Shown here one piece after another: positions 1 through 64,000 of a DNA stretch of 64,000 nt (positions are counted from its first letter, which is position 1; every line of letters begins with the position of its first letter). The position numbers were made by a program, and so were the translations under genes. The DNA comes from an uncultured beta proteobacterium (GTDB lineage Bacteria > Pseudomonadota > Gammaproteobacteria > Burkholderiales > SG8-41): NCBI GenBank assembly GCA_903889565.1, contig CAISYC010000049.1, forward strand, positions 73,873 to 137,872, read 5' to 3'. Under the pieces are notes generated by a model. The model was not told where the DNA came from, ran no database searches, and saw only the letters and a list, made by a program, of their open reading frames with translations.

Positions 1-208
1 CATGGGAGAAGTCGAATGGTCCACCGCGTGCGCCGGCAAGTAAACAGCGACACGCACGCTGCCGGCCACGGACAATGACGCCGCGGAACAATGACGGCGC
101 CATTTATTCCATATAGCGGGAACTACGGATGCCCGCCGAATCCGATCGGCAGTAAACTCGACCGGCCACCGCTTCAGCAATGGCAGCCTCTACGACCAGG
201 GGACCCGC

Positions 209-613
209 ATGACAACGCAATACTCGACGCTCGCCCGCAGCTGGTTCGAAGACATGTGGAACAGGCACCGGCCGATGATCATCGACCAGTTCCTCGACCC
301 GAACTGCATCGGCCACCACGAGGGCGGCCGCGACACCCGCGGGCCCGGGGAGTTCAAGGCGATGCGCCTCGAACTGCTGGAGGCCTTTCCGGATCTGCAT
401 TTCACGGTTGACGATGTCATCGCCGAGGGCGAGCAGGCGGTGGTGCGCTGGTCGGCCACCGGCACGCACAAGGGCGATTTGCTCGACATTCCGCCCTCTG
501 GCCACGTCGCGGTGGTGCGCGGCATGACCTGGTTCAAATTCCGCAACGGCCGCATCATCGAAGGCTGGGATAACTGGAATATCGGCGGCATGCTGAAAAG
601 CCTGCATCGCTGA
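209..613 (+). CDS. SnoaL-like ester cyclase family protein (NTF2 fold)
   Basis: 134-aa ORF with ATG start. 'FEDMWNRH', 'VDDVIAEGEQAVVRWSATGTHKG' and 'GMTWFKFRNGRIIEGWDNWN' fit the predicted ester-cyclase (SnoaL-like) pattern. The same pattern recurs twice in 42698..43639. Confidence 0.75.
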   Translation: MTTQYSTLARSWFEDMWNRHRPMIIDQFLDPNCIGHHEGGRDTRGPGEFKAMRLELLEAFPDLHFTVDDVIAEGEQAVVRWSATGTHKGDLLDIPPSGHVAVVRGMTWFKFRNGRIIEGWDNWNIGGMLKSLHR

Positions 614-696
614 CGCGGCGCGCTTGACGCCGCCTCGACGCTGGCGGATGCTGGGCGGATCAATGTGGCGCAGACCACATGACCCGGGAGGACGAC

Positions 697-1653
697 ATGA
701 AATGCATGCTCGCGGTTGCAGCCCTGCTGTGCGTCGCCATCGGTGCCGCGCCAGCCGCCGAAAGCTTTCCGTCGAAGCCGATCCGCTACATCGTGCCGTT
801 TCCGCCGGGCGGCATCAGCGACATGATGGCGCGCATCGTCGCGCAGCAAACGGCGCTCACGTTCAAGCAATCGGTGGTGGTGGACAACCGGCCCGGCGGC
901 AACGCCATGATCGGCGCGGTGCTCGCCGCGAAGTCGCCGCCCGACGGCTACACATGGCTGTCGATCACCATCACGCATGCGATCAACGTCACGCTGTTTC
1001 CGGACGCGCCCTACGATCTGCTGCAGGACTTCCACGCCGTCTCGATACTCGCCTCGCTGCCGCTGGTGATGGTGGTGAACGCGAATCTGCCGGTGAAATC
1101 GCTGGCCGAGCTCACCGCGCTCGGCAAGACACGCAGCCTCAACGGCGGCTCCAGCGGCAACGGCACCCCGCAGCATCTCGCTTTCGAACTCTACCGGCAA
1201 CTCGCCGGCATCAAGGGCCAGCACATTCCATTCAAAGGCGGCGCGCCCTCGATGATCAGTCTGCTCGGCGGCGAGATCGACCTCTTGATCACCGGCGTGC
1301 CGGAAGCCATCGTCCACATCCGCTCCGGCAAGCTGCGCGCGCTCGCCATCGCCAGTCCGACGCGGCACCCGCTGATCCCCGATGTGCCGACCACCGCCGA
1401 GGCCGGTCTGCCGGCACAGACCATCACCAGCTGGACTGCATTGCTGGTGCCGGCGGCAACCCCGAAAGCCATCCGCAACCGCATCAATGCCGCGGTCGTC
1501 GGCGCATTGAAGCAACCGGAGGTGGCGCAGAAAATCCGCGATCAGGCGTTCGAAGTGGTGGCGGATTCTCCGGAATCGGCGCAGGCCTTCATCGCATCAG
1601 AAGCAGAACGCTGGGGCAAGCTGGTGCGCGAGGCGAATCTGAAACCGGATTAG
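697..1653 (+). CDS. Bug/TctC-family tripartite tricarboxylate transporter substrate-binding protein
   Basis: Signal peptide MKCMLAVAALLCVAIGAAPAA, then 'FPSKPIRYIVPFPPGGISD', 'VVVDNRPGGNA', 'HIPFKGGAP' and 'IPDVPTTAEAGL'. GGGAGGA Shine-Dalgarno lies 4 nt before ATG 697. The ORF extends upstream to 679. Confidence 0.9.
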   Translation: MKCMLAVAALLCVAIGAAPAAESFPSKPIRYIVPFPPGGISDMMARIVAQQTALTFKQSVVVDNRPGGNAMIGAVLAAKSPPDGYTWLSITITHAINVTLFPDAPYDLLQDFHAVSILASLPLVMVVNANLPVKSLAELTALGKTRSLNGGSSGNGTPQHLAFELYRQLAGIKGQHIPFKGGAPSMISLLGGEIDLLITGVPEAIVHIRSGKLRALAIASPTRHPLIPDVPTTAEAGLPAQTITSWTALLVPAATPKAIRNRINAAVVGALKQPEVAQKIRDQAFEVVADSPESAQAFIASEAERWGKLVREANLKPD

Positions 1654-2084
1654 ATAGTCGATCGTAGCGCAGGTAACACAATCAACTGCAATAATCGGCA
1701 TTCAACTCCCCTAAGAGCCGCCGAGCAGCACAGCGATGCGGGGGGATGTCGGCGAGGACTGCCTGAGCCCTCGCTTGCGAGGGCGCGCGCGGACTCGTGA
1801 CCGGCGAAGCCGGCCGGTTGCGGGTAGCGCGCCCTTCACTCGCTCCCGCCCCGGAGCGCTAAGCGAACGCCGTGTCGCGAGTGTCGTTCCGCAGCCGCCC
1901 CGCGTCGCGAGCTGCGCAGGGAAGTCCGAAGGACCGGCGAACCGGGGGCAGCTGTGACCCGTTAGCCGCAGGCCCGTTTGCGGGAACAGCTGCCAGCGCC
2001 CCGTTCAACTTTTGTGTTTACAGCTGCGGCGCCCCTCCCGCACCGGCGCTGCGCGATACCGCGTCGGGGCGCTCCTTCTCTTTG

Positions 2085-2118
2085 CTTACTTTCTCTTGGC
2101 CGCGCAAGAGAAAGTAAG
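2085..2118. repeat. 14-bp perfect inverted repeat hairpin
   Basis: The sequence is cttactttctcttg-gccgcg-caagagaaagtaag. It resembles a REP type I have seen in other betaproteobacteria. Confidence 0.7.
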
Positions 2119-2187
2119 TAGCTGCCGGGCTACCCCCGGCGAATCTGAACGTTATGCAATACGCACCATTCACGCCAACACCGCTCG

Positions 2188-2207
2188 CAGGCGAGGCGCC
2201 TGCGCCA
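2188..2207. repeat. GCAGGCG/CGCCTGC hairpin repeat without GTAG head
   Basis: The 20-mer caggcgaggcgcctgcgcca is identical to 17815-17834. Confidence 0.75.
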
Positions 2208-2220
2208 GAACTGCGAAAAG

Positions 2221-3315
2221 CTAGGCGCTTCGCGCGCTGAGAGTGCCTGCAACGTCGGCGAAATACTCGCCGTCGCGATGTCCGTCGAATGAACCACCGC
2301 CCAGCCATTCGGCGGCAGCGCGATACAGTAGGTGACGGCTGCGCTCGAACTGCATGAAATGCGTCGAGTGCGCGACCTTGATGAACATGCGCTGCGGTGC
2401 GCCGAGCGCGCGCCACGCCTCAACACGTTTGGCGTAGTTGTCGAATTCGCCGAGCAGCATCAGCGTCGGCGCCTTGATTTTGGCGAGATTGCCGCGCCAG
2501 CCGTAGTTCATGCGGTTGGGCGCGCGCATGATGCCGCGGCCGTCGCGCGCCCACGTCGCGCCGACCGTATCGACTTCCATCAATTCGCGCCATACCGCAT
2601 CGCACACCGCCGGGTCTTCGAGTTGAGCGGAATCGTGGATGTTGTCCTGCCAGCGATTGTGCAGCAGAAAATCGCGGCTCTGCAGAATCATCGGCGCACC
2701 GGCTTCCGGCATCTGCGCCGGCGGCGCGTCGGCCTCGAAAAAAGGCGCGATGCCGAACATCACCAGTTTGTCGACGCGCTCCGGATGCAGCGCGGCGTAA
2801 CCGCCGGAACGCGGCGTGCCGGTGGACCAGCCAACGAAGGAAATCTTCTCGACATCGCGCAGCTTGCAGATGTAATCGACCACGGTTTCGAGTTCGTCCC
2901 ATTCGGTGCGGCTCGACACCAGCTTGAACGGATAACGCGGCGCTGCCGGCGCCGGCAGCACATGCGGAATGAGCTCGTGCTGAAATTCGGCCGACACGTT
3001 GCAGGGGTCGTCCATGAGAGGCCGCGGCGACGGCGCGTAACCGGTATGCGAGAGCGCGAACACATCGAAGCCGGCACGCGCGAGTGCGGCCATGAAACTG
3101 TAATCCTTGTATTGCAGATCGTAGGCGACGGTCGCCGGCGCGAAGCCGCCGTGCACCATCAGCACCACGCGCGGCGATTTTTGCGCCAGCGTGGAGGCGA
3201 GCGCGCGTTCGCGCAGAAACAATCCGGTGCTCTGCCCCGTGATCGCGGGCACAGTGGAAACGTGGGTGACGAAACGATCGGTGGTGACGAGGTCACCGGC
3301 GGCGCTCTGGCTCAT
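2221..3315 (-). CDS. alpha/beta hydrolase
   Basis: 364-aa ORF. 'VVLMVHGGF' oxyanion region, nucleophile elbow 'GWSTG', C-terminal 'HSTHFMQFE' His region. Confidence 0.8.
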   Translation of the reverse strand: MSQSAAGDLVTTDRFVTHVSTVPAITGQSTGLFLRERALASTLAQKSPRVVLMVHGGFAPATVAYDLQYKDYSFMAALARAGFDVFALSHTGYAPSPRPLMDDPCNVSAEFQHELIPHVLPAPAAPRYPFKLVSSRTEWDELETVVDYICKLRDVEKISFVGWSTGTPRSGGYAALHPERVDKLVMFGIAPFFEADAPPAQMPEAGAPMILQSRDFLLHNRWQDNIHDSAQLEDPAVCDAVWRELMEVDTVGATWARDGRGIMRAPNRMNYGWRGNLAKIKAPTLMLLGEFDNYAKRVEAWRALGAPQRMFIKVAHSTHFMQFERSRHLLYRAAAEWLGGGSFDGHRDGEYFADVAGTLSARSA

Positions 3316-3416
3316 GGGATTTTTCTTCGAATGAAGGCGGCGGGTATCGAAGTTATACTAGCACAGCGCTGATAACCAAAAGTCGAATGGCGCCCGCCAC
3401 GAGGAGCATAGTTGTG

Positions 3417-4385
3417 ATGTTTTCGTTCCGCATTTTGTTGTCCGCGCTCGCCTGCGTCGTCGCGAGCGGCGTCGCCGGCGCGCAAGCCTTTCCGAACAAA
3501 CCCATCCGCCTGATCGTGCCGGTGCCGCCCGGCGGCGGCGCGGATTTCGTCGCGCGCACCTATGCCTCGCAACTGACCAAAGCCTTCAACCAGCAGGTCG
3601 TCATCGACAACCGCGGCGGTGCTGCCGGCATCATTGCGATGGACGCGCTGGCGAAGGCGCCGGCCGACGGCTACACGCTGGTGCAGACCAACATCTCGAC
3701 GATTTCGATCAACCAGTACATCTATGCCAAGCTGCCCTACGATGCCGAGCGTGATTTCGCGCCGGTGTCGCTGACCACGCTGAACCCGCTGATCCTCGTC
3801 GCCAATCCGGGCGTGCCGGCGCGCACAGTGAAAGAACTCGTCGCGCTGGCCAAAGCAAAGCCCGGCCAGATCGCCTACGGCTCGCTCGGCAGCGGCAGCA
3901 TCCAGCACCTCGCAGGCCATGTGCTCGGCCGCGAGGCCGGCGTGCAACTGCTGCACATTCCATACAAAGGCGCAGCGCCGGTCACGGTCGATCTGCTCGC
4001 CGGGCAGGTGCAGATCGCCTTCAGTGGCGTCGGCACGGTGGCCGCTCACGTCAAATCGGGACGTCTTAACGCGCTGGCGGTGACCGGGCCCAAACGCATG
4101 GAGTTTTTCAGCGACACGCCGACCTTCGTCGAAGCCGGCCTCAAAAATGTCGACTTTGCGCTCTGGAACGGCATCCTCGCGCCGGCCGGCACGCCGATGG
4201 GCATCATCCGTCTTCTGAACACCGAAGTCCGCAAGGCTGCGGCCTCCGCGGAACTGATCCGCGCGATGGGCACGCAGGCCACCTCGCCGACCACCGACAC
4301 GCCGGAAGAATTCGCCGCCTTTATTAAAAGCGAGCAGACGCGTTTTGCCGCCATCGTCAAGGATTCCGGCGCACGCGCCGACTGA
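3417..4385 (+). CDS. Bug/TctC-family substrate-binding protein
   Basis: 'FPNKPIRLIVPVPPGGGAD', 'VVIDNRGGAAG', 'HIPYKGAAP'. GAGGAG SD at 3401-3406. Start could be GTG 3414 or ATG 3417; the ORF extends to 3387. Confidence 0.9.
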   Translation: MFSFRILLSALACVVASGVAGAQAFPNKPIRLIVPVPPGGGADFVARTYASQLTKAFNQQVVIDNRGGAAGIIAMDALAKAPADGYTLVQTNISTISINQYIYAKLPYDAERDFAPVSLTTLNPLILVANPGVPARTVKELVALAKAKPGQIAYGSLGSGSIQHLAGHVLGREAGVQLLHIPYKGAAPVTVDLLAGQVQIAFSGVGTVAAHVKSGRLNALAVTGPKRMEFFSDTPTFVEAGLKNVDFALWNGILAPAGTPMGIIRLLNTEVRKAAASAELIRAMGTQATSPTTDTPEEFAAFIKSEQTRFAAIVKDSGARAD

Positions 4386-4604
4386 ACGCATGATCATCCG
4401 CCGCCTCCACGCGGACTTCGCGCGATTGATCAGGCAGACCGGGACGCCTGCAAAATTGACCGCCATCGGCGCGTTTGCGCCGACGGGTTGGCCGCAACGG
4501 ACGGGAACGACCCGCGACTGCAGCACCGCGCGACTGCGGTTAATCAAGCCGCGTAACTGCGCGTAAAATGCCGGCTCCGCATTTCAGTGCAAACGATCAC
4601 GCCC

Positions 4605-5570
4605 ATGTTTGAATCCGCCATTCGCGCGCTCCTCGCCGCCGTGCTGTGCGCGCCCCTGCTGGTCGCCGCCGCCGACTATCCGTCGCGTCCGGTGCGTCTG
4701 ATCGTGCCGACCGGCGCTGGCGGCATCACCGACATTCTCGGCCGCGTGGTGGCGGCGAAACTTTCCGAAAGTCTCGGCCAGCAGGTCGTGATCGACAACC
4801 GCCCGGGTGCGAGCGGCATGGTCGGCTCCGACATCGTCGCCAAGGCCGCCCCCGACGGCTACACGCTGCTGATGGTGTTTCCGTCGCACCCGGTCAATCC
4901 GAGCCTTTACGCAAAGTTGCCTTACGACACCGAGCGCGACTTCGCGCCGATCACCATCGTCGGCCAGGTGTCGCCGGCGCTGATCGTGCAGAGCACCTTC
5001 CCTCCGCGCACGGTCACTGAATTGATCGCCGCTGCCCGCGCCAAACCCGGCCAGCTCAATCACGCGTCGGTCGGTGCCGGCAGCATGGGCCATCTCGGCG
5101 CACTGCTGTTTCGCCAGATGGCGAAAATCGATTTTGTGCAGGTGGTCTACAAAGGTTCGCCGCAGGCACTCAATGCGCTGCTGTCGGGCGAAATCCAGTT
5201 TTACCTGATCGGCTCGGTCGGCACTGCGATCAGTCACGCCAAAAGCGGTCGCCTGCGCATACTCGGCGTCGGCTCGGCCAAACGCATGCCGGTACTGCCC
5301 GAGGTGCCGACCATCGGCGAATCGCTGCCCGGCTACGAGGCGCGCGGCTGGAACGGCATCCTTGCGCCGGCGCATACACCGAAGCCGATCATCGAGCGCC
5401 TTTATCGCGGCATCGTTGCCGCGATGAAGTCACCCGAGTTCAACGACGTGCTGGCGGCCGAGGGCGCCATTGCCGTCGGCAACACGCCGGCCGAATTCGA
5501 AACGGTGATACACGCCGATATCAAAAAATGGGCGGCGGTGCTGAAGGAAGCCGGCGTGCGCCCCGAATAA
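4605..5570 (+). CDS. Bug/TctC-family substrate-binding protein
   Basis: Signal peptide MFESAIRALLAAVLCAPLLVAAA, then 'YPSRPVRLIVPTGAGGITD', 'VVIDNRPGASG', 'VVYKGSPQ'. An alternative GTG start lies at 4587. Confidence 0.9.
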   Translation: MFESAIRALLAAVLCAPLLVAAADYPSRPVRLIVPTGAGGITDILGRVVAAKLSESLGQQVVIDNRPGASGMVGSDIVAKAAPDGYTLLMVFPSHPVNPSLYAKLPYDTERDFAPITIVGQVSPALIVQSTFPPRTVTELIAAARAKPGQLNHASVGAGSMGHLGALLFRQMAKIDFVQVVYKGSPQALNALLSGEIQFYLIGSVGTAISHAKSGRLRILGVGSAKRMPVLPEVPTIGESLPGYEARGWNGILAPAHTPKPIIERLYRGIVAAMKSPEFNDVLAAEGAIAVGNTPAEFETVIHADIKKWAAVLKEAGVRPE

Positions 5571-5641
5571 CACGGACACATTGCATTCAGCGAATTTTAT
5601 TAATTCACTGGTCCGAATCAGATAAATTTCAAGGAACCGCC

Positions 5642-6430
5642 ATGCCCTACATCGACGCCAAGGACTGCAGGCTGTTTTACCAGATCGACGACTACACCGA
5701 TGGCTGGACCAGCCCGGAAACCGTATTGTTCGTGCACGGCTTTACCGAGTGCACCGAGGCGTGGCGCGGCTGGGTGCCGCATTTTTCGCGGCGCTACCGC
5801 ATGGTGCGCATCGACCAGCGCGGCTTCGGCCAGTCGGGCGCGGTGGCGAAGGATTACAAACTCACCACCGAACTCTATATCGACGATCTCGCGCGCGTGA
5901 TCAATCAGGTGGCCGGCGGCCCGGTGCACATGGTCGGCGGCAAAAGCGGCGGCATCAGTGTGATGTCGCTGGCGGCGACGCGTCCGGAACTCGTAAAAAC
6001 AATCACCGTGGCGTGTTCGCCGGTGACGCCACCCAACGCCGCCGGCTGGGTCGAGGAAATGGAGCGCAACGGCGTGCGCGCGTGGGCGAAACGCACGCAG
6101 CGTTCGCGCATGGGCAGCAGCATGCCGGAAGCGGCCATCGACTGGTGGTCGGACATGATGGGCCGCACTGCACTCTCGACGGTGCACGCCTACATGAACT
6201 GGGTCGGCGCGATCGACATCCGCGAGGACATCAAGCGCATTCAATGCCCGACACTGGTAATCGGCACCGACACCGCGCACCGCGGCCGCAAAGTCTTCGA
6301 AGGCTGGCAGAAAACCATTCCGAATTCTGAACTGGCGATCGTGCCGGTCGACGGCTATCACGCCGCCGGCACCGCGCCCGACGAAACCGCGCGCATCACG
6401 CTCGACTTCATCACGCGACACACGCAGTAA
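5642..6430 (+). CDS. alpha/beta hydrolase
   Basis: 'VLFVHGFTECTEAWRGW...RIDQRGFGQSG' is a typical alpha/beta-hydrolase N-terminus, with nucleophile-elbow-like 'GGKSGG'. ATG 5642 follows AAGGAA. The track ORF from 5528 overlaps the preceding Bug gene. Confidence 0.85.
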   Translation: MPYIDAKDCRLFYQIDDYTDGWTSPETVLFVHGFTECTEAWRGWVPHFSRRYRMVRIDQRGFGQSGAVAKDYKLTTELYIDDLARVINQVAGGPVHMVGGKSGGISVMSLAATRPELVKTITVACSPVTPPNAAGWVEEMERNGVRAWAKRTQRSRMGSSMPEAAIDWWSDMMGRTALSTVHAYMNWVGAIDIREDIKRIQCPTLVIGTDTAHRGRKVFEGWQKTIPNSELAIVPVDGYHAAGTAPDETARITLDFITRHTQ

Positions 6431-6458
6431 AGCAGCGCCGCGCGCGGCGGCTCAGCGC

Positions 6459-7391
6459 TCAGGGTGCTAGAGTGCCCAGATAGGCGGCAATCGAGATCAT
6501 TTCTTCTTCGCTCAGATTGGCGACCACCGTCAGCATCTGACTCGACCACACGCCGGCGCGCGCGCCGGTCTGAAAACCATGCAGCTGGCGAAACGCGTAG
6601 AGCGGTGAAATGCCGGCAATCGGCGGCGCATCGCCGATGCCCTGCAAGCCCGCGCCGTGGCAGATCACGCAGGACATCACGCCGCGGCTGCCCGAGCGCA
6701 CGATCGCCTCGCCACGCTTGATGCTGCCCGGCGGCACATAGGCAACAAAGCCGTTGCGCGGATCGCGCCGCGCGGCATTGACCGGATCCTGCGGCACTTC
6801 GATGATGCGACTGCCGAGGGGCTCGCTGCCGCCCTCGGCGGCGACGAAGCGCATGCGCCCCTTGCCGAGATAAGTGACGGCTACCGTATCGGTCTCGACC
6901 ACTTTCGTCCATTGCAGCGGCTTCAACGCGGAGAACCATTCCGCCGCCTGCCGCGCATCGTCGTCGGTCAGATCCTTGACGATGCCGTTCATGCGCGTCG
7001 GCTCCTTGCGCGCGCCGCTGCGGAAATCGGCGATCTGGCGCAGGATGTATTGCGCCGGCAATCCGGCCAGATGCGACGATTCCGGATGGCCCATGCCCGA
7101 CATCAGGTGACAGGCGCCGCAGGCGGGCACCGATTTTCCGGCCCCCGCCCTGACCACGTTCGGCGCCGGCGCATGGCTGTCGGGAAACCAGTCGGGCGGA
7201 TTCGAGAGGTCGTCGATCTGCACGCCGGTATAGCTGCGGCTGGAGCCCGGAATCTGCAACGGGCCCGTGTCGTCGCTGCCCGGTGCGATCGGCCTCTCGA
7301 CGACAATCGGATAAGCCCAGTGTTGCGGTTCGGCGGCATAGACGCCGGCGATCGATGCCGCCCAAGCGAATACGAAGACGATTTTTTGCAT
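6459..7391 (-). CDS. dihaem c-type cytochrome
   Basis: Two CxxCH haem motifs ('CGACH', 'CVICH'). Signal peptide MQKIVFVFAWAASIAGVYA. GGGGGAG SD precedes ATG 7391. Confidence 0.85.
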   Translation of the reverse strand: MQKIVFVFAWAASIAGVYAAEPQHWAYPIVVERPIAPGSDDTGPLQIPGSSRSYTGVQIDDLSNPPDWFPDSHAPAPNVVRAGAGKSVPACGACHLMSGMGHPESSHLAGLPAQYILRQIADFRSGARKEPTRMNGIVKDLTDDDARQAAEWFSALKPLQWTKVVETDTVAVTYLGKGRMRFVAAEGGSEPLGSRIIEVPQDPVNAARRDPRNGFVAYVPPGSIKRGEAIVRSGSRGVMSCVICHGAGLQGIGDAPPIAGISPLYAFRQLHGFQTGARAGVWSSQMLTVVANLSEEEMISIAAYLGTLAP

Positions 7392-7502
7392 GACTCCCCC
7401 GTGCAGCACTGCGGCCGCCCTGCTCTACTTTTAAACCGCGTTTTCGCAAGGCACGCGAGTCTCGTGCAAGAACGCGATGCGGTCAAGCTTCGTGACGCGA
7501 AT

Positions 7503-7868
7503 TCAGTCGCCGAGCGCCACCGTGTCCGCTTTTTCTTCGACGAAAACGCGGCAACCTTCAATGAAGGGCGCGCTCGGGCCCTCGCAGTTATCGGGATCGC
7601 TGATGCCGCTGTCGCGTGCCCAGTCGTAACCGGCAAGGTGTTCGGAACAATTGCCGTCGCAGGGGTATTCCGCAAACTGCAGATGCGGCACCGGCGCGCG
7701 CCTGAACCCGGGTTCGTCGTCGTTTTCGTAAACGATCTCCGGTGCCGGCGCAAACGACACCGGAGCCGCGTCCGGCGCGGCCGGCTCGGCGTCGTACTCG
7801 TTGTAAACATACAGCAGGCAGCCCACCAGCACGATTGGCATCAGGGCTTTTTCAAGAAAGGCTTGCAT
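7503..7868 (-). CDS. hypothetical membrane-anchored Cys-rich protein
   Basis: N-terminal TM 'ALMPIVLVGCLLYVY', then 'YPCDGNCSEHLAGYDWARDSGISDPDNCEGPSAPFIEGCRVFVEE' (four Cys). I recognise this motif from uncharacterised small proteobacterial proteins. The ORF extends to a TTG at 7880. A sigma-54 promoter match lies just upstream. Confidence 0.6.
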   Translation of the reverse strand: MQAFLEKALMPIVLVGCLLYVYNEYDAEPAAPDAAPVSFAPAPEIVYENDDEPGFRRAPVPHLQFAEYPCDGNCSEHLAGYDWARDSGISDPDNCEGPSAPFIEGCRVFVEEKADTVALGD

Positions 7869-7903
7869 CGGTTTTTTCAAGGAATATTCCAGTCTTGAAC
7901 ATA

Positions 7904-7919
7904 TGCAAAGGCTGTGCCA
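7904..7919 (-). promoter_or_regulatory. sigma-54 (-24/-12) promoter match upstream of 7503..7868
   Basis: The minus strand reads TGGCAC-agcct-TTGCA, a full consensus match. It lies 24-36 nt upstream of the candidate starts. Confidence 0.65.
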
Positions 7920-8220
7920 CCACCCCGCCAGCGGGCATCATCCCGTCGCAACAAGGCCTGCCCCGCACACCAACGGTGCATTACAGTTTGATTACAGTGC
8001 GAGCCGGGCTGGCGCACCGCCAAATGTGGGTAACCCGCAGTGTGTCGCCATCCGCGGGCACCGCTTTGGCCATCGCTTTGCCGCAGTTGCACGCGCGACC
8101 GGCGGCGCTTGCACAGCGTCGCGTCAGGGCGGGTTTTCCCTGCGGGAAACCCATAAAACAGATGCACATTTGCGCGTCGCAAAAGAGTCAGTTTCCCGCC
8201 TTGCCGATGCCGCCCAAAGC

Positions 8221-8241
8221 TATCCACAGCTTCTGTGGATA
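8221..8241. promoter_or_regulatory. perfect 9-3-9 palindrome containing DnaA-box-like sequence
   Basis: TATCCACAG-ctt-CTGTGGATA. The right side extends to tgtggataa (8234-8242), the complement of TTATCCACA. It lies ~300 bp upstream of the sigma-54 promoter at 7904-7919. Confidence 0.5.
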
Positions 8242-8373
8242 ACCCTGTGCGTATCCTGTATCGAAAGATTACAAAAGCGTGACAAACAGGCGCTTCGGCT
8301 TAGATTGCTCACAAAATGGGCAGTCGTCACGGCCGGCGACGCCCGCCAGCGACCTGCCGCGGCATGCCCCATT

Positions 8374-8787
8374 TCAGCCGCCCGATTTGACAAGATTCAG
8401 CAGCACCCAGGTCTGCAGCGGCGGCGAAACCAGCACCAAAGTGGCCGCGCTGACGATCGCGGCAATGACGCTCTGGACCACCAGACTGCGCTTGAGGCGC
8501 GCGGCCAGCCAGATCGCGCCGAAAGACAGCCAGATCGGCAGCGTGTAGCAAATCAGCGCCTCCAGCGCGGGCGGCATCTGCTTGCCGTTGATCGGCAGAA
8601 TCCAGATCAGGATCTCCGGCGCCGCCAGCGCATAGTTCATGATGCCGACCGGCAACAGCCACAGCGCGAGCAGAAACGGCAGCATCACGCGGGCGCCGTA
8701 TTGCTTCAGCAGCAGCGGACCGGCCAGCGCTTCGAGGCCGAGCGGAAACACCACCAGGCAGTAGTACCAGAACACGAACGAGTCCAT
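8374..8787 (-). CDS. hypothetical 4-TM membrane protein (paralog of 22717..23127)
   Basis: Hydrophobic 137-aa ORF. GGGGAG SD lies 6 nt before ATG 8787. Shares 'LAGP..LKQYG', 'PEIL.W..P', 'IWLAAR.K.SL..QSVI.A.VS' and 'QTWVL.N' with the second copy. Confidence 0.65.
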   Translation of the reverse strand: MDSFVFWYYCLVVFPLGLEALAGPLLLKQYGARVMLPFLLALWLLPVGIMNYALAAPEILIWILPINGKQMPPALEALICYTLPIWLSFGAIWLAARLKRSLVVQSVIAAIVSAATLVLVSPPLQTWVLLNLVKSGG

Positions 8788-8830
8788 CAGCATCTCCCCG
8801 TGCGATTACGACGTTTGACGAACCCGGCGG

Positions 8831-9076
8831 CTAGCCGGGCGGGTCTGCTTGTTCGAGATGCACCAGCGCGCAACTGCCGAAAGCCGAACCGCCGTACTGA
8901 GCCGCCACCTCAAGCGTCTGGTAATGCGTTGCCATTTCAACCAACGCGAAATTCGTCGGCGAGCGGTGAATCTTCACCGAGCGAACGTCGCCGAATCCGG
9001 CGCAACGCTGCTTCAGAATTTCCGCCAGTTCGGCGTCGCTCCTGGCCAGATCAACCTGCAGCACGAAGGTTGTCAT
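8831..9076 (-). CDS. hypothetical small protein, RRM-like pattern
   Basis: 81-aa ORF directly upstream of and co-directional with 8374..8787. 'FGDVRSVKIHRSPTNFALVEMATHYQTLEVAAQYGG' resembles a degenerate RRM (RNP-like 'FALVEM'). The fold is not verified. Confidence 0.5.
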   Translation of the reverse strand: MTTFVLQVDLARSDAELAEILKQRCAGFGDVRSVKIHRSPTNFALVEMATHYQTLEVAAQYGGSAFGSCALVHLEQADPPG

Positions 9077-9259
9077 GCGGTCACGGCCTGACCGTCGTCA
9101 ACAACTTCGACATGAATCGGCAAACTCCCCGCTGGCTCGACGACCGCACATGCACGCCGACTGTTGTTCTGAAAACGGCGACATTGTGACCGGCATCACC
9201 AGCGACCGCAATAAAGCTTACACGGGAATTACGCAGCCGCGGCCGCAACGGGCGCGGCG

Positions 9260-9475
9260 TTATTCGTAGCGCTGTTTGCCGCCCTTGGGTGGCGTCGATT
9301 TGTTGCGGAAGTACTGCGTCACTCGCGCGGCGGATTCGCCGACCGCTGCCACCGCCTGCTTCAACTGCGCTTCGGTGCAGCCGTACTGCTTGCGCCGGAA
9401 CTCGACTTCCCACGGCTCGGCGAGATTGATGCGTTCGCTGTCGGCCGGCTGGCGCTTTTTGACAACTTCGTTCAT
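9260..9475 (-). CDS. DUF3606 domain-containing protein
   Basis: 'INLAEPWEVEFRRKQYGCTEAQLKQAVAAVGESAARVTQYF' matches the DUF3606 pattern as I remember it. An alternative start lies at 9490. Confidence 0.65.
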   Translation of the reverse strand: MNEVVKKRQPADSERINLAEPWEVEFRRKQYGCTEAQLKQAVAAVGESAARVTQYFRNKSTPPKGGKQRYE

Positions 9476-9654
9476 GGCGGCATCCTGCAAATAAGGTGCG
9501 CCACTATACGCTCCTTCAACGCCCCGCCCTCGACAAAATGCGTTTCGCCTTGAACAGTACGGACGATCGCCACTTGGCGCAGCAGGACAGCCGCTCTACA
9601 ATCGGCCCGAAAAGAGCGCGATCAAACAAGCGCGCGAACATCGCGGGGACGTCC

Positions 9655-10623
9655 TTGAACAACATCATTCTGCTGACCGTGGCCGCAGTGGTCCTTGCCG
9701 CCAACGGTGCGATTGCGCAAACGCGCGATTTTCCGCAACGCCCGGTCCGCATTGTCGTACCCGTGCCGCCCGGCGGCAGCGTGGACGCCACCGCGCGATT
9801 GCTCGCCCCCAAAATGACCGAGTCGCTCGGCCAGAGCGTGGTCATCGACAACCGCGGCGGCGCCTCGACCAACATCGGCATGGAACTCGTCGCCCGCGCG
9901 CCCGCCGATGGTTACACCCTGCTTGCCAATACGGTGCCGCTGGTCGCCAATCCGGCGCTCTTCCCCAAGCTTTCATTCTCGCCGGAAAAGGATTTCGTGC
10001 CGGTGTCGCTGGTCGTCACCGGCCCCAGCGTGATCGTCGCGCACCCGTCGGTGCCGGTGCGCGACCTCGCCGGCCTCGTCGCGCTGGCCAGGGCAAAACC
10101 GGGCAGCATCAATTATTCCTCGTCGGGTGCCGGCACGCTCACCCACCTCGGCGCCGAATTATTCAAATATCTCACCGCCACCAATCTCGTTCACGTGCCC
10201 TATAAAGGCGGCGGCCCGGCGCTCGCCGCTGTGATCGCGGGCGAATGCGATGTGACGTTCCAGACGCCGCTCGCGGCGGCGGGGCAGATCAAGGCCGGAC
10301 GACTGCACGCGCTTGCGGTCACCAGCAACCGGCGCCTGGCCATGCTGCCTGACGTGCCGACTACGGCGGAAGCGGGAGTGCCGAAATACGAATTTCAAAG
10401 CTGGGTCGGCATCCTCGCGCCGGCCGCCACGCCGCCGGCAATCGTTCGCCAGCTCAACGAACATATCGTCAGGGCGGCGCGCACCGCCGATGTCACTGAG
10501 CGGTTTGCCCGCGAAGGCGCCGAGGTCGTCGCCGGCACGCCCGAGCAATTTCGCAAAGTGATTGCCGACGAAACTGCGCTGTGGGCGAAAGTCATCCGCG
10601 AGATGGGCATCCGCGCCGAATAA
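9655..10623 (+). CDS. Bug/TctC-family substrate-binding protein
   Basis: 'FPQRPVRIVVPVPPGGSVD', 'VVIDNRGGAST', 'HVPYKGGGP', 'PDVPTTAEAGV'. The start is uncertain. TTG 9655 gives a normal signal peptide (NNIILLTVAAVVLAANGAIAQ). The ORF also has ATGs at 9496 and 9538. Confidence 0.85.
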   Translation: MNNIILLTVAAVVLAANGAIAQTRDFPQRPVRIVVPVPPGGSVDATARLLAPKMTESLGQSVVIDNRGGASTNIGMELVARAPADGYTLLANTVPLVANPALFPKLSFSPEKDFVPVSLVVTGPSVIVAHPSVPVRDLAGLVALARAKPGSINYSSSGAGTLTHLGAELFKYLTATNLVHVPYKGGGPALAAVIAGECDVTFQTPLAAAGQIKAGRLHALAVTSNRRLAMLPDVPTTAEAGVPKYEFQSWVGILAPAATPPAIVRQLNEHIVRAARTADVTERFAREGAEVVAGTPEQFRKVIADETALWAKVIREMGIRAE

Positions 10624-10632
10624 TTGCCGCGC

Positions 10633-11697
10633 CTAAAACGGCAGCAGGCGCCGCGGATTGTCCACCAGCATCGTGCGAATATCCGCATCGCTGACGCCGA
10701 AATATTTGAGGTCCGGGACGATGTTTTCGAGCAGGTGCGAATAACCGAGACCGCCGAATTTTTTCAGGCGGAATTTGCTCACCACCTCGTTCGACAGCAC
10801 GATTTGCTTGGCGTAACCCATCTTGCACAGCGTGCCCACCGCCTTAACCCGCGCCGAATCCGGCGCCTTTGACCAGCCCGGCCGCACGTATTCTTCGCAG
10901 CCGAACTGGTCGTATGACAGCGTGATGCCGCGATCGAGCAGGGATTTCTGGTAGTCGATGTCGTCGTGCCAGAACTCCATGTGACTCATGTAAAACTTTT
11001 CGAGGTTCGCGCCCTCCTCCTTCAAAATATCGAGGTAGGTATGCAAATGGCGCGCGCGGCCGTAGTGATGACAGGGGTGTATGGTCATCGTCGCGCCGGT
11101 CATTGCCTGCGTTCGCGCACCGGCGCGCAGCACCTTTTCCTCCGCCAGCTGAAACGGCACATCCGGATTCGGGCCGCTGAGCCCGGCCTTGATGAAGCCC
11201 GCCTTGATGCCGAGATTGTCGATGCCTTCGGTCAGTTCGCGCACCATGATGATGTGCAATTGCTCGATGCTCGCGTCTTTGGTCAGCGCCGGATGCGAGG
11301 GACCGATGTACCAACCGGTTCCGCAAATGATGTTGACGCCGGTGGCGTCGGCGATGCGTTTGAGCCCCGCCGGGTCGCGCTTCAAGCCAACCACGCTGGT
11401 TTCGACGATGCTCGACCCGCCATTGCGCTTGAATGCTTCGAGTTCGGCGATTGCAAGATCGACATCGCCGAGCAGGTTGTTGTCGATCGCGCAGGCGTCG
11501 TTGACGTGGCGCCGGATCACGCCGAGCATTTCGGTAGTCACTGGATGATTCAGCAGTTCCAGCTCCTCCTTCGTCATGGTCGAGGGCGGCTTCGCCTGTT
11601 CGGCGACCTTGAGTTCGGACAACACGTGCACGTGACACATCGTGGTACCCAGTTGCTCGGGGGATATCGGCCCCCTGACCGTATTGACCGTGGCCAT
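10633..11697 (-). CDS. phosphotriesterase-family protein (amidohydrolase fold, lactonase/PTE-like)
   Basis: 354-aa ORF. N-terminal 'GPISPEQLGTTMCHVHV' is the HxH metal motif in the usual PTE context. 'GFIKAGL' and 'MTIHPCHH' regions are consistent with the family. Confidence 0.85.
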   Translation of the reverse strand: MATVNTVRGPISPEQLGTTMCHVHVLSELKVAEQAKPPSTMTKEELELLNHPVTTEMLGVIRRHVNDACAIDNNLLGDVDLAIAELEAFKRNGGSSIVETSVVGLKRDPAGLKRIADATGVNIICGTGWYIGPSHPALTKDASIEQLHIIMVRELTEGIDNLGIKAGFIKAGLSGPNPDVPFQLAEEKVLRAGARTQAMTGATMTIHPCHHYGRARHLHTYLDILKEEGANLEKFYMSHMEFWHDDIDYQKSLLDRGITLSYDQFGCEEYVRPGWSKAPDSARVKAVGTLCKMGYAKQIVLSNEVVSKFRLKKFGGLGYSHLLENIVPDLKYFGVSDADIRTMLVDNPRRLLPF

Positions 11698-11764
11698 TCG
11701 ATTTGCTCTCCCTGTGAATATATGCGGACGAAAGTGTGGTGTGGCATCCCACCCTTCCGTCGAT

Positions 11765-12760
11765 TCAATCGACGCGAATATTGGCTTCCCTTGCGACCTT
11801 CGCCCACTTCTGCATCTCGGACTTCAGAAAGCTCGCGAATTTCTCCTGCGTTCCGCCCAGCGCATCGATGCCGATGGAGGCAAGTCGCTCTTTGACCTCC
11901 GGCGCACTCAGCGCGCGATTGAAACCTTCATTGATCTTGCCCATCACCGCCGGCGGCGTGGCGGCCGGCGCGAGCAGCGCGTACCAGACGTAGAACTCAT
12001 AACCGGTCAAGCCGGCCTCCGCGATGGTGGGCAGTTCCGGCGCGGTTTTTGCGCGCACGGAGCCCGTCACCGCAAGTCCGCGCAGCTTGCCCGAGAGAAC
12101 ATGCGGATACACCGAGGCCATCGGCGAAATCTGCATCTGCACTTCGCCGCCGATCAGGGCATTGGTGCCGGGCACCTGCCCCTTATAGGGAACATTGTTC
12201 AGCCGGATGCCGGCGTAGCTGCGGAACAGTTCCATCGCCAGATGATCCGATGCGCCGGCGCCGCCAGTGGCAACACTGATCTCGCCGGGCTTTGATTTAG
12301 CCAGCGCGACCAGTTCCATCACCGTTCTGGCCGGCACCGACGGATGCACCGCAAGCAGGTTCTGCTGTGTGGCGACCAGAATCACCGGCGCCAGGTCCGC
12401 AGTGTTGTACGGCAGCCGGCTGTAGACCGCCGGCGCGTAGGCGATGCTGATGCTTGGAAGCAGCAGCGTGTAGCCATCAGGGACTGCGGTGGCTGCGGTC
12501 TGCGCTGCGATGGTGCCGCCGCCGCCGCTGCGGTTATCGACGACAATCGACTGGCCCCAGGCATCGGCGACTTTCTGCGCGGTCACGCGCGCGATGATGT
12601 CGGTGCCGCCGCCGGGCGCAAACGGCACCAGCAGTCGAATCGCGCGGCGCGGATAATCGGTCGCCGCATCCGCCTTTGCCACCGCCTGCGCGAAAACCTG
12701 CGCTGCCACAGTCAATTGCATGACCGCAGCAATCAAGACAAGATCTGCTTTCCTGACCAT
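11765..12760 (-). CDS. Bug/TctC-family substrate-binding protein
   Basis: 'YPRRAIRLLVPFAPGGGTD', 'IVVDNRSGGGG', 'NVPYKGQVP', 'PELPTIAEAGL'. Confidence 0.9.
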   Translation of the reverse strand: MVRKADLVLIAAVMQLTVAAQVFAQAVAKADAATDYPRRAIRLLVPFAPGGGTDIIARVTAQKVADAWGQSIVVDNRSGGGGTIAAQTAATAVPDGYTLLLPSISIAYAPAVYSRLPYNTADLAPVILVATQQNLLAVHPSVPARTVMELVALAKSKPGEISVATGGAGASDHLAMELFRSYAGIRLNNVPYKGQVPGTNALIGGEVQMQISPMASVYPHVLSGKLRGLAVTGSVRAKTAPELPTIAEAGLTGYEFYVWYALLAPAATPPAVMGKINEGFNRALSAPEVKERLASIGIDALGGTQEKFASFLKSEMQKWAKVAREANIRVD

Positions 12761-12835
12761 CGCTCCCCCTGAATATTTTTTGCCAGATTAGCATGCGCAC
12801 TCTTAAAAAAGAACCTTGCGACGGACACAGGCGAA

Positions 12836-12867
12836 CTGCCGGCGCGCGGCACTTGGCGCGCCGGCAG
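12836..12867. promoter_or_regulatory. 12-bp GC-rich perfect inverted repeat in divergent intergenic region
   Basis: The sequence is ctgccggcgcgc-ggcacttg-gcgcgccggcag. It lies between the divergent genes 11765..12760 (-) and 13034..13930 (+). Confidence 0.4.
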
Positions 12868-13033
12868 CGCCGCTTTAGAATCGACGCCGCATCGCGCCAA
12901 CCGAATGTTCCTGGTTTTTCTGCGACACTGTAATGCCGACGCATCGCATACTTTCCAAATCCGCCGTCCATTGCCGCGACACTGCCGCCGCGGCAGCGCC
13001 CGGACCGGCTCAATCCATTTGCGGAAACCACGC

Positions 13034-13930
13034 ATGAATCCGACCGAAGTCACCTTCTTCAGCGACAGCGACAAAATCGCCGGCTATCTGTTTACCCCCG
13101 AGGACTGGAAGGCCGGCGACCCGCCGCGCCCCGGCATCCTCGTGCTCGCCGGTTACAGCGGCAACACGCAGGCGGACTGCACGCACATGATGAAGCGGCT
13201 GTGCTCGGAGGGCTGGTTCGTATTCGGCTACGACTATGTCGGTTTCGGCAAGAGCGAGGGCAAACGCAATCGTCACCGTCCGCTCGAACAGGCGCAGAAC
13301 ACCTACGATGCGCTGACTTACATGCAGACAGTACCGGGCATCGATCCCGAACGCCTCGCCATTTACGGCACCAGCTTCGGTTGCGCCAACGGCATCTGGG
13401 TCACCGCGCACGACGAGCGGGTCAAGTGCCTCGTCACCAGCGTCGGCGTCACCGACGGCTACGAATGGATGCGTTCGATCCGGCGCCCGTGGGAATGGCT
13501 GGCGTTCAGGGAGCGCGTGTTAAAAGAAGCCCAACAGCGAGTGGTGTCAGGCCAATCGACACTGGTGCCCAACGGTGAAATCATGCTGCGCGATCCGGAG
13601 TCGCAGCGCCAGCGCGACATGCACGCGCAGGCCGGCCATGTATTTCAGAGTGAGGAACGCGATCTGGAAAGCGCGGAAGCGGTCATGCGCTACCGCCCCG
13701 ACTGGGTCATCGACAAGATCAGCCCGCGACCGGTGCTGATGATATACGCCGAGCACGACAACCTGGTGCCGCCGGTGCAGCAATTGACCGCGTACGAAAA
13801 ATGCGGCGAACCGAAGAAACTCGTCATGCTGCCGAAATCCGGCCATTACGACAGCTACGAATTTCGCAACCCGGTGACCTGCCAGATCACCTACAAGGAA
13901 ACGATCGACTGGTTCAGGCGTTACCTGTAA
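13034..13930 (+). CDS. alpha/beta hydrolase (dienelactone-hydrolase/esterase-like)
   Basis: 'GILVLAGYSGN', nucleophile elbow 'GTSFG', C-terminal 'PKSGHYDSY'. ATG 13034. The upstream part of track ORF 12905.. has no coding character. Confidence 0.8.
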   Translation: MNPTEVTFFSDSDKIAGYLFTPEDWKAGDPPRPGILVLAGYSGNTQADCTHMMKRLCSEGWFVFGYDYVGFGKSEGKRNRHRPLEQAQNTYDALTYMQTVPGIDPERLAIYGTSFGCANGIWVTAHDERVKCLVTSVGVTDGYEWMRSIRRPWEWLAFRERVLKEAQQRVVSGQSTLVPNGEIMLRDPESQRQRDMHAQAGHVFQSEERDLESAEAVMRYRPDWVIDKISPRPVLMIYAEHDNLVPPVQQLTAYEKCGEPKKLVMLPKSGHYDSYEFRNPVTCQITYKETIDWFRRYL

Positions 13931-14002
13931 CCCGCGCAGTCAGTGCAGGCCATTCCGGGGGCCAGCGCAACCGTAACAACAGCAGCACAAACAGCCCAGC
14001 TC

Positions 14003-14398
14003 ATGAAATACCTTTTATTTGCGATCGCATTGGCTGCGCTCCCCGCCACCGCCAGCGCAGGCTGGACGCGCGTCGCCGGCAACAACAGCGTCGTTTGCTA
14101 CGCCGACCCGGCGACCATTGAGCGCAAGGGCGACATCGCGAAGATGAAAAGCCTGCTCAATTTCACGCTGCCGCAGACCGAGCGCTCGATCGGCAACAAA
14201 CCCTATCTGTCGCAGCGTGACGAGCGCGAATACGACTGCCGTAACCCGCGCTATCGCCTGCTGCATTTTTCGCTGCGCGCGGACCCGATGTTTTCTGGCG
14301 CGCTCGTGCGCAGCGACAGCGACGACGGGGAATGGAAACAGGTGACGGCGGGCAGTCTCGGCGCCGCGCTGTGGCGCACGGCCTGCGCCAAAAAATAA
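14003..14398 (+). CDS. hypothetical secreted protein
   Basis: Signal peptide MKYLLFAIALAALPATASA. Mature part 'GWTRVAGNNSVVCYADPATIERKGDIAKMKSLLNF...YDCRNPRYRLL' is reminiscent of surface-adhesin-E-like small secreted proteins; this is a low-confidence family guess. Confidence 0.6.
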   Translation: MKYLLFAIALAALPATASAGWTRVAGNNSVVCYADPATIERKGDIAKMKSLLNFTLPQTERSIGNKPYLSQRDEREYDCRNPRYRLLHFSLRADPMFSGALVRSDSDDGEWKQVTAGSLGAALWRTACAKK

Positions 14399-14407
14399 GC
14401 GGCTGCG

Positions 14408-14572
14408 TCAACCCTCGCCGTTCTTGGGCACGGTCGTCACCACCTCGAAAGTCGGCCTCAGCAGGTGGGTGGTGCCGCATTTCGGGCAGTTGGTCTGCCA
14501 GACATCGTCAACGAGTTCCGGCAACCACAAGACAAAACGCTCTTCGCACTGGCGACAGTGAATTTCCTGCAT
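14408..14572 (-). CDS. hypothetical zinc-ribbon mini-protein
   Basis: 54 aa from ATG 14572. It has two CxxC pairs ('CRQC' ... 'CPKC'). No family recognised. Confidence 0.4.
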   Translation of the reverse strand: MQEIHCRQCEERFVLWLPELVDDVWQTNCPKCGTTHLLRPTFEVVTTVPKNGEG

Positions 14573-14635
14573 GCTCGTACATCCGTGATTACCTGGGGGC
14601 TGCCGCAAACATTATTTGAGGTCGCCCGCCATTCA

Positions 14636-14651
14636 TTTGATCCAGATCAAA
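14636..14651. promoter_or_regulatory. 16-bp perfect palindrome TTTGATC-CA-GATCAAA
   Basis: Located upstream of the zinc-ribbon ORF. It contains two GATC sites. Confidence 0.35.
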
Positions 14652-14749
14652 CTGTGACGACTTAGGCGTGAGAGCAACACGCGCCGCCCGTCCCGAACAA
14701 CAGCACCGCGGCGGCGCGCCGAACCACGGGCGCCGCCGGATGCAAACGG

Positions 14750-15655
14750 TTACTTCCCCGCCTTGAGCTCCTGATACAACTGCGTCACGAAACGTTCGGC
14801 CGACGCTGCCGCGCCCGGCACCTTGTCGTCGAAATCCGCCGTCGGTTTGGCGGCAATCGCCTCATCCTGCGACTTGCCCTGCTGAATCAGCGCGGCGACC
14901 CTGTCGCGCACCGCAAGCATGATCTCTTTTTGCGCGGCAACCGCCGTTTTGTCCACGACGGCGCCGTGGCCGGGCACGATCCTGGTGTCGGCAGCGGCAA
15001 GCTTGATGACGGCATCAAAACCCGCCAGCATGCCCGCTGCGGTGCCGCCGTTGGCGCGGTCGATGTTCGGATAGCCGAGCGAGCGGTAAAAGTCGCCCGT
15101 CATCAGCACATTCGCCTTGGTGAAAAACACCATGGTGTCGCCGTCGGTGTGCGCCGCCGGCACCGGAATCAGCCGCACTTCCTCGCCGTTCAGATAAATG
15201 CTGGTCGGCGCGTCGTAGGTAATGACAGGCAGCGCCTCGGGCGTAGCCGGCACCATCGGCATGCCGCCCGACTGTATGCCCTGCTTCGCCAGCCGCGCGC
15301 GCAGATTCGGCCGTGCCATGATCAGCGCGCCCTGCTTCGCGATGTTGGCGTTGCCGCCGGTGTGATCACCGTGCAGATGGGTATCGATCAGAATGCGGAT
15401 GCGACCGTCGGAAATATTTTTGATCGCGGCAATGATTTTTTCGCTGAGCGGCGCGAACTGCGAATCGACCATCAGCACGCCATCGGCGCCGGCCAGCACG
15501 CCGATGGTGCCGCCGTCGCCGTCAAGCGTGTAAAAGCCGGGCGCCAGTTGCGTGGTCTTGATCTCGACCTTGCTGAAATCGCGCTGCGCGTATGCCGATG
15601 TCCCGCAAAGTGCCGCGGCCATCATTGCGGTGGCGGCGAATAATATTGTTTTCAT
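14750..15655 (-). CDS. MBL-fold metallo-hydrolase, secreted
   Basis: 'IDTHLHGDHTGG' is the HxHxDH motif. Signal peptide MKTILFAATAMMAAALCGTSAYA. ATG at 15655. Confidence 0.85.
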   Translation of the reverse strand: MKTILFAATAMMAAALCGTSAYAQRDFSKVEIKTTQLAPGFYTLDGDGGTIGVLAGADGVLMVDSQFAPLSEKIIAAIKNISDGRIRILIDTHLHGDHTGGNANIAKQGALIMARPNLRARLAKQGIQSGGMPMVPATPEALPVITYDAPTSIYLNGEEVRLIPVPAAHTDGDTMVFFTKANVLMTGDFYRSLGYPNIDRANGGTAAGMLAGFDAVIKLAAADTRIVPGHGAVVDKTAVAAQKEIMLAVRDRVAALIQQGKSQDEAIAAKPTADFDDKVPGAAASAERFVTQLYQELKAGK

Positions 15656-15765
15656 GTCATGCTCCTCCGGGGGGTGATGAACGACGGAACCGTCGCGCAG
15701 TATCCTCTGTGCGCTCGGTGCGTGCAATAATGTTTAAAACCGTCGGCGAACGGGGGAGGAGTTCC

Positions 15766-16737
15766 ATGTTGCAGCGCAGATGCCTGTTTGCTGCGGCCCT
15801 GCTGATACAGGCCGCGGCCCTTGCACAACCCTATCCGGCCAAGCCGATCCGCATCATCGTGCCATATCCGGTCGGCTCGGGCACCGAATTCACCGCGCGC
15901 GAAGTCGGCCAGCTCATCGCCCGCGCCACCGGTCAGCCGGTGGTGATCGATGCGCGCCCGGGCGCGGCCGCCGTACTCGGCCACTCGCTTGGCGCGAAAG
16001 CGCAACCCGACGGTTACACGCTGCTGCTCGCCACCATCGGCGGCCTCGTCACCGGCCCCGCGCTGCTCGGCAAACAAATCCCCTACGACCCGCAGAAGGA
16101 TTTCGCGCCGATCGGGCTTGCGACCTATGTGCCCTATGCACTGGCCGTCACCGGCAGCCTGCCGGTGCGCAATGTCAAAGAGTTGATCAAGCTCGCCAAA
16201 GCGCAACCGGGCAAGCTGAATGTCGCCTCACCCGGCGTCGGTTCGCCCAATCATCTCGGCGCCGCGCAATTAATGACGCTGACCGGCGTCGAGATCGTCC
16301 ATGTGCCATACAAGGGCAGCTCACTGGCGCTGACCGATTTTGTCGCCGGCAATGTGCAAATCCTGATTACCGGTCTGTTGCAACTGCTGCCCTATCACAA
16401 CGCCGGCAAGATCCGCGTGCTCGGCGTCGGTCACACGCAGCGTCTCAAAACCTATCCGGATATTCCGACGGTGGCCGAAACCATCCCCGGCTACTACAAC
16501 ACCGGCTGGTGGGGCATTGCCGGACCGGCGGCGACACCGAAACCGGTGATCGACAAAATCAGCGCGATCATGCTCGCCGGCCTCGCGCAGCCCGAGGTGA
16601 TTCAGCGCTTCGAAAAAAGCGGCCTCGAAATCGCCAGCTCGTCGCCGCAGGGTCTGCGCGAGCTCATCGCCAGCGATCTGACCATGTGGAAGAAAATCAT
16701 TCGCGACGCCAGGATCAGCGTCGACGTGCTGCCTTAA
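15766..16737 (+). CDS. Bug/TctC-family substrate-binding protein
   Basis: 'YPAKPIRIIVPYPVGSGTE', 'VVIDARPGAAA', 'HVPYKGSSL'. GGGAGGAG SD precedes ATG 15766. Confidence 0.9.
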   Translation: MLQRRCLFAAALLIQAAALAQPYPAKPIRIIVPYPVGSGTEFTAREVGQLIARATGQPVVIDARPGAAAVLGHSLGAKAQPDGYTLLLATIGGLVTGPALLGKQIPYDPQKDFAPIGLATYVPYALAVTGSLPVRNVKELIKLAKAQPGKLNVASPGVGSPNHLGAAQLMTLTGVEIVHVPYKGSSLALTDFVAGNVQILITGLLQLLPYHNAGKIRVLGVGHTQRLKTYPDIPTVAETIPGYYNTGWWGIAGPAATPKPVIDKISAIMLAGLAQPEVIQRFEKSGLEIASSSPQGLRELIASDLTMWKKIIRDARISVDVLP

Positions 16738-16774
16738 AATACGCGCTACACCAATTAACAACCGGAGAATCACC

Positions 16775-17677
16775 GTGGCAGAACAGAAAGTCGGCGTCGT
16801 CGGTCTCGGCAACATGGGCGGCGGCATCGCCCGCAATTTCAAAAAAGCCGGCGTGCCGGTGATGGTGTGGGATGTCATGCCAGAAGCGCGCAACAAATTC
16901 CTCGAAACCGCCGGCGTTGAAATCGCGCCGCCCGGCGAGATGGCCGCGCAATGCACGGCGATGTTCTACGTCGTGCCGGCGACACCAGAGATCGCTTCGA
17001 CCTTCGACGGCAAGGACGGCGTGCTTGCGCGCGCCGCCAAGGGGCTGGTGGTCTATGACTTCACCACCTCCGATCCGGTTGAAACCAAAAAGCTCGCCGC
17101 GCGCGCGGCGGAAAAAGGCATCGCCTATCTCGACGCCGGCATGAGCGGCGGCGCGGCGGGTGCGGACAACGGCACGCTGACGCTGATGGTGGGCGGCGAC
17201 AAGGCCGCCTTCGAGCGCACCGAAGCGCTGCTGAAACCGATTTCGAAACAGCTCTTTCATATCGGCCCCAGCGGCGCCGGCCACACGCTGAAGCTGATAC
17301 ACAACATGGTCTGCCACACGATTTTTCTCGCCACCTGCGAAGGCGCGCGCGTGGCCGAAGCCGCCGGCATCACCACCGCCGACATGATCAAGGTCTTCAA
17401 CACCTCGAATGCGCGCAGCTATGCCAGCGAAGTGCGCTTTCCGAAACATATCCTGTCGGGCACCTGGGATGCGCGCTCGCGCGTCTACAACCTGCGCAAG
17501 GATCTGACCATGGCGGTCGCCACCGCCGGCTCGCTCAACGCCAAAGTGCCGCTCGGCACCGTCACGCGTGATTTTCTGAATGTCGCGATGGATCAGGGCA
17601 TGCAGGACACCGACTTCTCGCACCTCTATCCGCGCTTCGACGAAATCGTCGCCGACCTCGGCAAAAACAAGAAGTAG
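16775..17677 (+). CDS. NAD(P)-dependent beta-hydroxyacid dehydrogenase (3-hydroxyisobutyrate dehydrogenase family)
   Basis: Rossmann motif 'VGVVGLGNMGGGIARN' at the N-terminus. 'DAGMSGG' and 'KLIHNM' are typical of the family. GTG start. Confidence 0.85.
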   Translation: MAEQKVGVVGLGNMGGGIARNFKKAGVPVMVWDVMPEARNKFLETAGVEIAPPGEMAAQCTAMFYVVPATPEIASTFDGKDGVLARAAKGLVVYDFTTSDPVETKKLAARAAEKGIAYLDAGMSGGAAGADNGTLTLMVGGDKAAFERTEALLKPISKQLFHIGPSGAGHTLKLIHNMVCHTIFLATCEGARVAEAAGITTADMIKVFNTSNARSYASEVRFPKHILSGTWDARSRVYNLRKDLTMAVATAGSLNAKVPLGTVTRDFLNVAMDQGMQDTDFSHLYPRFDEIVADLGKNKK

Positions 17678-17713
17678 GTTTTTCCCTTCCTCTTTCACGT
17701 GCCTGCAGCAGGC

Positions 17714-17740
17714 TACCCTCTCCCCCGGAGGGAGAGGGTA
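17714..17740. repeat. C/G-tract palindromic REP ('CCCTCTCCCC...GGGGAGAGGG' family)
   Basis: taccctctcccccggagggagagggta is a perfect hairpin. Confidence 0.8.
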
Positions 17741-17782
17741 GGGATGAGGGGGAAGCTTGCAGCATCAAGCACGCTCTTGTGG

Positions 17783-17834
17783 TGCAGGCGCCTCGCCTGC
17801 ATCGGTAACTTGCTCAGGCGAGGCGCCTGCGCCA
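17783..17834. repeat. pair of GCAGGCG/CGCCTGC hairpin repeats
   Basis: tgcaggcgcctcgcctgca (17783-17801) lies in inverted orientation to caggcgaggcgcctgcgcca (17815-17834). Confidence 0.75.
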
Positions 17835-17869
17835 CAAAACCCATTTTCTGAGCGAGCGACCTGCGCTGC

Positions 17870-17902
17870 GGACTTCCCTCTCCCCTCGAGAGAGGGAAGT
17901 CC
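17870..17902. repeat. C/G-tract palindromic REP
   Basis: ggacttccctctcccctcgagagagggaagtcc is a palindrome. Confidence 0.8.
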
Positions 17903-17953
17903 GCCAACTGCAACGCATCCCGCTCAACCCACATTTACGGCGGCCGATTAAAT

Positions 17954-18919
17954 CTACTGCGGCTCAATCCGGTTATCGCGTATCACCTTCGCCCAGCGCG
18001 CGATATCGCTCTTGATGCTCGCCGCAAATTCGGCCGGCGTGCTCGCCACCACATCCACGCCATCCTGCTCGAAGCGCTTGGCCACATCCGGCGCGCGCAT
18101 GGCCTTGGCGATGGCGTCGCTCAGTATCTGCACGATCGCCGGCGGGGTGGCGGCCGGCACCAGCATGCCCCACCAGCTTGAGAATTCGTAACCGCGCACC
18201 GTTTCGCCGATGGTCGGCAGATCCGGCAGGCTCGCCGAACGCTTGACGCTGGTGATCCCCAGCGCGCGCAGCTTGCCGGCCTGAACATGCGGCAGCGCCG
18301 GTTGCACGCCGATGAAACTCAGATCCGCCTCACCGCCCACCGTCGCGATCAGCGCCGCGCCGCCGCCCTTGTAAGGCACGTGAACGATATCGGTCTTGGT
18401 CAGATTCTTGAACAGCTCGGCGGCGACGTGCAGATTGGTGCCGATGCCCGCCGAGGAATAATTGAGCTTGCCCGGCCGCTGCTTGGCCAGCGCAATGAAC
18501 TCCGCCACCGTCTTCGCCGGCACCGACGGATGCACCACCAGCACGAACGGCGAACTTGCCAGCAACGACACCGGCGCGAAATCCTTCACCGTATCGTAGG
18601 GCAGTTTCTTGTAGAGACTCGGGTTGACCACGAACGGCAGCGTATTGAGCAGGATCGTGTGGCCGTCCGGCGCCGCATGCGCGACCACTTCGGTGCCGAT
18701 GCTGCCCGACGCCCCCGGCCGGTAATCGATCACGAACTGCTGGCCCAGCGACTGGCTGACGCGATCGAACACCAGACGCCCCAGCGAATCGAGACTGCCG
18801 CCGGGGGGATAAGGCAGGATGATGCGGACGACGTGGTTGGGGTAGGGTTGGGCAGACGCAAAACAGGCTGCGAACGCGCAATACACGGCAACAAATGCCG
18901 ACAATGCTTTGGCAAACAT
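17954..18919 (-). CDS. Bug/TctC-family substrate-binding protein
   Basis: 'YPNHVVRIILPYPPGGSLD', 'FVIDYRPGASG', 'HVPYKGGGA', 'PDLPTIGETV'. GAGGAG SD precedes ATG 18919. Confidence 0.9.
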   Translation of the reverse strand: MFAKALSAFVAVYCAFAACFASAQPYPNHVVRIILPYPPGGSLDSLGRLVFDRVSQSLGQQFVIDYRPGASGSIGTEVVAHAAPDGHTILLNTLPFVVNPSLYKKLPYDTVKDFAPVSLLASSPFVLVVHPSVPAKTVAEFIALAKQRPGKLNYSSAGIGTNLHVAAELFKNLTKTDIVHVPYKGGGAALIATVGGEADLSFIGVQPALPHVQAGKLRALGITSVKRSASLPDLPTIGETVRGYEFSSWWGMLVPAATPPAIVQILSDAIAKAMRAPDVAKRFEQDGVDVVASTPAEFAASIKSDIARWAKVIRDNRIEPQ

Positions 18920-18995
18920 TTTTACTCCTCAGTATTCGACCAGAATTATTGTTTTTTTGAAGAAACCTCGGGCAATTTATTTGCCCCAACATAAC

Positions 18996-19376
18996 TTAAG
19001 CGGCGTTCAGACTACGCCACCCCATTTCCTTCTGCAGTCGAGTGATCTGGCGCCTCAATCCTAATGCAGTAAGCGAACTCGGCCGTCCACCAATTCGAAA
19101 TTCGATATCAATCCAATTATGAGGAACTTCCGTAATAAGGTAGCAAACCCGGTTCACATGATGAGCGCCGGCAATAATCCACTGGAAAGAACCTGATTCA
19201 CCGTCAATCACTGTCCAAACATATGCCGGATCGTGATTCTTTACCGTTTCAAGATCTTTTCCAAATGACTCCAAGCCAAAACCGCCCCAAATTTCATATT
19301 GTGCGTCGGGGTGACGAAAAGGCTTGAAGTATTCGTAGAAAACATCCTCATGAAATACCGCCACCTCAATACTCAT
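18996..19376 (-). CDS. hypothetical protein (partner of DUF3883 nuclease)
   Basis: 126 aa from ATG 19374-19376, which overlaps the upstream gene's TGA as ATGA. Low-GC codon composition. No recognisable motif ('WTVIDGESGSFQWIIAGAHHVNRVCYLITEVPH'). Confidence 0.6.
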   Translation of the reverse strand: MSIEVAVFHEDVFYEYFKPFRHPDAQYEIWGGFGLESFGKDLETVKNHDPAYVWTVIDGESGSFQWIIAGAHHVNRVCYLITEVPHNWIDIEFRIGGRPSSLTALGLRRQITRLQKEMGWRSLNAA

Positions 19377-20224
19377 GAGAATCTGCCTTGATAAGTTATC
19401 GGATCTAAATGACAGTGTTTTTCTACTGCCCCCTTTAACGAGAATAAGCGCGGATCTTTCCGGAACTCGAATACACGATACAAATGGAAACAATCAGATT
19501 GGTTACGAGAAAATTCAACTTCATGCTTTGTGATGAAAAACGGCGTCTCTTTCCCGAATGAAGTGGTTTTGACCTCAATTAAACGATCACGTCCGTTCAA
19601 ATCGAAGGAGAGCACATCGAAACCAAGCCCATCGCCTCTCGTCTTTGAAACGTGCTCTACGTTGTCAGCCAGTTTCTTGTGACCAGCCGCGGATAGCCGC
19701 CATTTTTCATAATCCACTACAAATTCTTCACCGGCCAGACCCAATGAGGAGTTTTGCGCCTCCCTGCCGATGTAGTCACGCTTTACAACTTGTTTCGTTT
19801 CCCAAGCGTAATTTGCAGACTTTGCGTCACGAGCGGAATACTTTAGCTGAGGCGGCGCCTCAAGCAATTTCTCGAAATCTTTTATTAGCGGAGTGGTCGC
19901 GGGCATCTTCACCGCCGCTAGCGCAGTACGGTCGAGCTTCGTATCAGCTTTCAGACGGTCCGCGATCACATCGAAAAGCAGTGCCTGATAATTTCCCATT
20001 GGCTTGTATCCCGATATATAGGGATAGCCGAAATGGATAAGAATTGCACTGATGTTTTGATGCTTTAGTTCAACTGCGGCAGGTGTCCGTTGGTCCAGCT
20101 TTTGCAGCAAGGCACGCCGATGTTCCGTCTTATTAAACTGCTGCCCAGCAAGCTCAAGTGTGAGCATGTGAAAGTAGTCGGCAACCGTCGCCTCCACTTC
20201 TTCCCTTGTCCATGCCCGACTCAT
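19373..20224 (-). CDS. DUF3883/NOV_C-type PD-(D/E)xK nuclease-domain protein with uncharacterised N-terminal domain
   Basis: C-terminal 'GLAGEEFVVDYEKWRL...GDGLGFDVLSFDLNGRDRLIEVKTTSFGKETPFFITKHEVEFS...FHLYRVFEF' carries a D...ExK core and the DUF3883-type tail. N-terminus reads 'WTREEVEATVADYFHML...RTPAAVELKHQNISAIL...GYKPMGNYQ'. The gene is low-GC. Confidence 0.7.
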   Translation of the reverse strand: MSRAWTREEVEATVADYFHMLTLELAGQQFNKTEHRRALLQKLDQRTPAAVELKHQNISAILIHFGYPYISGYKPMGNYQALLFDVIADRLKADTKLDRTALAAVKMPATTPLIKDFEKLLEAPPQLKYSARDAKSANYAWETKQVVKRDYIGREAQNSSLGLAGEEFVVDYEKWRLSAAGHKKLADNVEHVSKTRGDGLGFDVLSFDLNGRDRLIEVKTTSFGKETPFFITKHEVEFSRNQSDCFHLYRVFEFRKDPRLFSLKGAVEKHCHLDPITYQGRFS

Positions 20225-20301
20225 TTTGGCTTCAATTACTCTTTCAAATAGAACTTTTCTACATCATATCTAAAAACTCAATTAAAACCACATCCAAAAC
20301 T

Positions 20302-21564
20302 CTACGGCCTCCGCCGCTCCCCCGTCACAATCCGCGAACTCCGCTCGAACGTCCAATACGCCCACGCCCAGTCGATCATGACGATGATGCGGTTGCGAAA
20401 GCCGATCAGATACCAGATGTGGGCGATCAGCCACAGCAGCCACGCCGGATATCCCGAGAGCTTGACCTTGCCGAGCACAGCGACAGCCGAATTGCGGCCG
20501 ATGGTGGCGAGCATGCCGTAGTCCTTGTAGCAGAACGGCGCCACGCTCTGCCCTTTCAACTGCTGCAAAATTTTATGCGCGGCATAGCTGCCCATCTGCT
20601 TGGCGGCGGGCGCGATGCCGGGCACCGGCGGCTGGTGCCACGGCAGCGTGGCGAGATCGCCGATCACCGTCACTTCGGGGTGGCCGGGAATCGACAGGTC
20701 TTCGCCGACGATCACGCGGCCGGCGCGGTCGCGCGGCACCTCGAGGCTCGCGCCCAAAGGTGAAGCAGCCACACCCGCCGCCCACACCACGGTGTGCGCC
20801 ACCAGCGTGTCGCCGCCCATTTGCACGCCGCGCTCGTCGATGCCGGTGACCTGCCGGCCAAGCCAGACGGTGACACCGAGACTTTCGAGTTGCAGGCGCG
20901 CCTGTTCGGAGAGCGAAGCCGGATAGGTCGGCAGCACGCGGTCACTGCCTTCGACGAGCACGATGCGCGCATTGCGCGGATCGAAGCGGCGGAATTCGCC
21001 GCGCAGCGTGTGACGCGCGATCTCGGCGAAAGCGCCGGCGAGTTCGACGCCGGTGGCGCCGGCGCCGATCACCACGAAGGTCAGCCACGCCGCGCGTTTG
21101 GCGAGATCGGTTTCGCGCTCGGCGTGCTCGAAAGCCAGCAGCACGCGGCGGCGGATTTCATAGGCGTCGTCGAGCGTTTTAAGGCTCGGCGCGTGCTGTT
21201 CCCATTCATTGTGGCCAAAGTAGCTGTTGGTGGCACCGGTGGCGACGATCAACTGGTCGTAGGCGATTTCATCGTCGCCGTCGAGCACCACCGCGCGTCG
21301 CGCCATATCGATGCGCTGCACGTCGCCGCAGATCACCGTCGCGTTGCTTTGCGACGCGAGGATGTTGCGGATGGGCGCGGCCACCGCCGGCGCCGACAGC
21401 CCCGCGGTGGCAACCTGATAGAGCAGCGGCTGAAACAGATGATGGTTGGTGCGGTCGACCACCGTCACTTCGACCGGCGCGCCGTCGAGCGACTTGGCCG
21501 CGAAAAGGCCGCCGAAGCCGCAGCCGAGAATCACCACACGGGGGAGTTTGCCGGAAGGAGTCAT
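20302..21564 (-). CDS. ndh: type II NADH:quinone oxidoreductase (NDH-2)
   Basis: Two dinucleotide folds ('VVILGCGFGGLFAAKSL' and 'FVVIGAGATGVELAG'). 420 aa with a C-terminal hydrophobic tail. Confidence 0.85.
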   Translation of the reverse strand: MTPSGKLPRVVILGCGFGGLFAAKSLDGAPVEVTVVDRTNHHLFQPLLYQVATAGLSAPAVAAPIRNILASQSNATVICGDVQRIDMARRAVVLDGDDEIAYDQLIVATGATNSYFGHNEWEQHAPSLKTLDDAYEIRRRVLLAFEHAERETDLAKRAAWLTFVVIGAGATGVELAGAFAEIARHTLRGEFRRFDPRNARIVLVEGSDRVLPTYPASLSEQARLQLESLGVTVWLGRQVTGIDERGVQMGGDTLVAHTVVWAAGVAASPLGASLEVPRDRAGRVIVGEDLSIPGHPEVTVIGDLATLPWHQPPVPGIAPAAKQMGSYAAHKILQQLKGQSVAPFCYKDYGMLATIGRNSAVAVLGKVKLSGYPAWLLWLIAHIWYLIGFRNRIIVMIDWAWAYWTFERSSRIVTGERRRP

Positions 21565-21617
21565 GGGTTTATCCGATTTCGTGCAAGGATGTCATGCGAA
21601 CGGCCTTGTGCCACGCC

Positions 21618-22001
21618 TCAGCCGCGGTTCTTTTCTTCGAGCCGCGCCTTCAGATCGGCAAACGGATTGAAGGTCGAGGCCGGCAGCGCATTGCCGCTGT
21701 CGCTGCGCCCGGCGGAATCTTTCAGCTTGGAGTGTTCGTGCTCGTGGCAATAGGTGCAGAGCAGTTCCCAGTTGCTGCCGTCGGCGGGATTGTCGTCGTG
21801 ATTGCCGTTCTTGTGATGCACTTCGAGCAGCTGCAGATTGGTGTGGGTGAAAGTGCGCGCGCAACCACCGCAGACCCACGGATACATTTTGAGCGCCCGC
21901 TCGCGATAGCCCGTCGCGCGCTGGTCAGCATTGCGACGCGCATCGCGAACAACCTGATCGAGACGTTTGGGGGGCGTGGGCATGGCACAAGCTTCGGCCA
22001 T
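21618..22001 (-). CDS. yajD: YajD-family HNH nuclease
   Basis: 'YRERALKMYPWVCGGCARTF...LEVHHKNGNHDDNPADGSNWELLCTYCHEHEHSK' closely parallels E. coli YajD. The start may be ATG 21983. Confidence 0.8.
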   Translation of the reverse strand: MAEACAMPTPPKRLDQVVRDARRNADQRATGYRERALKMYPWVCGGCARTFTHTNLQLLEVHHKNGNHDDNPADGSNWELLCTYCHEHEHSKLKDSAGRSDSGNALPASTFNPFADLKARLEEKNRG

Positions 22002-22087
22002 GCGGTGGGTGGCGTCAAGTTGATGCGCCTTTACCCTGCCCTCTGCCCACGGGCGGGGTGCGGTTGGTCATTCGCACCCAATCCCTG

Positions 22088-22110
22088 CCTTCCCCCTCGA
22101 GGGGGGAAGG
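22088..22110. repeat. C/G-tract palindromic REP
   Basis: ccttccccctcgaggggggaagg, immediately downstream of the ancestral parE stop. Confidence 0.75.
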
Positions 22111-22116
22111 GGAAGA

Positions 22117-22413
22117 TCAGGGTCTACGATGCCAGATCGCAGGGTTGCGGCGGCCGTGAAACACGGCCAGCACCACCATCGAATCTGAACGAATGCGGAA
22201 ATAAATCGATTAGGGAAAGCGGCGGGCGACGGTGCGGTGAACGTCGCCGAAAACAACCGGATATCTCAATGGCGCCGATGCAGCGCTCGACAGTGACTGT
22301 TCAATCTCATATATGAACTCTTCGCCGAGACCCCGACGCTGTCCGTCATACCAGAGTGCTGCCTCTTCAAACTCGCGTATCGCAGCGCGCCGAAAAGCGA
22401 CGCGATAGCTCAT
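22117..22413 (-). pseudogene. parE: ParE/RelE-family toxin interrupted by in-frame TAA
   Basis: 67-aa N-terminal part ends '...VARRFP' at TAA 22210-22212. The same frame continues 'SIYFRIRSDSMVVLAVFHGRRNPAIWHRRP' to TGA 22117-22119. The stop replaces the conserved Tyr of 'RFPY.I.Y'. Confidence 0.75.
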
Positions 22414-22640
22414 CGCGCGAGGCGCGCCCGAAGCGACGCCTTGACATCATCCCACGGCAAAACATCCGCCGGAAACGCATCGTCATCAGCGACACGGCGA
22501 TCAAGCTCCGCGCGTTGCTCATCTGTCAACGGAAACGCTTTTGCATCAACGCAAATAGACGCCCAGATTTCTTCGACGAGGGCCAGTTTTTCATCGGTAT
22601 CAAGCCGATCAATTCCCAGAGTCTTAACGGAAACAGTCAT
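22410..22640 (-). CDS. addiction-module antitoxin (Unstab_antitox-like)
   Basis: 'LDTDEKLALVEEIWASI...LTDEQRAELDRRV' is typical of this antitoxin class. GGAGG SD lies 5 nt before ATG 22640. Its stop overlaps the parE start as ATGA. Confidence 0.7.
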   Translation of the reverse strand: MTVSVKTLGIDRLDTDEKLALVEEIWASICVDAKAFPLTDEQRAELDRRVADDDAFPADVLPWDDVKASLRARLAR

Positions 22641-22716
22641 TTTCACCTCCGTCAAAAATGGCAATTTAGCACGCGATTGCGGCTCCGGGTTGGACAGCGC
22701 ATTTACGCCAGTCGAA

Positions 22717-23127
22717 TCAAACGCCGTGCAGAATGTTCTGCAATACCCAGGTTTGCGGGGCCGGCGACAGCAAATGCAGCACCGCGGTGCTGACCGCTGC
22801 GCTGATCACGCTTTGCGCAATCAGGCTGGTTTTGTAACGCGCGGCGAGCCAGATGCCGCCGAGCGCGAGCCACACCGCCAGCGCAAGGCACAGCAGGGCC
22901 TCGATCGGCGGCGCGACCGGATTGCCGTCGAAGGGAAACACCCAGACCAGAATCTCCGGCACGGATGACACATTCATCAAGACCGCGATCGGCGCCAGCC
23001 ACAACAGTGCCGCCACTGGCACCGCCGCGCGCAAGCCGTACTGTTTGAGCACGATCGGGCCGGCGAGCGCCTGCAGCGTCAGCGGGATCACCACCAGACT
23101 GCCTAACCAGAACGCGTAAATTTCCAT
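22717..23127 (-). CDS. hypothetical 4-TM membrane protein (paralog of 8374..8787)
   Basis: GAGGAGAA SD precedes ATG 23127. Roughly half of positions are identical by eye to 8374..8787. Confidence 0.65.
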   Translation of the reverse strand: MEIYAFWLGSLVVIPLTLQALAGPIVLKQYGLRAAVPVAALLWLAPIAVLMNVSSVPEILVWVFPFDGNPVAPPIEALLCLALAVWLALGGIWLAARYKTSLIAQSVISAAVSTAVLHLLSPAPQTWVLQNILHGV

Positions 23128-23517
23128 CTTATTCTCCTCAGTGCAGGCGCGGCCGCGAACGGCCGGCATGGCATTGGGGCCGGCGAATCGCCTGTGCACG
23201 GCCATCGTCATGTATTAACGGCAGGCGCCGGCCACAACTGTAGCGATGGCCCGGTGATCCGGTCACCGGAACACAATGGCGCGGAGATTTTCTGGCGGGA
23301 GGGAATGGCGCGTGCCCGGCGAGCGATCGCGCCTGCATGCAATCCCGCCGTCATGGGGCTCCGCCCTGTAGACCGGTGACTTTGCGCCCCCGCCTTTTGG
23401 CCGGGTTTGCCTTTTGATGCACGAGCATCCTATTGCCGGGCGGCCCTGCGGTCGATGACTTATGACCGCTTTTTGCAGATTAATGCCAGTGCAACCGGTG
23501 ACCGAAGTCACGGCGCG

Positions 23518-25173
23518 TCATGGCTTGAACACCACCGGCGCCAGCGTGTTCTGATCGATCATCACATCGACGATCGCCGGCTTGCCGCTGGCGAAGGCGC
23601 GCTGCAGGGCGCCTTCCAACTCTTCAGGCTTGGTCACATGCTCACCATGCGCGCCGAATACTTTGGCCAGCGCGCCGAAATCCGGATTGTTGTAATCGAC
23701 CGCAAAGAAGCGTCCGCCGTAGCGCTCGTTCTGGAACGCGCGCTCGTTGCCGAGGCCCTGATCGTTGAACACCACATACACGACCGGAATTTTTTCGCGC
23801 ATCGCGGTTTCGAGTTCGCCGATGTTGCACATGGCGCCCATGTCGCCGGAGGCGCACAGCACCGGCCGGTCCGGCCGCGCGAGCTTGGCGCCCAGTGCAA
23901 TCGGAAACGAACCGCCGACCGAGGCCCAGTCGTCGATGCACATGAAGGTGCCGGGCTCCCAGCTCTTGAAATAACTGCGCACGTGCTTGCCGCCGTTGCC
24001 GGCATCGACCACACAGAGGCCGTTCTGCGGCAGCACCTTGCGGATCATGTGCGCGACGAACTGCGATTGGATCGGCACCGCGGTGTGATTGACCACCCCC
24101 TGCAATTCGGTTTCCCACTCGGCGCGCGCTTTCGCCACATCGACCCAGCATTTGACGAGTTTCGCTTTGGCGGCGCGTTCGGTCAGGCCGGCAATAAAAC
24201 TCGCGGTCGAACCGGTCACGCCCACCGTCACCGGAAACACGATGCCGATCTGGCCGGCGGCGGCGCTGTGATGCACGAGCTTTGCCTTCTCACTGAACAC
24301 GCCGTACTTGTGCGTGGTCGAGAAGGTATCGATATGCGCGCCGATGGTGATGATGAGATCGGCTTGCGGCACGATGCGGTTGGCGCTGCCGAAACCGTTG
24401 CGACCGAGCGGGCCGAGGGCCAATGCATGCGAGGTCGGAAACGCATCGGGCGAATACTGCAGCGCGCCGACCGGAATGCCGGTTTGTTCGGCGAGCGCCG
24501 CCATTGCCGGCACGGCGTTTTCACTGATCAGGCCGCGGCCGACCACGAACACCGGCTGCTTGGCCGCTTTGAGCAGCGCGAATACTTCATCGAGCTGCGC
24601 GGCGTTGCAGGTCGGCAGCACCTGATTGCGATAGGCGGCCGGCGCAGTGGCCTCGACCGCGGTCTGTTCAAGCAGGATTTCGCTCGACGCCTCGATGTGC
24701 GTCGGCCCCTGCGGCTCGGTCAGCGCGACGCGAAAGGCCTTGCGCACGAGTTCCTGCACCTTGCCGACGTTCGGAATGCTGTAGGCCCATTTGGTCAGCG
24801 GCTTCATGAAAGTGACCTGATCCATGTCCTGCGTCGAATCGCGCTCGCGCACCACGCTTTCCTGCACGCCGCAGATGCTGATCACCGGCACGTTGCCGCG
24901 ATGCGCGGCGGCGATGCCGGTGGCGAGATTGGTCACGCCCGGCCCTTCGGTCGCCGTGACCACCGCCGGGCGGCCCGAGGCGCGCGCAAAGCCGTACGCC
25001 ATGAAGGCCGCACCCTGCTCGTGGCGCGTGAGGATGAAGCGGATCTGCAGGGTCGCGCGCAGCTCGTCGAGGATGGCGAGATTCTGCGTGCCCGGAATGC
25101 CGAACACGTGATCGATGTTTTCGCGCAGCAAGGCATCGACGAGTGCGCGGGCGCCGGTGGTTTTGGTGGTCAT
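23518..25173 (-). CDS. thiamine-pyrophosphate-dependent enzyme (acetolactate-synthase-like)
   Basis: N-terminal 'GARALVDALLRENIDHVFGIPGTQNLAILDEL'. C-terminal ThDP motif region 'SGDMGAMCNIGELETA...VVYVVFNDQG'. Confidence 0.85.
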   Translation of the reverse strand: MTTKTTGARALVDALLRENIDHVFGIPGTQNLAILDELRATLQIRFILTRHEQGAAFMAYGFARASGRPAVVTATEGPGVTNLATGIAAAHRGNVPVISICGVQESVVRERDSTQDMDQVTFMKPLTKWAYSIPNVGKVQELVRKAFRVALTEPQGPTHIEASSEILLEQTAVEATAPAAYRNQVLPTCNAAQLDEVFALLKAAKQPVFVVGRGLISENAVPAMAALAEQTGIPVGALQYSPDAFPTSHALALGPLGRNGFGSANRIVPQADLIITIGAHIDTFSTTHKYGVFSEKAKLVHHSAAAGQIGIVFPVTVGVTGSTASFIAGLTERAAKAKLVKCWVDVAKARAEWETELQGVVNHTAVPIQSQFVAHMIRKVLPQNGLCVVDAGNGGKHVRSYFKSWEPGTFMCIDDWASVGGSFPIALGAKLARPDRPVLCASGDMGAMCNIGELETAMREKIPVVYVVFNDQGLGNERAFQNERYGGRFFAVDYNNPDFGALAKVFGAHGEHVTKPEELEGALQRAFASGKPAIVDVMIDQNTLAPVVFKP

Positions 25174-25225
25174 TTTTATATCCTGATTTTCGAGTCGCTC
25201 TGTTGCTTTCTTGCCCCCATCCTGC

Positions 25226-25307
25226 CCTTCCCCCGCTGGCGCAGGGGAAGGAACCCGATACGAGGCCTTTGATTTTTACTCCCTCCCCTGCGCCAGCGGG
25301 GGGAGGG
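25226..25307. repeat. inverted pair of C/G-tract palindromic REPs
   Basis: ccttcccccgctggcgcaggggaagg (25226-25251) and ccctcccctgcgccagcggggggaggg (25281-25307). Their loops are reverse complements of each other. Confidence 0.8.
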
Positions 25308-25329
25308 TTGGGGTGGGGGCAACAATGAT

Positions 25330-25351
25330 GCAGGCGGGTCGCCTGCGCTAC
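25330..25351 (-). repeat. REP family 'GTAGCGCAGGCG-N-CGCCTGC'
   Basis: The reverse complement reads gtagcgcaggcgacccgcctgc. It abuts the stop codon of 25352..26275. Confidence 0.8.
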
Positions 25352-26275
25352 TCAACGCACCTTCAACACCAGCTTGCCGCGAAAATGCCGGCCCTTGCTC
25401 ACCGCATTGGCTTTCGCCGCCTCGGCGAGCGGAAACACCGTAATCTCCGGCAGCTTGACGGCGCCGCTGGCGATCAGCGCAGAGATGCGGTCGAGATGCG
25501 CGCGGTCGCGGCCGACTTTCGGGCGCAGGCCCTTGACGTCGGTGCGCGGCGTCGCCGGCGCGTTCGCACCCGAGGCGATGAAGGCGGCGCGGCCGCCGGG
25601 CTTCAGCACCAGATAGGAACGCGTGGCAACCTCACCGCCGACGGTGTCGAACACCGCATCGACGTTCGACAAAATTTTGGTGAAGTCGTTCTTGTTGTAG
25701 TCGATGACCTGATCGGCGCCGAGCGACTTGACGTAATCGATGTTGGCCGCACTGGTGGTGGTGATGACGCGCGCCCCGATATGCTTGGCAGCCTGAATGG
25801 CGAAACTCGCCACCCCGCCGGCGCCGCCCTGAATCAATACGGTTTCGCCGGCCTTGACCTGCAGCGTGTCTTCGATCGACACCAGCGCGGTGAGGCCGAT
25901 CAGCGAGACTGCGGCGGCTTCGACGTGCGAGAGCGTGGCCGGTTTCTTCGCGATGATGGATTCGTTGATCGCGACTTTTTCCGCGTAGGCCGCTTCGGTG
26001 CCGACATCGCAGACGCCGAAGACTGCATCGCCGACCTTGAAATCCTTCACGCCTTCGCCGAGCGCGCTCACCACGCCGGAGAAATCGCGGCCCGGGCTGT
26101 ACGGGAAAAATCCCACCGGCCCGTACGATCCCGCGACCACGCGCCAGTCGGCGCCGTTGACGCTCGCCGCATGCACGTCAATCAGCACCTGACCCGCGCC
26201 CAGTACGGGGTCCTTGTATTCACCGTATTGCAGTTCCTCGGGGCCGCCGTGTTTGGTAAAGAATGCTGCTTTCAT
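25352..26275 (-). CDS. NADPH:quinone oxidoreductase / MDR-family zinc-type alcohol dehydrogenase-like protein
   Basis: 'MKAAFFTKHGGPEELQYGEYKDPVLGAGQVLIDVHAASVNGADW', 'GETVLIQGGAGGVASFAIQ'. Confidence 0.85.
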   Translation of the reverse strand: MKAAFFTKHGGPEELQYGEYKDPVLGAGQVLIDVHAASVNGADWRVVAGSYGPVGFFPYSPGRDFSGVVSALGEGVKDFKVGDAVFGVCDVGTEAAYAEKVAINESIIAKKPATLSHVEAAAVSLIGLTALVSIEDTLQVKAGETVLIQGGAGGVASFAIQAAKHIGARVITTTSAANIDYVKSLGADQVIDYNKNDFTKILSNVDAVFDTVGGEVATRSYLVLKPGGRAAFIASGANAPATPRTDVKGLRPKVGRDRAHLDRISALIASGAVKLPEITVFPLAEAAKANAVSKGRHFRGKLVLKVR

Positions 26276-26301
26276 TTGTGCTCTCCGGTTAAATTGGTCT
26301 T

Positions 26302-26323
26302 ATAGCGCAGGCGACCCGCCTGC
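26302..26323 (+). repeat. REP family 'GTAGCGCAGGCG-N-CGCCTGC'
   Basis: atagcgcaggcgacccgcctgc, followed by a T-run. Identical to the 25330 copy except for the first base. Confidence 0.8.
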
Positions 26324-26337
26324 TGTTTTTTTTCGAT

Positions 26338-26372
26338 GCAGGCCGAATTTTCGAAAATGCGGCCTGCGCTAC
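26338..26372 (-). repeat. REP family variant (longer loop)
   Basis: gcaggccgaattttcgaaaatgcggcctgcgctac. It ends in the GTAG complement and abuts the stop of 26373..27221. Confidence 0.7.
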
Positions 26373-27221
26373 TTACGGCTTCAGATCGGCTTGGGTCACA
26401 TCACCCATATAGACGTAACCCGTTTCCTCGACGCTGCCGGCATTGATGTAAATACCAATCACTTCGAGCGGCTCGGTCTTGCTCAGATTGTAGAGAAAGT
26501 GCTCGGTGCCCTTGGGGATGTAATGAAAATGCCCGCCGCGCACCTCGGCGCGATCGGCGCCGGCGCCGGCCCAGCCGTGGCCGCTGATGACGTAATAGAT
26601 TTCGTCGCAGTGATCGTGGCGGTGTTTCTTGTGAATGGCGCCCGGCATGAACTTGGCCCAGAACAGCGTGGTGTCGCTGCCGTTATGGCGGCCGAGCGGC
26701 ATGCGGAAGTCGGTGATGCTCCAGCCGTCCTTCACTTCCATCTTCGCCGGCTTGACGTCGTCGATGTGCACGAGGATGCCTTCATGCAGCGTTTTGGCGC
26801 GCGGCATCGCGAGATCGGCGTCGGTGACGTGTCCGCAGAACTGATAGCCGGTATCGGCAACATCTTTGGCACCGACGTAAAAACCGACCACCATTGCCTC
26901 TTCGTCTTTCGTCTGGTTGTAGAAGAAATGCTCCGAGCCCGGCGGCATCAGGCGACAGTGACCGGCGCGGATTTCGGTGCGCTCCTTGCTTTGACCGACG
27001 GTGCCGTGGCCCTTGAGGTAGACCGCGATTTCGGGGCAGCGGCTGTGCAAATGCCTGGCGTGCGTCGAGCCGGGCCGGAAGATGGCGTGAAACACCGTGG
27101 TATCGCTGCCGTTTTTGCCACTGATCGGCAGACGGAATTCGGAGATGGCCCAGCCGTCGCCCTCTTGCATGTTCTCGGGGCGGACGTCGTCGATATGCAC
27201 CAGCGGATATTGCAATGCCAT
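26373..27221 (-). CDS. bicupin protein
   Basis: The sequence is internally duplicated. Each half has 'HIDDV.P..M...DGW.I..FR.P', 'H.H..C.EI.Y' and 'G...F...P.G.EHF.YN' (cupin motifs 1 and 2). Confidence 0.8.
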   Translation of the reverse strand: MALQYPLVHIDDVRPENMQEGDGWAISEFRLPISGKNGSDTTVFHAIFRPGSTHARHLHSRCPEIAVYLKGHGTVGQSKERTEIRAGHCRLMPPGSEHFFYNQTKDEEAMVVGFYVGAKDVADTGYQFCGHVTDADLAMPRAKTLHEGILVHIDDVKPAKMEVKDGWSITDFRMPLGRHNGSDTTLFWAKFMPGAIHKKHRHDHCDEIYYVISGHGWAGAGADRAEVRGGHFHYIPKGTEHFLYNLSKTEPLEVIGIYINAGSVEETGYVYMGDVTQADLKP

Positions 27222-27370
27222 GGTTATCCTCGGGTTGTAGCCGGCCGCTGTTTTTATGATGGAGCCGGAGCGGACATTTTACGCCGATTGGCGACCCCGC
27301 CCGCGCGCCCGCGCGCAACTGCGCTACCATGCGGGCATAAACTTCGCGTGGACTGCAAGGGAGGGGAACC

Positions 27371-28339
27371 ATGACGATCAAACGCGTTGCGACGCTGCTG
27401 GCGCTCGCCTTCGCGATTGCCGCGGCACCTGCGGCCATCGCGCGGAACAAATGGCCGGACAAACCAGTACGCATGGTGGTGCCGTTTCCACCCGGCGGCA
27501 ACACCGATGTGGTCGCGCGCCTGCTGGCGCCGCGGCTCGCCGAGGAATACGGCCAGCAATTCATTGTCGATAATCGCGGCGGTGCCGGCGGCACGGTCGG
27601 CGCCGAGATCGTCGCGCGCGCAAATCCGGACGGCTATACGCTGATCGTGGTCGCCTCGACCTATGCGTCGAGCGCCGCGCTCTACCAGCTGCCGTACGAT
27701 CCTGTTACCGGCATCGCGCCGGTCGGCATCATCACCGCCGGTCCGCTGATCCTCGCCTCCAGTCTTGCCGTGAAGGCGAACAATCTCAAAGAGTTCGTCG
27801 AACTCGCGCGCGCCAAACCCGGCGCACTGACATTCGGTTCATCGGGCACCGGCAGCGTGCCGCATCTCGCGACCGAGTTGCTGCTGCAATTGACGAAGAC
27901 CAGTGCGGTGCATGTGCCGTACAAAGGCGACACCCCCGCGATCGCCGACCTGATGGGCGGCCACATCCAGTTTCTGTTGAGCTCGCCGCTGGCAATCGCG
28001 CCGCAGATCAAGGCGGGGCGCCTGCGCGGACTCGGCGTCACCACCGAACAGCGCTCGCAGGTATTGCCCGAGCTGCCGGCAATCGGCGAAGTGGTGCCGG
28101 GTTATGCGGCAGCCACCTGGTTCGCGATGTGGGCGCCGGCAGGCACGCCGAAGGACATCGTCGCGCGGCTCAACCATTCAATCGCGCGCATCGCGCAGCA
28201 AGCCGACATGCAGGCGCGGCTGCGCGCCGATGGCATGGAACCCGCATCGTCCTCGCCGGAAGAATTTGCGCGTTTCATTGGTGATGAAATCGCCAAGTGG
28301 GCCAAGGTCGTCAAGGCGGGCAACATCAAAGTCGATTGA
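27371..28339 (+). CDS. Bug/TctC-family substrate-binding protein
   Basis: 'WPDKPVRMVVPFPPGGNTD', 'FIVDNRGGAGG', 'HVPYKGDTP', 'PELPAIGEVV'. Confidence 0.9.
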   Translation: MTIKRVATLLALAFAIAAAPAAIARNKWPDKPVRMVVPFPPGGNTDVVARLLAPRLAEEYGQQFIVDNRGGAGGTVGAEIVARANPDGYTLIVVASTYASSAALYQLPYDPVTGIAPVGIITAGPLILASSLAVKANNLKEFVELARAKPGALTFGSSGTGSVPHLATELLLQLTKTSAVHVPYKGDTPAIADLMGGHIQFLLSSPLAIAPQIKAGRLRGLGVTTEQRSQVLPELPAIGEVVPGYAAATWFAMWAPAGTPKDIVARLNHSIARIAQQADMQARLRADGMEPASSSPEEFARFIGDEIAKWAKVVKAGNIKVD

Positions 28340-28426
28340 AACTACGTACATCGTTGATACTTTGCAACTGGACGCACGCAATTGGCGGGCGATATTGCGC
28401 GTCAATTTGCGCTGACATTCAAGTTC

Positions 28427-28458
28427 GTGTCGATATGCGATCGGCGACGTCTCGACAC
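28427..28458. promoter_or_regulatory. inverted repeat, candidate enhancer (UAS) for the pilin sigma-54 promoter
   Basis: GTGTCGA-N18-TCGACAC, ~180-210 bp upstream of the -24 element. Confidence 0.3.
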
Positions 28459-28635
28459 TAACGACGAGAATTGCACAGCGCAACGGCTGAATCGGCGAAT
28501 TCGCCGCGCGCCGAAGCACCCGCTTTGGCAGGTAACTATTATTCGGAATACCTATTTCGCGGAATGACTTAGCACAGCAGACCGCACTGCAGCATTCTTC
28601 CTCGCTCATGTGAACCCGTGCTTGTTTGCGTTTGA

Positions 28636-28650
28636 TGGCACGACCCTTGC
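28636..28650 (+). promoter_or_regulatory. sigma-54 (-24/-12) promoter match upstream of pilin gene
   Basis: TGGCAC-gaccc-TTGC equals the consensus TGGCAC-N5-TTGC(W). It lies 43 nt upstream of TTG 28693. Confidence 0.65.
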
Positions 28651-28692
28651 GCTGGATTGCTCCAGATAACATCCGCCAACAAAGCGATCAAA

Positions 28693-29382
28693 TTGCGAAA
28701 ATACAAGGGCTTTACCCTGATCGAAGTTGCGATCGTGCTGGTGATCGTCGGCCTGCTCTTGGGCGGCGTGCTCAAGGGACAGGAGCTGATCAATGCCGCA
28801 CGCGTGCGCAGCTACGCCTCGCAGCTCGACGGCATCAAGATCGCTTATCTGGGTTTCTTCGACCGCTACCGCGCCATGCCCGGCGATCTGCCGACAGCAA
28901 TCGCCAACGCACAGATCATCGGCAGCCCCGGCGGCTGCACCGGCGGCACCGGCTGCAACAACGGCAAAATCGATGACGACGAAATCTACGTGGTGTGGGC
29001 GCAGATCTCGCATTCCGGCTTTATCCAGCCGCCGTACAACGGCACGATCACCGATACCACGCCGACGCCTGCCAACAATCCGAACAATCCGTTTGGCGGC
29101 TATCTGCACCTGATGACCGACTCGCGCTACGACGATCTGCTCGATCCCGCGCAACCGCCGCTGCTCAACATCAAGAGCGGCAGCCAGATGACCGGCGCGG
29201 TGCTGGGCGAGATCGACCGCAAGATCGATGATGGTCTGCCGCTGACCGGCGTGTTCCGTTCCTACGGCCATACCGCGACCACCGCCTACGACGGCGTCAC
29301 CGACTGCACCATCGCCGGCACCCCGGTGCAATGGAACGGCGGCTCGCCGGTCAATACCTGCGGCGGCACGGCGATCCAGTAA
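28693..29382 (+). CDS. type IV pilin-like protein (prepilin N-terminal cleavage/methylation domain), orphan
   Basis: 'KGFTLIEVAIVLVIVGLLLGGVL' is the class III signal with Glu5. TTG 28693 gives the canonical leader (M)RKYKG|FTLIE. The ORF also has ATG 28657, which would lie upstream of the predicted sigma-54 TSS. C-terminal Cys pair 'DCTIAGTPVQWNGGSPVNTC'. Confidence 0.75.
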   Translation: MRKYKGFTLIEVAIVLVIVGLLLGGVLKGQELINAARVRSYASQLDGIKIAYLGFFDRYRAMPGDLPTAIANAQIIGSPGGCTGGTGCNNGKIDDDEIYVVWAQISHSGFIQPPYNGTITDTTPTPANNPNNPFGGYLHLMTDSRYDDLLDPAQPPLLNIKSGSQMTGAVLGEIDRKIDDGLPLTGVFRSYGHTATTAYDGVTDCTIAGTPVQWNGGSPVNTCGGTAIQ

Positions 29383-29390
29383 CGCCGGGG

Positions 29391-30347
29391 CTAGGGTTTC
29401 AGCCCGAACTTCTCGACCACCAGTTTCTCCGCCGCATACTGCTCGCGCACCCAGCGCGTGTAGTCCTCGGTGTTGAGGTAGCTTTTCACCTGGTCGTAAC
29501 GCTCCATCGTCTTCACGAACTCGGGGTCATCGAGTGCCTTGTGAAAGGCATCGTGCAGGATCTTCACCACCTTCGGATCCATGCCTTTCGGTCCGCCGAT
29601 GCCGTACGACGAACTCGCATTGACGTCGTAGCCCTGCTCTTTCGCCGTCGGGATGTCCGGCCAGCGCTTGATGCGGTTGGCGCCGAGAATGCCGAGCACG
29701 CGGATCTTGCCGGCATCGACCAGCGGCGCGTAGTAGATCGCGCTCGCCACCGCATCGATGTGCCCGCCGATCATGGCGTTCAGCATGTCGCTCGACACGC
29801 GGTGCGGCACATGGACCATTTTGATGCCGGCGCGCCAGGACAGATCTTCCATCGCCATATGCATGGTGACGCCGATGCCGGAGGTGCCGTAGGTCAGCGT
29901 GCCCGGGCTCGCCTTCGCCGCGTTGACCAGATCGGTGATATTGCGAAACGGCGATTCATTGCGCACGATCAGCGCATAGGTGTAATCGACGATGCGGATG
30001 ATCCAGGTGAAATCATTGAGCACATCGAACTCGGTTTTCTGGATGTGCGGAATGCGCAGGATCGGCTGCGGCATCTGCGACAGGAGATAGCCGTCGGGCT
30101 TGCCGGTGTTGAGCATGATGGTCGGCGCCAGCGCGCCGCCGGCCCCCGGCTTGTCCTCGACCAGAATTTTTTTGCCGAGCGTCTTCGCTGCGGCGTCGCC
30201 CAGCGCGCGCAGTGTCACGCTGCTGCTGCTGCCCGGCGAATAGGCATGCAGCAGGGTGATGTTCTTTTCCGGAAATCCGTCGGCGGCGGCAGTAGCTGTG
30301 AACAGCGCGGCGATCGCCGCAGCACACAGCATGGATTTCAATGGCAT
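29391..30347 (-). CDS. divergent Bug/TctC-family substrate-binding protein
   Basis: Same length and layout as the other Bug proteins, with a signal peptide. The hallmark motif is degenerate: 'FPEKNITLLHAYSPGSSSS', 'ILVEDKPGAGG', 'HVPHRVSS', 'PDIPTAKEQG'. Confidence 0.75.
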   Translation of the reverse strand: MPLKSMLCAAAIAALFTATAAADGFPEKNITLLHAYSPGSSSSVTLRALGDAAAKTLGKKILVEDKPGAGGALAPTIMLNTGKPDGYLLSQMPQPILRIPHIQKTEFDVLNDFTWIIRIVDYTYALIVRNESPFRNITDLVNAAKASPGTLTYGTSGIGVTMHMAMEDLSWRAGIKMVHVPHRVSSDMLNAMIGGHIDAVASAIYYAPLVDAGKIRVLGILGANRIKRWPDIPTAKEQGYDVNASSSYGIGGPKGMDPKVVKILHDAFHKALDDPEFVKTMERYDQVKSYLNTEDYTRWVREQYAAEKLVVEKFGLKP

Positions 30348-30402
30348 CGATGCTCCCTGTTCGACGCGCCGCGCGATCTGCGTGAAATGGACGGCGTAAG
30401 AC

Positions 30403-31794
30403 TCAGGCCATCGCCTTTACTTCGCGCGCCGGCGCCATTTCCATGTCGGTCAGCGCCATCACTTCCGCGGCGCTGAAGCCCGGCGCCGTTTCCAGCAGCG
30501 CGAAGCGGCCGTTTTCCCACTTCAGCAGCGCAAGGTCGGTGACGACGTAACTCACGCAGCCCTTGCCGGTCAGCGGGTAGGCGCATTGTTTCTTGAGTTT
30601 CGGCCGGCCCTTGCTGTCGCAATGTTCCATCACGATGATGAGTTCGGTGCGGCCGGAAATCAGATCCATCGCGCCGCCGATGCCGCCGCGCTTGGCGTCG
30701 GCCACACTCCAGTTGGCCACACTGCCGGTCTGATCGACTTCGTAGGCGCCGAGGATCACGGTGTCGATGCGGCCGCCGCGCGCCATTTCGAACGAGGTCA
30801 CTGAATCGAAGAACGACGCCCCGGGCTTCAGCTCGATGTACTGGCCGCTGGCGTTGTACATGTCCGGATCGACCGCGGCGCCGGACACCATCTTGCCGTA
30901 GCCGAGCACGCCGTTCTCAGCGTGCAGCGTAACGTCGCGGCCTTCGAGATAGTTCGATACCATGGTTGGAATGCCGGTGCCGAGATTGACGTAGCTGCCC
31001 TCGCGCACGATTGCCGCGGCGCGTTTGGCGATGCCGGCGCGCGTCAGCGCCGGCTTGCCGTTGTATTCGCGCGGCTTGTCGGCGGGACGGCGGTTCGATT
31101 GCGGCGTCTGTTTCGGATCGAAGGGATAGGTGCTCTTCACCACGCGCGAAACGAAAATGCCGGGCAGGTTGATCAGTTCCGGCGGGATGCCGCCGACCTC
31201 GACGATTTCATCGACTTCGACGATGGCGCAACGCGCGGCCTTGGCGAATGCGGGATTGAGATTCTGGCTGCCGCCGCGGAACTGCACATTGCCGGCGCGG
31301 TCGGCGCGGTGCGCGCGCAGCAGCGCATAGTCGAGCTTGATCGCCGGTTCCAGCACGTAGCGGCGGCCGTCGAATTCGCGGATCTCCTTGCCCTTTTCAA
31401 GATCGGTGCCGGCGACGGTGGCGGAATAAAACGCCGGAATGCCGGCGCCGCCGGCGCGGCAGCGCTCGACCAGCGTGCCCTGCGGCACCAGTTCGACCTC
31501 GAGTTCGCCGGAAACGATCTGGTCTTCGGTCGCCGTCGGCATGCCCGGCCGCACGGTGAAGGCGGCGATCAGCTTTTTCATCTGCTTGTTCTCGGCCAGA
31601 ATCTGGCCGCGCAGTTCGCCCGGCGCGCCCATCGAATTGCAGACCAAAGTGAGATTCTTCGTGCCCTTGTCGCGCAGCGCCGTGATCATGCTCAGCGCGA
31701 AGCGGTGGCCGACGCTGAAGCCGCCGATGGCGACGGTGGCGCCGTCCTGCAAATCGGCGAGTGCGGCCTGCGGTGATGCGACTACCTTGTCCAT
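30403..31794 (-). CDS. family I CoA-transferase, fused subunit A-B
   Basis: The N-terminal half resembles 3-oxoacid CoA-transferase A ('LQDGATVAIGGF', 'ELVPQGTLVERCRAGGAGIPAF'). A ~25-aa linker follows. The C-terminal half resembles subunit B, with 'LHAENGVLG' at the position of the catalytic-Glu (S)ENG motif. Confidence 0.85.
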   Translation of the reverse strand: MDKVVASPQAALADLQDGATVAIGGFSVGHRFALSMITALRDKGTKNLTLVCNSMGAPGELRGQILAENKQMKKLIAAFTVRPGMPTATEDQIVSGELEVELVPQGTLVERCRAGGAGIPAFYSATVAGTDLEKGKEIREFDGRRYVLEPAIKLDYALLRAHRADRAGNVQFRGGSQNLNPAFAKAARCAIVEVDEIVEVGGIPPELINLPGIFVSRVVKSTYPFDPKQTPQSNRRPADKPREYNGKPALTRAGIAKRAAAIVREGSYVNLGTGIPTMVSNYLEGRDVTLHAENGVLGYGKMVSGAAVDPDMYNASGQYIELKPGASFFDSVTSFEMARGGRIDTVILGAYEVDQTGSVANWSVADAKRGGIGGAMDLISGRTELIIVMEHCDSKGRPKLKKQCAYPLTGKGCVSYVVTDLALLKWENGRFALLETAPGFSAAEVMALTDMEMAPAREVKAMA

Positions 31795-31833
31795 GCTGAA
31801 TCTCTCTCCCTGACAGAAATATGCTGAAATTCA

Positions 31834-31934
31834 GCCACAGAGGACACGGAGCACGCGGAGAAATTCAATTACAACGACGGCGCACGCGCATCGCGCGCAT
31901 TGGTTTTCTCCGTAAACTCTGTGTCCTCTGTGGC
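31834..31934. repeat. inverted-repeat element ('CCACAGAGGACAC' arms)
   Basis: Left arm gccacagaggacacggag...ggagaaa and right arm tttctccgtaaactctgtgtcctctgtggc. The 13-bp core ccacagaggacac/gtgtcctctgtgg is perfect. Confidence 0.75.
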
Positions 31935-32033
31935 CGGGGTTTGCCGACTTTGTTCGCGCTTTATTCGCGCTTGTTCGTTTTTTCGCCGCGCTGCGCCGGC
32001 GCAGCCTGAATCATAGCAGGCGCGTGCTCTCGT

Positions 32034-33008
32034 TTATTCGAGATCAAACTTGATGCGCTGCGCGAGTTTTGCCGTGCTGTCGTATTCGGCCGCCAGCATG
32101 GCGGCGAATTCGGCTGCGCTGCTGCCGACCGGCTCGGCGCCGGTGGCGACGATGCGCTCGCGCACATCAGGCAGCGCCAGCACCGCGGCGATTTCGCGGT
32201 TGAGCCGGTTGACAATGGCCGCGGGCGTGCCGGCCGGCGCGAGTATGCCGATCCAGGTCAGATGACTGTAGCCGGCCACCCCGCCCTCGGCGGCGGTCGG
32301 CACATCCGGCATCGTCGGCCAGCGTTTCTCGGATGTCATGGCGACCGGATACAGCGTGCCGGCGCGGATCAGCGTCATCACCGAAGGCAACGCTGCCATC
32401 GCCAGCGGCGTCTGTCCGCCCATCACATCCTGATTGGCCTGCGTCGCAACCTTGTAGGGCACGTGCGTGATATCGACATTGGCGGCGAGCTTGAACATTT
32501 CCATCGCGATGTTGGTCGGCGAACCGTTGCCGGCGCTGCCGTAGACGAGCTTGCCCGGCGCGGCGCGCGCAGCGGCAATCAGATCCCTGACCGAGCGCAG
32601 CGTCGTCTTCGGATGCGCGATGATCACCGACGGCGCCCGCGTCAGCTCGGCCACCGCCACATAGTCACGGCGCGGATCGTAGCCCGGACTGCGGTAAAGG
32701 AAGGGGTTGATGTTGAAGCTGTTGGTCGTCTCGAGCAACGTGTAACCGTCGGCCGGCACCTTGACCACCGAGGCCATGCCGATGTTGCCGCCCGCACCCG
32801 GCCGGTTCTCGACCACGATCTGGCGGCCGATGTCCCGGCTCACGCGGTCGGCGACGATGCGGCCGACGACGTCGAGCCCGCCGCCAGCGCCCATGCAGAT
32901 CACCAGCAATACCGGCTTGCTCGGATACTCGCCCTCGGCACGTACCGGCGCCACCGCGAGCAGACATGACGCCAGCAGCGCCGAAATTATTTTGTCGGAA
33001 TGAACCAC
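32034..33008 (-). CDS. Bug/TctC-family substrate-binding protein
   Basis: 'YPSKPVLLVICMGAGGGLD', 'IVVENRPGAGG', 'HVPYKVAT', 'PDVPTAAEGG'. GTG 33008 is preceded by GGGGAGGGG. The ORF extends to 33077. Confidence 0.85.
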   Translation of the reverse strand: MVHSDKIISALLASCLLAVAPVRAEGEYPSKPVLLVICMGAGGGLDVVGRIVADRVSRDIGRQIVVENRPGAGGNIGMASVVKVPADGYTLLETTNSFNINPFLYRSPGYDPRRDYVAVAELTRAPSVIIAHPKTTLRSVRDLIAAARAAPGKLVYGSAGNGSPTNIAMEMFKLAANVDITHVPYKVATQANQDVMGGQTPLAMAALPSVMTLIRAGTLYPVAMTSEKRWPTMPDVPTAAEGGVAGYSHLTWIGILAPAGTPAAIVNRLNREIAAVLALPDVRERIVATGAEPVGSSAAEFAAMLAAEYDSTAKLAQRIKFDLE

Positions 33009-33175
33009 CTGCCCCTCCCCGGATGTCGGTCGTTCGAGCGTCGAGTTTACATTGATTCGCCGCCGCCAACCGGCCACGGATTCATGCGCCTCTGATGCTT
33101 TGGCGCGCCGGCGGCTTTATACTCGCGGGGCCGGCGCGTTGGTGCAGCCGGCGCTTTACGTCTTCAGGATACGCC

Positions 33176-34144
33176 ATGCTCGTCAACTGCTTTGCTTATC
33201 AGGATGGAAAACGCGTCGCCGATCATTTCACGCCGGCCGACGTCGGCCGCTACATCGGCCGCCCCGAGTGTTTCGTGTGGGTCGCACTGAAGGATCCGGA
33301 GCCGGGCGAATTTTCCGAGCTGGAAAGCCAGTTCGGCCTGCATGAACTGGCGGTCGAGGACGCCAGCCACGGCCACCAGCGGCCGAAGATCGAGGAATAC
33401 GGCGATTCGATTTTCGCCGTGCTGCACATGATCGAGATGGTCAACGACGAACTGGTGGTCGGCGAGGTCGACATCTTCGCCGGCCCCAATTACATCCTGT
33501 CGGTGCGCAACAACGCCGAAAAGGGCTTCACGGAAGTGCGCGCGCGCTGCGAGCGCGAACCCGAGCTGCTGCGCCTCGGCTCGGGCTTCGTGCTCTATGC
33601 GCTGATGGACGCGGTGGTGGACCGCTATTTTCCGATCATGGACGCGCTCGAAACCGAACTGGAATCGCTCGAAGAACGCATGTTCAACGGCGGCGCCGCG
33701 CGCGCCAACATCGAGGACATGTATGCGCTGAAGCAGAAGCTGATGGTGTTGAAGCACGCCGTCGGCCCGCTGCTCGAAGGCGTGGGCAAACTCTATGGCG
33801 GGCGCGTGCCGCAGATCTGCGCCGGCACCCAGGATTATTACCGCGACGTCTACGACCACCTGATGCGCATCAACCAGTCAATCGACGCGCTGCGCGACAT
33901 GGTCACCACCGCGCTGTCGGTCAACCTGTCGCTGATCACGGTGTCCGAAAACGAAACCACCAAGCGGCTCGCCGCCTGCGCCGCGCTGGTCGCGGTGCCG
34001 ACGCTGATCGCCGGCATCTACGGCATGAATTTTGAAACCATGCCCGAACTCAAATGGGCCTACGGCTATCCGCTCGCCCTGACCATCATGGCGGTGATCG
34101 ACATCTATCTGTATTTCCGCTTCCGCAAATCCGGCTGGCTCTGA
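33176..34144 (+). CDS. corA: CorA-family magnesium/cobalt transporter
   Basis: C-terminal 'AGIYGMNFETMPELKW' contains the GMN signature between two TM helices. The N-terminal cytoplasmic domain is typical. Confidence 0.9.
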   Translation: MLVNCFAYQDGKRVADHFTPADVGRYIGRPECFVWVALKDPEPGEFSELESQFGLHELAVEDASHGHQRPKIEEYGDSIFAVLHMIEMVNDELVVGEVDIFAGPNYILSVRNNAEKGFTEVRARCEREPELLRLGSGFVLYALMDAVVDRYFPIMDALETELESLEERMFNGGAARANIEDMYALKQKLMVLKHAVGPLLEGVGKLYGGRVPQICAGTQDYYRDVYDHLMRINQSIDALRDMVTTALSVNLSLITVSENETTKRLAACAALVAVPTLIAGIYGMNFETMPELKWAYGYPLALTIMAVIDIYLYFRFRKSGWL

Positions 34145-34180
34145 ACAATAATACGGCGCGCGCGCCGACTGGAGGAGTTC

Positions 34181-34906
34181 GTGGACCGCAGCCTCTGCAT
34201 CACCTGGTACGACCTGCCCGCGCAGCATCAACCCGCCTACCTCGAGTGGCTGCACGGCAGCTTTCTGCCGCGACAGCTGCAGAAGCCCGGTGTGCTGTGG
34301 GCGGCGCATTACGAATGCGAGCGCACGCCGGATCCGGTGCACAAGATCCTATCGTATGCGGCCGACGCGGTGCCGGCCGGCAACGACCACATACTCGTCA
34401 TCGGCGCGAGCCACGCGCACGCCTTCGCGCCACCGGCGCCGGACCAAACCGACCAGTACGTCACCGACGAAGACCGCGCGATGCTGGCGATGCGCGCCGG
34501 CGAACGAATCAACATCTTTGTCGAAGAAGCCTGCATCGACGGCCCCGCTGCCGCCGAGCGCAAGCGCGGCCTCGAATTGAGCCCGTGCATACAGCTCGGC
34601 AGCTTCAACACCCGCGGCGACGACGACGAGCACGGCCTGATGGCGTGGTACGCGCACAACCGCCTGCCCGGCCTCGCGCGCACGCCCGGCTGCATCGGCG
34701 TGCGCAAAATGGTGTCGGTAGCCGGCTGGGCCAAACACGGCGTACTCTACGAATTCACCTCGAAGGCGGAGCGTGAAAAATATTTTCGCGCTTATGAAAA
34801 CGCCGATCCGGTGATGGCGGCGTGGACCGACCGCCTGCGCCGTTCGCTGATCCACGCGCCGGGCTCGGCAAATGTCGCTTATCGGATCTGGCCGTCAGTT
34901 AACTAA
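34181..34906 (+). CDS. hypothetical protein with two EthD/DUF4286-like repeats
   Basis: GTG start with GGAGGA SD. Two halves each carry 'W(Y)....H...LP.L...PG' ('AYLEWLHGSFLPRQLQKPGVLWAAHY' and 'LMAWYAHNRLPGLARTPGCIGVRKM'). The fold assignment is a guess. Confidence 0.55.
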   Translation: MDRSLCITWYDLPAQHQPAYLEWLHGSFLPRQLQKPGVLWAAHYECERTPDPVHKILSYAADAVPAGNDHILVIGASHAHAFAPPAPDQTDQYVTDEDRAMLAMRAGERINIFVEEACIDGPAAAERKRGLELSPCIQLGSFNTRGDDDEHGLMAWYAHNRLPGLARTPGCIGVRKMVSVAGWAKHGVLYEFTSKAEREKYFRAYENADPVMAAWTDRLRRSLIHAPGSANVAYRIWPSVN

Positions 34907-34916
34907 AATTTTTCCC

Positions 34917-34937
34917 CTTCCCCCCTTGAAGGGGAAG
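34917..34937. repeat. C/G-tract palindromic REP
   Basis: cttccccccttgaaggggaag, followed by a weaker cccctcaagggg. Confidence 0.7.
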
Positions 34938-34992
34938 TACCCCTCAAGGGGGGGGAAGCTGGTGCGTCACCCGTCGTCAAGGCAGGAATTAC

Positions 34993-35976
34993 ATGCTGAA
35001 ACCGCGCCACGCAAATACTCTGTTGGCCATCGCATTGGCGTGCAACGTGATACCGGTGCGCGCACAGGACAAGCCGGCCGATTACCCGCTGCGGCCGATC
35101 CGAATCGTGGTCGGCATCGGGCCCGGCGGCGGGCTCGATCTGATGACGCGGCTGGGCGCGCAGAAAATCGCCGAGGGCTGGAACCAGTCGGTGATCGTCG
35201 ATAACCGTCCCGGCGGCGGCACCGTGATCGGCATGGACATCGTCGCCGCAGCGCCGGCCGACGGTTACACGCTGCTCGGCGCGTCGGAAACGCTGTTGCT
35301 CAACGGCGTGCTCGGCCGCGCCGCCTATGACATCCGCAAGGCGTTCATTCCGATCGTGCAGATCTGCGCGCAGAATTTCGCGCTGGTGGTGGTGCCGTCA
35401 CTGCCGGTGAAGTCGGTGCGCGAACTCATCGACTATGCGAAAGCAAAAGCCGGCGCGCTCGCCTACGGTTCGCAGGGCCTCGGCACCACCGGCCACCTCG
35501 CGATGGAACATTTCAAACTGCTCGCTGGCGCCGACCTCGTGCATGTGCCGTACAAGAGCGCCGGCGCCGCGCTGGTCGAAGTCATGGGTAACCAGGTGCA
35601 ACTGATGTTCGCCAGCACGGTATCGGCAACACAGCATATTCGCAGCGGCCGCCTGCGCGCGCTCGCCACCTCGGGGCTGCGCCGCGCACCCAACCTGCCC
35701 GAACTGCCGACGATCGCCGAGTCCGGCTACCCCGGATTCGACTGGGGCAACAGTTACAACCTGCTGGCACCGGCGGGCACACCGGTGCGCATCGTGCGCG
35801 CCCTCAATCTCGTCGTGCGTCAGGGCGTCAACACGCCCGCCACCGTCAACGCACTCGCCGCCGACGGCTCGGAACCGGCGCCGCCGATGCTGCCGGATGA
35901 TATGAAAAAGAAAATCGGCAGCGACTATGCGCGACTGGAAAAACTGATCAACACCATCAAGGTGAGTGTCCAGTAA
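34993..35976 (+). CDS. Bug/TctC-family substrate-binding protein
   Basis: 'YPLRPIRIVVGIGPGGGLD', 'VIVDNRPGGGT', 'HVPYKSAGA', 'PELPTIAESG'. Confidence 0.9.
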   Translation: MLKPRHANTLLAIALACNVIPVRAQDKPADYPLRPIRIVVGIGPGGGLDLMTRLGAQKIAEGWNQSVIVDNRPGGGTVIGMDIVAAAPADGYTLLGASETLLLNGVLGRAAYDIRKAFIPIVQICAQNFALVVVPSLPVKSVRELIDYAKAKAGALAYGSQGLGTTGHLAMEHFKLLAGADLVHVPYKSAGAALVEVMGNQVQLMFASTVSATQHIRSGRLRALATSGLRRAPNLPELPTIAESGYPGFDWGNSYNLLAPAGTPVRIVRALNLVVRQGVNTPATVNALAADGSEPAPPMLPDDMKKKIGSDYARLEKLINTIKVSVQ

Positions 35977-36139
35977 ACGAGACAGTTTTGCCGGCGCGCA
36001 ATACGGCCGGCACTTGACGCAGGTCAACGCAAGGCCCTTGCTCCGGTAGCAGCATGAATGCAGGAAGAATATTCTTTCTGCATGTGCTGCAGCGTGAATG
36101 ATCCGTGATTCGCGCGCGACACCGATCAAGGAGGTCGTC

Positions 36140-37570
36140 ATGAGCACTTCGAACAACAGTCTCAGCAGAAACCAGCGCATCGTGCGCTTCGCCGTGCTGG
36201 TTGCCGTCGGCGTCATCATCTGGTTCATGCCGATGCCGGCCGGTATCGATCACAAGGCGTGGCAGTTGTTTGCGATATTCGTCGCCACCATTCTGGGCCT
36301 GATCCTGCAGCCATTGCCGATGGGCGCCGTCGTGTTGATCGGCATGACCACCACCACGCTCACCGACACGCTGTCGATCGGCGACGCGCTGAACGGATTT
36401 TCGAACGGCACCGTGTGGCTGATCTTCGTCGCCTTTCTGTTTGCGCGCGCCTTCGCCAAGACCGGTCTCGGCCGCCGCGTCGCCTACTGGTTCATCCGCG
36501 CCTTCGGTCATAAAACGCTGGGCCTTGCCTATGCGCTGGCGGCCAGCGATCTGGTGCTCGCGCCGGGCATTCCGTCGGGCGCGGCGCGCACCGGCGGCGT
36601 GCTGTTTCCGATCGTGCGTTCACTCTCCAGCGCGTTCGGCTCCGAGCCCGGCGAAAGCGCAGGCAAGATCGGCCGCTTCATCCATCTGACCACCTATCAG
36701 GCGCACGGCATCAACTGCGCGATGTTTCTCACCGCGATGGCGGCCAATCCGATGATCGTCGAACTGGCGAAAAAAACCGCCAACGTCGAACTGACCTGGG
36801 GCACGTGGGCGCTGGCGGCCATCGTGCCGGGCCTGCTCTCGCTGCTGGTGGTGACTTATGTGATCTACCTGATCGACCGCCCGGAAATCCGCGAAACGCC
36901 GCAGGCGGCACAGATCGCGCGCGAGGAACTCGCCAGAATGGGTGCGGTCACCCGCGACGAAAAAGTCGTGCTCGGCACCTTCGCGCTGGCGCTGCTGCTG
37001 TGGATGACCGGCTCGATGACGCACATCGATGCCACCGTCGTCGCGCTGTTGGGACTCGGCCTGATGCTGCTGTTCGGCACCATCACCTGGGACGATGTGC
37101 TGGGCGAGCGCACCGGCTGGGACACGCTGATCTGGTTCGGCGGACTCGTCGGGCTGGCGACCATGCTGTCAAAGCTCGGCATGTTCAAATGGTTCGCCGC
37201 CACCGTTTCGACGGAAGTCACCGGCATGGCCTGGTTGCCGGCACTGGTCGTAATCGTGCTGCTCTACAACTACAGCGGATATCTGTTCGCCAGTCTCACC
37301 GCGCATACCGTGGCGCTCTATGTGCCGATGCTGACGGTCGCCGTCGCGGTCGGCGCGCCGCCGCTGTTCGCAGCCCTGCTGCTAGCCTTCTTCTCCAGCC
37401 TGTGCGTAAGCCTGACCCACTATGCGGGCGGCCCGGCACCGGTCTACTTCGGCAGCGGCTACGTCACGCTCAAACGCTGGTGGGCGATCGGCTTTCTGGT
37501 CAGCGTGATCAACATCGTGATCTGGCTCGGCATCGGCGGCGTCTACTGGCAGATGCTCGGTCTATTCTAA
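36140..37570 (+). CDS. DASS-family anion permease (di/tricarboxylate transporter-like)
   Basis: 476-aa polytopic protein. 'PSGAARTGGVLFPIV' and 'THYAGGPAPVYFGSGYV' resemble the two hairpin-tip motifs of CitT/TtdT-type DASS carriers. AAGGAGG SD precedes ATG 36140. Confidence 0.8.
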   Translation: MSTSNNSLSRNQRIVRFAVLVAVGVIIWFMPMPAGIDHKAWQLFAIFVATILGLILQPLPMGAVVLIGMTTTTLTDTLSIGDALNGFSNGTVWLIFVAFLFARAFAKTGLGRRVAYWFIRAFGHKTLGLAYALAASDLVLAPGIPSGAARTGGVLFPIVRSLSSAFGSEPGESAGKIGRFIHLTTYQAHGINCAMFLTAMAANPMIVELAKKTANVELTWGTWALAAIVPGLLSLLVVTYVIYLIDRPEIRETPQAAQIAREELARMGAVTRDEKVVLGTFALALLLWMTGSMTHIDATVVALLGLGLMLLFGTITWDDVLGERTGWDTLIWFGGLVGLATMLSKLGMFKWFAATVSTEVTGMAWLPALVVIVLLYNYSGYLFASLTAHTVALYVPMLTVAVAVGAPPLFAALLLAFFSSLCVSLTHYAGGPAPVYFGSGYVTLKRWWAIGFLVSVINIVIWLGIGGVYWQMLGLF

Positions 37571-37591
37571 AGGGCTGCATGTTAAAAATGA

Positions 37592-37625
37592 GGGGCGGGC
37601 ATTTGGCCCGCCCCTTATCGTTTGT
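37592..37625 (+). terminator. intrinsic terminator after DASS permease
   Basis: ggggcgggc-atttg-gcccgcccc is a 9-bp GC stem, followed by ttatcgtttgt. Confidence 0.75.
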
Positions 37626-37636
37626 ACCGCAATGCC

Positions 37637-37672
37637 GTAGGGCGCAATAAGCGCAGCGCCTTGCGCCGCATG
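37637..37672 (+). repeat. REP (RAYT-flanking type), GTAG head + hairpin
   Basis: gtagggcgcaataagcgcagcgccttgcgccgcatg. GTAG is followed by the 7-bp stem ggcgcaa/ttgcgcc. Confidence 0.85.
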
Positions 37673-38203
37673 TCAGTCATCATATCCCAACGTCTCCGCC
37701 GCTCCTCCCGACCAGTCCAGCGAATATATCCCCGCCTCGACCAGCTTGTGAAAAGTCGAATACGGCCAATCGGCAACGCGACTGATAAGGCCATGTTTGA
37801 CCGGATTGAAATGCACGTAGTCCATGTGCGCCTGCATGTCTGCGTGATCGCGTATCACATGCTCCCAATAACGCCGCTGCCAGATGCCGCGCTCACCCCG
37901 CGCCGCGCGTACCGGCGACAGACGTTCCTCCTTTGGCAGGGCTTTGGAGAATTCAATCTTGATCAGCCGCCAGCGTGTGGCGAAATCCGTGTCGCCGCGC
38001 GGCAGTTCCATCACGCAATGCAGGTGTTCGGGCAATACGACCCAGCCGTGAATATGAAACGAGTGGCGCGCACGCACCGAGCGCACGACGCTGCGCAGCA
38101 GATCAATATGTCGCGTGAGCAGGTCATTGCCGTGCCGTTTAAGCAGATTGACCGTGAAAAAATAAGTTCCGCCTGCATGCCAGGCGCGACGATAGTTGGG
38201 CAT
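37673..38203 (-). CDS. REP-associated tyrosine transposase (RAYT, IS200/IS605-like Y1 transposase)
   Basis: HUH motif 'WVVLPEHLHCVM' and catalytic-Tyr region 'MDYVHFNPVKHGLI'. 176 aa. Flanked by inverted REPs. Confidence 0.85.
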   Translation of the reverse strand: MPNYRRAWHAGGTYFFTVNLLKRHGNDLLTRHIDLLRSVVRSVRARHSFHIHGWVVLPEHLHCVMELPRGDTDFATRWRLIKIEFSKALPKEERLSPVRAARGERGIWQRRYWEHVIRDHADMQAHMDYVHFNPVKHGLISRVADWPYSTFHKLVEAGIYSLDWSGGAAETLGYDD

Positions 38204-38225
38204 GCGGAAGTATTGCAGTCGGTTA

Positions 38226-38261
38226 CATGCGGCGCAATGCGCTGCGCTTATTGCGCCCTAC
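38226..38261 (-). repeat. REP (RAYT-flanking type), inverted copy
   Basis: The reverse complement reads gtagggcgcaataagcgcagcgcattgcgccgcatg. It differs from the left copy at one base in the loop. Confidence 0.85.
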
Positions 38262-38293
38262 CCGTCTACAAATCGAAGGCCCGCTTGGGGCGC

Positions 38294-38318
38294 AAAAAAA
38301 AAGCGGGCTTGCGCCCGC
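38294..38318 (-). terminator. intrinsic terminator after TPP enzyme gene
   Basis: The minus strand reads gcgggc-gcaa-gcccgc followed by a T9 run. It lies 23 nt downstream of the stop at 38341. Confidence 0.8.
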
Positions 38319-38340
38319 CTTTTAATTTTATCGCCCGGGA

Positions 38341-39990
38341 TTATTCATCCAATCCGTAGTGAATGCGCCGATACGGCAGCGAAACGACATCGTGCGAGAT
38401 GCGCACGTCGATCAGCATCGGACCCGGCTTGGCCACCCATTCGGCCGCGGCCTTGCGCACATCCTCGACGCTCTTGGCCATCACGCCTCGGCCGCCATAG
38501 CCGCGCGCCACCGCGCCGAGATCCGGACTCGGAATCATCGAGGTTGCCGCGTTCATTTTGTGCGCATCGAGCTTGTAGTATTCGGCGCCCAGCATCTCGT
38601 TGTTCTGCACCACCATCAGCAGCGGCACCTTGTGCCGCACCATGGTGTCGAATTCGTTCAGATGCATCATGGTGCTGGCCTCGCCGTCCACCAGCATCGC
38701 CGGCTTGTTGCCGCGCGCCATCACCGCGCCGATCGCCGCCGGCATCATCTGCCCGATGCAACCGTAGAAGTGCCCCGGCATCACAACGTCGCGGCGGCGC
38801 CGGAACAGGATGTTCGAGAAACCCGCGGTGTGGCCGCTGCCGGTATAGAGGCTGATGTTCTCGGGCACCACTTCGTCGAGTGCGAGCACGACTTCGCGCG
38901 GATCGGCGGTGCCGGCTTCGATCTTGTACTCGTGACGGTCTTCCCACGCATTGCCGAGACGCTCGCGCACCTCGCCGGTACGGTAACCGGTCTGCTTGAA
39001 CGAACGTTTGGCCAGCACGCCTTCCAGCGCCTCGGTGCCGATCCTCGCATCGGCCTGCATGTAGATGTCGGCGGCGCGCACGCCGTGGATCATCACGTGC
39101 TGTTTGGCGTCGATGTGAATGAATTTGGCGTTGGCGTAAAGATAGCCATGCTCGGTGGTGTAGCGGTTGAGGCTGGCGCCGACGGCGACCACGCAGTCGG
39201 ATTCTTCGCACAACTCCATCGCTGTCTTGGTCGCGTAGGTGCCGGACACGCCGAGGTGAAAATCGTCTTCCGACAGCCAGGTCTTCGCCATGAGTGTGGT
39301 GATGATCAACGCGCCGGAGCGCTCGGCGAGTTTCTTGATCGCATCGCCCGCGCCCGCCCACATGGCGCCGCGGCCGACCAGGATGATCGGATGTTTGGCC
39401 TTGCACAGCATGTCGGCCGCGCGCTCGAGCACGTCCGGATCCGGCCGCACCTGCCGCGACGGCATCAGCGTGGCGGAGGTGACGTAATCGTCGTCGTCCT
39501 CGAACTCCTGCTGCTGCACGTCCATCGGCGCGCTCAGCATCACCGGCTTGGAATTTATTTTGGCGAGGTAAAACGCCTTGCGTACGGCGTCGTCGGCGGC
39601 GTCGGCGGTCGCCACGCGCACGAACTGGGTCTCGCAGGCGGCGGCGAACGGCGCCTGCTCCATGCGCTGGTTGTATTCGTCGTCGTTGGTCGGATGCTCG
39701 CCGCAGAAGGCGACCACCGGTGAGGACGCGCGCGACGCAGTGATCAGCGCGGTGGCCAGTTGCGACACGCCCGGTCCACAGGTCGCGGTGGCGCAGGCCG
39801 GCTGGCGCGTTGCGCGTGCCCAGCCGTCGGCCATGCCGAGTCCGGCGCCTTCATGGCGCACTTCGACGTCGGTGGCGCCGAGTTTGATCATTTCGTTCAG
39901 CCAGTACATGTTCCCGTCGCCCATGATGCCGAACGTGTGCGTGATGCCTTCGGCCCTGAATGCGCGGGCCATGCGTTGATACACCTTCAT
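38341..39990 (-). CDS. thiamine-pyrophosphate-dependent enzyme (acetolactate-synthase-like), second copy
   Basis: 'FRAEGITHTFGIMGDGNMYWLNE'. C-terminal ThDP region 'VDGEASTMMHLNEFDTMVRHKVPLLMVVQNNE'. Confidence 0.85.
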   Translation of the reverse strand: MKVYQRMARAFRAEGITHTFGIMGDGNMYWLNEMIKLGATDVEVRHEGAGLGMADGWARATRQPACATATCGPGVSQLATALITASRASSPVVAFCGEHPTNDDEYNQRMEQAPFAAACETQFVRVATADAADDAVRKAFYLAKINSKPVMLSAPMDVQQQEFEDDDDYVTSATLMPSRQVRPDPDVLERAADMLCKAKHPIILVGRGAMWAGAGDAIKKLAERSGALIITTLMAKTWLSEDDFHLGVSGTYATKTAMELCEESDCVVAVGASLNRYTTEHGYLYANAKFIHIDAKQHVMIHGVRAADIYMQADARIGTEALEGVLAKRSFKQTGYRTGEVRERLGNAWEDRHEYKIEAGTADPREVVLALDEVVPENISLYTGSGHTAGFSNILFRRRRDVVMPGHFYGCIGQMMPAAIGAVMARGNKPAMLVDGEASTMMHLNEFDTMVRHKVPLLMVVQNNEMLGAEYYKLDAHKMNAATSMIPSPDLGAVARGYGGRGVMAKSVEDVRKAAAEWVAKPGPMLIDVRISHDVVSLPYRRIHYGLDE

Positions 39991-40030
39991 CGTGCTCCTC
40001 CCGTTATGGATGCCGCCGGTTGTTGCTCTG

Positions 40031-40495
40031 TCAGCTTGTCGCCGGTTGCGCGAAGTGCGCCGCCAGACGTTCCGAAAAATCGGCGGTCATTTTCTTGACC
40101 ACCATGTTGGCCCCCGCCTCGACCACCGACGACAGGCGGCCGGAGATCTCGACCTCGGCCTTGAAATCGATCGTCGAGCCCGGCGGCTCCGTCTGCGGCG
40201 AAACGTGGAAGGTCATCGACGCATTGAAACGCGTGCCGCCCTGATTGTCCTTGCCGCGCGAGCTGACCTTGCCGGTCATTGTCGACGCATCGAGTTCGAG
40301 TCCGATGCGCGCCTTGAAGGCGACCTTGGCCGGTCCGAATTTGACGATGATGCCGGCGTCGAAACTGCCGTCGTCGTGATGCTCGCCGAGGCTCGCCCCG
40401 GGCACGCAACTGACCACCGCCTGCGGATTCGACAGCAGGTCCCACACGGTCTGCGGCGCGGCCGGCGCGTAGACCTGTTCGTTGACTTCGATCAT
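40031..40495 (-). CDS. SRPBCC / CoxG-family protein
   Basis: 'MIEVNEQVYAPAAPQTVWDLLSNPQAVVSCVPGA...FKAEVEISGRLSSVVEAGANMVVKKMTADFSERL' matches carbon-monoxide dehydrogenase subunit G-like proteins. ATG at 40495. Confidence 0.7.
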   Translation of the reverse strand: MIEVNEQVYAPAAPQTVWDLLSNPQAVVSCVPGASLGEHHDDGSFDAGIIVKFGPAKVAFKARIGLELDASTMTGKVSSRGKDNQGGTRFNASMTFHVSPQTEPPGSTIDFKAEVEISGRLSSVVEAGANMVVKKMTADFSERLAAHFAQPATS

Positions 40496-40648
40496 GTCCG
40501 GGAATTCTTGTGGTTGTGCCGCGTGAATTGTTTTCGTCGCCGCCGGCCGCAACGCAAAAATAAATTCAACCGGCAACGCTGCCGCGCGTGGAACGGCGGA
40601 CATCGTTATTATGCTACGGATTGGCGCCGGCCGTCAGGCGCGGCGGGT

Positions 40649-41527
40649 TCAATGCGTGACGGCCTGATCCGGAAAGAATTCGTTCATCATGAAATCCTCG
40701 AGATAGGCATTATCGCGCTGGCGCGCCGACAGTTTCATCTCGCGGCCGAGCCGTCTTGATTCCCACAGAAAATCGTCGTTTTCGTAATCGCGGATGATGG
40801 CGATCATGCGCCGCACGACCGCGATGCGGATGTCGGCGTTGTTGCCCTTGCTGACTTCGAGGATCTGCATGGTCTTGCGTTTGATCTCGCGGTTCCAGCC
40901 GTAGAAGGCGACCTCGGCATCGAACAGCGACATGCGCCGGATCTGGAACACGCCGCCTCCGGCGGCCGGATCGTAACCGAACACCATTTGCTTCGGCGTC
41001 AGATTGGCGGCGGTGATGCGGCGCGCGCGCTCGGCCTCGGTTTCCGCCGGCGCCGAAGCGATCATGCCCGGCGACGGCGATGCCGGCGCGGATGATGCAT
41101 TGGCGCGCCGTCTTGCCTCGACGTCTGACAGAAAATCGCCGGCCACCGGCGGCTGTGGCGGCGCCGGTGCGGCTGGCGCGGGGGCCGGCGCCGGCTGCGC
41201 GGGCGCGCTCGGCCGCGTATTGAGCGCAATCACCGGCGGCGCCTGCGGCGCCGGTCGCGCCGCCTTCGGCTGATGCCGCGGGACCGCCTTCGGCGGCGGT
41301 TCGGGCGGCGGCGATTCGGGCTGGGCGCGCGACGGCGAGGGCGCGATGCGCACCGCCAGCGCGCCGGCGTTCTGTCCCTGCTCCGGTTCGTCGAGGGTCA
41401 TGTGATGCAGCAGTTTCGGCATCTCGCGATAGAGCAGAGCCGCGTGGACCAGCACCGACACCATGACGGCGATCCAGATTCGCGGAATCGTCACGCCATC
41501 GCGCGGGCGTTCAAATGAAAACGTCAT
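40649..41527 (-). CDS. hypothetical membrane-anchored proline-rich protein (TonB-like architecture)
   Basis: N-terminal TM 'IWIAVMVSVLVHAALL'. A ~110-aa Pro/Ala-rich spacer follows. The ~120-aa C-terminal domain is not recognised. Confidence 0.6.
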   Translation of the reverse strand: MTFSFERPRDGVTIPRIWIAVMVSVLVHAALLYREMPKLLHHMTLDEPEQGQNAGALAVRIAPSPSRAQPESPPPEPPPKAVPRHQPKAARPAPQAPPVIALNTRPSAPAQPAPAPAPAAPAPPQPPVAGDFLSDVEARRRANASSAPASPSPGMIASAPAETEAERARRITAANLTPKQMVFGYDPAAGGGVFQIRRMSLFDAEVAFYGWNREIKRKTMQILEVSKGNNADIRIAVVRRMIAIIRDYENDDFLWESRRLGREMKLSARQRDNAYLEDFMMNEFFPDQAVTH

Positions 41528-41548
41528 GTCGATGCCGGCGTGCCCGCG

Positions 41549-42523
41549 CTACTCGACCGAGACGCCGGCGCGTCGCACCACTGCGGCCCAGCGCTGCAGA
41601 TCGGTCACCATCAGTTTGCCGAATTCATCGGCACTGCTGGCGCGCGCATCGACGCCCTGGTTCGACAGGCGTTCGCGCACTTCGGGCGAATTGATGGCGG
41701 CGACGATTTCAGCATTCAATCGCTGAGCAATCTCAGGCGGCAGTTTCGCCGGGCCGACAAAACCGTACCACAGGCTCGCCTCATAGCCGGGCACGCCGGC
41801 CTCGGCCACCGTCGGCAACTCGGGCAGCGCGGGCGAACGCGCCGCACCGGTGGTGGCGAGCGCGCGCAGGCGCCCGGTGCGCACATGCGGCACCATCGAC
41901 AGCGCGGTGCCGAAACTCATCGAGACCTGGCCGCCCATCAGATCGGACACCGCCAGCGACATGCCTTTGTACGGAATGTGCACCATCTTCGTGTTGGTCA
42001 TGGTTTCAAACAACGCGCCGGCCAGATGCCCGGAGGCGCCGACACCGGCGGAGACATAAGTCAGTTGCCCGGGGCGCGCCTTCGCGAGCGCAATCAGTTC
42101 GCGCACGTTCTTCGCCGGCACCGAGGGATGGATCGCCAATACCATCGGGCTCGATCCGGCGAGCGACAACGGCGTGAAGTCCTTGATCGAATCGAACGGC
42201 AACTTTTTGTAAAGACTGGCATTGACCGCATGGCCGCTTGGAATGAGCGTGATGGTATAGCCGTCGGGGGCGGCGCGCGCCGCCGCCTCGGTGCCGATGA
42301 TGCCGTTGGCACCCGTGCGGTTTTCGACGATCACCTGCTGCTTCATCGACTCGGTCAGTTTTTGCGCCACCGCGCGGCAGATGCCGTCATTGCCGCCGCC
42401 CGGCGGAAAAATAGAAATGATGCGGATCGGCCTGGCCGGATATCCGCTTTGCGCGAACGCAGGCATAGCGCCGGCGCCAAGCGCCAGCACTGCTGTAAGC
42501 GCGCTGTAAGAAATGGTCTTCAT
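41549..42523 (-). CDS. Bug/TctC-family substrate-binding protein
   Basis: 'YPARPIRIISIFPPGGGND', 'VIVENRTGANG', 'HIPYKGMSL', 'PELPTVAEAGV'. ATG at 42523. Confidence 0.9.
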   Translation of the reverse strand: MKTISYSALTAVLALGAGAMPAFAQSGYPARPIRIISIFPPGGGNDGICRAVAQKLTESMKQQVIVENRTGANGIIGTEAAARAAPDGYTITLIPSGHAVNASLYKKLPFDSIKDFTPLSLAGSSPMVLAIHPSVPAKNVRELIALAKARPGQLTYVSAGVGASGHLAGALFETMTNTKMVHIPYKGMSLAVSDLMGGQVSMSFGTALSMVPHVRTGRLRALATTGAARSPALPELPTVAEAGVPGYEASLWYGFVGPAKLPPEIAQRLNAEIVAAINSPEVRERLSNQGVDARASSADEFGKLMVTDLQRWAAVVRRAGVSVE

Positions 42524-42697
42524 GTTGGTGTCCGATTGGACATTATCCATACAGGGAAAATCCGCGTACGGCGACTGATTTTTCAAAACTTTACGCATTT
42601 TTCCGGCGACGTGCCTGCACGACGCCGCAGCAGCGCCAATCAAATATTTTGTGACCGGTCGCAGAATATACAAGGCGCCACGGTGCGCGGCGAATTT

Positions 42698-43639
42698 TCA
42701 GAGCAGCAGTTCCGGCCGGCCCAACTGCAGCATGAAACCCAGTTCGTCGGCGAAGGTCCAGCTCTCGACCCAGCGGCCATCGACGAAACGCGCGATCATC
42801 GCCACCGGCACGCCGACGGTGCGGCCGGTCGGCGCGATGCCGGCGAGCGTTCCCGTGTGCGTGCCGCCGGTATTGAAACGCATCCACACGGTGTCGCCCT
42901 CGGCCATCATCGCCTCGATGCGGTCGCGGCGGTCGGGAATCGCGGCATCCAGTGCGAGTTCGCCGTGGCCGGCGGCGAGACTGCAGGCGCGCAGATGATG
43001 AAAGCCGTTGCGCAGCGAGCGATGTCCCGGCGCGCGGCCGCTGCCGGCGTGCGCGGCGCGCGATTGCGCAACGACGATTTTATTGTTGTTCAGTTCATCC
43101 GGCTCTGCAGCGAGCTGCTGCACCAGCGCATCGACTTCCTCGCCGCCGCGCGCGAGCGGCGGCGCGATTGTGTTGCCGTCGGCGCGCGCCGGCAGTTTGA
43201 CGCCGAGCTGTTTCAACAGCGCGGTCTCGTCCATCATGAACCAGCCTTCGACCATCTGGCCATTCAAAAGGCGCAGCCAGGCGATTTCATAAACGTCGAT
43301 TTTGCGACCGGTCGGCGCGATGCCGAAGAAAGGGCCCGTGTGCGTGCCGGTAACGCGGAACAGCAGGCCGACGCGGTCGCCGTCGGCGATCACCTGTTCC
43401 ATCACATCGACGCGATCGGGAAACGCATCGCGCAGATACATGCCCGGATGGGCCCAGCCCTGCTCGCGGGCGTTGCTGGCGAGATGAAAATTGCCGCCGC
43501 GCGCGCGATCGTAGTTGGCGGCGAGCACCTCCCGCTCGACCTGCGGCATGACGGGCGTGCCCTGCGATTTTTTGAAACGAAGGGCAATGGCAACATTGGC
43601 GGCAAGCTGGCCGCCGCGACGGGGATCGGCGTGATTCAT
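42698..43639 (-). CDS. tandem SnoaL-like ester cyclase domain protein
   Basis: Two repeats of the pattern seen in 209..613 ('VIADGDRVGLLFRVTGTHTGPFFGIAPTGRKIDVYEIAWLRLLNGQMVEGWFMMD' and 'MMAEGDTVWMRFNTGGTHTGTLAGIAPTGRTVGVPVAMIARFVDGRWVESWTFAD'). ATG at 43639. Confidence 0.7.
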   Translation of the reverse strand: MNHADPRRGGQLAANVAIALRFKKSQGTPVMPQVEREVLAANYDRARGGNFHLASNAREQGWAHPGMYLRDAFPDRVDVMEQVIADGDRVGLLFRVTGTHTGPFFGIAPTGRKIDVYEIAWLRLLNGQMVEGWFMMDETALLKQLGVKLPARADGNTIAPPLARGGEEVDALVQQLAAEPDELNNNKIVVAQSRAAHAGSGRAPGHRSLRNGFHHLRACSLAAGHGELALDAAIPDRRDRIEAMMAEGDTVWMRFNTGGTHTGTLAGIAPTGRTVGVPVAMIARFVDGRWVESWTFADELGFMLQLGRPELLL

Positions 43640-43661
43640 GGGCGTCTTTCCGGGTTGAGGG

Positions 43662-44648
43662 TTATTCGGGTTTGATGCCGGCGATCCTGACCAGCCGCGC
43701 GATGCGTTCGTAATCCGCGCGCATGAACGCCGCAAATTGTTCCGGGCTGTCGCTGCCCTGCGGCGGCAGGCCCTGCTCGGCGTACTGGCGCTTCACATCG
43801 TTGTCGGCGAGCGCCGTTTGAAATGCCGCATGCAGCGCGCGCACGATCGCGCGCGGCGTCGCCTTCGGCGCGAACACGCCGTTCCATGCGTTGTATTCGT
43901 AGCCCGGCACGCCGGCCTCGGCGATGGTCGGCAAATCGGGCAGCAGGGACGAACGTTTTGCGGTGGACACCCCGAGCGCGCGCAGGCGCCCCGCCCTCAT
44001 CTGCGCGACCACCGCGCCGGCCGGCACGATCGTCCACTGCGTTTCACCCGCGATAATTGCCGCCGCCACCGGACCGCCGCCCTTGTACGGCACGTGCACG
44101 CTTTTGATGCCGGTGAGCGAGGTAAACAACACGCCCGCCAGATGACTCGACGAACCGACGCCCGCCGAGGCCATGTTGAGTTTGCCCGGCTGCGCCTTCG
44201 CCAGCGCGATGAATTCCTGCACCGTCTTCGCCGCAACCCCGGGATTGACCACCATCACCGCGTCGGCATTGACAATCATCGACACCGGCTCGAAATCCTT
44301 CAGCGGGTCGTACGGCAGATTGCGGTTTGTAAACCGCGCGATCAGCATGCTCGCCGCCGCGCCGACCACCAGCGTATAGCCGTCGGGCGCGGCGCGCGCA
44401 CCGGCCTCCACGCCGATCACGCCGCCGGCGCCGCCGCGGTTGTCCACCACCACCGTCTGGCCGAGCACTTCGCCGAGTTTCGGCGTGAGGATGCGCACCA
44501 GGATATCCATCGATGCGCCGGCCGATTGCGGCGTGATCAAGCGAATCGGCCGCGCCGGAAAAGCCTCTGCGCGGGACCGCGTTGGCCACGGATTCGCGGC
44601 AGTAAGGATCAACGCGGCAATGCTCGGGATCAGGGTCTGGCGGCGCAT
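43662..44648 (-). CDS. Bug/TctC-family substrate-binding protein
   Basis: 'FPARPIRLITPQSAGASMD', 'VVVDNRGGAGG', 'HVPYKGGGP', 'PDLPTIAEAGV'. Confidence 0.9.
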   Translation of the reverse strand: MRRQTLIPSIAALILTAANPWPTRSRAEAFPARPIRLITPQSAGASMDILVRILTPKLGEVLGQTVVVDNRGGAGGVIGVEAGARAAPDGYTLVVGAAASMLIARFTNRNLPYDPLKDFEPVSMIVNADAVMVVNPGVAAKTVQEFIALAKAQPGKLNMASAGVGSSSHLAGVLFTSLTGIKSVHVPYKGGGPVAAAIIAGETQWTIVPAGAVVAQMRAGRLRALGVSTAKRSSLLPDLPTIAEAGVPGYEYNAWNGVFAPKATPRAIVRALHAAFQTALADNDVKRQYAEQGLPPQGSDSPEQFAAFMRADYERIARLVRIAGIKPE

Positions 44649-44736
44649 GGTATGGTTATGAAAATTTCACGCGGCAGGCAACGCAGTCGGATAGTACCGC
44701 GTTTTGGCGGCGCCGACGCAGACGGAAGCGGATGAT

Positions 44737-45705
44737 ATGACGAATGCGCGCGCGGGCCGAATGATGGTGCCGATGGTTGCCGCGGCCTGCCTGCTGGGTG
44801 CAGCCGCCGCACCTGCGGCGGACTCGTGGCCGACGCATCCGCTGCGCATCGTCACTTCGGAACCCGGCGGCGGCAGCGACTTCACCGCGCGCGTCGTCGC
44901 GCAGGGCCTCACCGCCAGTCTCGGCCAGCAGGTCGTTGTCGACAACCGTGCCGGCACCATCACCGCCGCGCAGATCATGAGCCGGGCCGCCGCCGACGGC
45001 TACACGCTGCTGTCATACAACAATTCGCTGTGGACGCTGCCGCTGCTGCAACCGGTGTTCTATGACGTGCTGCGCGATTTCATCCCGATCACGCTCGCCA
45101 CCCGCTCGCCCAACATTCTGGTCACGCATCCGTCAGTGCCGGTGGCGACGGTGCGCGAACTGGTCGCCTACGCAAAAGCAAACCCGAATGCGCTCAACTA
45201 TGCCTCCGGCACCGTCGGCTCGACCAATCACCTGGCGGCCGAATTGTTCAAGGCGCTGGCCGGCGTGCCGATCGCGCGCATCGGCTACAAAGGCAGCGGC
45301 TACGCCGTCAACGATTTGATCGGCGGGCAGGTGCAACTGATGTTCGCCACCAGTGGCTCGATCGCGCCGCACGTGAAATCCGGCCGCCTGCGCGCACTGG
45401 CAGTGACCTCGGCGCAACCCTCGGCGCTGGCACCGGGACTGCCGACGATTGCCGCCAGCGTGCCGGGCTATGAAGCGGTCACGCTGTACGGCCTTTATGC
45501 GCCGGCAAAGACACCCGCCGCGATCATCGAGCGCCTCCAGCGAGAGGCCGCGCGTTATCTGCAAACACCGGTGATCAGCGATCGCCTGTCCGGCGCCGGC
45601 GTCGAAGCCGTCGGCGACGCACCGGCGGCCTTCGCGGCGGCGATCCGCGCCGATATCGCGCGACTGTCGAAGGTGATCAAGGACGCCGGCATCCACGCCG
45701 AATAA
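44737..45705 (+). CDS. Bug/TctC-family substrate-binding protein
   Basis: 'WPTHPLRIVTSEPGGGSD', 'VVVDNRAGTIT', 'RIGYKGSGY', 'PGLPTIAASV'. The start is uncertain (TTG 44704, ATG 44737 or ATG 44761). Confidence 0.85.
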   Translation: MTNARAGRMMVPMVAAACLLGAAAAPAADSWPTHPLRIVTSEPGGGSDFTARVVAQGLTASLGQQVVVDNRAGTITAAQIMSRAAADGYTLLSYNNSLWTLPLLQPVFYDVLRDFIPITLATRSPNILVTHPSVPVATVRELVAYAKANPNALNYASGTVGSTNHLAAELFKALAGVPIARIGYKGSGYAVNDLIGGQVQLMFATSGSIAPHVKSGRLRALAVTSAQPSALAPGLPTIAASVPGYEAVTLYGLYAPAKTPAAIIERLQREAARYLQTPVISDRLSGAGVEAVGDAPAAFAAAIRADIARLSKVIKDAGIHAE

Positions 45706-45823
45706 CCGGCGTGGCAGAATTCAAGATCCGGCGGCACAATGGCGTTATATCGAAGACCGCCATTCGACGGCGCCCCGCCGCATGGCAAACGGATGATTTC
45801 GGCGGGGCTTCGGAACACCATTC

Positions 45824-47788
45824 ATGCCTATGACCATCGAGCACGTCTACCGCCGGCCGCTGGGCCGCGCCCTTGCCGGGATCGCGGCGCTCGGCATCGT
45901 GCTGCTCGCGGTCTGGCTCAATCCGGATCTGCGTTTCCGTCTGCCGACGGCGGAAACGGTGGCCCTGCACACGCTGCTCGAGGTGGCATCCATCGTGGTC
46001 TCGATGATGGTGTTTTCGGTGAGCATGCATTTCGTCGCCCGGGAGCGCGTCAACATTCTGGTGATTGCGTCCACCGTCTTCGTCGGCGTCGGCCTGCTCG
46101 ACTTCGTGCATTTGCTGACCTATCAGGGCATGCCGGTCCTGTTCCAAACCGAATTCCTCAGTCGCGCCATCGCTTTTTTTCTGGCCGCCCGCATGCTTGC
46201 GGCACTGGCGCTGCTCGCCATCGCACTGGTGCCCGCAGAGTTGACCTTCGATTTACGCGCACAGCGATTGCTGCTCGCCGCCGCGTTGCTGTTCGCCGCC
46301 GCGATCGGCGCGATCGGAATATTCCTGCCCGAATGGCTGCCGGTCTATCTGATTCCCGGCCAGGGCCTGACGCCGGCGAAGATCATCAGCGAATACGTCA
46401 TCATCGGCCTCAATGTCGCGGCGGCGGCTGCGTTTTTCCTGCGCATGCGCGAACGCCAGCCCTTCCCGGTAGTTACGCTGTTTGCGGCGACCGCGGTGAT
46501 GGCCCTGTCCGAACTGCTGTTTACGCTGTATGCCGCCACCACCGACCAGTTCATCCATCTCGCGCATTTATACAAGGTCATCGCCTATGCCTTGATCTAT
46601 CGCGCCGTGTTCGTCGAAAACATCCGCCTGCCCTATGAGCGCCTGCGCATCTCGGAAATCGAAGTCAGGCGTTCGCGGGAGCGCATCGCCGGCATCGTCA
46701 CCGCGGCAATGGATGCCATTATTTCGATCGATGAAAACCGTCATATCGTGCTGTTCAATGCGTCCGCCGAACGGATGTTCGGCCACCGCGCGGAAGACAT
46801 GCTGGGCAAACCGCTCGACCGCCTGATCCCGTCGCGCTTTCATGCCGCGCACGCCGATCACGTGCGGCGTTTCGGCGATTCCGGCGAAAGCAGCCGGGCG
46901 ATGGGCGCGCTGGTGCCGATCCACGGCCTGCGCAGCGACGGGCAGGAGTTCCCGCTCGACGCCTCGATCTCTCGCGCAACCGTCGATGGCAAAACCGTGC
47001 TCACCGTGATATTGCGCGACATCAGCGAGCGCGTTCGCATTGAACAGGAATTGCGCGAACTCAATGAAAAACTGGAACTGCGCGTCGCCGAACGCACCCG
47101 AAAACTGGAAGCGGCAAACCAGGAACTGAAAAGCTTTTCCTACACGATATCGCACGACCTGCAGGCGCCGCTGCGCGCAATCGACGGCTATACGCATATG
47201 CTCGAGGAGGACCTCGGCGCAACCGTCTCCGCCGAGCAGTCGCGGCTGATGGAAAAAATCTCGACCGGCGCGAAACGCATGAGCCGGTTGATCAACGACG
47301 TGCTCGCCTACTCGCGGCTGACGCAGGCCCACGCGAGCCGCAGCGAACTCGATCTCGACCAGATGGTGAAGGACATCGTCGCCGAATTCGCCGAGCAATA
47401 CCCGGCGACCGCGTTCGAGATCGGTCCGCTTGGCGCCGCCCACGGCGACCCGGTCATGGTGCGGCAGATTTTCGCCAATCTGATCGGCAATGCCTGCAAG
47501 TATTCATCGTCGCGGGCGGCGCCGACCGTAAAAATCGGCGTCATCGACGGCGCCGTGCGCCGCTACTGCGTGCGCGACAACGGCATCGGCTTTGACATGG
47601 CCTACGCACAAAACCTGTTCGGCATGTTCCGCCGCCTGCATTCGGACGCCACGATTCCCGGCAATGGCGTCGGCCTGGCGATCGTCAAAAAGCTGGTCGA
47701 GCAGCACAATGGAATGATCGCGGCGGATGCCGTCCCCGGCGAGGGTGCCAGCTTTACCTTCTCGCTCGGGGCGGCGCAGGCGAATTGA
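45824..47788 (+). CDS. sensor histidine kinase: polytopic membrane sensor (MASE3-like) + PAS + HisKA + HATPase
   Basis: ~270-aa multi-TM N-terminus ('HTLLEVASIVVSMMVF...LDFVHLLTYQGMPVL'). PAS region 'IVTAAMDAIISIDENRHIVLFNASAERMFGH'. H-box 'SYTISHDLQAPLR'. ATPase boxes 'DNGIGFD' and 'GNGVGLAIVKK'. Confidence 0.85.
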   Translation: MPMTIEHVYRRPLGRALAGIAALGIVLLAVWLNPDLRFRLPTAETVALHTLLEVASIVVSMMVFSVSMHFVARERVNILVIASTVFVGVGLLDFVHLLTYQGMPVLFQTEFLSRAIAFFLAARMLAALALLAIALVPAELTFDLRAQRLLLAAALLFAAAIGAIGIFLPEWLPVYLIPGQGLTPAKIISEYVIIGLNVAAAAAFFLRMRERQPFPVVTLFAATAVMALSELLFTLYAATTDQFIHLAHLYKVIAYALIYRAVFVENIRLPYERLRISEIEVRRSRERIAGIVTAAMDAIISIDENRHIVLFNASAERMFGHRAEDMLGKPLDRLIPSRFHAAHADHVRRFGDSGESSRAMGALVPIHGLRSDGQEFPLDASISRATVDGKTVLTVILRDISERVRIEQELRELNEKLELRVAERTRKLEAANQELKSFSYTISHDLQAPLRAIDGYTHMLEEDLGATVSAEQSRLMEKISTGAKRMSRLINDVLAYSRLTQAHASRSELDLDQMVKDIVAEFAEQYPATAFEIGPLGAAHGDPVMVRQIFANLIGNACKYSSSRAAPTVKIGVIDGAVRRYCVRDNGIGFDMAYAQNLFGMFRRLHSDATIPGNGVGLAIVKKLVEQHNGMIAADAVPGEGASFTFSLGAAQAN

Positions 47789-47825
47789 GCATCACTGCGT
47801 CATTGGCTGGCATCAACCACGCCGG

Positions 47826-48263
47826 TCAAGGAGCAACCAGACATTGTTTGTAGATCGAGTGGAGCAGCCGCGGCCCGGTGGTTTCGGGTCCGGAAAAATC
47901 AAGCGTGGCAGCGCCGTTTTGCATAAAACCGTCAAGGCCCGGCGACTTCGAGGTGTCGAGGATTTCGACCGGCGCAAAACCCATCGACCAGTCGATAAAG
48001 CGGCGTCGCGTGATCGCACCCTCCCAGCCGATGGTCAATGCGGTGTGCCGCGTATCGTGAAAAATGATGTCGTGAAAGACATGCAGCAGCGCCTCGCGCG
48101 GCCCCTCCAGCAACTGCACGAATTCGCCGCCGTGATAGAGAAGAACACCGGTAATGCCCAGTTCGACATTGCGTTTGCGCGAGCTGTTCAGTATCTGCTG
48201 CAGTTGCTTGTAGTCGATCGATTTGTCCGTGGTGATGCTGTTGTAGATCAATTCGTACAACAT
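47826..48263 (-). CDS. short BLUF-domain blue-light FAD photoreceptor
   Basis: 'MLYELIYNSITT...ILNSSRKRNVELGITGVLLYHGGEFVQLLEGPREALLHVFHDIIFHDTRH' carries the conserved Tyr, the Gln of 'FVQLLEG' and 'DWSM'. 145 aa. The track ORF runs on to 49385 only as antisense read-through. Confidence 0.85.
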   Translation of the reverse strand: MLYELIYNSITTDKSIDYKQLQQILNSSRKRNVELGITGVLLYHGGEFVQLLEGPREALLHVFHDIIFHDTRHTALTIGWEGAITRRRFIDWSMGFAPVEILDTSKSPGLDGFMQNGAATLDFSGPETTGPRLLHSIYKQCLVAP

Positions 48264-48355
48264 TTCCGTTTCCAGTCTCCCTGCGCGGCGGTCGTTTAAC
48301 CGCGTCCGTTTGAATCGTTTGTTCAGTCCCGTATTGTAATTCAGGCGCGCGCCGG

Positions 48356-49258
48356 TTACGCCGCCGCCTGCAGCCGCTTGCGCAGGCGCGGCGCCGCAAA
48401 ATCGATGAACGCGCGCAGTTTCAACGGCAGGCGTTTGGGGCCGCTGTAGACGAGACTCACCGGCACCGGCGTCGGTTCGTACTCGCGCAAAATAATTCTG
48501 ATCAGGCCGGCGCGCCGCGCCGCTTCGGTCTGATACGAAAGCACGCGCGTGATGCCGACGCCGGCGATTGCCGCATCGATCGCCGCCTCCGCCGTGTTGA
48601 CGACCAGCCGCGAATGCACCGGCACGGCGATATCGGCGCGCGCCGACTTGAAACTCCACACGCCCGGCGACATCAGCGCGTCGAAGGTGATGCAACGATG
48701 CCGGGCGAGATCGGCCGGCGTTTTCGGCGTGCCGTGTGCGGCAAAATATTTCGGACTGCCGCAGACAACGCGACGGATGCTGCCGACACGCGTGGCACTC
48801 AGGCTGCTGTCGGGCAGTTCGCCGATGCGCACGGCGAGATCGACGTGATCGTCCTGCAGGCTGACGATGCGGTCGCCCAGCATCAGCCGCACATCGACAT
48901 CCGGATACGCCGCCAGAAATTCCGTGACTACCGGCAGCAGGTGCAGGCGCCCGCAGACCACCGGAGCGGCGATGGTCAGGCCGCCCTTGGGTTCGCGGTA
49001 TTCGCCGGTAGCGGCGCGCTCCGCTTCGCTGATGTCGTCGAGGATGCGCCGGCAGGCGGCCAGATAGCTGCGCCCCGCCTCGGTCAGCGTGAGTCCGCGC
49101 GTCGAGCGGTTGAGCAGACGCGTCTCCAGATGCGTTTCGAGCTCCGAAATTTTGCGACTGACGGTGGCCAGCGGCACGCCGATTTTGCGTCCCGCCGCCG
49201 ACAGGCTGCCGGCTTCCACCACCGCCTGGAACACCGCCATCGCGTCCAGCCTGTCCAT
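48356..49258 (-). CDS. LysR-family transcriptional regulator
   Basis: N-terminal wHTH 'MDRLDAMAVFQAVVEAGSLSAAGRKIGVPLATVSRKISELE'. About 300 aa. Divergent from 49400.. Confidence 0.9.
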   Translation of the reverse strand: MDRLDAMAVFQAVVEAGSLSAAGRKIGVPLATVSRKISELETHLETRLLNRSTRGLTLTEAGRSYLAACRRILDDISEAERAATGEYREPKGGLTIAAPVVCGRLHLLPVVTEFLAAYPDVDVRLMLGDRIVSLQDDHVDLAVRIGELPDSSLSATRVGSIRRVVCGSPKYFAAHGTPKTPADLARHRCITFDALMSPGVWSFKSARADIAVPVHSRLVVNTAEAAIDAAIAGVGITRVLSYQTEAARRAGLIRIILREYEPTPVPVSLVYSGPKRLPLKLRAFIDFAAPRLRKRLQAAA

Positions 49259-49399
49259 CTTCCGTATTCCATTTTTTGGAAAGGTGATTCCAGAATATAG
49301 ACTCTAGTCCCGATAAATGGAAGTCTCTATGCTTGCACTTGTCCGGTCGCAGCAGACAAGCCGGTTGGAAACCGCATCGACACAATCAAGGAAATCAGT

Positions 49400-49864
49400 A
49401 TGAGCCGCCCGCCGTTGCCGCCTTTCACATTCGAAACCGCCGCGCAGAAAGTCCGCCTCGCCGAGGATGGCTGGAACAGCCGCGATCCTGCGAAAGTGGC
49501 GCTTGCCTATACGCCCGACAGCCGCTGGCGCAATCGCACCGAGTTTCTGCAGGGGCGCGCCGCGATCGAAGAATTTCTGACACGCAAATGGCACCGCGAA
49601 CTCGATTACCGGCTGATCAAGGAACTGTGGGCGTTTCGCGACAACCGAATCGCGGTGCGCTTTGCCTACGAATGGCACGACGACAGCGGCCAGTGGTTCC
49701 GCAGCTACGGCAACGAGAACTGGGAGTTCGATGAGGCGGGCCTGATGCGACTCCGGATCGCCAGCATCAACGATCATCCGATCAGGGAAACCGGGCGCAA
49801 ATATTTCTGGCCGGCCGGCCGCCGCCCGGACGATCACGCTTCATTAAGCGAACTGGGGCTGTAA
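49400..49864 (+). CDS. DUF1348 (NTF2-like) family protein
   Basis: '[84 protein letters not shown]' matches the DUF1348 pattern as I recall it. Confidence 0.7.
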
Positions 49865-49871
49865 TTCAATC

Positions 49872-50495
49872 ATGGAATACGCAAGCGATATCGCCTTCAC
49901 GCCGGCAGTCAAGGCGCTGCAAACGCGCCGCGGCTCGCGGCGCGCCTACGCGCGCATGGAGGAAGGCGGTTCGTGGCAGACGGTCATTACGCCGGAGCTC
50001 AAAGAATTCATCGAAGCGCAGCAAAGCGTGTTCCTCGCCACCGCCAATACCGGCGGCCAGCCCTATATACAGCACCGCGGCGGGCCGCCGGGTTTTCTGC
50101 GCGTGATCGACGAACACACCATCGGCTTCGCTGATTTCGCCGGCAACCGCCAGTACATCACCAGCGGCAATCTCGCCGGCAACGCGAAGGCGCATCTGTT
50201 CCTGATGGATTACGCAAACAAACAGCGGGTGAAAATCTGGTGCACGGCGCGCGTCATCGAGGGCGACGCGGCATCGGTCGCGCAACTGGCGCCGTCCGGC
50301 TACGCGGCGCGCATCGAGCAGGTCATCCTGCTGACGGTGGTGGCGTGGGACGCCAACTGCAGCAAACACATTCCGCAGCGCTTCGAAGCCGCAGATGTCG
50401 AAGCCGCGCTGGCGGCGCGCGACCGGCGAATCGCGGCGCTGGAGGCAGCGATCAAACAGCTGCGCACGAAATCAAACCGGACGGATGCCGGCTGA
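49872..50495 (+). CDS. pyridoxamine 5'-phosphate oxidase-family (FMN-binding split-barrel) protein
   Basis: 'FIEAQQSVFLATANTGGQPYIQHRGGPPGFLRVIDEHTIGFADFAGNRQYITSGNL' is typical of PNPOx-related proteins. Confidence 0.75.
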   Translation: MEYASDIAFTPAVKALQTRRGSRRAYARMEEGGSWQTVITPELKEFIEAQQSVFLATANTGGQPYIQHRGGPPGFLRVIDEHTIGFADFAGNRQYITSGNLAGNAKAHLFLMDYANKQRVKIWCTARVIEGDAASVAQLAPSGYAARIEQVILLTVVAWDANCSKHIPQRFEAADVEAALAARDRRIAALEAAIKQLRTKSNRTDAG

Positions 50496-50526
50496 ATTAT
50501 CAACCGGCATCGTCCTCAATCAAACA

Positions 50527-50733
50527 CTACTCGCCTCTGGGCGCCGACTTGGCTGCGGCCTTGGCCGCTTCCATCGCCTTTTCCTTGTCTTCCTTGGCGG
50601 GCTCGGCGGCGGCCGGCGCCGGTTGTGCTGCCGGTGCCGGTGCCGGCGCTGGCGCAGGCGGAGCGGCTTCCTTGCCGCAGGCGCCGAGCAGCAAAGTGAT
50701 GGCCGCAGTGGCAAGCAATAGCGATGATTTCAT
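50527..50733 (-). CDS. small Ala/Pro-rich lipoprotein
   Basis: Lipobox 'LLLGAC' after MKSSLLLATAAIT. The mature part reads 'GKEAAPPAPAPAPAPAAQPAPAAAEPAKEDKEK'. Confidence 0.6.
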   Translation of the reverse strand: MKSSLLLATAAITLLLGACGKEAAPPAPAPAPAPAAQPAPAAAEPAKEDKEKAMEAAKAAAKSAPRGE

Positions 50734-50868
50734 GATTTTTCCTGGGATTGAATGGTTTGAACGGCTCACGCCGGATGCGTGAACGGCATCAGGCGTACGA
50801 CACCGCGGCCGATGTTAGCACCGACCGCGCACAGGCGATGCAATTGCAAACGCAGCCGAATCGATCAT

Positions 50869-52122
50869 TCAAATGCCGCCGACCGGGTGTTCGACCGGCC
50901 GCGGCGGCACCCGCAGCCACTGCCTTGAAAAAAAGGCGATCGCCGCCACCGCGATGACGCCGTTGAGCAGCAACGCGGGGCGCACGCCGAGCAGGCTGAC
51001 GGTAACGCCGCTCAGCAGGCCGCCGAGCGAAGTGCCGCCGCGTACTGCCAGCATGAACACGCTGACGGTGACACCGCGCAGTTGCGGCGTCGCCGACGCC
51101 TGCAACAGCGAATTGGCCGAAGTATTGCATACGCTCATCGACAGGCCCGCCAGCATCAGCAGCAGCGGCAGCGCCCAGAACCACGGGTTCAGCGCGGTCA
51201 ACACCACGATCACGCCGAAGGCGGCCGCGAAACATGCGATCAGGCGCCGGCGGTCGCGCTGCGGATCGACGAACAGGAGACCGATCGCGCCGAGCAGACC
51301 GCCAACACCGAAGGCGCCGACCGCGAGGCTGAAATGGCTGACATTGCCCTGCAATGCCTCCTTCACCAGCACCGGACAGAACACAATCAGCGGACCGCAA
51401 AATGCGCCGGTGATCAGCACCGTCAACAACGCCCCGCGCAGATAAGGATCGCGCGCGATGACGCCGACACCCGCAAACAAATGGCCGCTGTCGACGCGCA
51501 CCGCCGCCGGTGTTGCCGCGCGCGGCGGCAGTATCCACAGCGCGATGACGATAAAAGGCACATAGGAGGCGGCGCTCACGCCGAAACAACCGACCGCGCC
51601 GACGCCTGCCATCAGCACGCCGGCGAGTGCCGGCCCCAGAATGCGCGACAGATTGAACTGCGTCGAATTCAGCGCGAGTCCGGTGGCGATCTGCTCATGC
51701 TTGACGATGGACGGCACGATCGACTGAAACGACGGCATCGACAGCGCGTCGGTGACGCCGACCACCAGCGACAGCGCAATCACCATCCACGGCTGCACCG
51801 CGCCATTCAACAGCAGCACCACCAGCAGCAGCGGACACAGCATCTGGATCGACTGGAACAGCGTGATCACGCGGCGGCGGTCGGCGCGATCGGCGAGCAC
51901 GCCGCCGACCAGCGTCAGCAGCCACACCGGCGCGCTCATGGCAAAAGAATCGAGTCCGATCAGAAACGACGACGCACCGAGGCTCAGCAGCAGCCACGGC
52001 TGCGCCACCTGCTGCGCCCAGGTACCGATGTTCGACAACAGGCTGGCGAACCAGAACGTGCCGAACCGCCGACTGAACAAAAGCGCCAGCGATTTTCGAA
52101 AAGCGATTTGCTGATTATTCAA
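50869..52122 (-). CDS. MFS transporter
   Basis: About 12 predicted TM segments. 'FRKSLALLFSRRFGTFWFASLLSNIGTWAQQVAQPWLLL' is typical of the EntS/MFS_3-like subgroup. The start is uncertain: TTG 52122 is proposed, and the ORF is open to 52329. Confidence 0.75.
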   Translation of the reverse strand: MNNQQIAFRKSLALLFSRRFGTFWFASLLSNIGTWAQQVAQPWLLLSLGASSFLIGLDSFAMSAPVWLLTLVGGVLADRADRRRVITLFQSIQMLCPLLLVVLLLNGAVQPWMVIALSLVVGVTDALSMPSFQSIVPSIVKHEQIATGLALNSTQFNLSRILGPALAGVLMAGVGAVGCFGVSAASYVPFIVIALWILPPRAATPAAVRVDSGHLFAGVGVIARDPYLRGALLTVLITGAFCGPLIVFCPVLVKEALQGNVSHFSLAVGAFGVGGLLGAIGLLFVDPQRDRRRLIACFAAAFGVIVVLTALNPWFWALPLLLMLAGLSMSVCNTSANSLLQASATPQLRGVTVSVFMLAVRGGTSLGGLLSGVTVSLLGVRPALLLNGVIAVAAIAFFSRQWLRVPPRPVEHPVGGI

Positions 52123-52312
52123 TTGACGGGCGCCAGCGCGGTCGGTTCGGACGCAGTCTACGCGCAATCGGCCGCACAGCCGCGGCGGGCGCGCGAAATC
52201 CCCGGACACGGCAGCGCGGAGTTGCGTAAAATCGGGGCATAAAAACCGCGATCGTTCCGCCACGCAGCATGCGCCGGCGGTCCACCGTCGCCACCACCAC
52301 CGGGAGCCCCTG

Positions 52313-52987
52313 ATGCACGAAGACAGCAACCGCCATGCCTACAGTTTTCTGACGCCGCCCGAGGTGCAGTTTCTCGACGCCGCGGTGGAACGCCTGATTC
52401 CTGCCGACGAACTCGGGCCCGGCGCGCGCGATGCCTGTGTCAGCTATTACATCGATCGCCAGCTGATGAGCAACTGGGGCATGCACGGGCGCAACTACCG
52501 CATGGGGCCGTGGGCCGAAGGCACGCCGCAGCAGGGCTTTCAATCGCGCCTGACGCCGCAGGAAATCTACCGCTACGGCATCGCCGACACCGACGCGCAT
52601 TGCAAGCGGCAGTACGGGAAGGCCTTCCGCCTGCTTGCCGCCGATCAGCAGGACGAAGTGCTGCACGCGCTTGAAAAAGATGCGATCGAGCTGCCGACGG
52701 TGCCGGCGAAGCTGTTCTTCAGCCTGCTCTGGCGCAATACCGAGGAAGGATTTTTCGCCGACCCGGTCTATGGCGGCAACCGCGACAAAGCGGGCTGGCG
52801 TCTGCTCGGCTTTCCCGGGGTGGCGGCATCGAACTACAACGAACTCATGTACACGCAGACCACCGCCTACCGCGTCGAACCGGTGAGCATTCTCGATATC
52901 CGCGAGCAGCGAGTCGCCCTCGACAATCAGGGCTATCCGAAACATGTTCCGCTTGCCGATGCGAAGGACGGCCATGGCAGCCACTAA
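52313..52987 (+). CDS. gluconate 2-dehydrogenase subunit 3 (gamma)-family protein
   Basis: 'FLTPPEVQFLDAAVERLIPADELGPGARDACVSYYIDRQL' and 'FFADPVYGGNRDKAGWRLLGFPG' match the small subunit of membrane flavoprotein dehydrogenases. No twin-arginine leader is visible. Confidence 0.7.
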   Translation: MHEDSNRHAYSFLTPPEVQFLDAAVERLIPADELGPGARDACVSYYIDRQLMSNWGMHGRNYRMGPWAEGTPQQGFQSRLTPQEIYRYGIADTDAHCKRQYGKAFRLLAADQQDEVLHALEKDAIELPTVPAKLFFSLLWRNTEEGFFADPVYGGNRDKAGWRLLGFPGVAASNYNELMYTQTTAYRVEPVSILDIREQRVALDNQGYPKHVPLADAKDGHGSH

Positions 52988-54737
52988 ACTGAAGGCGGTC
53001 GATGCCGTCGTTGTCGGCGCCGGACTCGCCGGCACCATCCTCTGCAAATCGCTGGCCGAGACCGGGCTCAAGGTGGTCGGCTTCGAACGCGGGCGCATGC
53101 TCGATGCGCAGCACGACTTCGCCATGCCCTACGCGCACGACGAGCTCAAGTACGACCGCCACAGCGATATTCTGCAGAACCTGTCGCGCGAAACCATCAC
53201 CTTCCGCAACAAGATGAGCGAATCGGCGCTGCCGATGCGCGAACTCGGCTCGTTCAAGCCCGGCGAATGCGTCGGCGGCGCAGCGGTGCACTGGGGCGTG
53301 CACGCGCGGCGTTTCCTGCCGTGGGATTTCGAAGTCCGAAGCCGCACGCTCGGACGCTATGGCGCGGCCCAACTCGCCGCCGATTGCACCAGTCAGGACT
53401 GGGGCATCGGCTACGACGAACTGGAGCCGTACTACGACCAGTTCGAGCATCTCTACGGCGTCGGCGGCAAGGCCGGCAATCTGAACGGCGAAATACAGGC
53501 CGGCGGCAATCCGTTCGAGGGCGCGCGTTCGCGCGAGTTTCCGAACCCACCGAGCAAAGCGACGCCGATCGGGCAACTGTTCGCCGACGCCGCGCACCAG
53601 CTCGGCCACACGCCGTTTGCAAGTCCGACCGCGGCGATGACGCAGCCCTACACCAATCCGTACAAGCTGATGCTGGGCGAATGCGTGAGCGGCGGTTTCT
53701 GCGGCAGCCACGGCTGCGCGCAAGGCGCCAAGGCCAGCCCGCTCAACACCGTGGTGCCGGCACTCGGCCGCCACGACAATTTCGAATTGAGAACGCTCGC
53801 CAACGTCGTCAAAATCAATCTCGATTCGAGCGGCAAGCGCGCCATCGGCGTGACCTATATCGACGCCCGCGGCCGCGAATTCGAACAGCCCGCCGATCTG
53901 GTCGTGCTCTCGGCGTATACCTTCAACAATGTGCGCCTCCTGATGCTGTCGGGCATCGGCAAACCGTATGACCCGGTCAGCGGCACCGGCGTGGTCGGGC
54001 GCAATTATTCGTACCAGAGCCACGGCAAGATCCAGCTGTTCTTCGAAGACAAAATCTTCAACCCGTTCATGGGCGGCGGCGGCCGCGCCACCTCAATCGA
54101 CGATTTCAACGGGGATAATTTCGATCACGCGGGCCTGGGCTTCATCGGCGGCAGCTATCTCGCCGCGCAGAGCAGCGGCGCGGCACCGATCAAGAACAAG
54201 CCGGTGCCGCCCGGCACGCCAAGCTGGGGCGGCGCATGGAAGAAGGCCGCCGCCTATTGGTACAACCGCAGTTTCAGTCTCAACCTGCACGGCGCCTGCC
54301 AGAGCTACCGCGACTGCTATCTCGATCTGGATCCGACCTACCGCGATGCCAACGGATTGCCGCTGCTGCGCATGACCTTCGACTGGCACGACAACGAACG
54401 CAAAATGCTCGCCCATGCGATGGAAAAAACCGCCGAAATCGCCAGGGCGCTCAAGCCGGCGAAAACCGGCGCCCACGGCCTGTCGGCGAAATACAGCATC
54501 GTGCCGTATCAGAGCACACACAACATCGGCGGCGCGGTGATGGGCGCAGACCCGGCGACCAGCGTGGTCAACAAGTATCTGCAATCGTGGGACGTCAACA
54601 ACGTGTTCGTCGTCGGCGGCAGCGCCTTCCCGCAGAACAGCGCCAACCCGCCCACCGCCACCATCGGCGCGCTGGCCTGCTGGACCGCCGATGCGATCAA
54701 GGAACAATATCTGAAGAAGCCGGGCCTGCTGGTTTAA
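52974..54737 (+). CDS. GMC-family FAD flavoprotein dehydrogenase (gluconate 2-dehydrogenase alpha-like)
   Basis: 'VDAVVVGAGLAGTILCKSLAE' FAD fold. C-terminal 'HNIGGAVMG...FVVGGSAFPQNSANPPTATIGALA'. The start overlaps the gamma subunit's stop by 14 nt. Confidence 0.85.
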   Translation: MAATKLKAVDAVVVGAGLAGTILCKSLAETGLKVVGFERGRMLDAQHDFAMPYAHDELKYDRHSDILQNLSRETITFRNKMSESALPMRELGSFKPGECVGGAAVHWGVHARRFLPWDFEVRSRTLGRYGAAQLAADCTSQDWGIGYDELEPYYDQFEHLYGVGGKAGNLNGEIQAGGNPFEGARSREFPNPPSKATPIGQLFADAAHQLGHTPFASPTAAMTQPYTNPYKLMLGECVSGGFCGSHGCAQGAKASPLNTVVPALGRHDNFELRTLANVVKINLDSSGKRAIGVTYIDARGREFEQPADLVVLSAYTFNNVRLLMLSGIGKPYDPVSGTGVVGRNYSYQSHGKIQLFFEDKIFNPFMGGGGRATSIDDFNGDNFDHAGLGFIGGSYLAAQSSGAAPIKNKPVPPGTPSWGGAWKKAAAYWYNRSFSLNLHGACQSYRDCYLDLDPTYRDANGLPLLRMTFDWHDNERKMLAHAMEKTAEIARALKPAKTGAHGLSAKYSIVPYQSTHNIGGAVMGADPATSVVNKYLQSWDVNNVFVVGGSAFPQNSANPPTATIGALACWTADAIKEQYLKKPGLLV

Positions 54738-54772
54738 GAACTTTTTATCGCTGGCGCACTCATTGGCACATC

Positions 54773-54792
54773 ATTCCCGCGCAGGCGGGAAT
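54773..54792. repeat. 'ATTCCCGC-GCAG-GCGGGAAT' hairpin repeat
   Basis: attcccgcgcaggcgggaat has an 8-bp stem. I recognise this REP type as widespread in proteobacteria. Confidence 0.7.
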
Positions 54793-54906
54793 CCGGAAAT
54801 GTATTTGTGAAACGGGCAAACTCTCGCCTTCGCGCCTGTCGATTATTGTGCTTTACCAAATTCATTACATGTCAAAGTCAATTGCAACTGCGCGCCCTCA
54901 TCCCCA

Positions 54907-54958
54907 CCCTTCTCCCCGCGGGAGAAGGGCTTGTCTTCCCTCTCCTGCGGGGAGAGGG
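54907..54958. repeat. tandem C/G-tract palindromic REPs
   Basis: cccttctccccgcgggagaaggg (54907-54929) and ccctctcctgcggggagaggg (54938-54958). Confidence 0.8.
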
Positions 54959-55010
54959 ATCGAGGGTAAGGGCGCATGACCTGCCTACCGCCGAACTAAA
55001 GGGGAACACA

Positions 55011-55970
55011 ATGGTTGGAAAATACGTGGGTGCGGCTGCTGCAGTTGCTGTTGCCATCACAGCAACCGCGCAGGATTTTCCAAACCGTCCGATCCGCGTG
55101 ATCGTGCCCTATGCCGCGGGCGGCGGCTCCGACATCACGATCCGCATCGTGCAGGCCAAAGCGATGGAACTGCTCGGCCAGTCGCTGATCGTCGATAACC
55201 GCGCCGGCGGCGGCACGCTGATCGGCACGCGCATGGCGCAGACTGCGCCGGCCGACGGCTACACCATCGGCGTGATGGATCCGGCCTTCATCATCAATCC
55301 GACGCTGGTCAAGGACGCCGGCTACGACGCGCTGAAGGATTTCACGCCAGTGTCGCTGATCACCTCGACGCCGCTTCTGCTGGTCACGCCGCCGTCGTTC
55401 CCGCCGAAGACCGTGCAGGAACTGGTCGATTACGTCAAAGCCAACGCGGGCAAGGTCAACTACGGTTCGCCCGGCGACGGCAGCGCGGGGCACCTCGCGA
55501 TGGAGCAGTTCCGCAACGTCTTCGGCCTGAAGATGGTGCACATTCCATACAAAGGCGCGGGGCCCGCGGTCACCGCGGTGGTCGCCGCCGAGGTGCCGAT
55601 GCTGATCGCCGGTTCCGGCGGCGTGCCGTTCATCCAGGACGGCCGCCTGCGCGGCCTTGCGGCAACCAGCGCGAAACGGCTGCCGGCGATTCCCAACGTG
55701 CCGACCTTCGCCGAACTCGGTTTTCCGCAGATCAACGTGCAAACCTTCGCCGGCGTCGTCGCCCCCGCCGGCACGCCGCCTGCGGCAATCAAAAAACTGC
55801 ACGCCGCCTTTGCCGCGGCAACGCAGCTGCCGGAAGTGAAATCGCGGCTCGAAATGCTCAACCAGTTTCCGGTCGGCAACACGCCGGCGGAATTCGGCGC
55901 CTTCCTGCGCGACAACCAGGCGCGGCTGGTCAAAGTGGTGCGCGACTCCAACATCACGCTCGAGCATTAG
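55011..55970 (+). CDS. Bug/TctC-family substrate-binding protein
   Basis: 'FPNRPIRVIVPYAAGGGSD', 'LIVDNRAGGGT', 'HIPYKGAGP', 'PNVPTFAELG'. ATG 55011. The upstream part of the track ORF runs through REP elements. Confidence 0.9.
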   Translation: MVGKYVGAAAAVAVAITATAQDFPNRPIRVIVPYAAGGGSDITIRIVQAKAMELLGQSLIVDNRAGGGTLIGTRMAQTAPADGYTIGVMDPAFIINPTLVKDAGYDALKDFTPVSLITSTPLLLVTPPSFPPKTVQELVDYVKANAGKVNYGSPGDGSAGHLAMEQFRNVFGLKMVHIPYKGAGPAVTAVVAAEVPMLIAGSGGVPFIQDGRLRGLAATSAKRLPAIPNVPTFAELGFPQINVQTFAGVVAPAGTPPAAIKKLHAAFAAATQLPEVKSRLEMLNQFPVGNTPAEFGAFLRDNQARLVKVVRDSNITLEH

Positions 55971-56012
55971 GCGCATGGCGTTTCGCTGATGCGAATCAGA
56001 AAAGGATAACGA

Positions 56013-56954
56013 TTGAAACCCGAACTCGTCATCATGCGCGCGATCTACGAACCGGCGATTGCCGATCTCGAACGCGACTTTACGGTGCACCGCCTGTGGC
56101 TGAAGGATGACGCGGAGGCCTTCCTGCGCGAACACGGCGGACAAATCCGCGTCGCGGTCACCACCGTGCCCTACGGCTTCAGCCTTGCTGATTTCAATAC
56201 GATGCCGAAACTCGAATTTCTCGCCTGCTTCGGCCCCTACTATGCGCTGATCGATCGCGCAGAAGCGAAACGGCGCGGCATCCGCGTTTCGCACACGCCG
56301 GACTCGACCGCAGAGCCGGTGGCCGATCTGACGATGGGCCTGATGATTGCGGTGATGCGCCGCCTGTGCGAATCCGACCGCTTCGTGCGCGCCGGCAAGT
56401 GGGCGACCGGCGTGTTTCCGGCCGGGGTCGAAGTGCGCGGCAAAACCTGCGGCATCGTCGGCTTCGGCCGCATCGGCCGCGAGATCGCCAAACGCGCCGC
56501 CGCCTTCGACATGAAGCTCTGTTATCACGGACCGCGGCAGAAGGACGATGTCGATCTGCCCTATTACGCCGACCTCGAACAGATGGCGCGCGAGGTCGAT
56601 TGCCTGATCGTCACCTGCGCGCTGACCGAAACCACGCGCAACCTGATCGATGCGCGAATACTGGAAGCGCTGGGCAAGGACGGCTTTTTGATCAACGTTG
56701 CGCGCGGCGCAATCGTCGATGAAGACGCGCTGATCGCCGCCTTGCAAAAAGGCGCGATCGCTGGCGCCGCACTCGACGTCTTCCGCGACGAACCGCAGGT
56801 GCCGGCGGCATTGACCGCGCTCGACAACGTCGTGCTCGCCGCCCACATCGGCACCTCGACCCGCGAAGTGCGCGAGGGCCGTCACCGCAAATTCAATACC
56901 GACATCAAAGCCTGGCTCGACGGCAAACCGCTGATCTACGCAGTACCGTTCTAA
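56013..56954 (+). CDS. D-isomer-specific 2-hydroxyacid dehydrogenase (glyoxylate/hydroxypyruvate reductase-like)
   Basis: 'GKTCGIVGFGRIGREIAKRA' NAD fold, plus 'INVARG' and 'LDVF..EP' motifs. TTG start with AAGGA SD. Confidence 0.85.
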   Translation: MKPELVIMRAIYEPAIADLERDFTVHRLWLKDDAEAFLREHGGQIRVAVTTVPYGFSLADFNTMPKLEFLACFGPYYALIDRAEAKRRGIRVSHTPDSTAEPVADLTMGLMIAVMRRLCESDRFVRAGKWATGVFPAGVEVRGKTCGIVGFGRIGREIAKRAAAFDMKLCYHGPRQKDDVDLPYYADLEQMAREVDCLIVTCALTETTRNLIDARILEALGKDGFLINVARGAIVDEDALIAALQKGAIAGAALDVFRDEPQVPAALTALDNVVLAAHIGTSTREVREGRHRKFNTDIKAWLDGKPLIYAVPF

Positions 56955-56991
56955 CAATCCGCATACTGCGCCACAATGGCCCGCCGCCGCG

Positions 56992-57975
56992 TCAATCGGC
57001 TTTGATGTTGGCGTCCCTGATGATCTTCGCGATCTTGTCGTAACCGACTTTTGTCTGCGTCGCCAGTTGTTCCGGCGTCGAGGTCGCCGGCTCCAGCGCG
57101 AGTTTGATCAGCCGGTCCTTGATCACCGGATCGTTGACCGCCTTGACCATTTCCGCATTCAAACGGTCAACGATGGCACGCGGCGTATTACGCGGCGCGT
57201 AAATCGCCTGCCATGTCGCATAGGAAAAGCCCTTCACGCCGGATTCCGACACCGTCGGCACCGCGGGCAGCAGCGGCGAGCGTTGCAGGCTGGCGACCCC
57301 GAGCGCGTGCAGCTTGCCGCCGCGGATGGTTTCGAGCACCGGCGCGAGCGAAGTGATCATCACCGGCACGCGGCCTGCGGTGACGTCGAGCACGCCGGTA
57401 ATGGAGCCGCGATACGGGATGTGATTGAGTTTGACGCCGCTCATCGACTTGAAGACTTCCATCGCCAGATGCATCGGGCTGCCGTTGCCGCCCGAGGCGT
57501 AATCCATCGGCTCTTTCTGCGCGTTGGCGAGTGCGATGAACTCTTTTGCATTTTTCACCGGCAGTGACGGGTGCGTGATCATGACGAAGGTCACCCACGC
57601 CGTGAGGCCGACCGGCGCGAAACTGGTGAACGGATCGTACGGCACGTTCGGATAGAGGAGCGGCACGCCGTTGACCACCGCATCGCTGAAGCCGCCGATG
57701 ACATAGCCGTCGGGGGCCGCGCGCGCAACCTTGTCGCCGCCGAGCATGCCGGCCGCTCCCGGTATGTTTTCGATCGCAATCTGCTGGCCCATGTTCTCGC
57801 CCATTTTCTGCGTCACCACCCGCATCAGCACATCAGTGGCGCTGGCCGTCGGCAGCGGCACAACCATCAGCAGACTCTTGCTGGGATACGCCTGTGCCTG
57901 CGCATGCAACGCCCCCATCGCCGCAATGATGGTGAGAATCAGTTTCATCAATACCTTGTTCATTGCTTCTTTCAC
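56992..57975 (-). CDS. Bug/TctC-family substrate-binding protein
   Basis: 'YPSKSLLMVVPLPTASATD', 'IAIENIPGAAG', 'HIPYRGSIT', 'PAVPTVSESG'. Confidence 0.9.
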   Translation of the reverse strand: MKEAMNKVLMKLILTIIAAMGALHAQAQAYPSKSLLMVVPLPTASATDVLMRVVTQKMGENMGQQIAIENIPGAAGMLGGDKVARAAPDGYVIGGFSDAVVNGVPLLYPNVPYDPFTSFAPVGLTAWVTFVMITHPSLPVKNAKEFIALANAQKEPMDYASGGNGSPMHLAMEVFKSMSGVKLNHIPYRGSITGVLDVTAGRVPVMITSLAPVLETIRGGKLHALGVASLQRSPLLPAVPTVSESGVKGFSYATWQAIYAPRNTPRAIVDRLNAEMVKAVNDPVIKDRLIKLALEPATSTPEQLATQTKVGYDKIAKIIRDANIKAD

Positions 57976-58010
57976 TCCCCTCGTTATTTTTTATCCGGAA
58001 TAACAATGCG

Positions 58011-59048
58011 TCAGGCCAGCGCCGTCTTGAGTGCGGCGGCCGCCTGTTCGACATCAGCGCGCGAGACATCAAGATGCGTGACGGCGCGGAAGGTGCAGCC
58101 GCCGCGCATCGCCAGCGCGACGCCCTGTGCGCGCAGACGTTTACTGACATCATCGGCTTTCATGCCCGACTCCGCGATATCAAGAAATACAAGATTGGTC
58201 TGCGTATCGTCGTAGACCAGACGCAGTCCGCGGATCTCCGACACCCGTTGCGCGAAATGCCGTGCGTTGGCGTGATCCTCAGCGAGACGCTCGACGTGAT
58301 GATCGAGCGCATGCAAACCCGCCGCGGCCAGCAGGCCGGCCTGACGCCAGCCGCCACCGTAGATCTGGCGCAGGCGCCGCGCGCGGGCGATGAATTCGCG
58401 CCGCCCCATCAGGATCGAACCGACCGGGCAACCGAGGCCCTTTGAGAGGCAAAACGAAATCGAATCGCAGCGTTTACCCCACTCTGCTGGCGCAACACCC
58501 GAAGCGACCACCGCATTGAACACGCGCGCGCCATCCATATGCAGCGGAATGCCGCGATCCTGCGACAGTGCGCGCAGGCCGTCGAGCGCTTCGAGCGGAA
58601 ACACCGTGCCGCCGCCGGCATTGTGCGTGTTTTCCACCCACAATAGCGCGCTCTTCGGCTGCATCCAGTTTGTTGAACGAAACATCCTCTCGGCCTGCGC
58701 GCGCGCATAGACGCCGCGCTCGGTCGGAATCAGTGCCAGTTGCACGCCGGAAATCAGCGCGGCCGCACCGAGTTCGCTGCGCACCGGGTGGCACAGCGCG
58801 TCGGCGATCACCTCGTCACCGGGCTGGGTGTAGGCCTTGATTGCAATCTGATTGGCCTGCGTGCCCGACGACACGAACAGCGCAGCTTCCTTGCCGAACA
58901 GTGCGGCTGCGCGCTCCTGCAAAGCGTTGACCGTCGGGTCCTCGCCCATGACGTCGTCGCCGACTTCGGCGCGCAGCATCGCTTCGCGCATCGCCGCAGT
59001 CGGCCGCGTCACCGTGTCACTGCGCATATCGATCAGGCGTTCGCTCAT
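58011..59048 (-). CDS. ltaE: low-specificity L-threonine aldolase
   Basis: '[19 protein letters not shown]...[41 protein letters not shown]'. PLP-Lys region 'SFCLSKGLG'. Confidence 0.85.
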
Positions 59049-60202
59049 GCCGCCTCCTTCGCCAATTCACTCACTACGTCGGTAATCACCGCCATGCCCC
59101 GCTCAATGGTTTCTTCGCTGACCGAATAGCTGATGCGCAGATGCTTTTCGCCGCCGCTACCGTATTCGGAGCCGCTGCGCACCGCCACGCCGCGTTCGAA
59201 CAGCCGCGCGCGCACCTCGCGCGCCGATTGCGGCAGATCGAAACGGGTCCACATATAAAAAGCGCCCTGCGGCGCGGCCGGATGAAGGCCGGGTATCGTC
59301 GTTGCAAGCCGGTGCATCAGCGCGGCGCGCTTGTGATAGACCGCGTTGAATTCGGCGACGCAATCCTGCGGACCTTGCAGCGCGGCGATACCCGCGCGCT
59401 GCACGAAGTTGCAAATCGGGCCGTTGATCGCGCGATGGATTCCGTAGAGATAATCAATCAGATCGGGTGGCGCCACCGCATAGCCGAGCCGCCAGCCGGT
59501 CATCGCATAGGTTTTGGAAAATGTGCCCAACAGAATCAGCCGATCGAGGTGGCGATGGAACTTCAATACCGGCACGTGCACCTGCCCCGGCTGCATCAGT
59601 TTCGAATACGCTTCGTCGGCCGCCAGCAGGAGGTCTTTTTCGGCGCACAGATCGAGCAGCGCGGCGATGTCGTCCTCTTTGTAGACGATGCCGGTCGGAT
59701 TGTTCGGGTTGTTCAGCATAACGAGCCGCGTGCGCGGCGTAATCGCGCGGCGCACCGCCTCGACATCGAGCTGGTAATCGGCCTTGTGGCGCACCGGCAC
59801 CGGCACCGCACCGAGTTGTCGCGCGACATGCGGATAGAGCGAATAACTCGGGTCGAATACGATGACTTCGTCACCGGGATCGAGAAAGCAGCTCATCACC
59901 GCGTAGATGCCGGAACTTGACCCATTGGTGATCAGCACCTGGCTGGGTGCAATCGTCGCGCCGGTTTCCGCCGCAATCGATTCGCAGATCGCCACCAAGA
60001 GCGGCATCACGCCCTTCTCGAGAATGTAGCCGGTGTGGCCGGCGTCGATCGCCTGCTTCACGGCAGCAACGATATGCGGCGGTGTGGCGAACGACGGGCT
60101 GCCCGAATCGAGGCGGATCAGATCTGGCGGCGTTTTGGCCGTCATGAATTTGGCGCGCTCGCCGCCCGAGGTATCCATTACCGTCTTTGCAATATGCCGC
60201 AT
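59045..60202 (-). CDS. class I/II PLP-dependent aminotransferase
   Basis: '[13 protein letters not shown]' PLP-lysine motif and 'NPNNPTG'. GGAGGAG SD lies 9 nt before ATG 60202. A 4-nt overlap with ltaE suggests an operon. Confidence 0.85.
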
Positions 60203-60374
60203 GCCGCCCACTCCTCCGCTGGCACGGGGCGAAACCCCGTGCAAATAACTTATAATTGGTGTTGGAAGCAGGCTCGGCGCGAATCCATCAACAAGAACAA
60301 TATCAATGTCGCGCGCGCAGAACCCGATTTGGACCTGAATTGACCAAACGCAATTCCAGCGGAAGAGAAACTAC

Positions 60375-61577
60375 ATGAATGCCCCCCTGAATTCAACCGG
60401 CTTCGCCGGCGTCACGCGCGAAGAGGCGGTCGCGCGGGCCGCAGCGCTGATTCCGCTGCTGAAGGAACACGCCGCCACCGCCGAAGCCGAGCGCCATCTG
60501 GCGCCGGCGGTGCGCGACGCCCTGCATCAGGCCGGACTCTTCCGCACCATGCAGCCCAAATCGCGCGGCGGCATGGAGCTCGAATTCGTTGCCTGGGTGG
60601 ATATTCCGGAGATGCTCGCGCGCGGCGACTGCTCGACGGCTTGGAACGTCGCCAATCTCGCCTCCCATCACCGCACGCTGGCGCAGTTCAGCCCGCAGGC
60701 GCAGGATGAGGTGTGGAACGAGAACCCCGACGCGCTGATCGCCGCGGGCATCGCCTATCCGCAGGGCCGCGCGAAAAAAGCCGATGGCGGCCTGATGTTG
60801 TCGGGCACCTGGAATTTCTGCTCGGCGGTAACCGACTCGACCTGGAACATGCTCGCCTGCATGGTGATGGAAAACGACAAACCGATCGACTGGGTGCAAT
60901 GCCTGCTGCGCGCGAATGAATACCAGATCATCGACGACTGGCAGACCATGGGCATGCGGGGCACCGGCAGCTGCACAGTGAAAGTCGACAACCTGTTCGT
61001 CCCGCAGTACCGCGTGCAGTCGATGGCGACCGCGCTGCCCGGCCACCGCTTTGCCGGCACCGCAATCAACCCGAATCCGATGTTTCGCATCCCGACCTCA
61101 TCCGTCGGCGGTCATTCGCTCGCCGGCTGCGTGGTCGGCAATGCGCAGGGCGCGCTCGACGCCACGCTCGACTGGATCAAATCGCGCAGCACCGTGCAGG
61201 GCGCGAAGATGCGCGACTTCCAGACCGTGCAATTAAGGGTCGGCGTCGCCGGCGCCAAGATCGACGCCGCGCGCCTCATTCTGCGCAACGACTGCATCGA
61301 GGCCGAAGCCGCGCTGAAAGCCGACCGCGATATCAGTGTCGAGGAAAAACTGCGCCACAAGCGCAACGCCGCGATGGCGGTCAAATTCGCGATGGAGGCA
61401 ATCGATCTCATGCAGGAGATGGCCGGCGCCAACGGCATCTATCAGAAAGGCCCTCTGGAGCGCATCTTCCGCGACGCGCGCGCCGCCGCTGCGCACATCC
61501 ACTTCAGCATCGACATGCAGATGACGCAGTGGGGACTGGTCGCCGGCGGCGGCGAGTTCAAAAGCCCGACGCTTTAG
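60375..61577 (+). CDS. acyl-CoA-dehydrogenase-fold flavin-dependent monooxygenase (two-component oxygenase-like)
   Basis: 'AAALIPLLKEHAATAEAERHLAPAVRDALHQAGLFRTMQPKSRGGME' and 'LSGTWNFCSAV' are typical of HsaA/DszC/HpaH-C2-like oxygenase components. No reductase partner is seen. Confidence 0.75.
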   Translation: MNAPLNSTGFAGVTREEAVARAAALIPLLKEHAATAEAERHLAPAVRDALHQAGLFRTMQPKSRGGMELEFVAWVDIPEMLARGDCSTAWNVANLASHHRTLAQFSPQAQDEVWNENPDALIAAGIAYPQGRAKKADGGLMLSGTWNFCSAVTDSTWNMLACMVMENDKPIDWVQCLLRANEYQIIDDWQTMGMRGTGSCTVKVDNLFVPQYRVQSMATALPGHRFAGTAINPNPMFRIPTSSVGGHSLAGCVVGNAQGALDATLDWIKSRSTVQGAKMRDFQTVQLRVGVAGAKIDAARLILRNDCIEAEAALKADRDISVEEKLRHKRNAAMAVKFAMEAIDLMQEMAGANGIYQKGPLERIFRDARAAAAHIHFSIDMQMTQWGLVAGGGEFKSPTL

Positions 61578-61580
61578 CCC

Positions 61581-61602
61581 GTAGCGCAGGCGACCAGCCT
61601 GC
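61581..61602 (+). repeat. REP family 'GTAGCGCAGGCG-N-CGCCTGC'
   Basis: gtagcgcaggcgaccagcctgc, 3 nt after the stop of 60375..61577 and followed by gttttttcc. It is likely to double as an intrinsic terminator. Confidence 0.8.
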
Positions 61603-61615
61603 GTTTTTTCCGATT

Positions 61616-61637
61616 GCAGCCGGGGCGCCTGCGCTAC
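61616..61637 (-). repeat. REP family, inverted partner
   Basis: gcagccggggcgcctgcgctac. It forms an inverted doublet with 61581-61602 and abuts the stop of 61639..62070. Confidence 0.75.
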
Positions 61638-61638
61638 G

Positions 61639-62070
61639 TTAAACCGTGCGCCCGATGGTCGAATCGACTTTTACGCCCTCGGCTTTTGCCTTTTCGGCAT
61701 CGGCGCCGAAAAACAGCAGCTCGATTTCATTGCCGTCGGGATCACGAAAAAAAATCTGGTGCATATTGCGCGCCGGCACCGCGAATTCCTCGTTGTAGAT
61801 ATTGTGCTGCTTCAAGCGCGCGCGCACCTCGTCAATATCGCTGACGCGAAAGGCGACGTGATCGTACGAATCCGACTTGCCTTTGGTCTTGGGTACGCGC
61901 ACGGTGCCGATGTGCAAAAGCGCGTGGTCACCCAGATACATCCACGCACCCGGCTTGCCGAACGGGGGCCGCTCACCGTCGCGAAAGCCGACCACCTCCG
62001 TATAGAATTTACGCGCCTTCTCAAGATCGGCAGTAGCGATATTGTAGTGATCGAGTCCGGAAATCTTCAT
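61639..62070 (-). CDS. VOC-family (glyoxalase/dioxygenase-fold) protein
   Basis: 'MKISGLDHYNIATADLEKARKFYTEVVGF' and 'YDHVAFRVSDIDEVRARL'. GAGGAG SD precedes ATG 62070. Confidence 0.8.
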   Translation of the reverse strand: MKISGLDHYNIATADLEKARKFYTEVVGFRDGERPPFGKPGAWMYLGDHALLHIGTVRVPKTKGKSDSYDHVAFRVSDIDEVRARLKQHNIYNEEFAVPARNMHQIFFRDPDGNEIELLFFGADAEKAKAEGVKVDSTIGRTV

Positions 62071-62221
62071 GGTGCTGCTCCTCGCATGGATATCCTGTTG
62101 TGCGGAAATCATACTGCCGCGCGCCAGCCCCCGCAATAACGGCGACGATTCTGCGCGACAACGCTGGCACAGGGCGCGGCCGCGGTTTAACATGCAGCAT
62201 CCCGGTCAGGAGCAATCACAC

Positions 62222-64000
62222 GTGGAAAATCACGCGCACTCGCCTCATCACGTCAATCGCGTCGAAGACCGCCGCCTTATCACCGGTCACGGCAAATACG
62301 CCGCCGACTGGAACGCACCGAATCAGCTCTACGCCTATTTCGTGCGCGCCGATCGCGCGCACGCCGAGATCGTCTCGATCGATGTCGAGGCGGCGCGCGC
62401 GCATCCGGGCGTGCAGCTGGTGCTGACGGGCGAGGATGCCGTGCGCGCCGGCCACGTGAATGCGCCGCACGCACTGACCTTCAAGGGCCGCAACAATACC
62501 GACACGCTGCCGACGCCGCGGCCGGCGCTGGCCTCCGGCCGTGTGCGCTTCGTCGGCGAGCCGGTCGCGATGGTGGTCGGCAACAGCGCCGCCATCGCGC
62601 AGGATGCGGCCGAACTCATCAACATCGAATACCGCGATCTGCCGGCAGTGCCGCTCGCCGAAGACGCGCTCGCCCCCGGCGCGCCGCAGTTGCACGACAC
62701 GGTGCCCGGCAATCTGCCGCTCGAATGCGAAACCGGCGACGAGAAAGCCGTCGCCGCCGGCTTTGCGCAGGCCGCCCACATCACGCGCCTCAAGGTCGAG
62801 AGCACGCGCGTCGTTGCCAACCCGCTCGAACTGCGCGCCTGCCTCGTTGCCTTCGATGCGAAAACCGGCGTCTATCGCTTCAACGTCTGCAATCAGGGCA
62901 CCACCATGCTGCGCCGGCAGATGTCGGCGTGGACCAATGTGCCCGAAGACAAACTGATTTTTGAATCGGAGGACATCGGCGGCGGTTTCGGCCAGCGCAC
63001 CGTGGCCTACCCCGAGTACTGCGCACTGATGCTGGCAACGCAAATGCTTGGCCGCCCGGTGAAATGGGTGGCGACGCGCGTCGAATGTTTTTTGTGCGAT
63101 ACGCACGGCCGCTCGAACATCATCGACGGTCAACTCGCACTCGACGCCAGCGGCAAGTTTCTTGCCATGCGACTCGACTGGATCAACGACATGGGCGCCT
63201 ATCTGTCACCGGGTGCGATGGGCCACATCCGCAACACCATGACCTGCATGACCGGCGTCTATCGCATCCCTGCGCTCTACGGCAGCTATAGGGTGGCGCT
63301 GACCAACGCTACACCGGTCGGCTCCTATCGCGGCGCCGGCCGCCCTGACATTGCGTATGTCGTCGAGCGGCTGGTGAATGCGGCGGCGCGCGAACTCAAC
63401 ATTGATGCCGCCGAACTACGGCGCCGCAATTTCATTGCGCCTGAAGCCTTTCCGTACAAAACGCCGACCGGCTCGACCTATGAAATCGCCGATCTGCCGG
63501 GCATGCTGCAAAAAGCACTCAAGCTGTCGGATTGGAACGGCTTTGAAAAACGCCGTGCGCAATCGGCGGCCACCGGCAAGCTGCGCGGCATTGGCATCTC
63601 GTCAGTGATCGAAAATACCGGCGCCGGCCAGATGGCCGACGAAGTTGAAATTACGCTCGACGCCTCAGGCATGGTCACCGTGCACACGGTGGCAAAGGCG
63701 CAGGGCCACGGCCACGAAACCACCTATGCAATGATCGTCAGCAAGGCGCTAGGCCTGCCGCTCGAGCGGATCAAGATTGTGCAATGCCTGCCGGGCATGA
63801 CGATAAAGGGCAATCACACGGGCGGTTCGCGCAGCACGGTCGGCGCCGGCAGCGTTTGCCATCTCGCCGCCGGCAAACTGATCGAACACGGCAAGTCGCT
63901 TGCCGCACTCGAGATGAAACTCGAGCCGTCGCAGATCGCGTATGCGAACGGCGTCTTCACCTCAACACAGTCGAAGCAAAGCATCGAACTGGCGGCGCTG
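62222..64000 (+). CDS. xanthine-dehydrogenase-family molybdopterin-binding large subunit (CoxL/aldehyde-oxidase-like), 3'-truncated by window end
   Basis: Open frame from GTG 62222 (AGGAG SD at 62208-62212) to the window end, absent from the supplied ORF track. My translation reads 'VNRVEDRRLITGHGKYAAD', 'GGGFGQR', 'GSYRGAGRPDIAYVVERL' and 'AQGHGHETTYAMIV'. Confidence 0.85.
   Translation, partial: MENHAHSPHHVNRVEDRRLITGHGKYAADWNAPNQLYAYFVRADRAHAEIVSIDVEAARAHPGVQLVLTGEDAVRAGHVNAPHALTFKGRNNTDTLPTPRPALASGRVRFVGEPVAMVVGNSAAIAQDAAELINIEYRDLPAVPLAEDALAPGAPQLHDTVPGNLPLECETGDEKAVAAGFAQAAHITRLKVESTRVVANPLELRACLVAFDAKTGVYRFNVCNQGTTMLRRQMSAWTNVPEDKLIFESEDIGGGFGQRTVAYPEYCALMLATQMLGRPVKWVATRVECFLCDTHGRSNIIDGQLALDASGKFLAMRLDWINDMGAYLSPGAMGHIRNTMTCMTGVYRIPALYGSYRVALTNATPVGSYRGAGRPDIAYVVERLVNAAARELNIDAAELRRRNFIAPEAFPYKTPTGSTYEIADLPGMLQKALKLSDWNGFEKRRAQSAATGKLRGIGISSVIENTGAGQMADEVEITLDASGMVTVHTVAKAQGHGHETTYAMIVSKALGLPLERIKIVQCLPGMTIKGNHTGGSRSTVGAGSVCHLAAGKLIEHGKSLAALEMKLEPSQIAYANGVFTSTQSKQSIELAAL

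Follow-up and report, generated by a model that had tools for sequence, protein, structure and literature searches.

Several described defence enzymes have a catalytic domain resembling that of gene A, the nuclease gene considered here. PD-T4-1, which is an experimentally validated anti-T4 system of E. coli, and Tiamat/TmtA have a C-terminal NOV_C/DUF3883 domain in common with A (E 8e-19 and 1.5e-12, respectively), but in both only residues 143-282 of A align (to positions 232-377 of 383 in the PD-T4-1 model) and the N-terminal regions are unrelated, and so A was rejected as a member of either system. In HmaA the NOV_C nuclease domain has a PD-(D/E)xK core and is needed for defence (PMC11232893), and in the modification-dependent enzyme YenY4I the DUF3883 is the catalytic domain (PMC6765204). 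These two and McaZI have a catalytic domain with a PD-(D/E)xK core as in A and their genes lie in defence islands, those of the McaZI type adjoining DUF2075/SLFN-like NTPases, which are another partner class of the second protein of our locus, gene B. A differs from all three in a helical N-terminus of another, uncharacterised kind and in having no Snf2 helicase, PUA or DUF3427 sensing domain, Pfam at E <= 1 giving NOV_C alone. With no PUA or DUF3427 fused to its DUF3883, A was also rejected as a modification-dependent enzyme of the YenY4I/McaZI type.

The nearest family is PDC-S36, a single-gene candidate among the 145 candidates that make up the PDC systems (Payne et al., bioRxiv 10.1101/2024.01.29.577857). 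No paper on PDC-S36 was found in the literature, nor is the system named in the supplements to the PADLOC preprint. Its candidate status counts against the explanation of the locus that we favour below. Whereas PDC-S36 is defined as a single gene, it is accompanied by B here and at about 12 other loci. Quite how nuclease-only defence genes spare their own chromosome without a methylase is a question that PDC-S36, PDC-S41 and stand-alone HNH enzymes have in common. The new part is B, a small unannotated protein with an unmatched fold, which is the constant companion of several unrelated restriction-type enzymes and a promising new accessory in bacterial immunity.

A low-GC islet and its nuclease

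The window, that is the whole stretch of DNA that was analysed, is 64 kb long. The features of the locus within it are as follows.

17954..18919, minus strand: TctC/Bug gene, flanking
18920..20301, no strand: low-GC islet, from the ndh stop to the TctC start, defined by G+C and with differing cargo in relatives
18920..18995, minus strand: spacer 3' of gene B, 35.5% G+C
18996..19376, minus strand: gene B, 126 aa, ATG start, undescribed family (from homologues and model)
18999..19088, minus strand: B residues 97-126, basic C-terminal helix, pI 12, net charge +5, conserved SLTxLGLxR
19089..19376, minus strand: B residues 1-96, acidic alpha/beta core, pI 4.85, net charge -9
19373..19376, minus strand: ATGA, overlap of A stop and B start, presumed translational coupling as read from the sequence
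19373..20224, minus strand: gene A, PDC-S36-type restriction-like nuclease, 283 aa, ATG start (PADLOC match)
19442..19732, minus strand: A residues 165-261, NOV_C/DUF3883 PD-(D/E)xK nuclease domain (Pfam PF13020)
19616-19618, 19574-19576 and 19568-19570, minus strand: D203, E217 and K219, which with E166 are the putative catalytic residues of A (from conservation)
19775..19906, minus strand: A residues 107-150, linker, partly disordered (pLDDT <50 at 130-138)
19907..20224, minus strand: A residues 1-106, all-helical N-terminal module with the motif WTxEE ... RTxxAVxxKxxN ... GYKPxGN
20225..20301, minus strand: leader 5' of gene A, intergenic, AT-rich, 27% G+C, presumed promoter region
20302..21564, minus strand: ndh, flanking gene

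A sequence-only reading of this DNA had placed two minus-strand genes with an ATGA overlap between ndh and the Bug gene, and the coordinates are as it described. The sharply deviant composition it had reported holds up in a sliding G+C calculation, where the low-GC islet of 1,382 bp and two genes has 45.7% G+C against 63.2% (sd 1.65) in all other 1,382-nt windows (z = -10.7) and is the lowest of any stretch across the 64 kb. GC3 is 0.49 in gene A and 0.43 in gene B, whereas TctC and ndh both lie at 0.82-0.83, and the low-GC stretch reaches exactly to the stop codon of ndh on one side and the start codon of TctC on the other. As had been noted by eye, the borders are unmarked: our searches found no integrase and no notable flanking direct or inverted repeats there, and no tRNA gene across the whole window. 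The comparison of the ndh-Bug junction that had been proposed shows differing cargo at the site, relatives with flanks 83-87% identical having other genes at the same locus; the order there is yajD>PDC-S41>B>TctC in two loci (L003 and L012) and yajD>A>B in a third (L091). Given the G+C deviation, the GC3 gap and this variable cargo, the islet is compositionally foreign and its horizontal acquisition, at a hotspot, is supported.

A promoter is presumed to lie in the leader of gene A, where a consensus scan of the islet's strand gave no sigma-70-like site. AAGG sits 10-13 nt 5' of the ATG of B, and the spacer beyond B contains both a terminator-like hairpin, GGGCAAATAAATTGCCC at 18970-18986, and the ribosome-binding site of the TctC gene.

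Gene A is, as judged from its sequence, a stand-alone restriction-like DNase of the PDC-S36 family. Its residues 2-282 match the PADLOC model (HMM PDLC05008) over positions 2-279 of 280 with E 6e-110 and 365 bits, and full-length matches are also seen in L001, L099, L105 and the plasmid protein WP_000080860.1. The D...ExK nuclease with a DUF3883/NOV_C tail that was first recognised by eye is confirmed by Pfam (PF13020, E 8.7e-23, 80.7 bits against a cut-off of 22.1) and by the invariance of E166, D203, E217 and K219 across 40 homologues. An AlphaFold2 model of A (pLDDT 88, pTM 0.84) has helices at residues 7-25, 32-42, 48-64, 81-93 and 95-106 in the N-terminal module, to which Pfam gives no match, and a fold search of A returned weak matches to the SPARDA nuclease, AvaII, MGME1 and Hjc. 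The N-terminal ~100 aa had been thought common to HNH nucleases, and this is moderately supported by similarity between the N-terminus of A and that of the HNH_2 nucleases paired with B (E 0.002 in BLASTP; E 1.2e-4 in hhalign, with probability 55% over 75 columns at 31% identity). The statement that the pairing belongs to no named system survives for B, which is in no PADLOC model, and fails for the nuclease, which is PDC-S36 end to end.

The B family and its relatives in mobile elements

We define the B family by a core of ~90 aa with shared motifs, a basic helix, and a gene adjoining a restriction-type effector; gene B has the core motifs, the C-terminal helix and the effector neighbour. The motifs of the core, EDxFxxxFKP, an FETYG-like sequence (LESFG here), VWT and HxVNRxxY/HxVNRxGY, extend superfamily-wide. 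The basic C-terminal helix is specific to the chromosomal B subfamily; conserved as it is, it points to a role in binding nucleic acid or in oligomerisation more than to DNA mimicry, which counts against the explanation that we favour. Homologues of B fall into 48 clusters at 50-72% identity, relatives are present in 158 species genomes, and a profile search gives 1,858 relatives at E <= 1e-3. Judged from such alignments B is a real gene under strong purifying selection, with dN/dS of 0.11-0.30 where measurable (dN 0.23-0.47, synonymous sites saturated) and fourteen invariant columns. A zinc site at H9/H22/C78/H86 was considered and rejected, as the conservation of C78 and H86 does not extend to the wider superfamily.

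The earlier remark that the 126-aa partner has no placeable motif extends to every collection searched: the B family has no match in Pfam, PADLOC, NCBIfam or PHROGs, nor in the PDB by sequence profile (best E 0.5) or by fold (best E 0.2, TM-score <0.2). Neither HMM nor fold matches allowed B to be placed as ArdA, ArdB/KlcA, ArdC, Ocr or SUKH/Imm, or as HEPN, Vsr, TIR or a controller protein. B is nonetheless tractable, being a soluble protein of 126 aa with a confident model (pLDDT 90, pTM 0.83) and clear invariant residues (E36, W54, T55, N75, R76 and Y79).

Distant relatives of B are acidic (median pI 4.3) and occur in mobile elements. Seven phage proteins share the B fold, and a scan of viral contigs with a tight alignment of the B domain found 30 that encode a B-like domain, with the B-like gene immediately after those for ParB_N and an N6 DNA methylase. 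B-like genes also lie on conjugative plasmids near tra genes, and the neighbours of such genes in phages and conjugative plasmids include orphan methylases, ParB and ArdC-type blocks. Close relatives were found neither in the phage collection nor in the plasmid collection, the latter giving only four distant matches. One B relative is fused to a 90-aa domain, the family of which is encoded directly downstream of ArdC and for which a name and Pfam look-up gives just 'hypothetical protein'. Both ArdC and the leading regions of plasmids are well-established contexts of anti-restriction (PMC7213743, PMC11541004), and the distant B-like proteins resemble the anti-restriction and establishment proteins of ArdC blocks, plasmid leading regions and phage early regions in being small, acidic and encoded in such regions. 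This gene neighbourhood suggests that the mobile-element relatives of B are tied to anti-restriction, although B itself matches no ArdA, ArdB/KlcA, ArdC or Ocr model. In contrast to the establishment proteins of plasmids and phages, chromosomal B has the added basic helix and sits within host defence cassettes.

Linkage of B to restriction-type effectors

About 96 B neighbourhoods were examined, and in most a restriction-type gene lies directly 5' of B on the same strand, with a small protein, S120, between effector and B in ~24. The commonest arrangement is HNH2>B (41 loci), followed by HNH2>S120>B (about 20), PDC-S41>B (7), PDC-S36>B (5, and 6-8 more in other orientations) and SauUSI-like enzymes (2). 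The effectors are an HNH_2 nuclease, a Dcm-HNH_2 fusion, PDC-S36, a PDC-S41 helicase and a SauUSI-like type IV enzyme, and many of the HNH_2 partners have a C5 DNA methylase fused to them or encoded alongside. HNH_2 nucleases (PADLOC 'HNH' models PDLC04132 and PDLC03546) have an N-terminal WTxEE module like that of A and differ from A in their catalytic domain, which is HNH_2 and not PD-(D/E)xK. This WTxEE module, which A shares, is present in about 79% of B partners.

The gap from B to the upstream gene is mostly -11 to +55 nt, and in ~85% of loci the immediate upstream gene is on the same strand with tight spacing or overlapping stop and start. Almost every B gene stands with a nuclease or helicase gene. 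In 56 of 59 loci B has a lower G+C than its distal flanks, the mean difference being 10 points. Its sequence, including the SLTxLGLxR helix, stays 55-72% identical while partners switch between unrelated folds; effector types are intermixed in the B tree, partners having been exchanged among closely related B genes.

For the A-B pair itself, a PDC-S36-type gene adjoins a B gene at 13 loci elsewhere, in four relative orientations that include tandem, divergent and convergent. The convergent and divergent pairs count against the explanation that we favour. The two-gene pairing proposed in the sequence-only reading is thereby recovered as co-occurrence and not as an exclusive bond, since the usual partner of B is HNH_2 and PDC-S41 and SauUSI-like enzymes also serve. 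Nor does the A family depend on B. It is common and usually alone: of 1,119 plasmid records with a full-length homologue not one has a close B, and B is missing also beside relatives that are 71-78% identical to A and beside the A-family genes of L094-L096, L099-L100 and L105-L108 (L094 and L095/96 being close relatives). In one protein collection there are 48 clusters for B; for A there are at least 5,976 at E <= 0.001, a number that takes in any NOV_C-domain protein.

Possible roles of B

With at least five unrelated effectors, and relatives in anti-restriction regions, B suggests itself as a candidate for the control element that nuclease-only defence otherwise lacks. The explanation that we favour, and hold tentatively, is that the locus is a mobile cassette for defence and that B serves to restrain or modulate the nuclease. 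The islet would be a horizontally acquired defence cassette, placed downstream of a yajD-like gene at a chromosomal hotspot of variable content. In A the helical N-terminal module would sense or bind DNA and be joined by the flexible linker to the NOV_C catalytic domain, which may cleave DNA in defence, and B would be translated from the message of A through the ATGA coupling. The B family would then be an exchangeable accessory of restriction-type effectors, most of them having an A-like N-terminal module fused to HNH_2 or NOV_C. B itself could act as a protein 'safety catch' on the co-expressed nuclease, related to the small acidic proteins of phage and plasmid anti-restriction and establishment regions; we infer that it contacts the nuclease or its DNA substrate with inhibitory effect. 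A methylase-less nuclease might in this way be carried safely and be released or redirected on infection. Against this explanation, the A family thrives without B, which argues that the nuclease needs no inhibitor, and the constancy of B while partners change is better fitted by a constant ligand (DNA, or a host or phage factor) than by partner-specific binding.

If B does inhibit or gate nucleases it would be a new anti-restriction or immunity family and would help to annotate about 1,900 nameless proteins, and if it does not, the PADLOC candidates PDC-S36, PDC-S41 and HNH gain an optional second gene. A more speculative idea, of which we are rather doubtful, is that B belongs to a new superfamily, with a fold without solved counterpart, used on both sides of the arms race, the small acidic forms of phages and plasmids serving in anti-restriction and the chromosomal form, with its added basic helix, having been domesticated as a universal and exchangeable 'safety catch' or trigger. 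Were that true, a B subunit would turn HNH_2, PDC-S36, PDC-S41 and SauUSI-like effectors into methylase-independent inducible defence modules.

Conservation of B and its SLTxLGLxR helix whatever the partner class, the autonomy of partners that exist alone too, and a gene order and coupling expected to give co-expression would all suit B as a positive accessory. In the part of a sensor or activator, of a factor binding DNA or DNA ends, or of a scaffold for oligomerisation, B would recognise a constant ligand (phage DNA, a phage protein or a host factor) and then switch on or target the nuclease or helicase encoded upstream. We consider such a role somewhat doubtful: B has no recognisable nucleotide-binding, enzymatic or DNA-binding fold, and anti-restriction-type neighbourhoods of the phage and plasmid relatives suit an inhibitor over a host sensor. 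It is also conceivable that B works independently of A, either hitchhiking in the mobile cassette, for instance as an anti-restriction or establishment factor by which the incoming DNA survives in a new host, or with its sequence serving mainly as a conserved anchor for recombinational exchange of the upstream effector. The partner swaps among closely related B genes, the single chromosomal slot in which B stands with different effectors, the four orientations, the foreign composition of cassettes in 56 of 59 loci and the establishment-type regions of the mobile-element relatives are all in keeping with this. It seems improbable, however, because the tight same-strand spacing or overlap in ~85% of loci points to an operon with shared function, B almost never stands apart from a nuclease or helicase gene, and strong purifying selection indicates a protein function and not merely a DNA anchor.

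In colicin DNase-immunity pairs the immunity gene lies immediately downstream of the nuclease gene, as B does. A nuclease gene placed first with a small acidic protein ATGA-coupled 3' of it, in a foreign islet, recalls these pairs and reversed toxin-antitoxin operons, and Panacea/PanA (PMC8832971) offers a precedent for a promiscuous antitoxin domain that, like B, is one small family with many unrelated effector domains or toxins. Such likenesses would make A a constitutively toxic DNase and B its dedicated tight-binding antidote in an obligate type II toxin-antitoxin or toxin-immunity system. B has, however, no sequence or fold likeness to Panacea/PanA or colicin immunity proteins and, in contrast to these, varies little between unrelated partners, which are usually viable without it. 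Obligate co-occurrence was not found: B pairs with at least five effector types, full-length PDC-S36 genes unaccompanied by B are present on those 1,119 plasmid records and in the relatives with 71-78% identity to A, the cluster counts are those given above, and no shared operator for autoregulation is seen upstream of the cassettes. With several effectors for B, an A family mostly without it and varied orientations, a classical obligate toxin-immunity pair is unlikely, and in the strict form of a toxic DNase with a dedicated antidote we regard it as very improbable. Of the toxin-immunity or anti-phage module proposed from sequence, the anti-phage half is the one that remains plausible, as an accessory role for B. 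Regulators of the BrxR/CapW type accompany many different defence systems, and B likewise goes with a wide range of defence effectors, and its C-terminal helix is basic. The idea that B, as a small protein, regulates transcription or translation of the cassette in the manner of these or of restriction-modification controller proteins nevertheless has very little to commend it, as B has no helix-turn-helix or other known DNA-binding fold and no shared operator-like motif was seen 5' of cassettes with different partner types. The Dcm-HNH_2 loci, moreover, have a helix-turn-helix domain and a conserved upstream sequence of their own, and B lies downstream of its effector and not upstream.

The islet and its nuclease

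The gap between ndh and the TctC/Bug gene is filled by two minus-strand ORFs, A and B, and the two-gene layout of the sequence-only reading, with its coordinates and stop-start overlap, is confirmed by the ORFs of the window.

20302..21564, minus strand: ndh, flank of the islet
19373..20224, minus strand: gene A, ORF of 283 aa
19373-19376, minus strand: ATGA, overlap of the A stop and B start
18996..19376, minus strand: gene B, ORF of 126 aa
18970-18986, minus strand: terminator-like hairpin after B
17954..18919, minus strand: TctC/Bug gene, other flank of the islet

The islet (18920-20301, 1,382 bp) has 45.7% G+C against 63.2% (sd 1.65) for same-size windows elsewhere (z = -10.7), the lowest value in the whole 64 kb when scanned at that size, and so the sharp departure in composition is borne out. 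GC3 is 0.49 in A and 0.43 in B, compared with 0.82-0.83 in the flanking genes. The 64-kb window contains no tRNA gene and the islet is not flanked by any repeats of note, in agreement with borders described as lacking tRNAs and direct repeats. The islet is a cassette of defence type that arrived by horizontal transfer.

A second, smaller G+C dip (0.53-0.57) lies at 22210-22664 on the minus strand, just beyond a yajD-like HNH gene (21618-22001; PF01844). It encodes an 84-aa protein with an Unstab_antitox 'addiction module component' domain (PF09720, E 9e-13), the gene of which overlaps a 67-aa ORF without a Pfam match, and together they probably form a small toxin-antitoxin module.

A is a PDC-S36 PD-(D/E)xK nuclease and a candidate defence gene. 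Its DUF3883/NOV_C assignment, originally made by eye, holds in Pfam (residues 165-261, E 8.7e-23), with E166, D203, E217 and K219 invariant in 40 homologues. In PADLOC, A matches PDC-S36, a single-gene candidate, along its whole length (E 6e-110; residues 2-282, model of 280 positions), and the PD-T4-1 and TmtA models match its C-terminal domain only. The 145 PDC systems are untested candidates that were predicted from genes within or associated with known defence systems (bioRxiv 10.1101/2024.01.29.577857). A alone is thus already catalogued as a candidate; the earlier statement that the pairing fits no named system stands for the A+B arrangement, which has no PADLOC entry.

The AlphaFold2 model of A (pLDDT 88) falls into three parts. 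An N-terminal module of five helices (7-106) is followed by a linker, disordered in part, and by a C-terminal alpha/beta domain whose best, though weak, structural neighbours are PD-(D/E)xK enzymes (the SPARDA nuclease, AvaII, MGME1 and Hjc). HmaA-mediated defence depends on NOV_C (PMC11232893), and the modification-dependent enzyme YenY4I has it as its catalytic domain (PMC6765204). The N-terminal module, here called WTxEE, resembles the N-terminus of an HNH_2 nuclease family by BLASTP (E 0.002) and hhalign (E 1.2e-4, probability 55%, 75 columns), and so the likeness to an HNH-fused module put forward from the sequence alone has moderate support.

Gene B across loci

B is an undescribed accessory gene under constraint, and its family is linked to restriction-type effectors of several unrelated kinds. 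Its homologues form 48 clusters (50-72% identity), all unnamed or 'hypothetical', and a search of 185,579 species-representative genomes finds relatives in 158, mostly Beta- and Zetaproteobacteria with a few Planctomycetota. The alignment has fourteen invariant columns; dN is 0.23-0.47 with synonymous sites saturated, and dN/dS is 0.11-0.30 in the measurable cases. The model is confident (pLDDT 90, pTM 0.83) and shows a beta-alpha-alpha-beta4 core that leads into a long helix at the C-terminus. For this protein the PDB gave no fold counterpart (best E 0.2, TM-score below 0.2) and no sequence-profile counterpart. That no motif could be recognised in B agrees with the absence of the family, and of the A+B arrangement, from Pfam, NCBIfam, PHROGs, PADLOC and PDB, and no paper on them was found. 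Several ENA records of the window's own organism leave B (18996-19376) uncalled, as a gap between the nuclease gene and TctC, and so the family is probably under-represented in protein databases.

About 96 loci were examined with an in-house ORF caller, representatives being checked with Pfam and PADLOC. In most, B is directly preceded on its own strand by a restriction-type effector, the gap being -11 to +55 nt in the majority of cases, and at about 24 an acidic protein of about 120 aa (S120) intervenes.

Partners of B at the examined loci
HNH_2 nuclease, 260-300 aa, with WTxEE module, directly upstream of B: 41 loci (PADLOC 'HNH' PDLC04132, E 4e-113)
Same HNH_2 nuclease, S120 intervening: about 20 loci
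SLFN/DUF2075-like helicase: 7 loci (PDC-S41, E 1e-277)
PDC-S36: 5 loci in tandem and 6-8 divergent or convergent
PLD-helicase-DUF3427 type IV enzyme: 2 loci (SauUSI-like, E 3e-183)

A-type and B genes thus do co-occur in other genomes. The A-type N-terminal module is present in about 79% of B partners. A C5 DNA methylase is fused or adjacent to HNH_2 at about 25 loci in all, and some HNH_2 partners join HTH, Dcm and HNH_2 in one chain of 680-715 aa.

The locus is a hotspot. Contigs with flanks 83-87% identical to the window differ from it in gene arrangement, and their B genes are only 69-72% identical to the window's B at the DNA level.

Gene order in the window and compared contigs
Window: yajD > ndh > A > B > TctC
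L003: yajD > PDC-S41 > B > TctC > Fic > ndh
L012: arrangement similar to L003
L091: yajD > A > B

B has a lower G+C than the distal flanks in 56 of the 59 loci with enough flank, by a mean of 10 points, and therefore the cassettes are persistently foreign.

Wider relatives and possible role of B

A profile search of 1.84 billion representative proteins yields 1,858 B relatives at E <= 1e-3, sharing a core of about 90 aa in which E36, T55, G70 and R76 are invariant and W54, N75 and Y79 nearly so. The wider relatives lack B's basic tail and are strongly acidic (median pI 4.3); in B itself the core has a pI of 4.85 and the tail one of 12. The fold is found in seven uncharacterised phage proteins (probability 1.0, TM-score 0.41-0.65), and the domain is encoded on 30 IMG/VR contigs inside arrays of small same-strand genes, on three of them directly after a ParB_N protein and an N6 DNA methylase; other viral neighbours are a DAM-like/GNAT protein, DUF1281_C, RtcB, DUF932 and DUF3846. 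Distant copies occur on four large plasmids, and in the three contexts examined lie among small unannotated genes, one 3 kb from traL. One relative is fused to a 90-aa domain of a family with at least 4,026 clusters, no Pfam entry and the motif GDWGDL...ITEADRS.TT.LLP, whose genes at L142:4001-4273 and L143:1778-2050 are directly downstream of ardC in a ParB_N-DUF6117-ArdC block. Both ArdC and the leading regions of plasmids are established as settings for anti-restriction (PMC7213743, PMC11541004), and by guilt by association the superfamily may be tied to these.

Because B is co-translated with a nuclease, has an acidic core and is akin to proteins of anti-restriction regions, we tentatively favour, as one possibility among several, a modulatory and probably restraining subunit of the co-expressed nuclease; a brake directed at DNA or at the substrate could work for unrelated DNA enzymes as well. 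Counting against this view, effectors do well without B and its sequence is barely altered when the partner differs, and the conserved basic helix suggests a constant ligand, which also counts against it. A positive sensor or activator is a somewhat doubtful alternative. A neighbour-joining tree of B mixes the partner classes and places the window's B with those of PDC-S41, HNH_2 and SauUSI-like partners, and A and B identities across loci are not congruent. That B is an independent hitchhiker or recombination anchor seems unlikely.

A is common and usually alone, with at least 5,976 matching clusters (E <= 0.001, a count that includes any NOV_C-domain protein). A full-length homologue (about 45% identity) is on 1,119 records of a plasmid collection, mostly from Enterobacterales with some Acinetobacter, none of which carries a close B. 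One example, WP_000080860.1, from enterobacterial and Acinetobacter resistance plasmids, is PDC-S36 at E 6e-107; it has 378 aa, about 97 of them in an additional N-terminal extension. Two records were inspected for its surroundings, and the gene is near aac(3)-IId on pBJAB0715 (L146:3701-4837) and has IS26 on both sides on pEc55_1 (L147:3701-4837). Closer relatives of A (71-78% identity; L094, L095/96) also lack B, and an obligate toxin-antitoxin pair of A and B is quite improbable. No shared operator was seen upstream of B cassettes, and B as a regulator is the most improbable reading, hardly to be expected. Nuclease-based defence cassettes are already known as a kind; new here are the pairing of A with B and, chiefly, the B family. 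B can be tested as a candidate control of methylase-less nucleases, and its family may form a new anti-restriction superfamily.

Minor features of the B loci

S120 (L052:9606-9977 and about 23 other loci, among them L016, L023, L028 and L058) is placed between the HNH_2 or SauUSI-like gene and B, its stop usually overlapping the B start, and gives a variant cassette of three genes; neither Pfam nor PADLOC has a match for it. Fusions of HTH, C5 DNA methylase, WTxEE module and HNH_2 lie upstream of B at L013:7737-9797, L019:6845-8992 and about ten other loci, with a conserved upstream sequence, roughly TTGACTGG...CATA.TGTCCGCA. Intact ORFs of 130-135 aa lie just 3' of B at L055:1877-2269, L085:10406-10813 and some 15 further loci. 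Their similarity to type II restriction enzymes of the MvaI/BcnI type is confined to the C-terminal third of those enzymes (positions 274-403/405 in the REase_II model of PADLOC; 132-227/227 in Pfam MvaI_BcnI). Either they are what is left of a restriction gene that the HNH_2-B cassette displaced, or they are a small subunit that was kept. In Polaromonas (L017, L043, L075, L078, L082) a recurrent hairpin, ACCCAGG-N5-CCTGGGT, lies 60-100 bp upstream of the first gene of the cassette. It includes CCWGG sites and could mark the cassette boundary or serve as a terminator or REP-like element.
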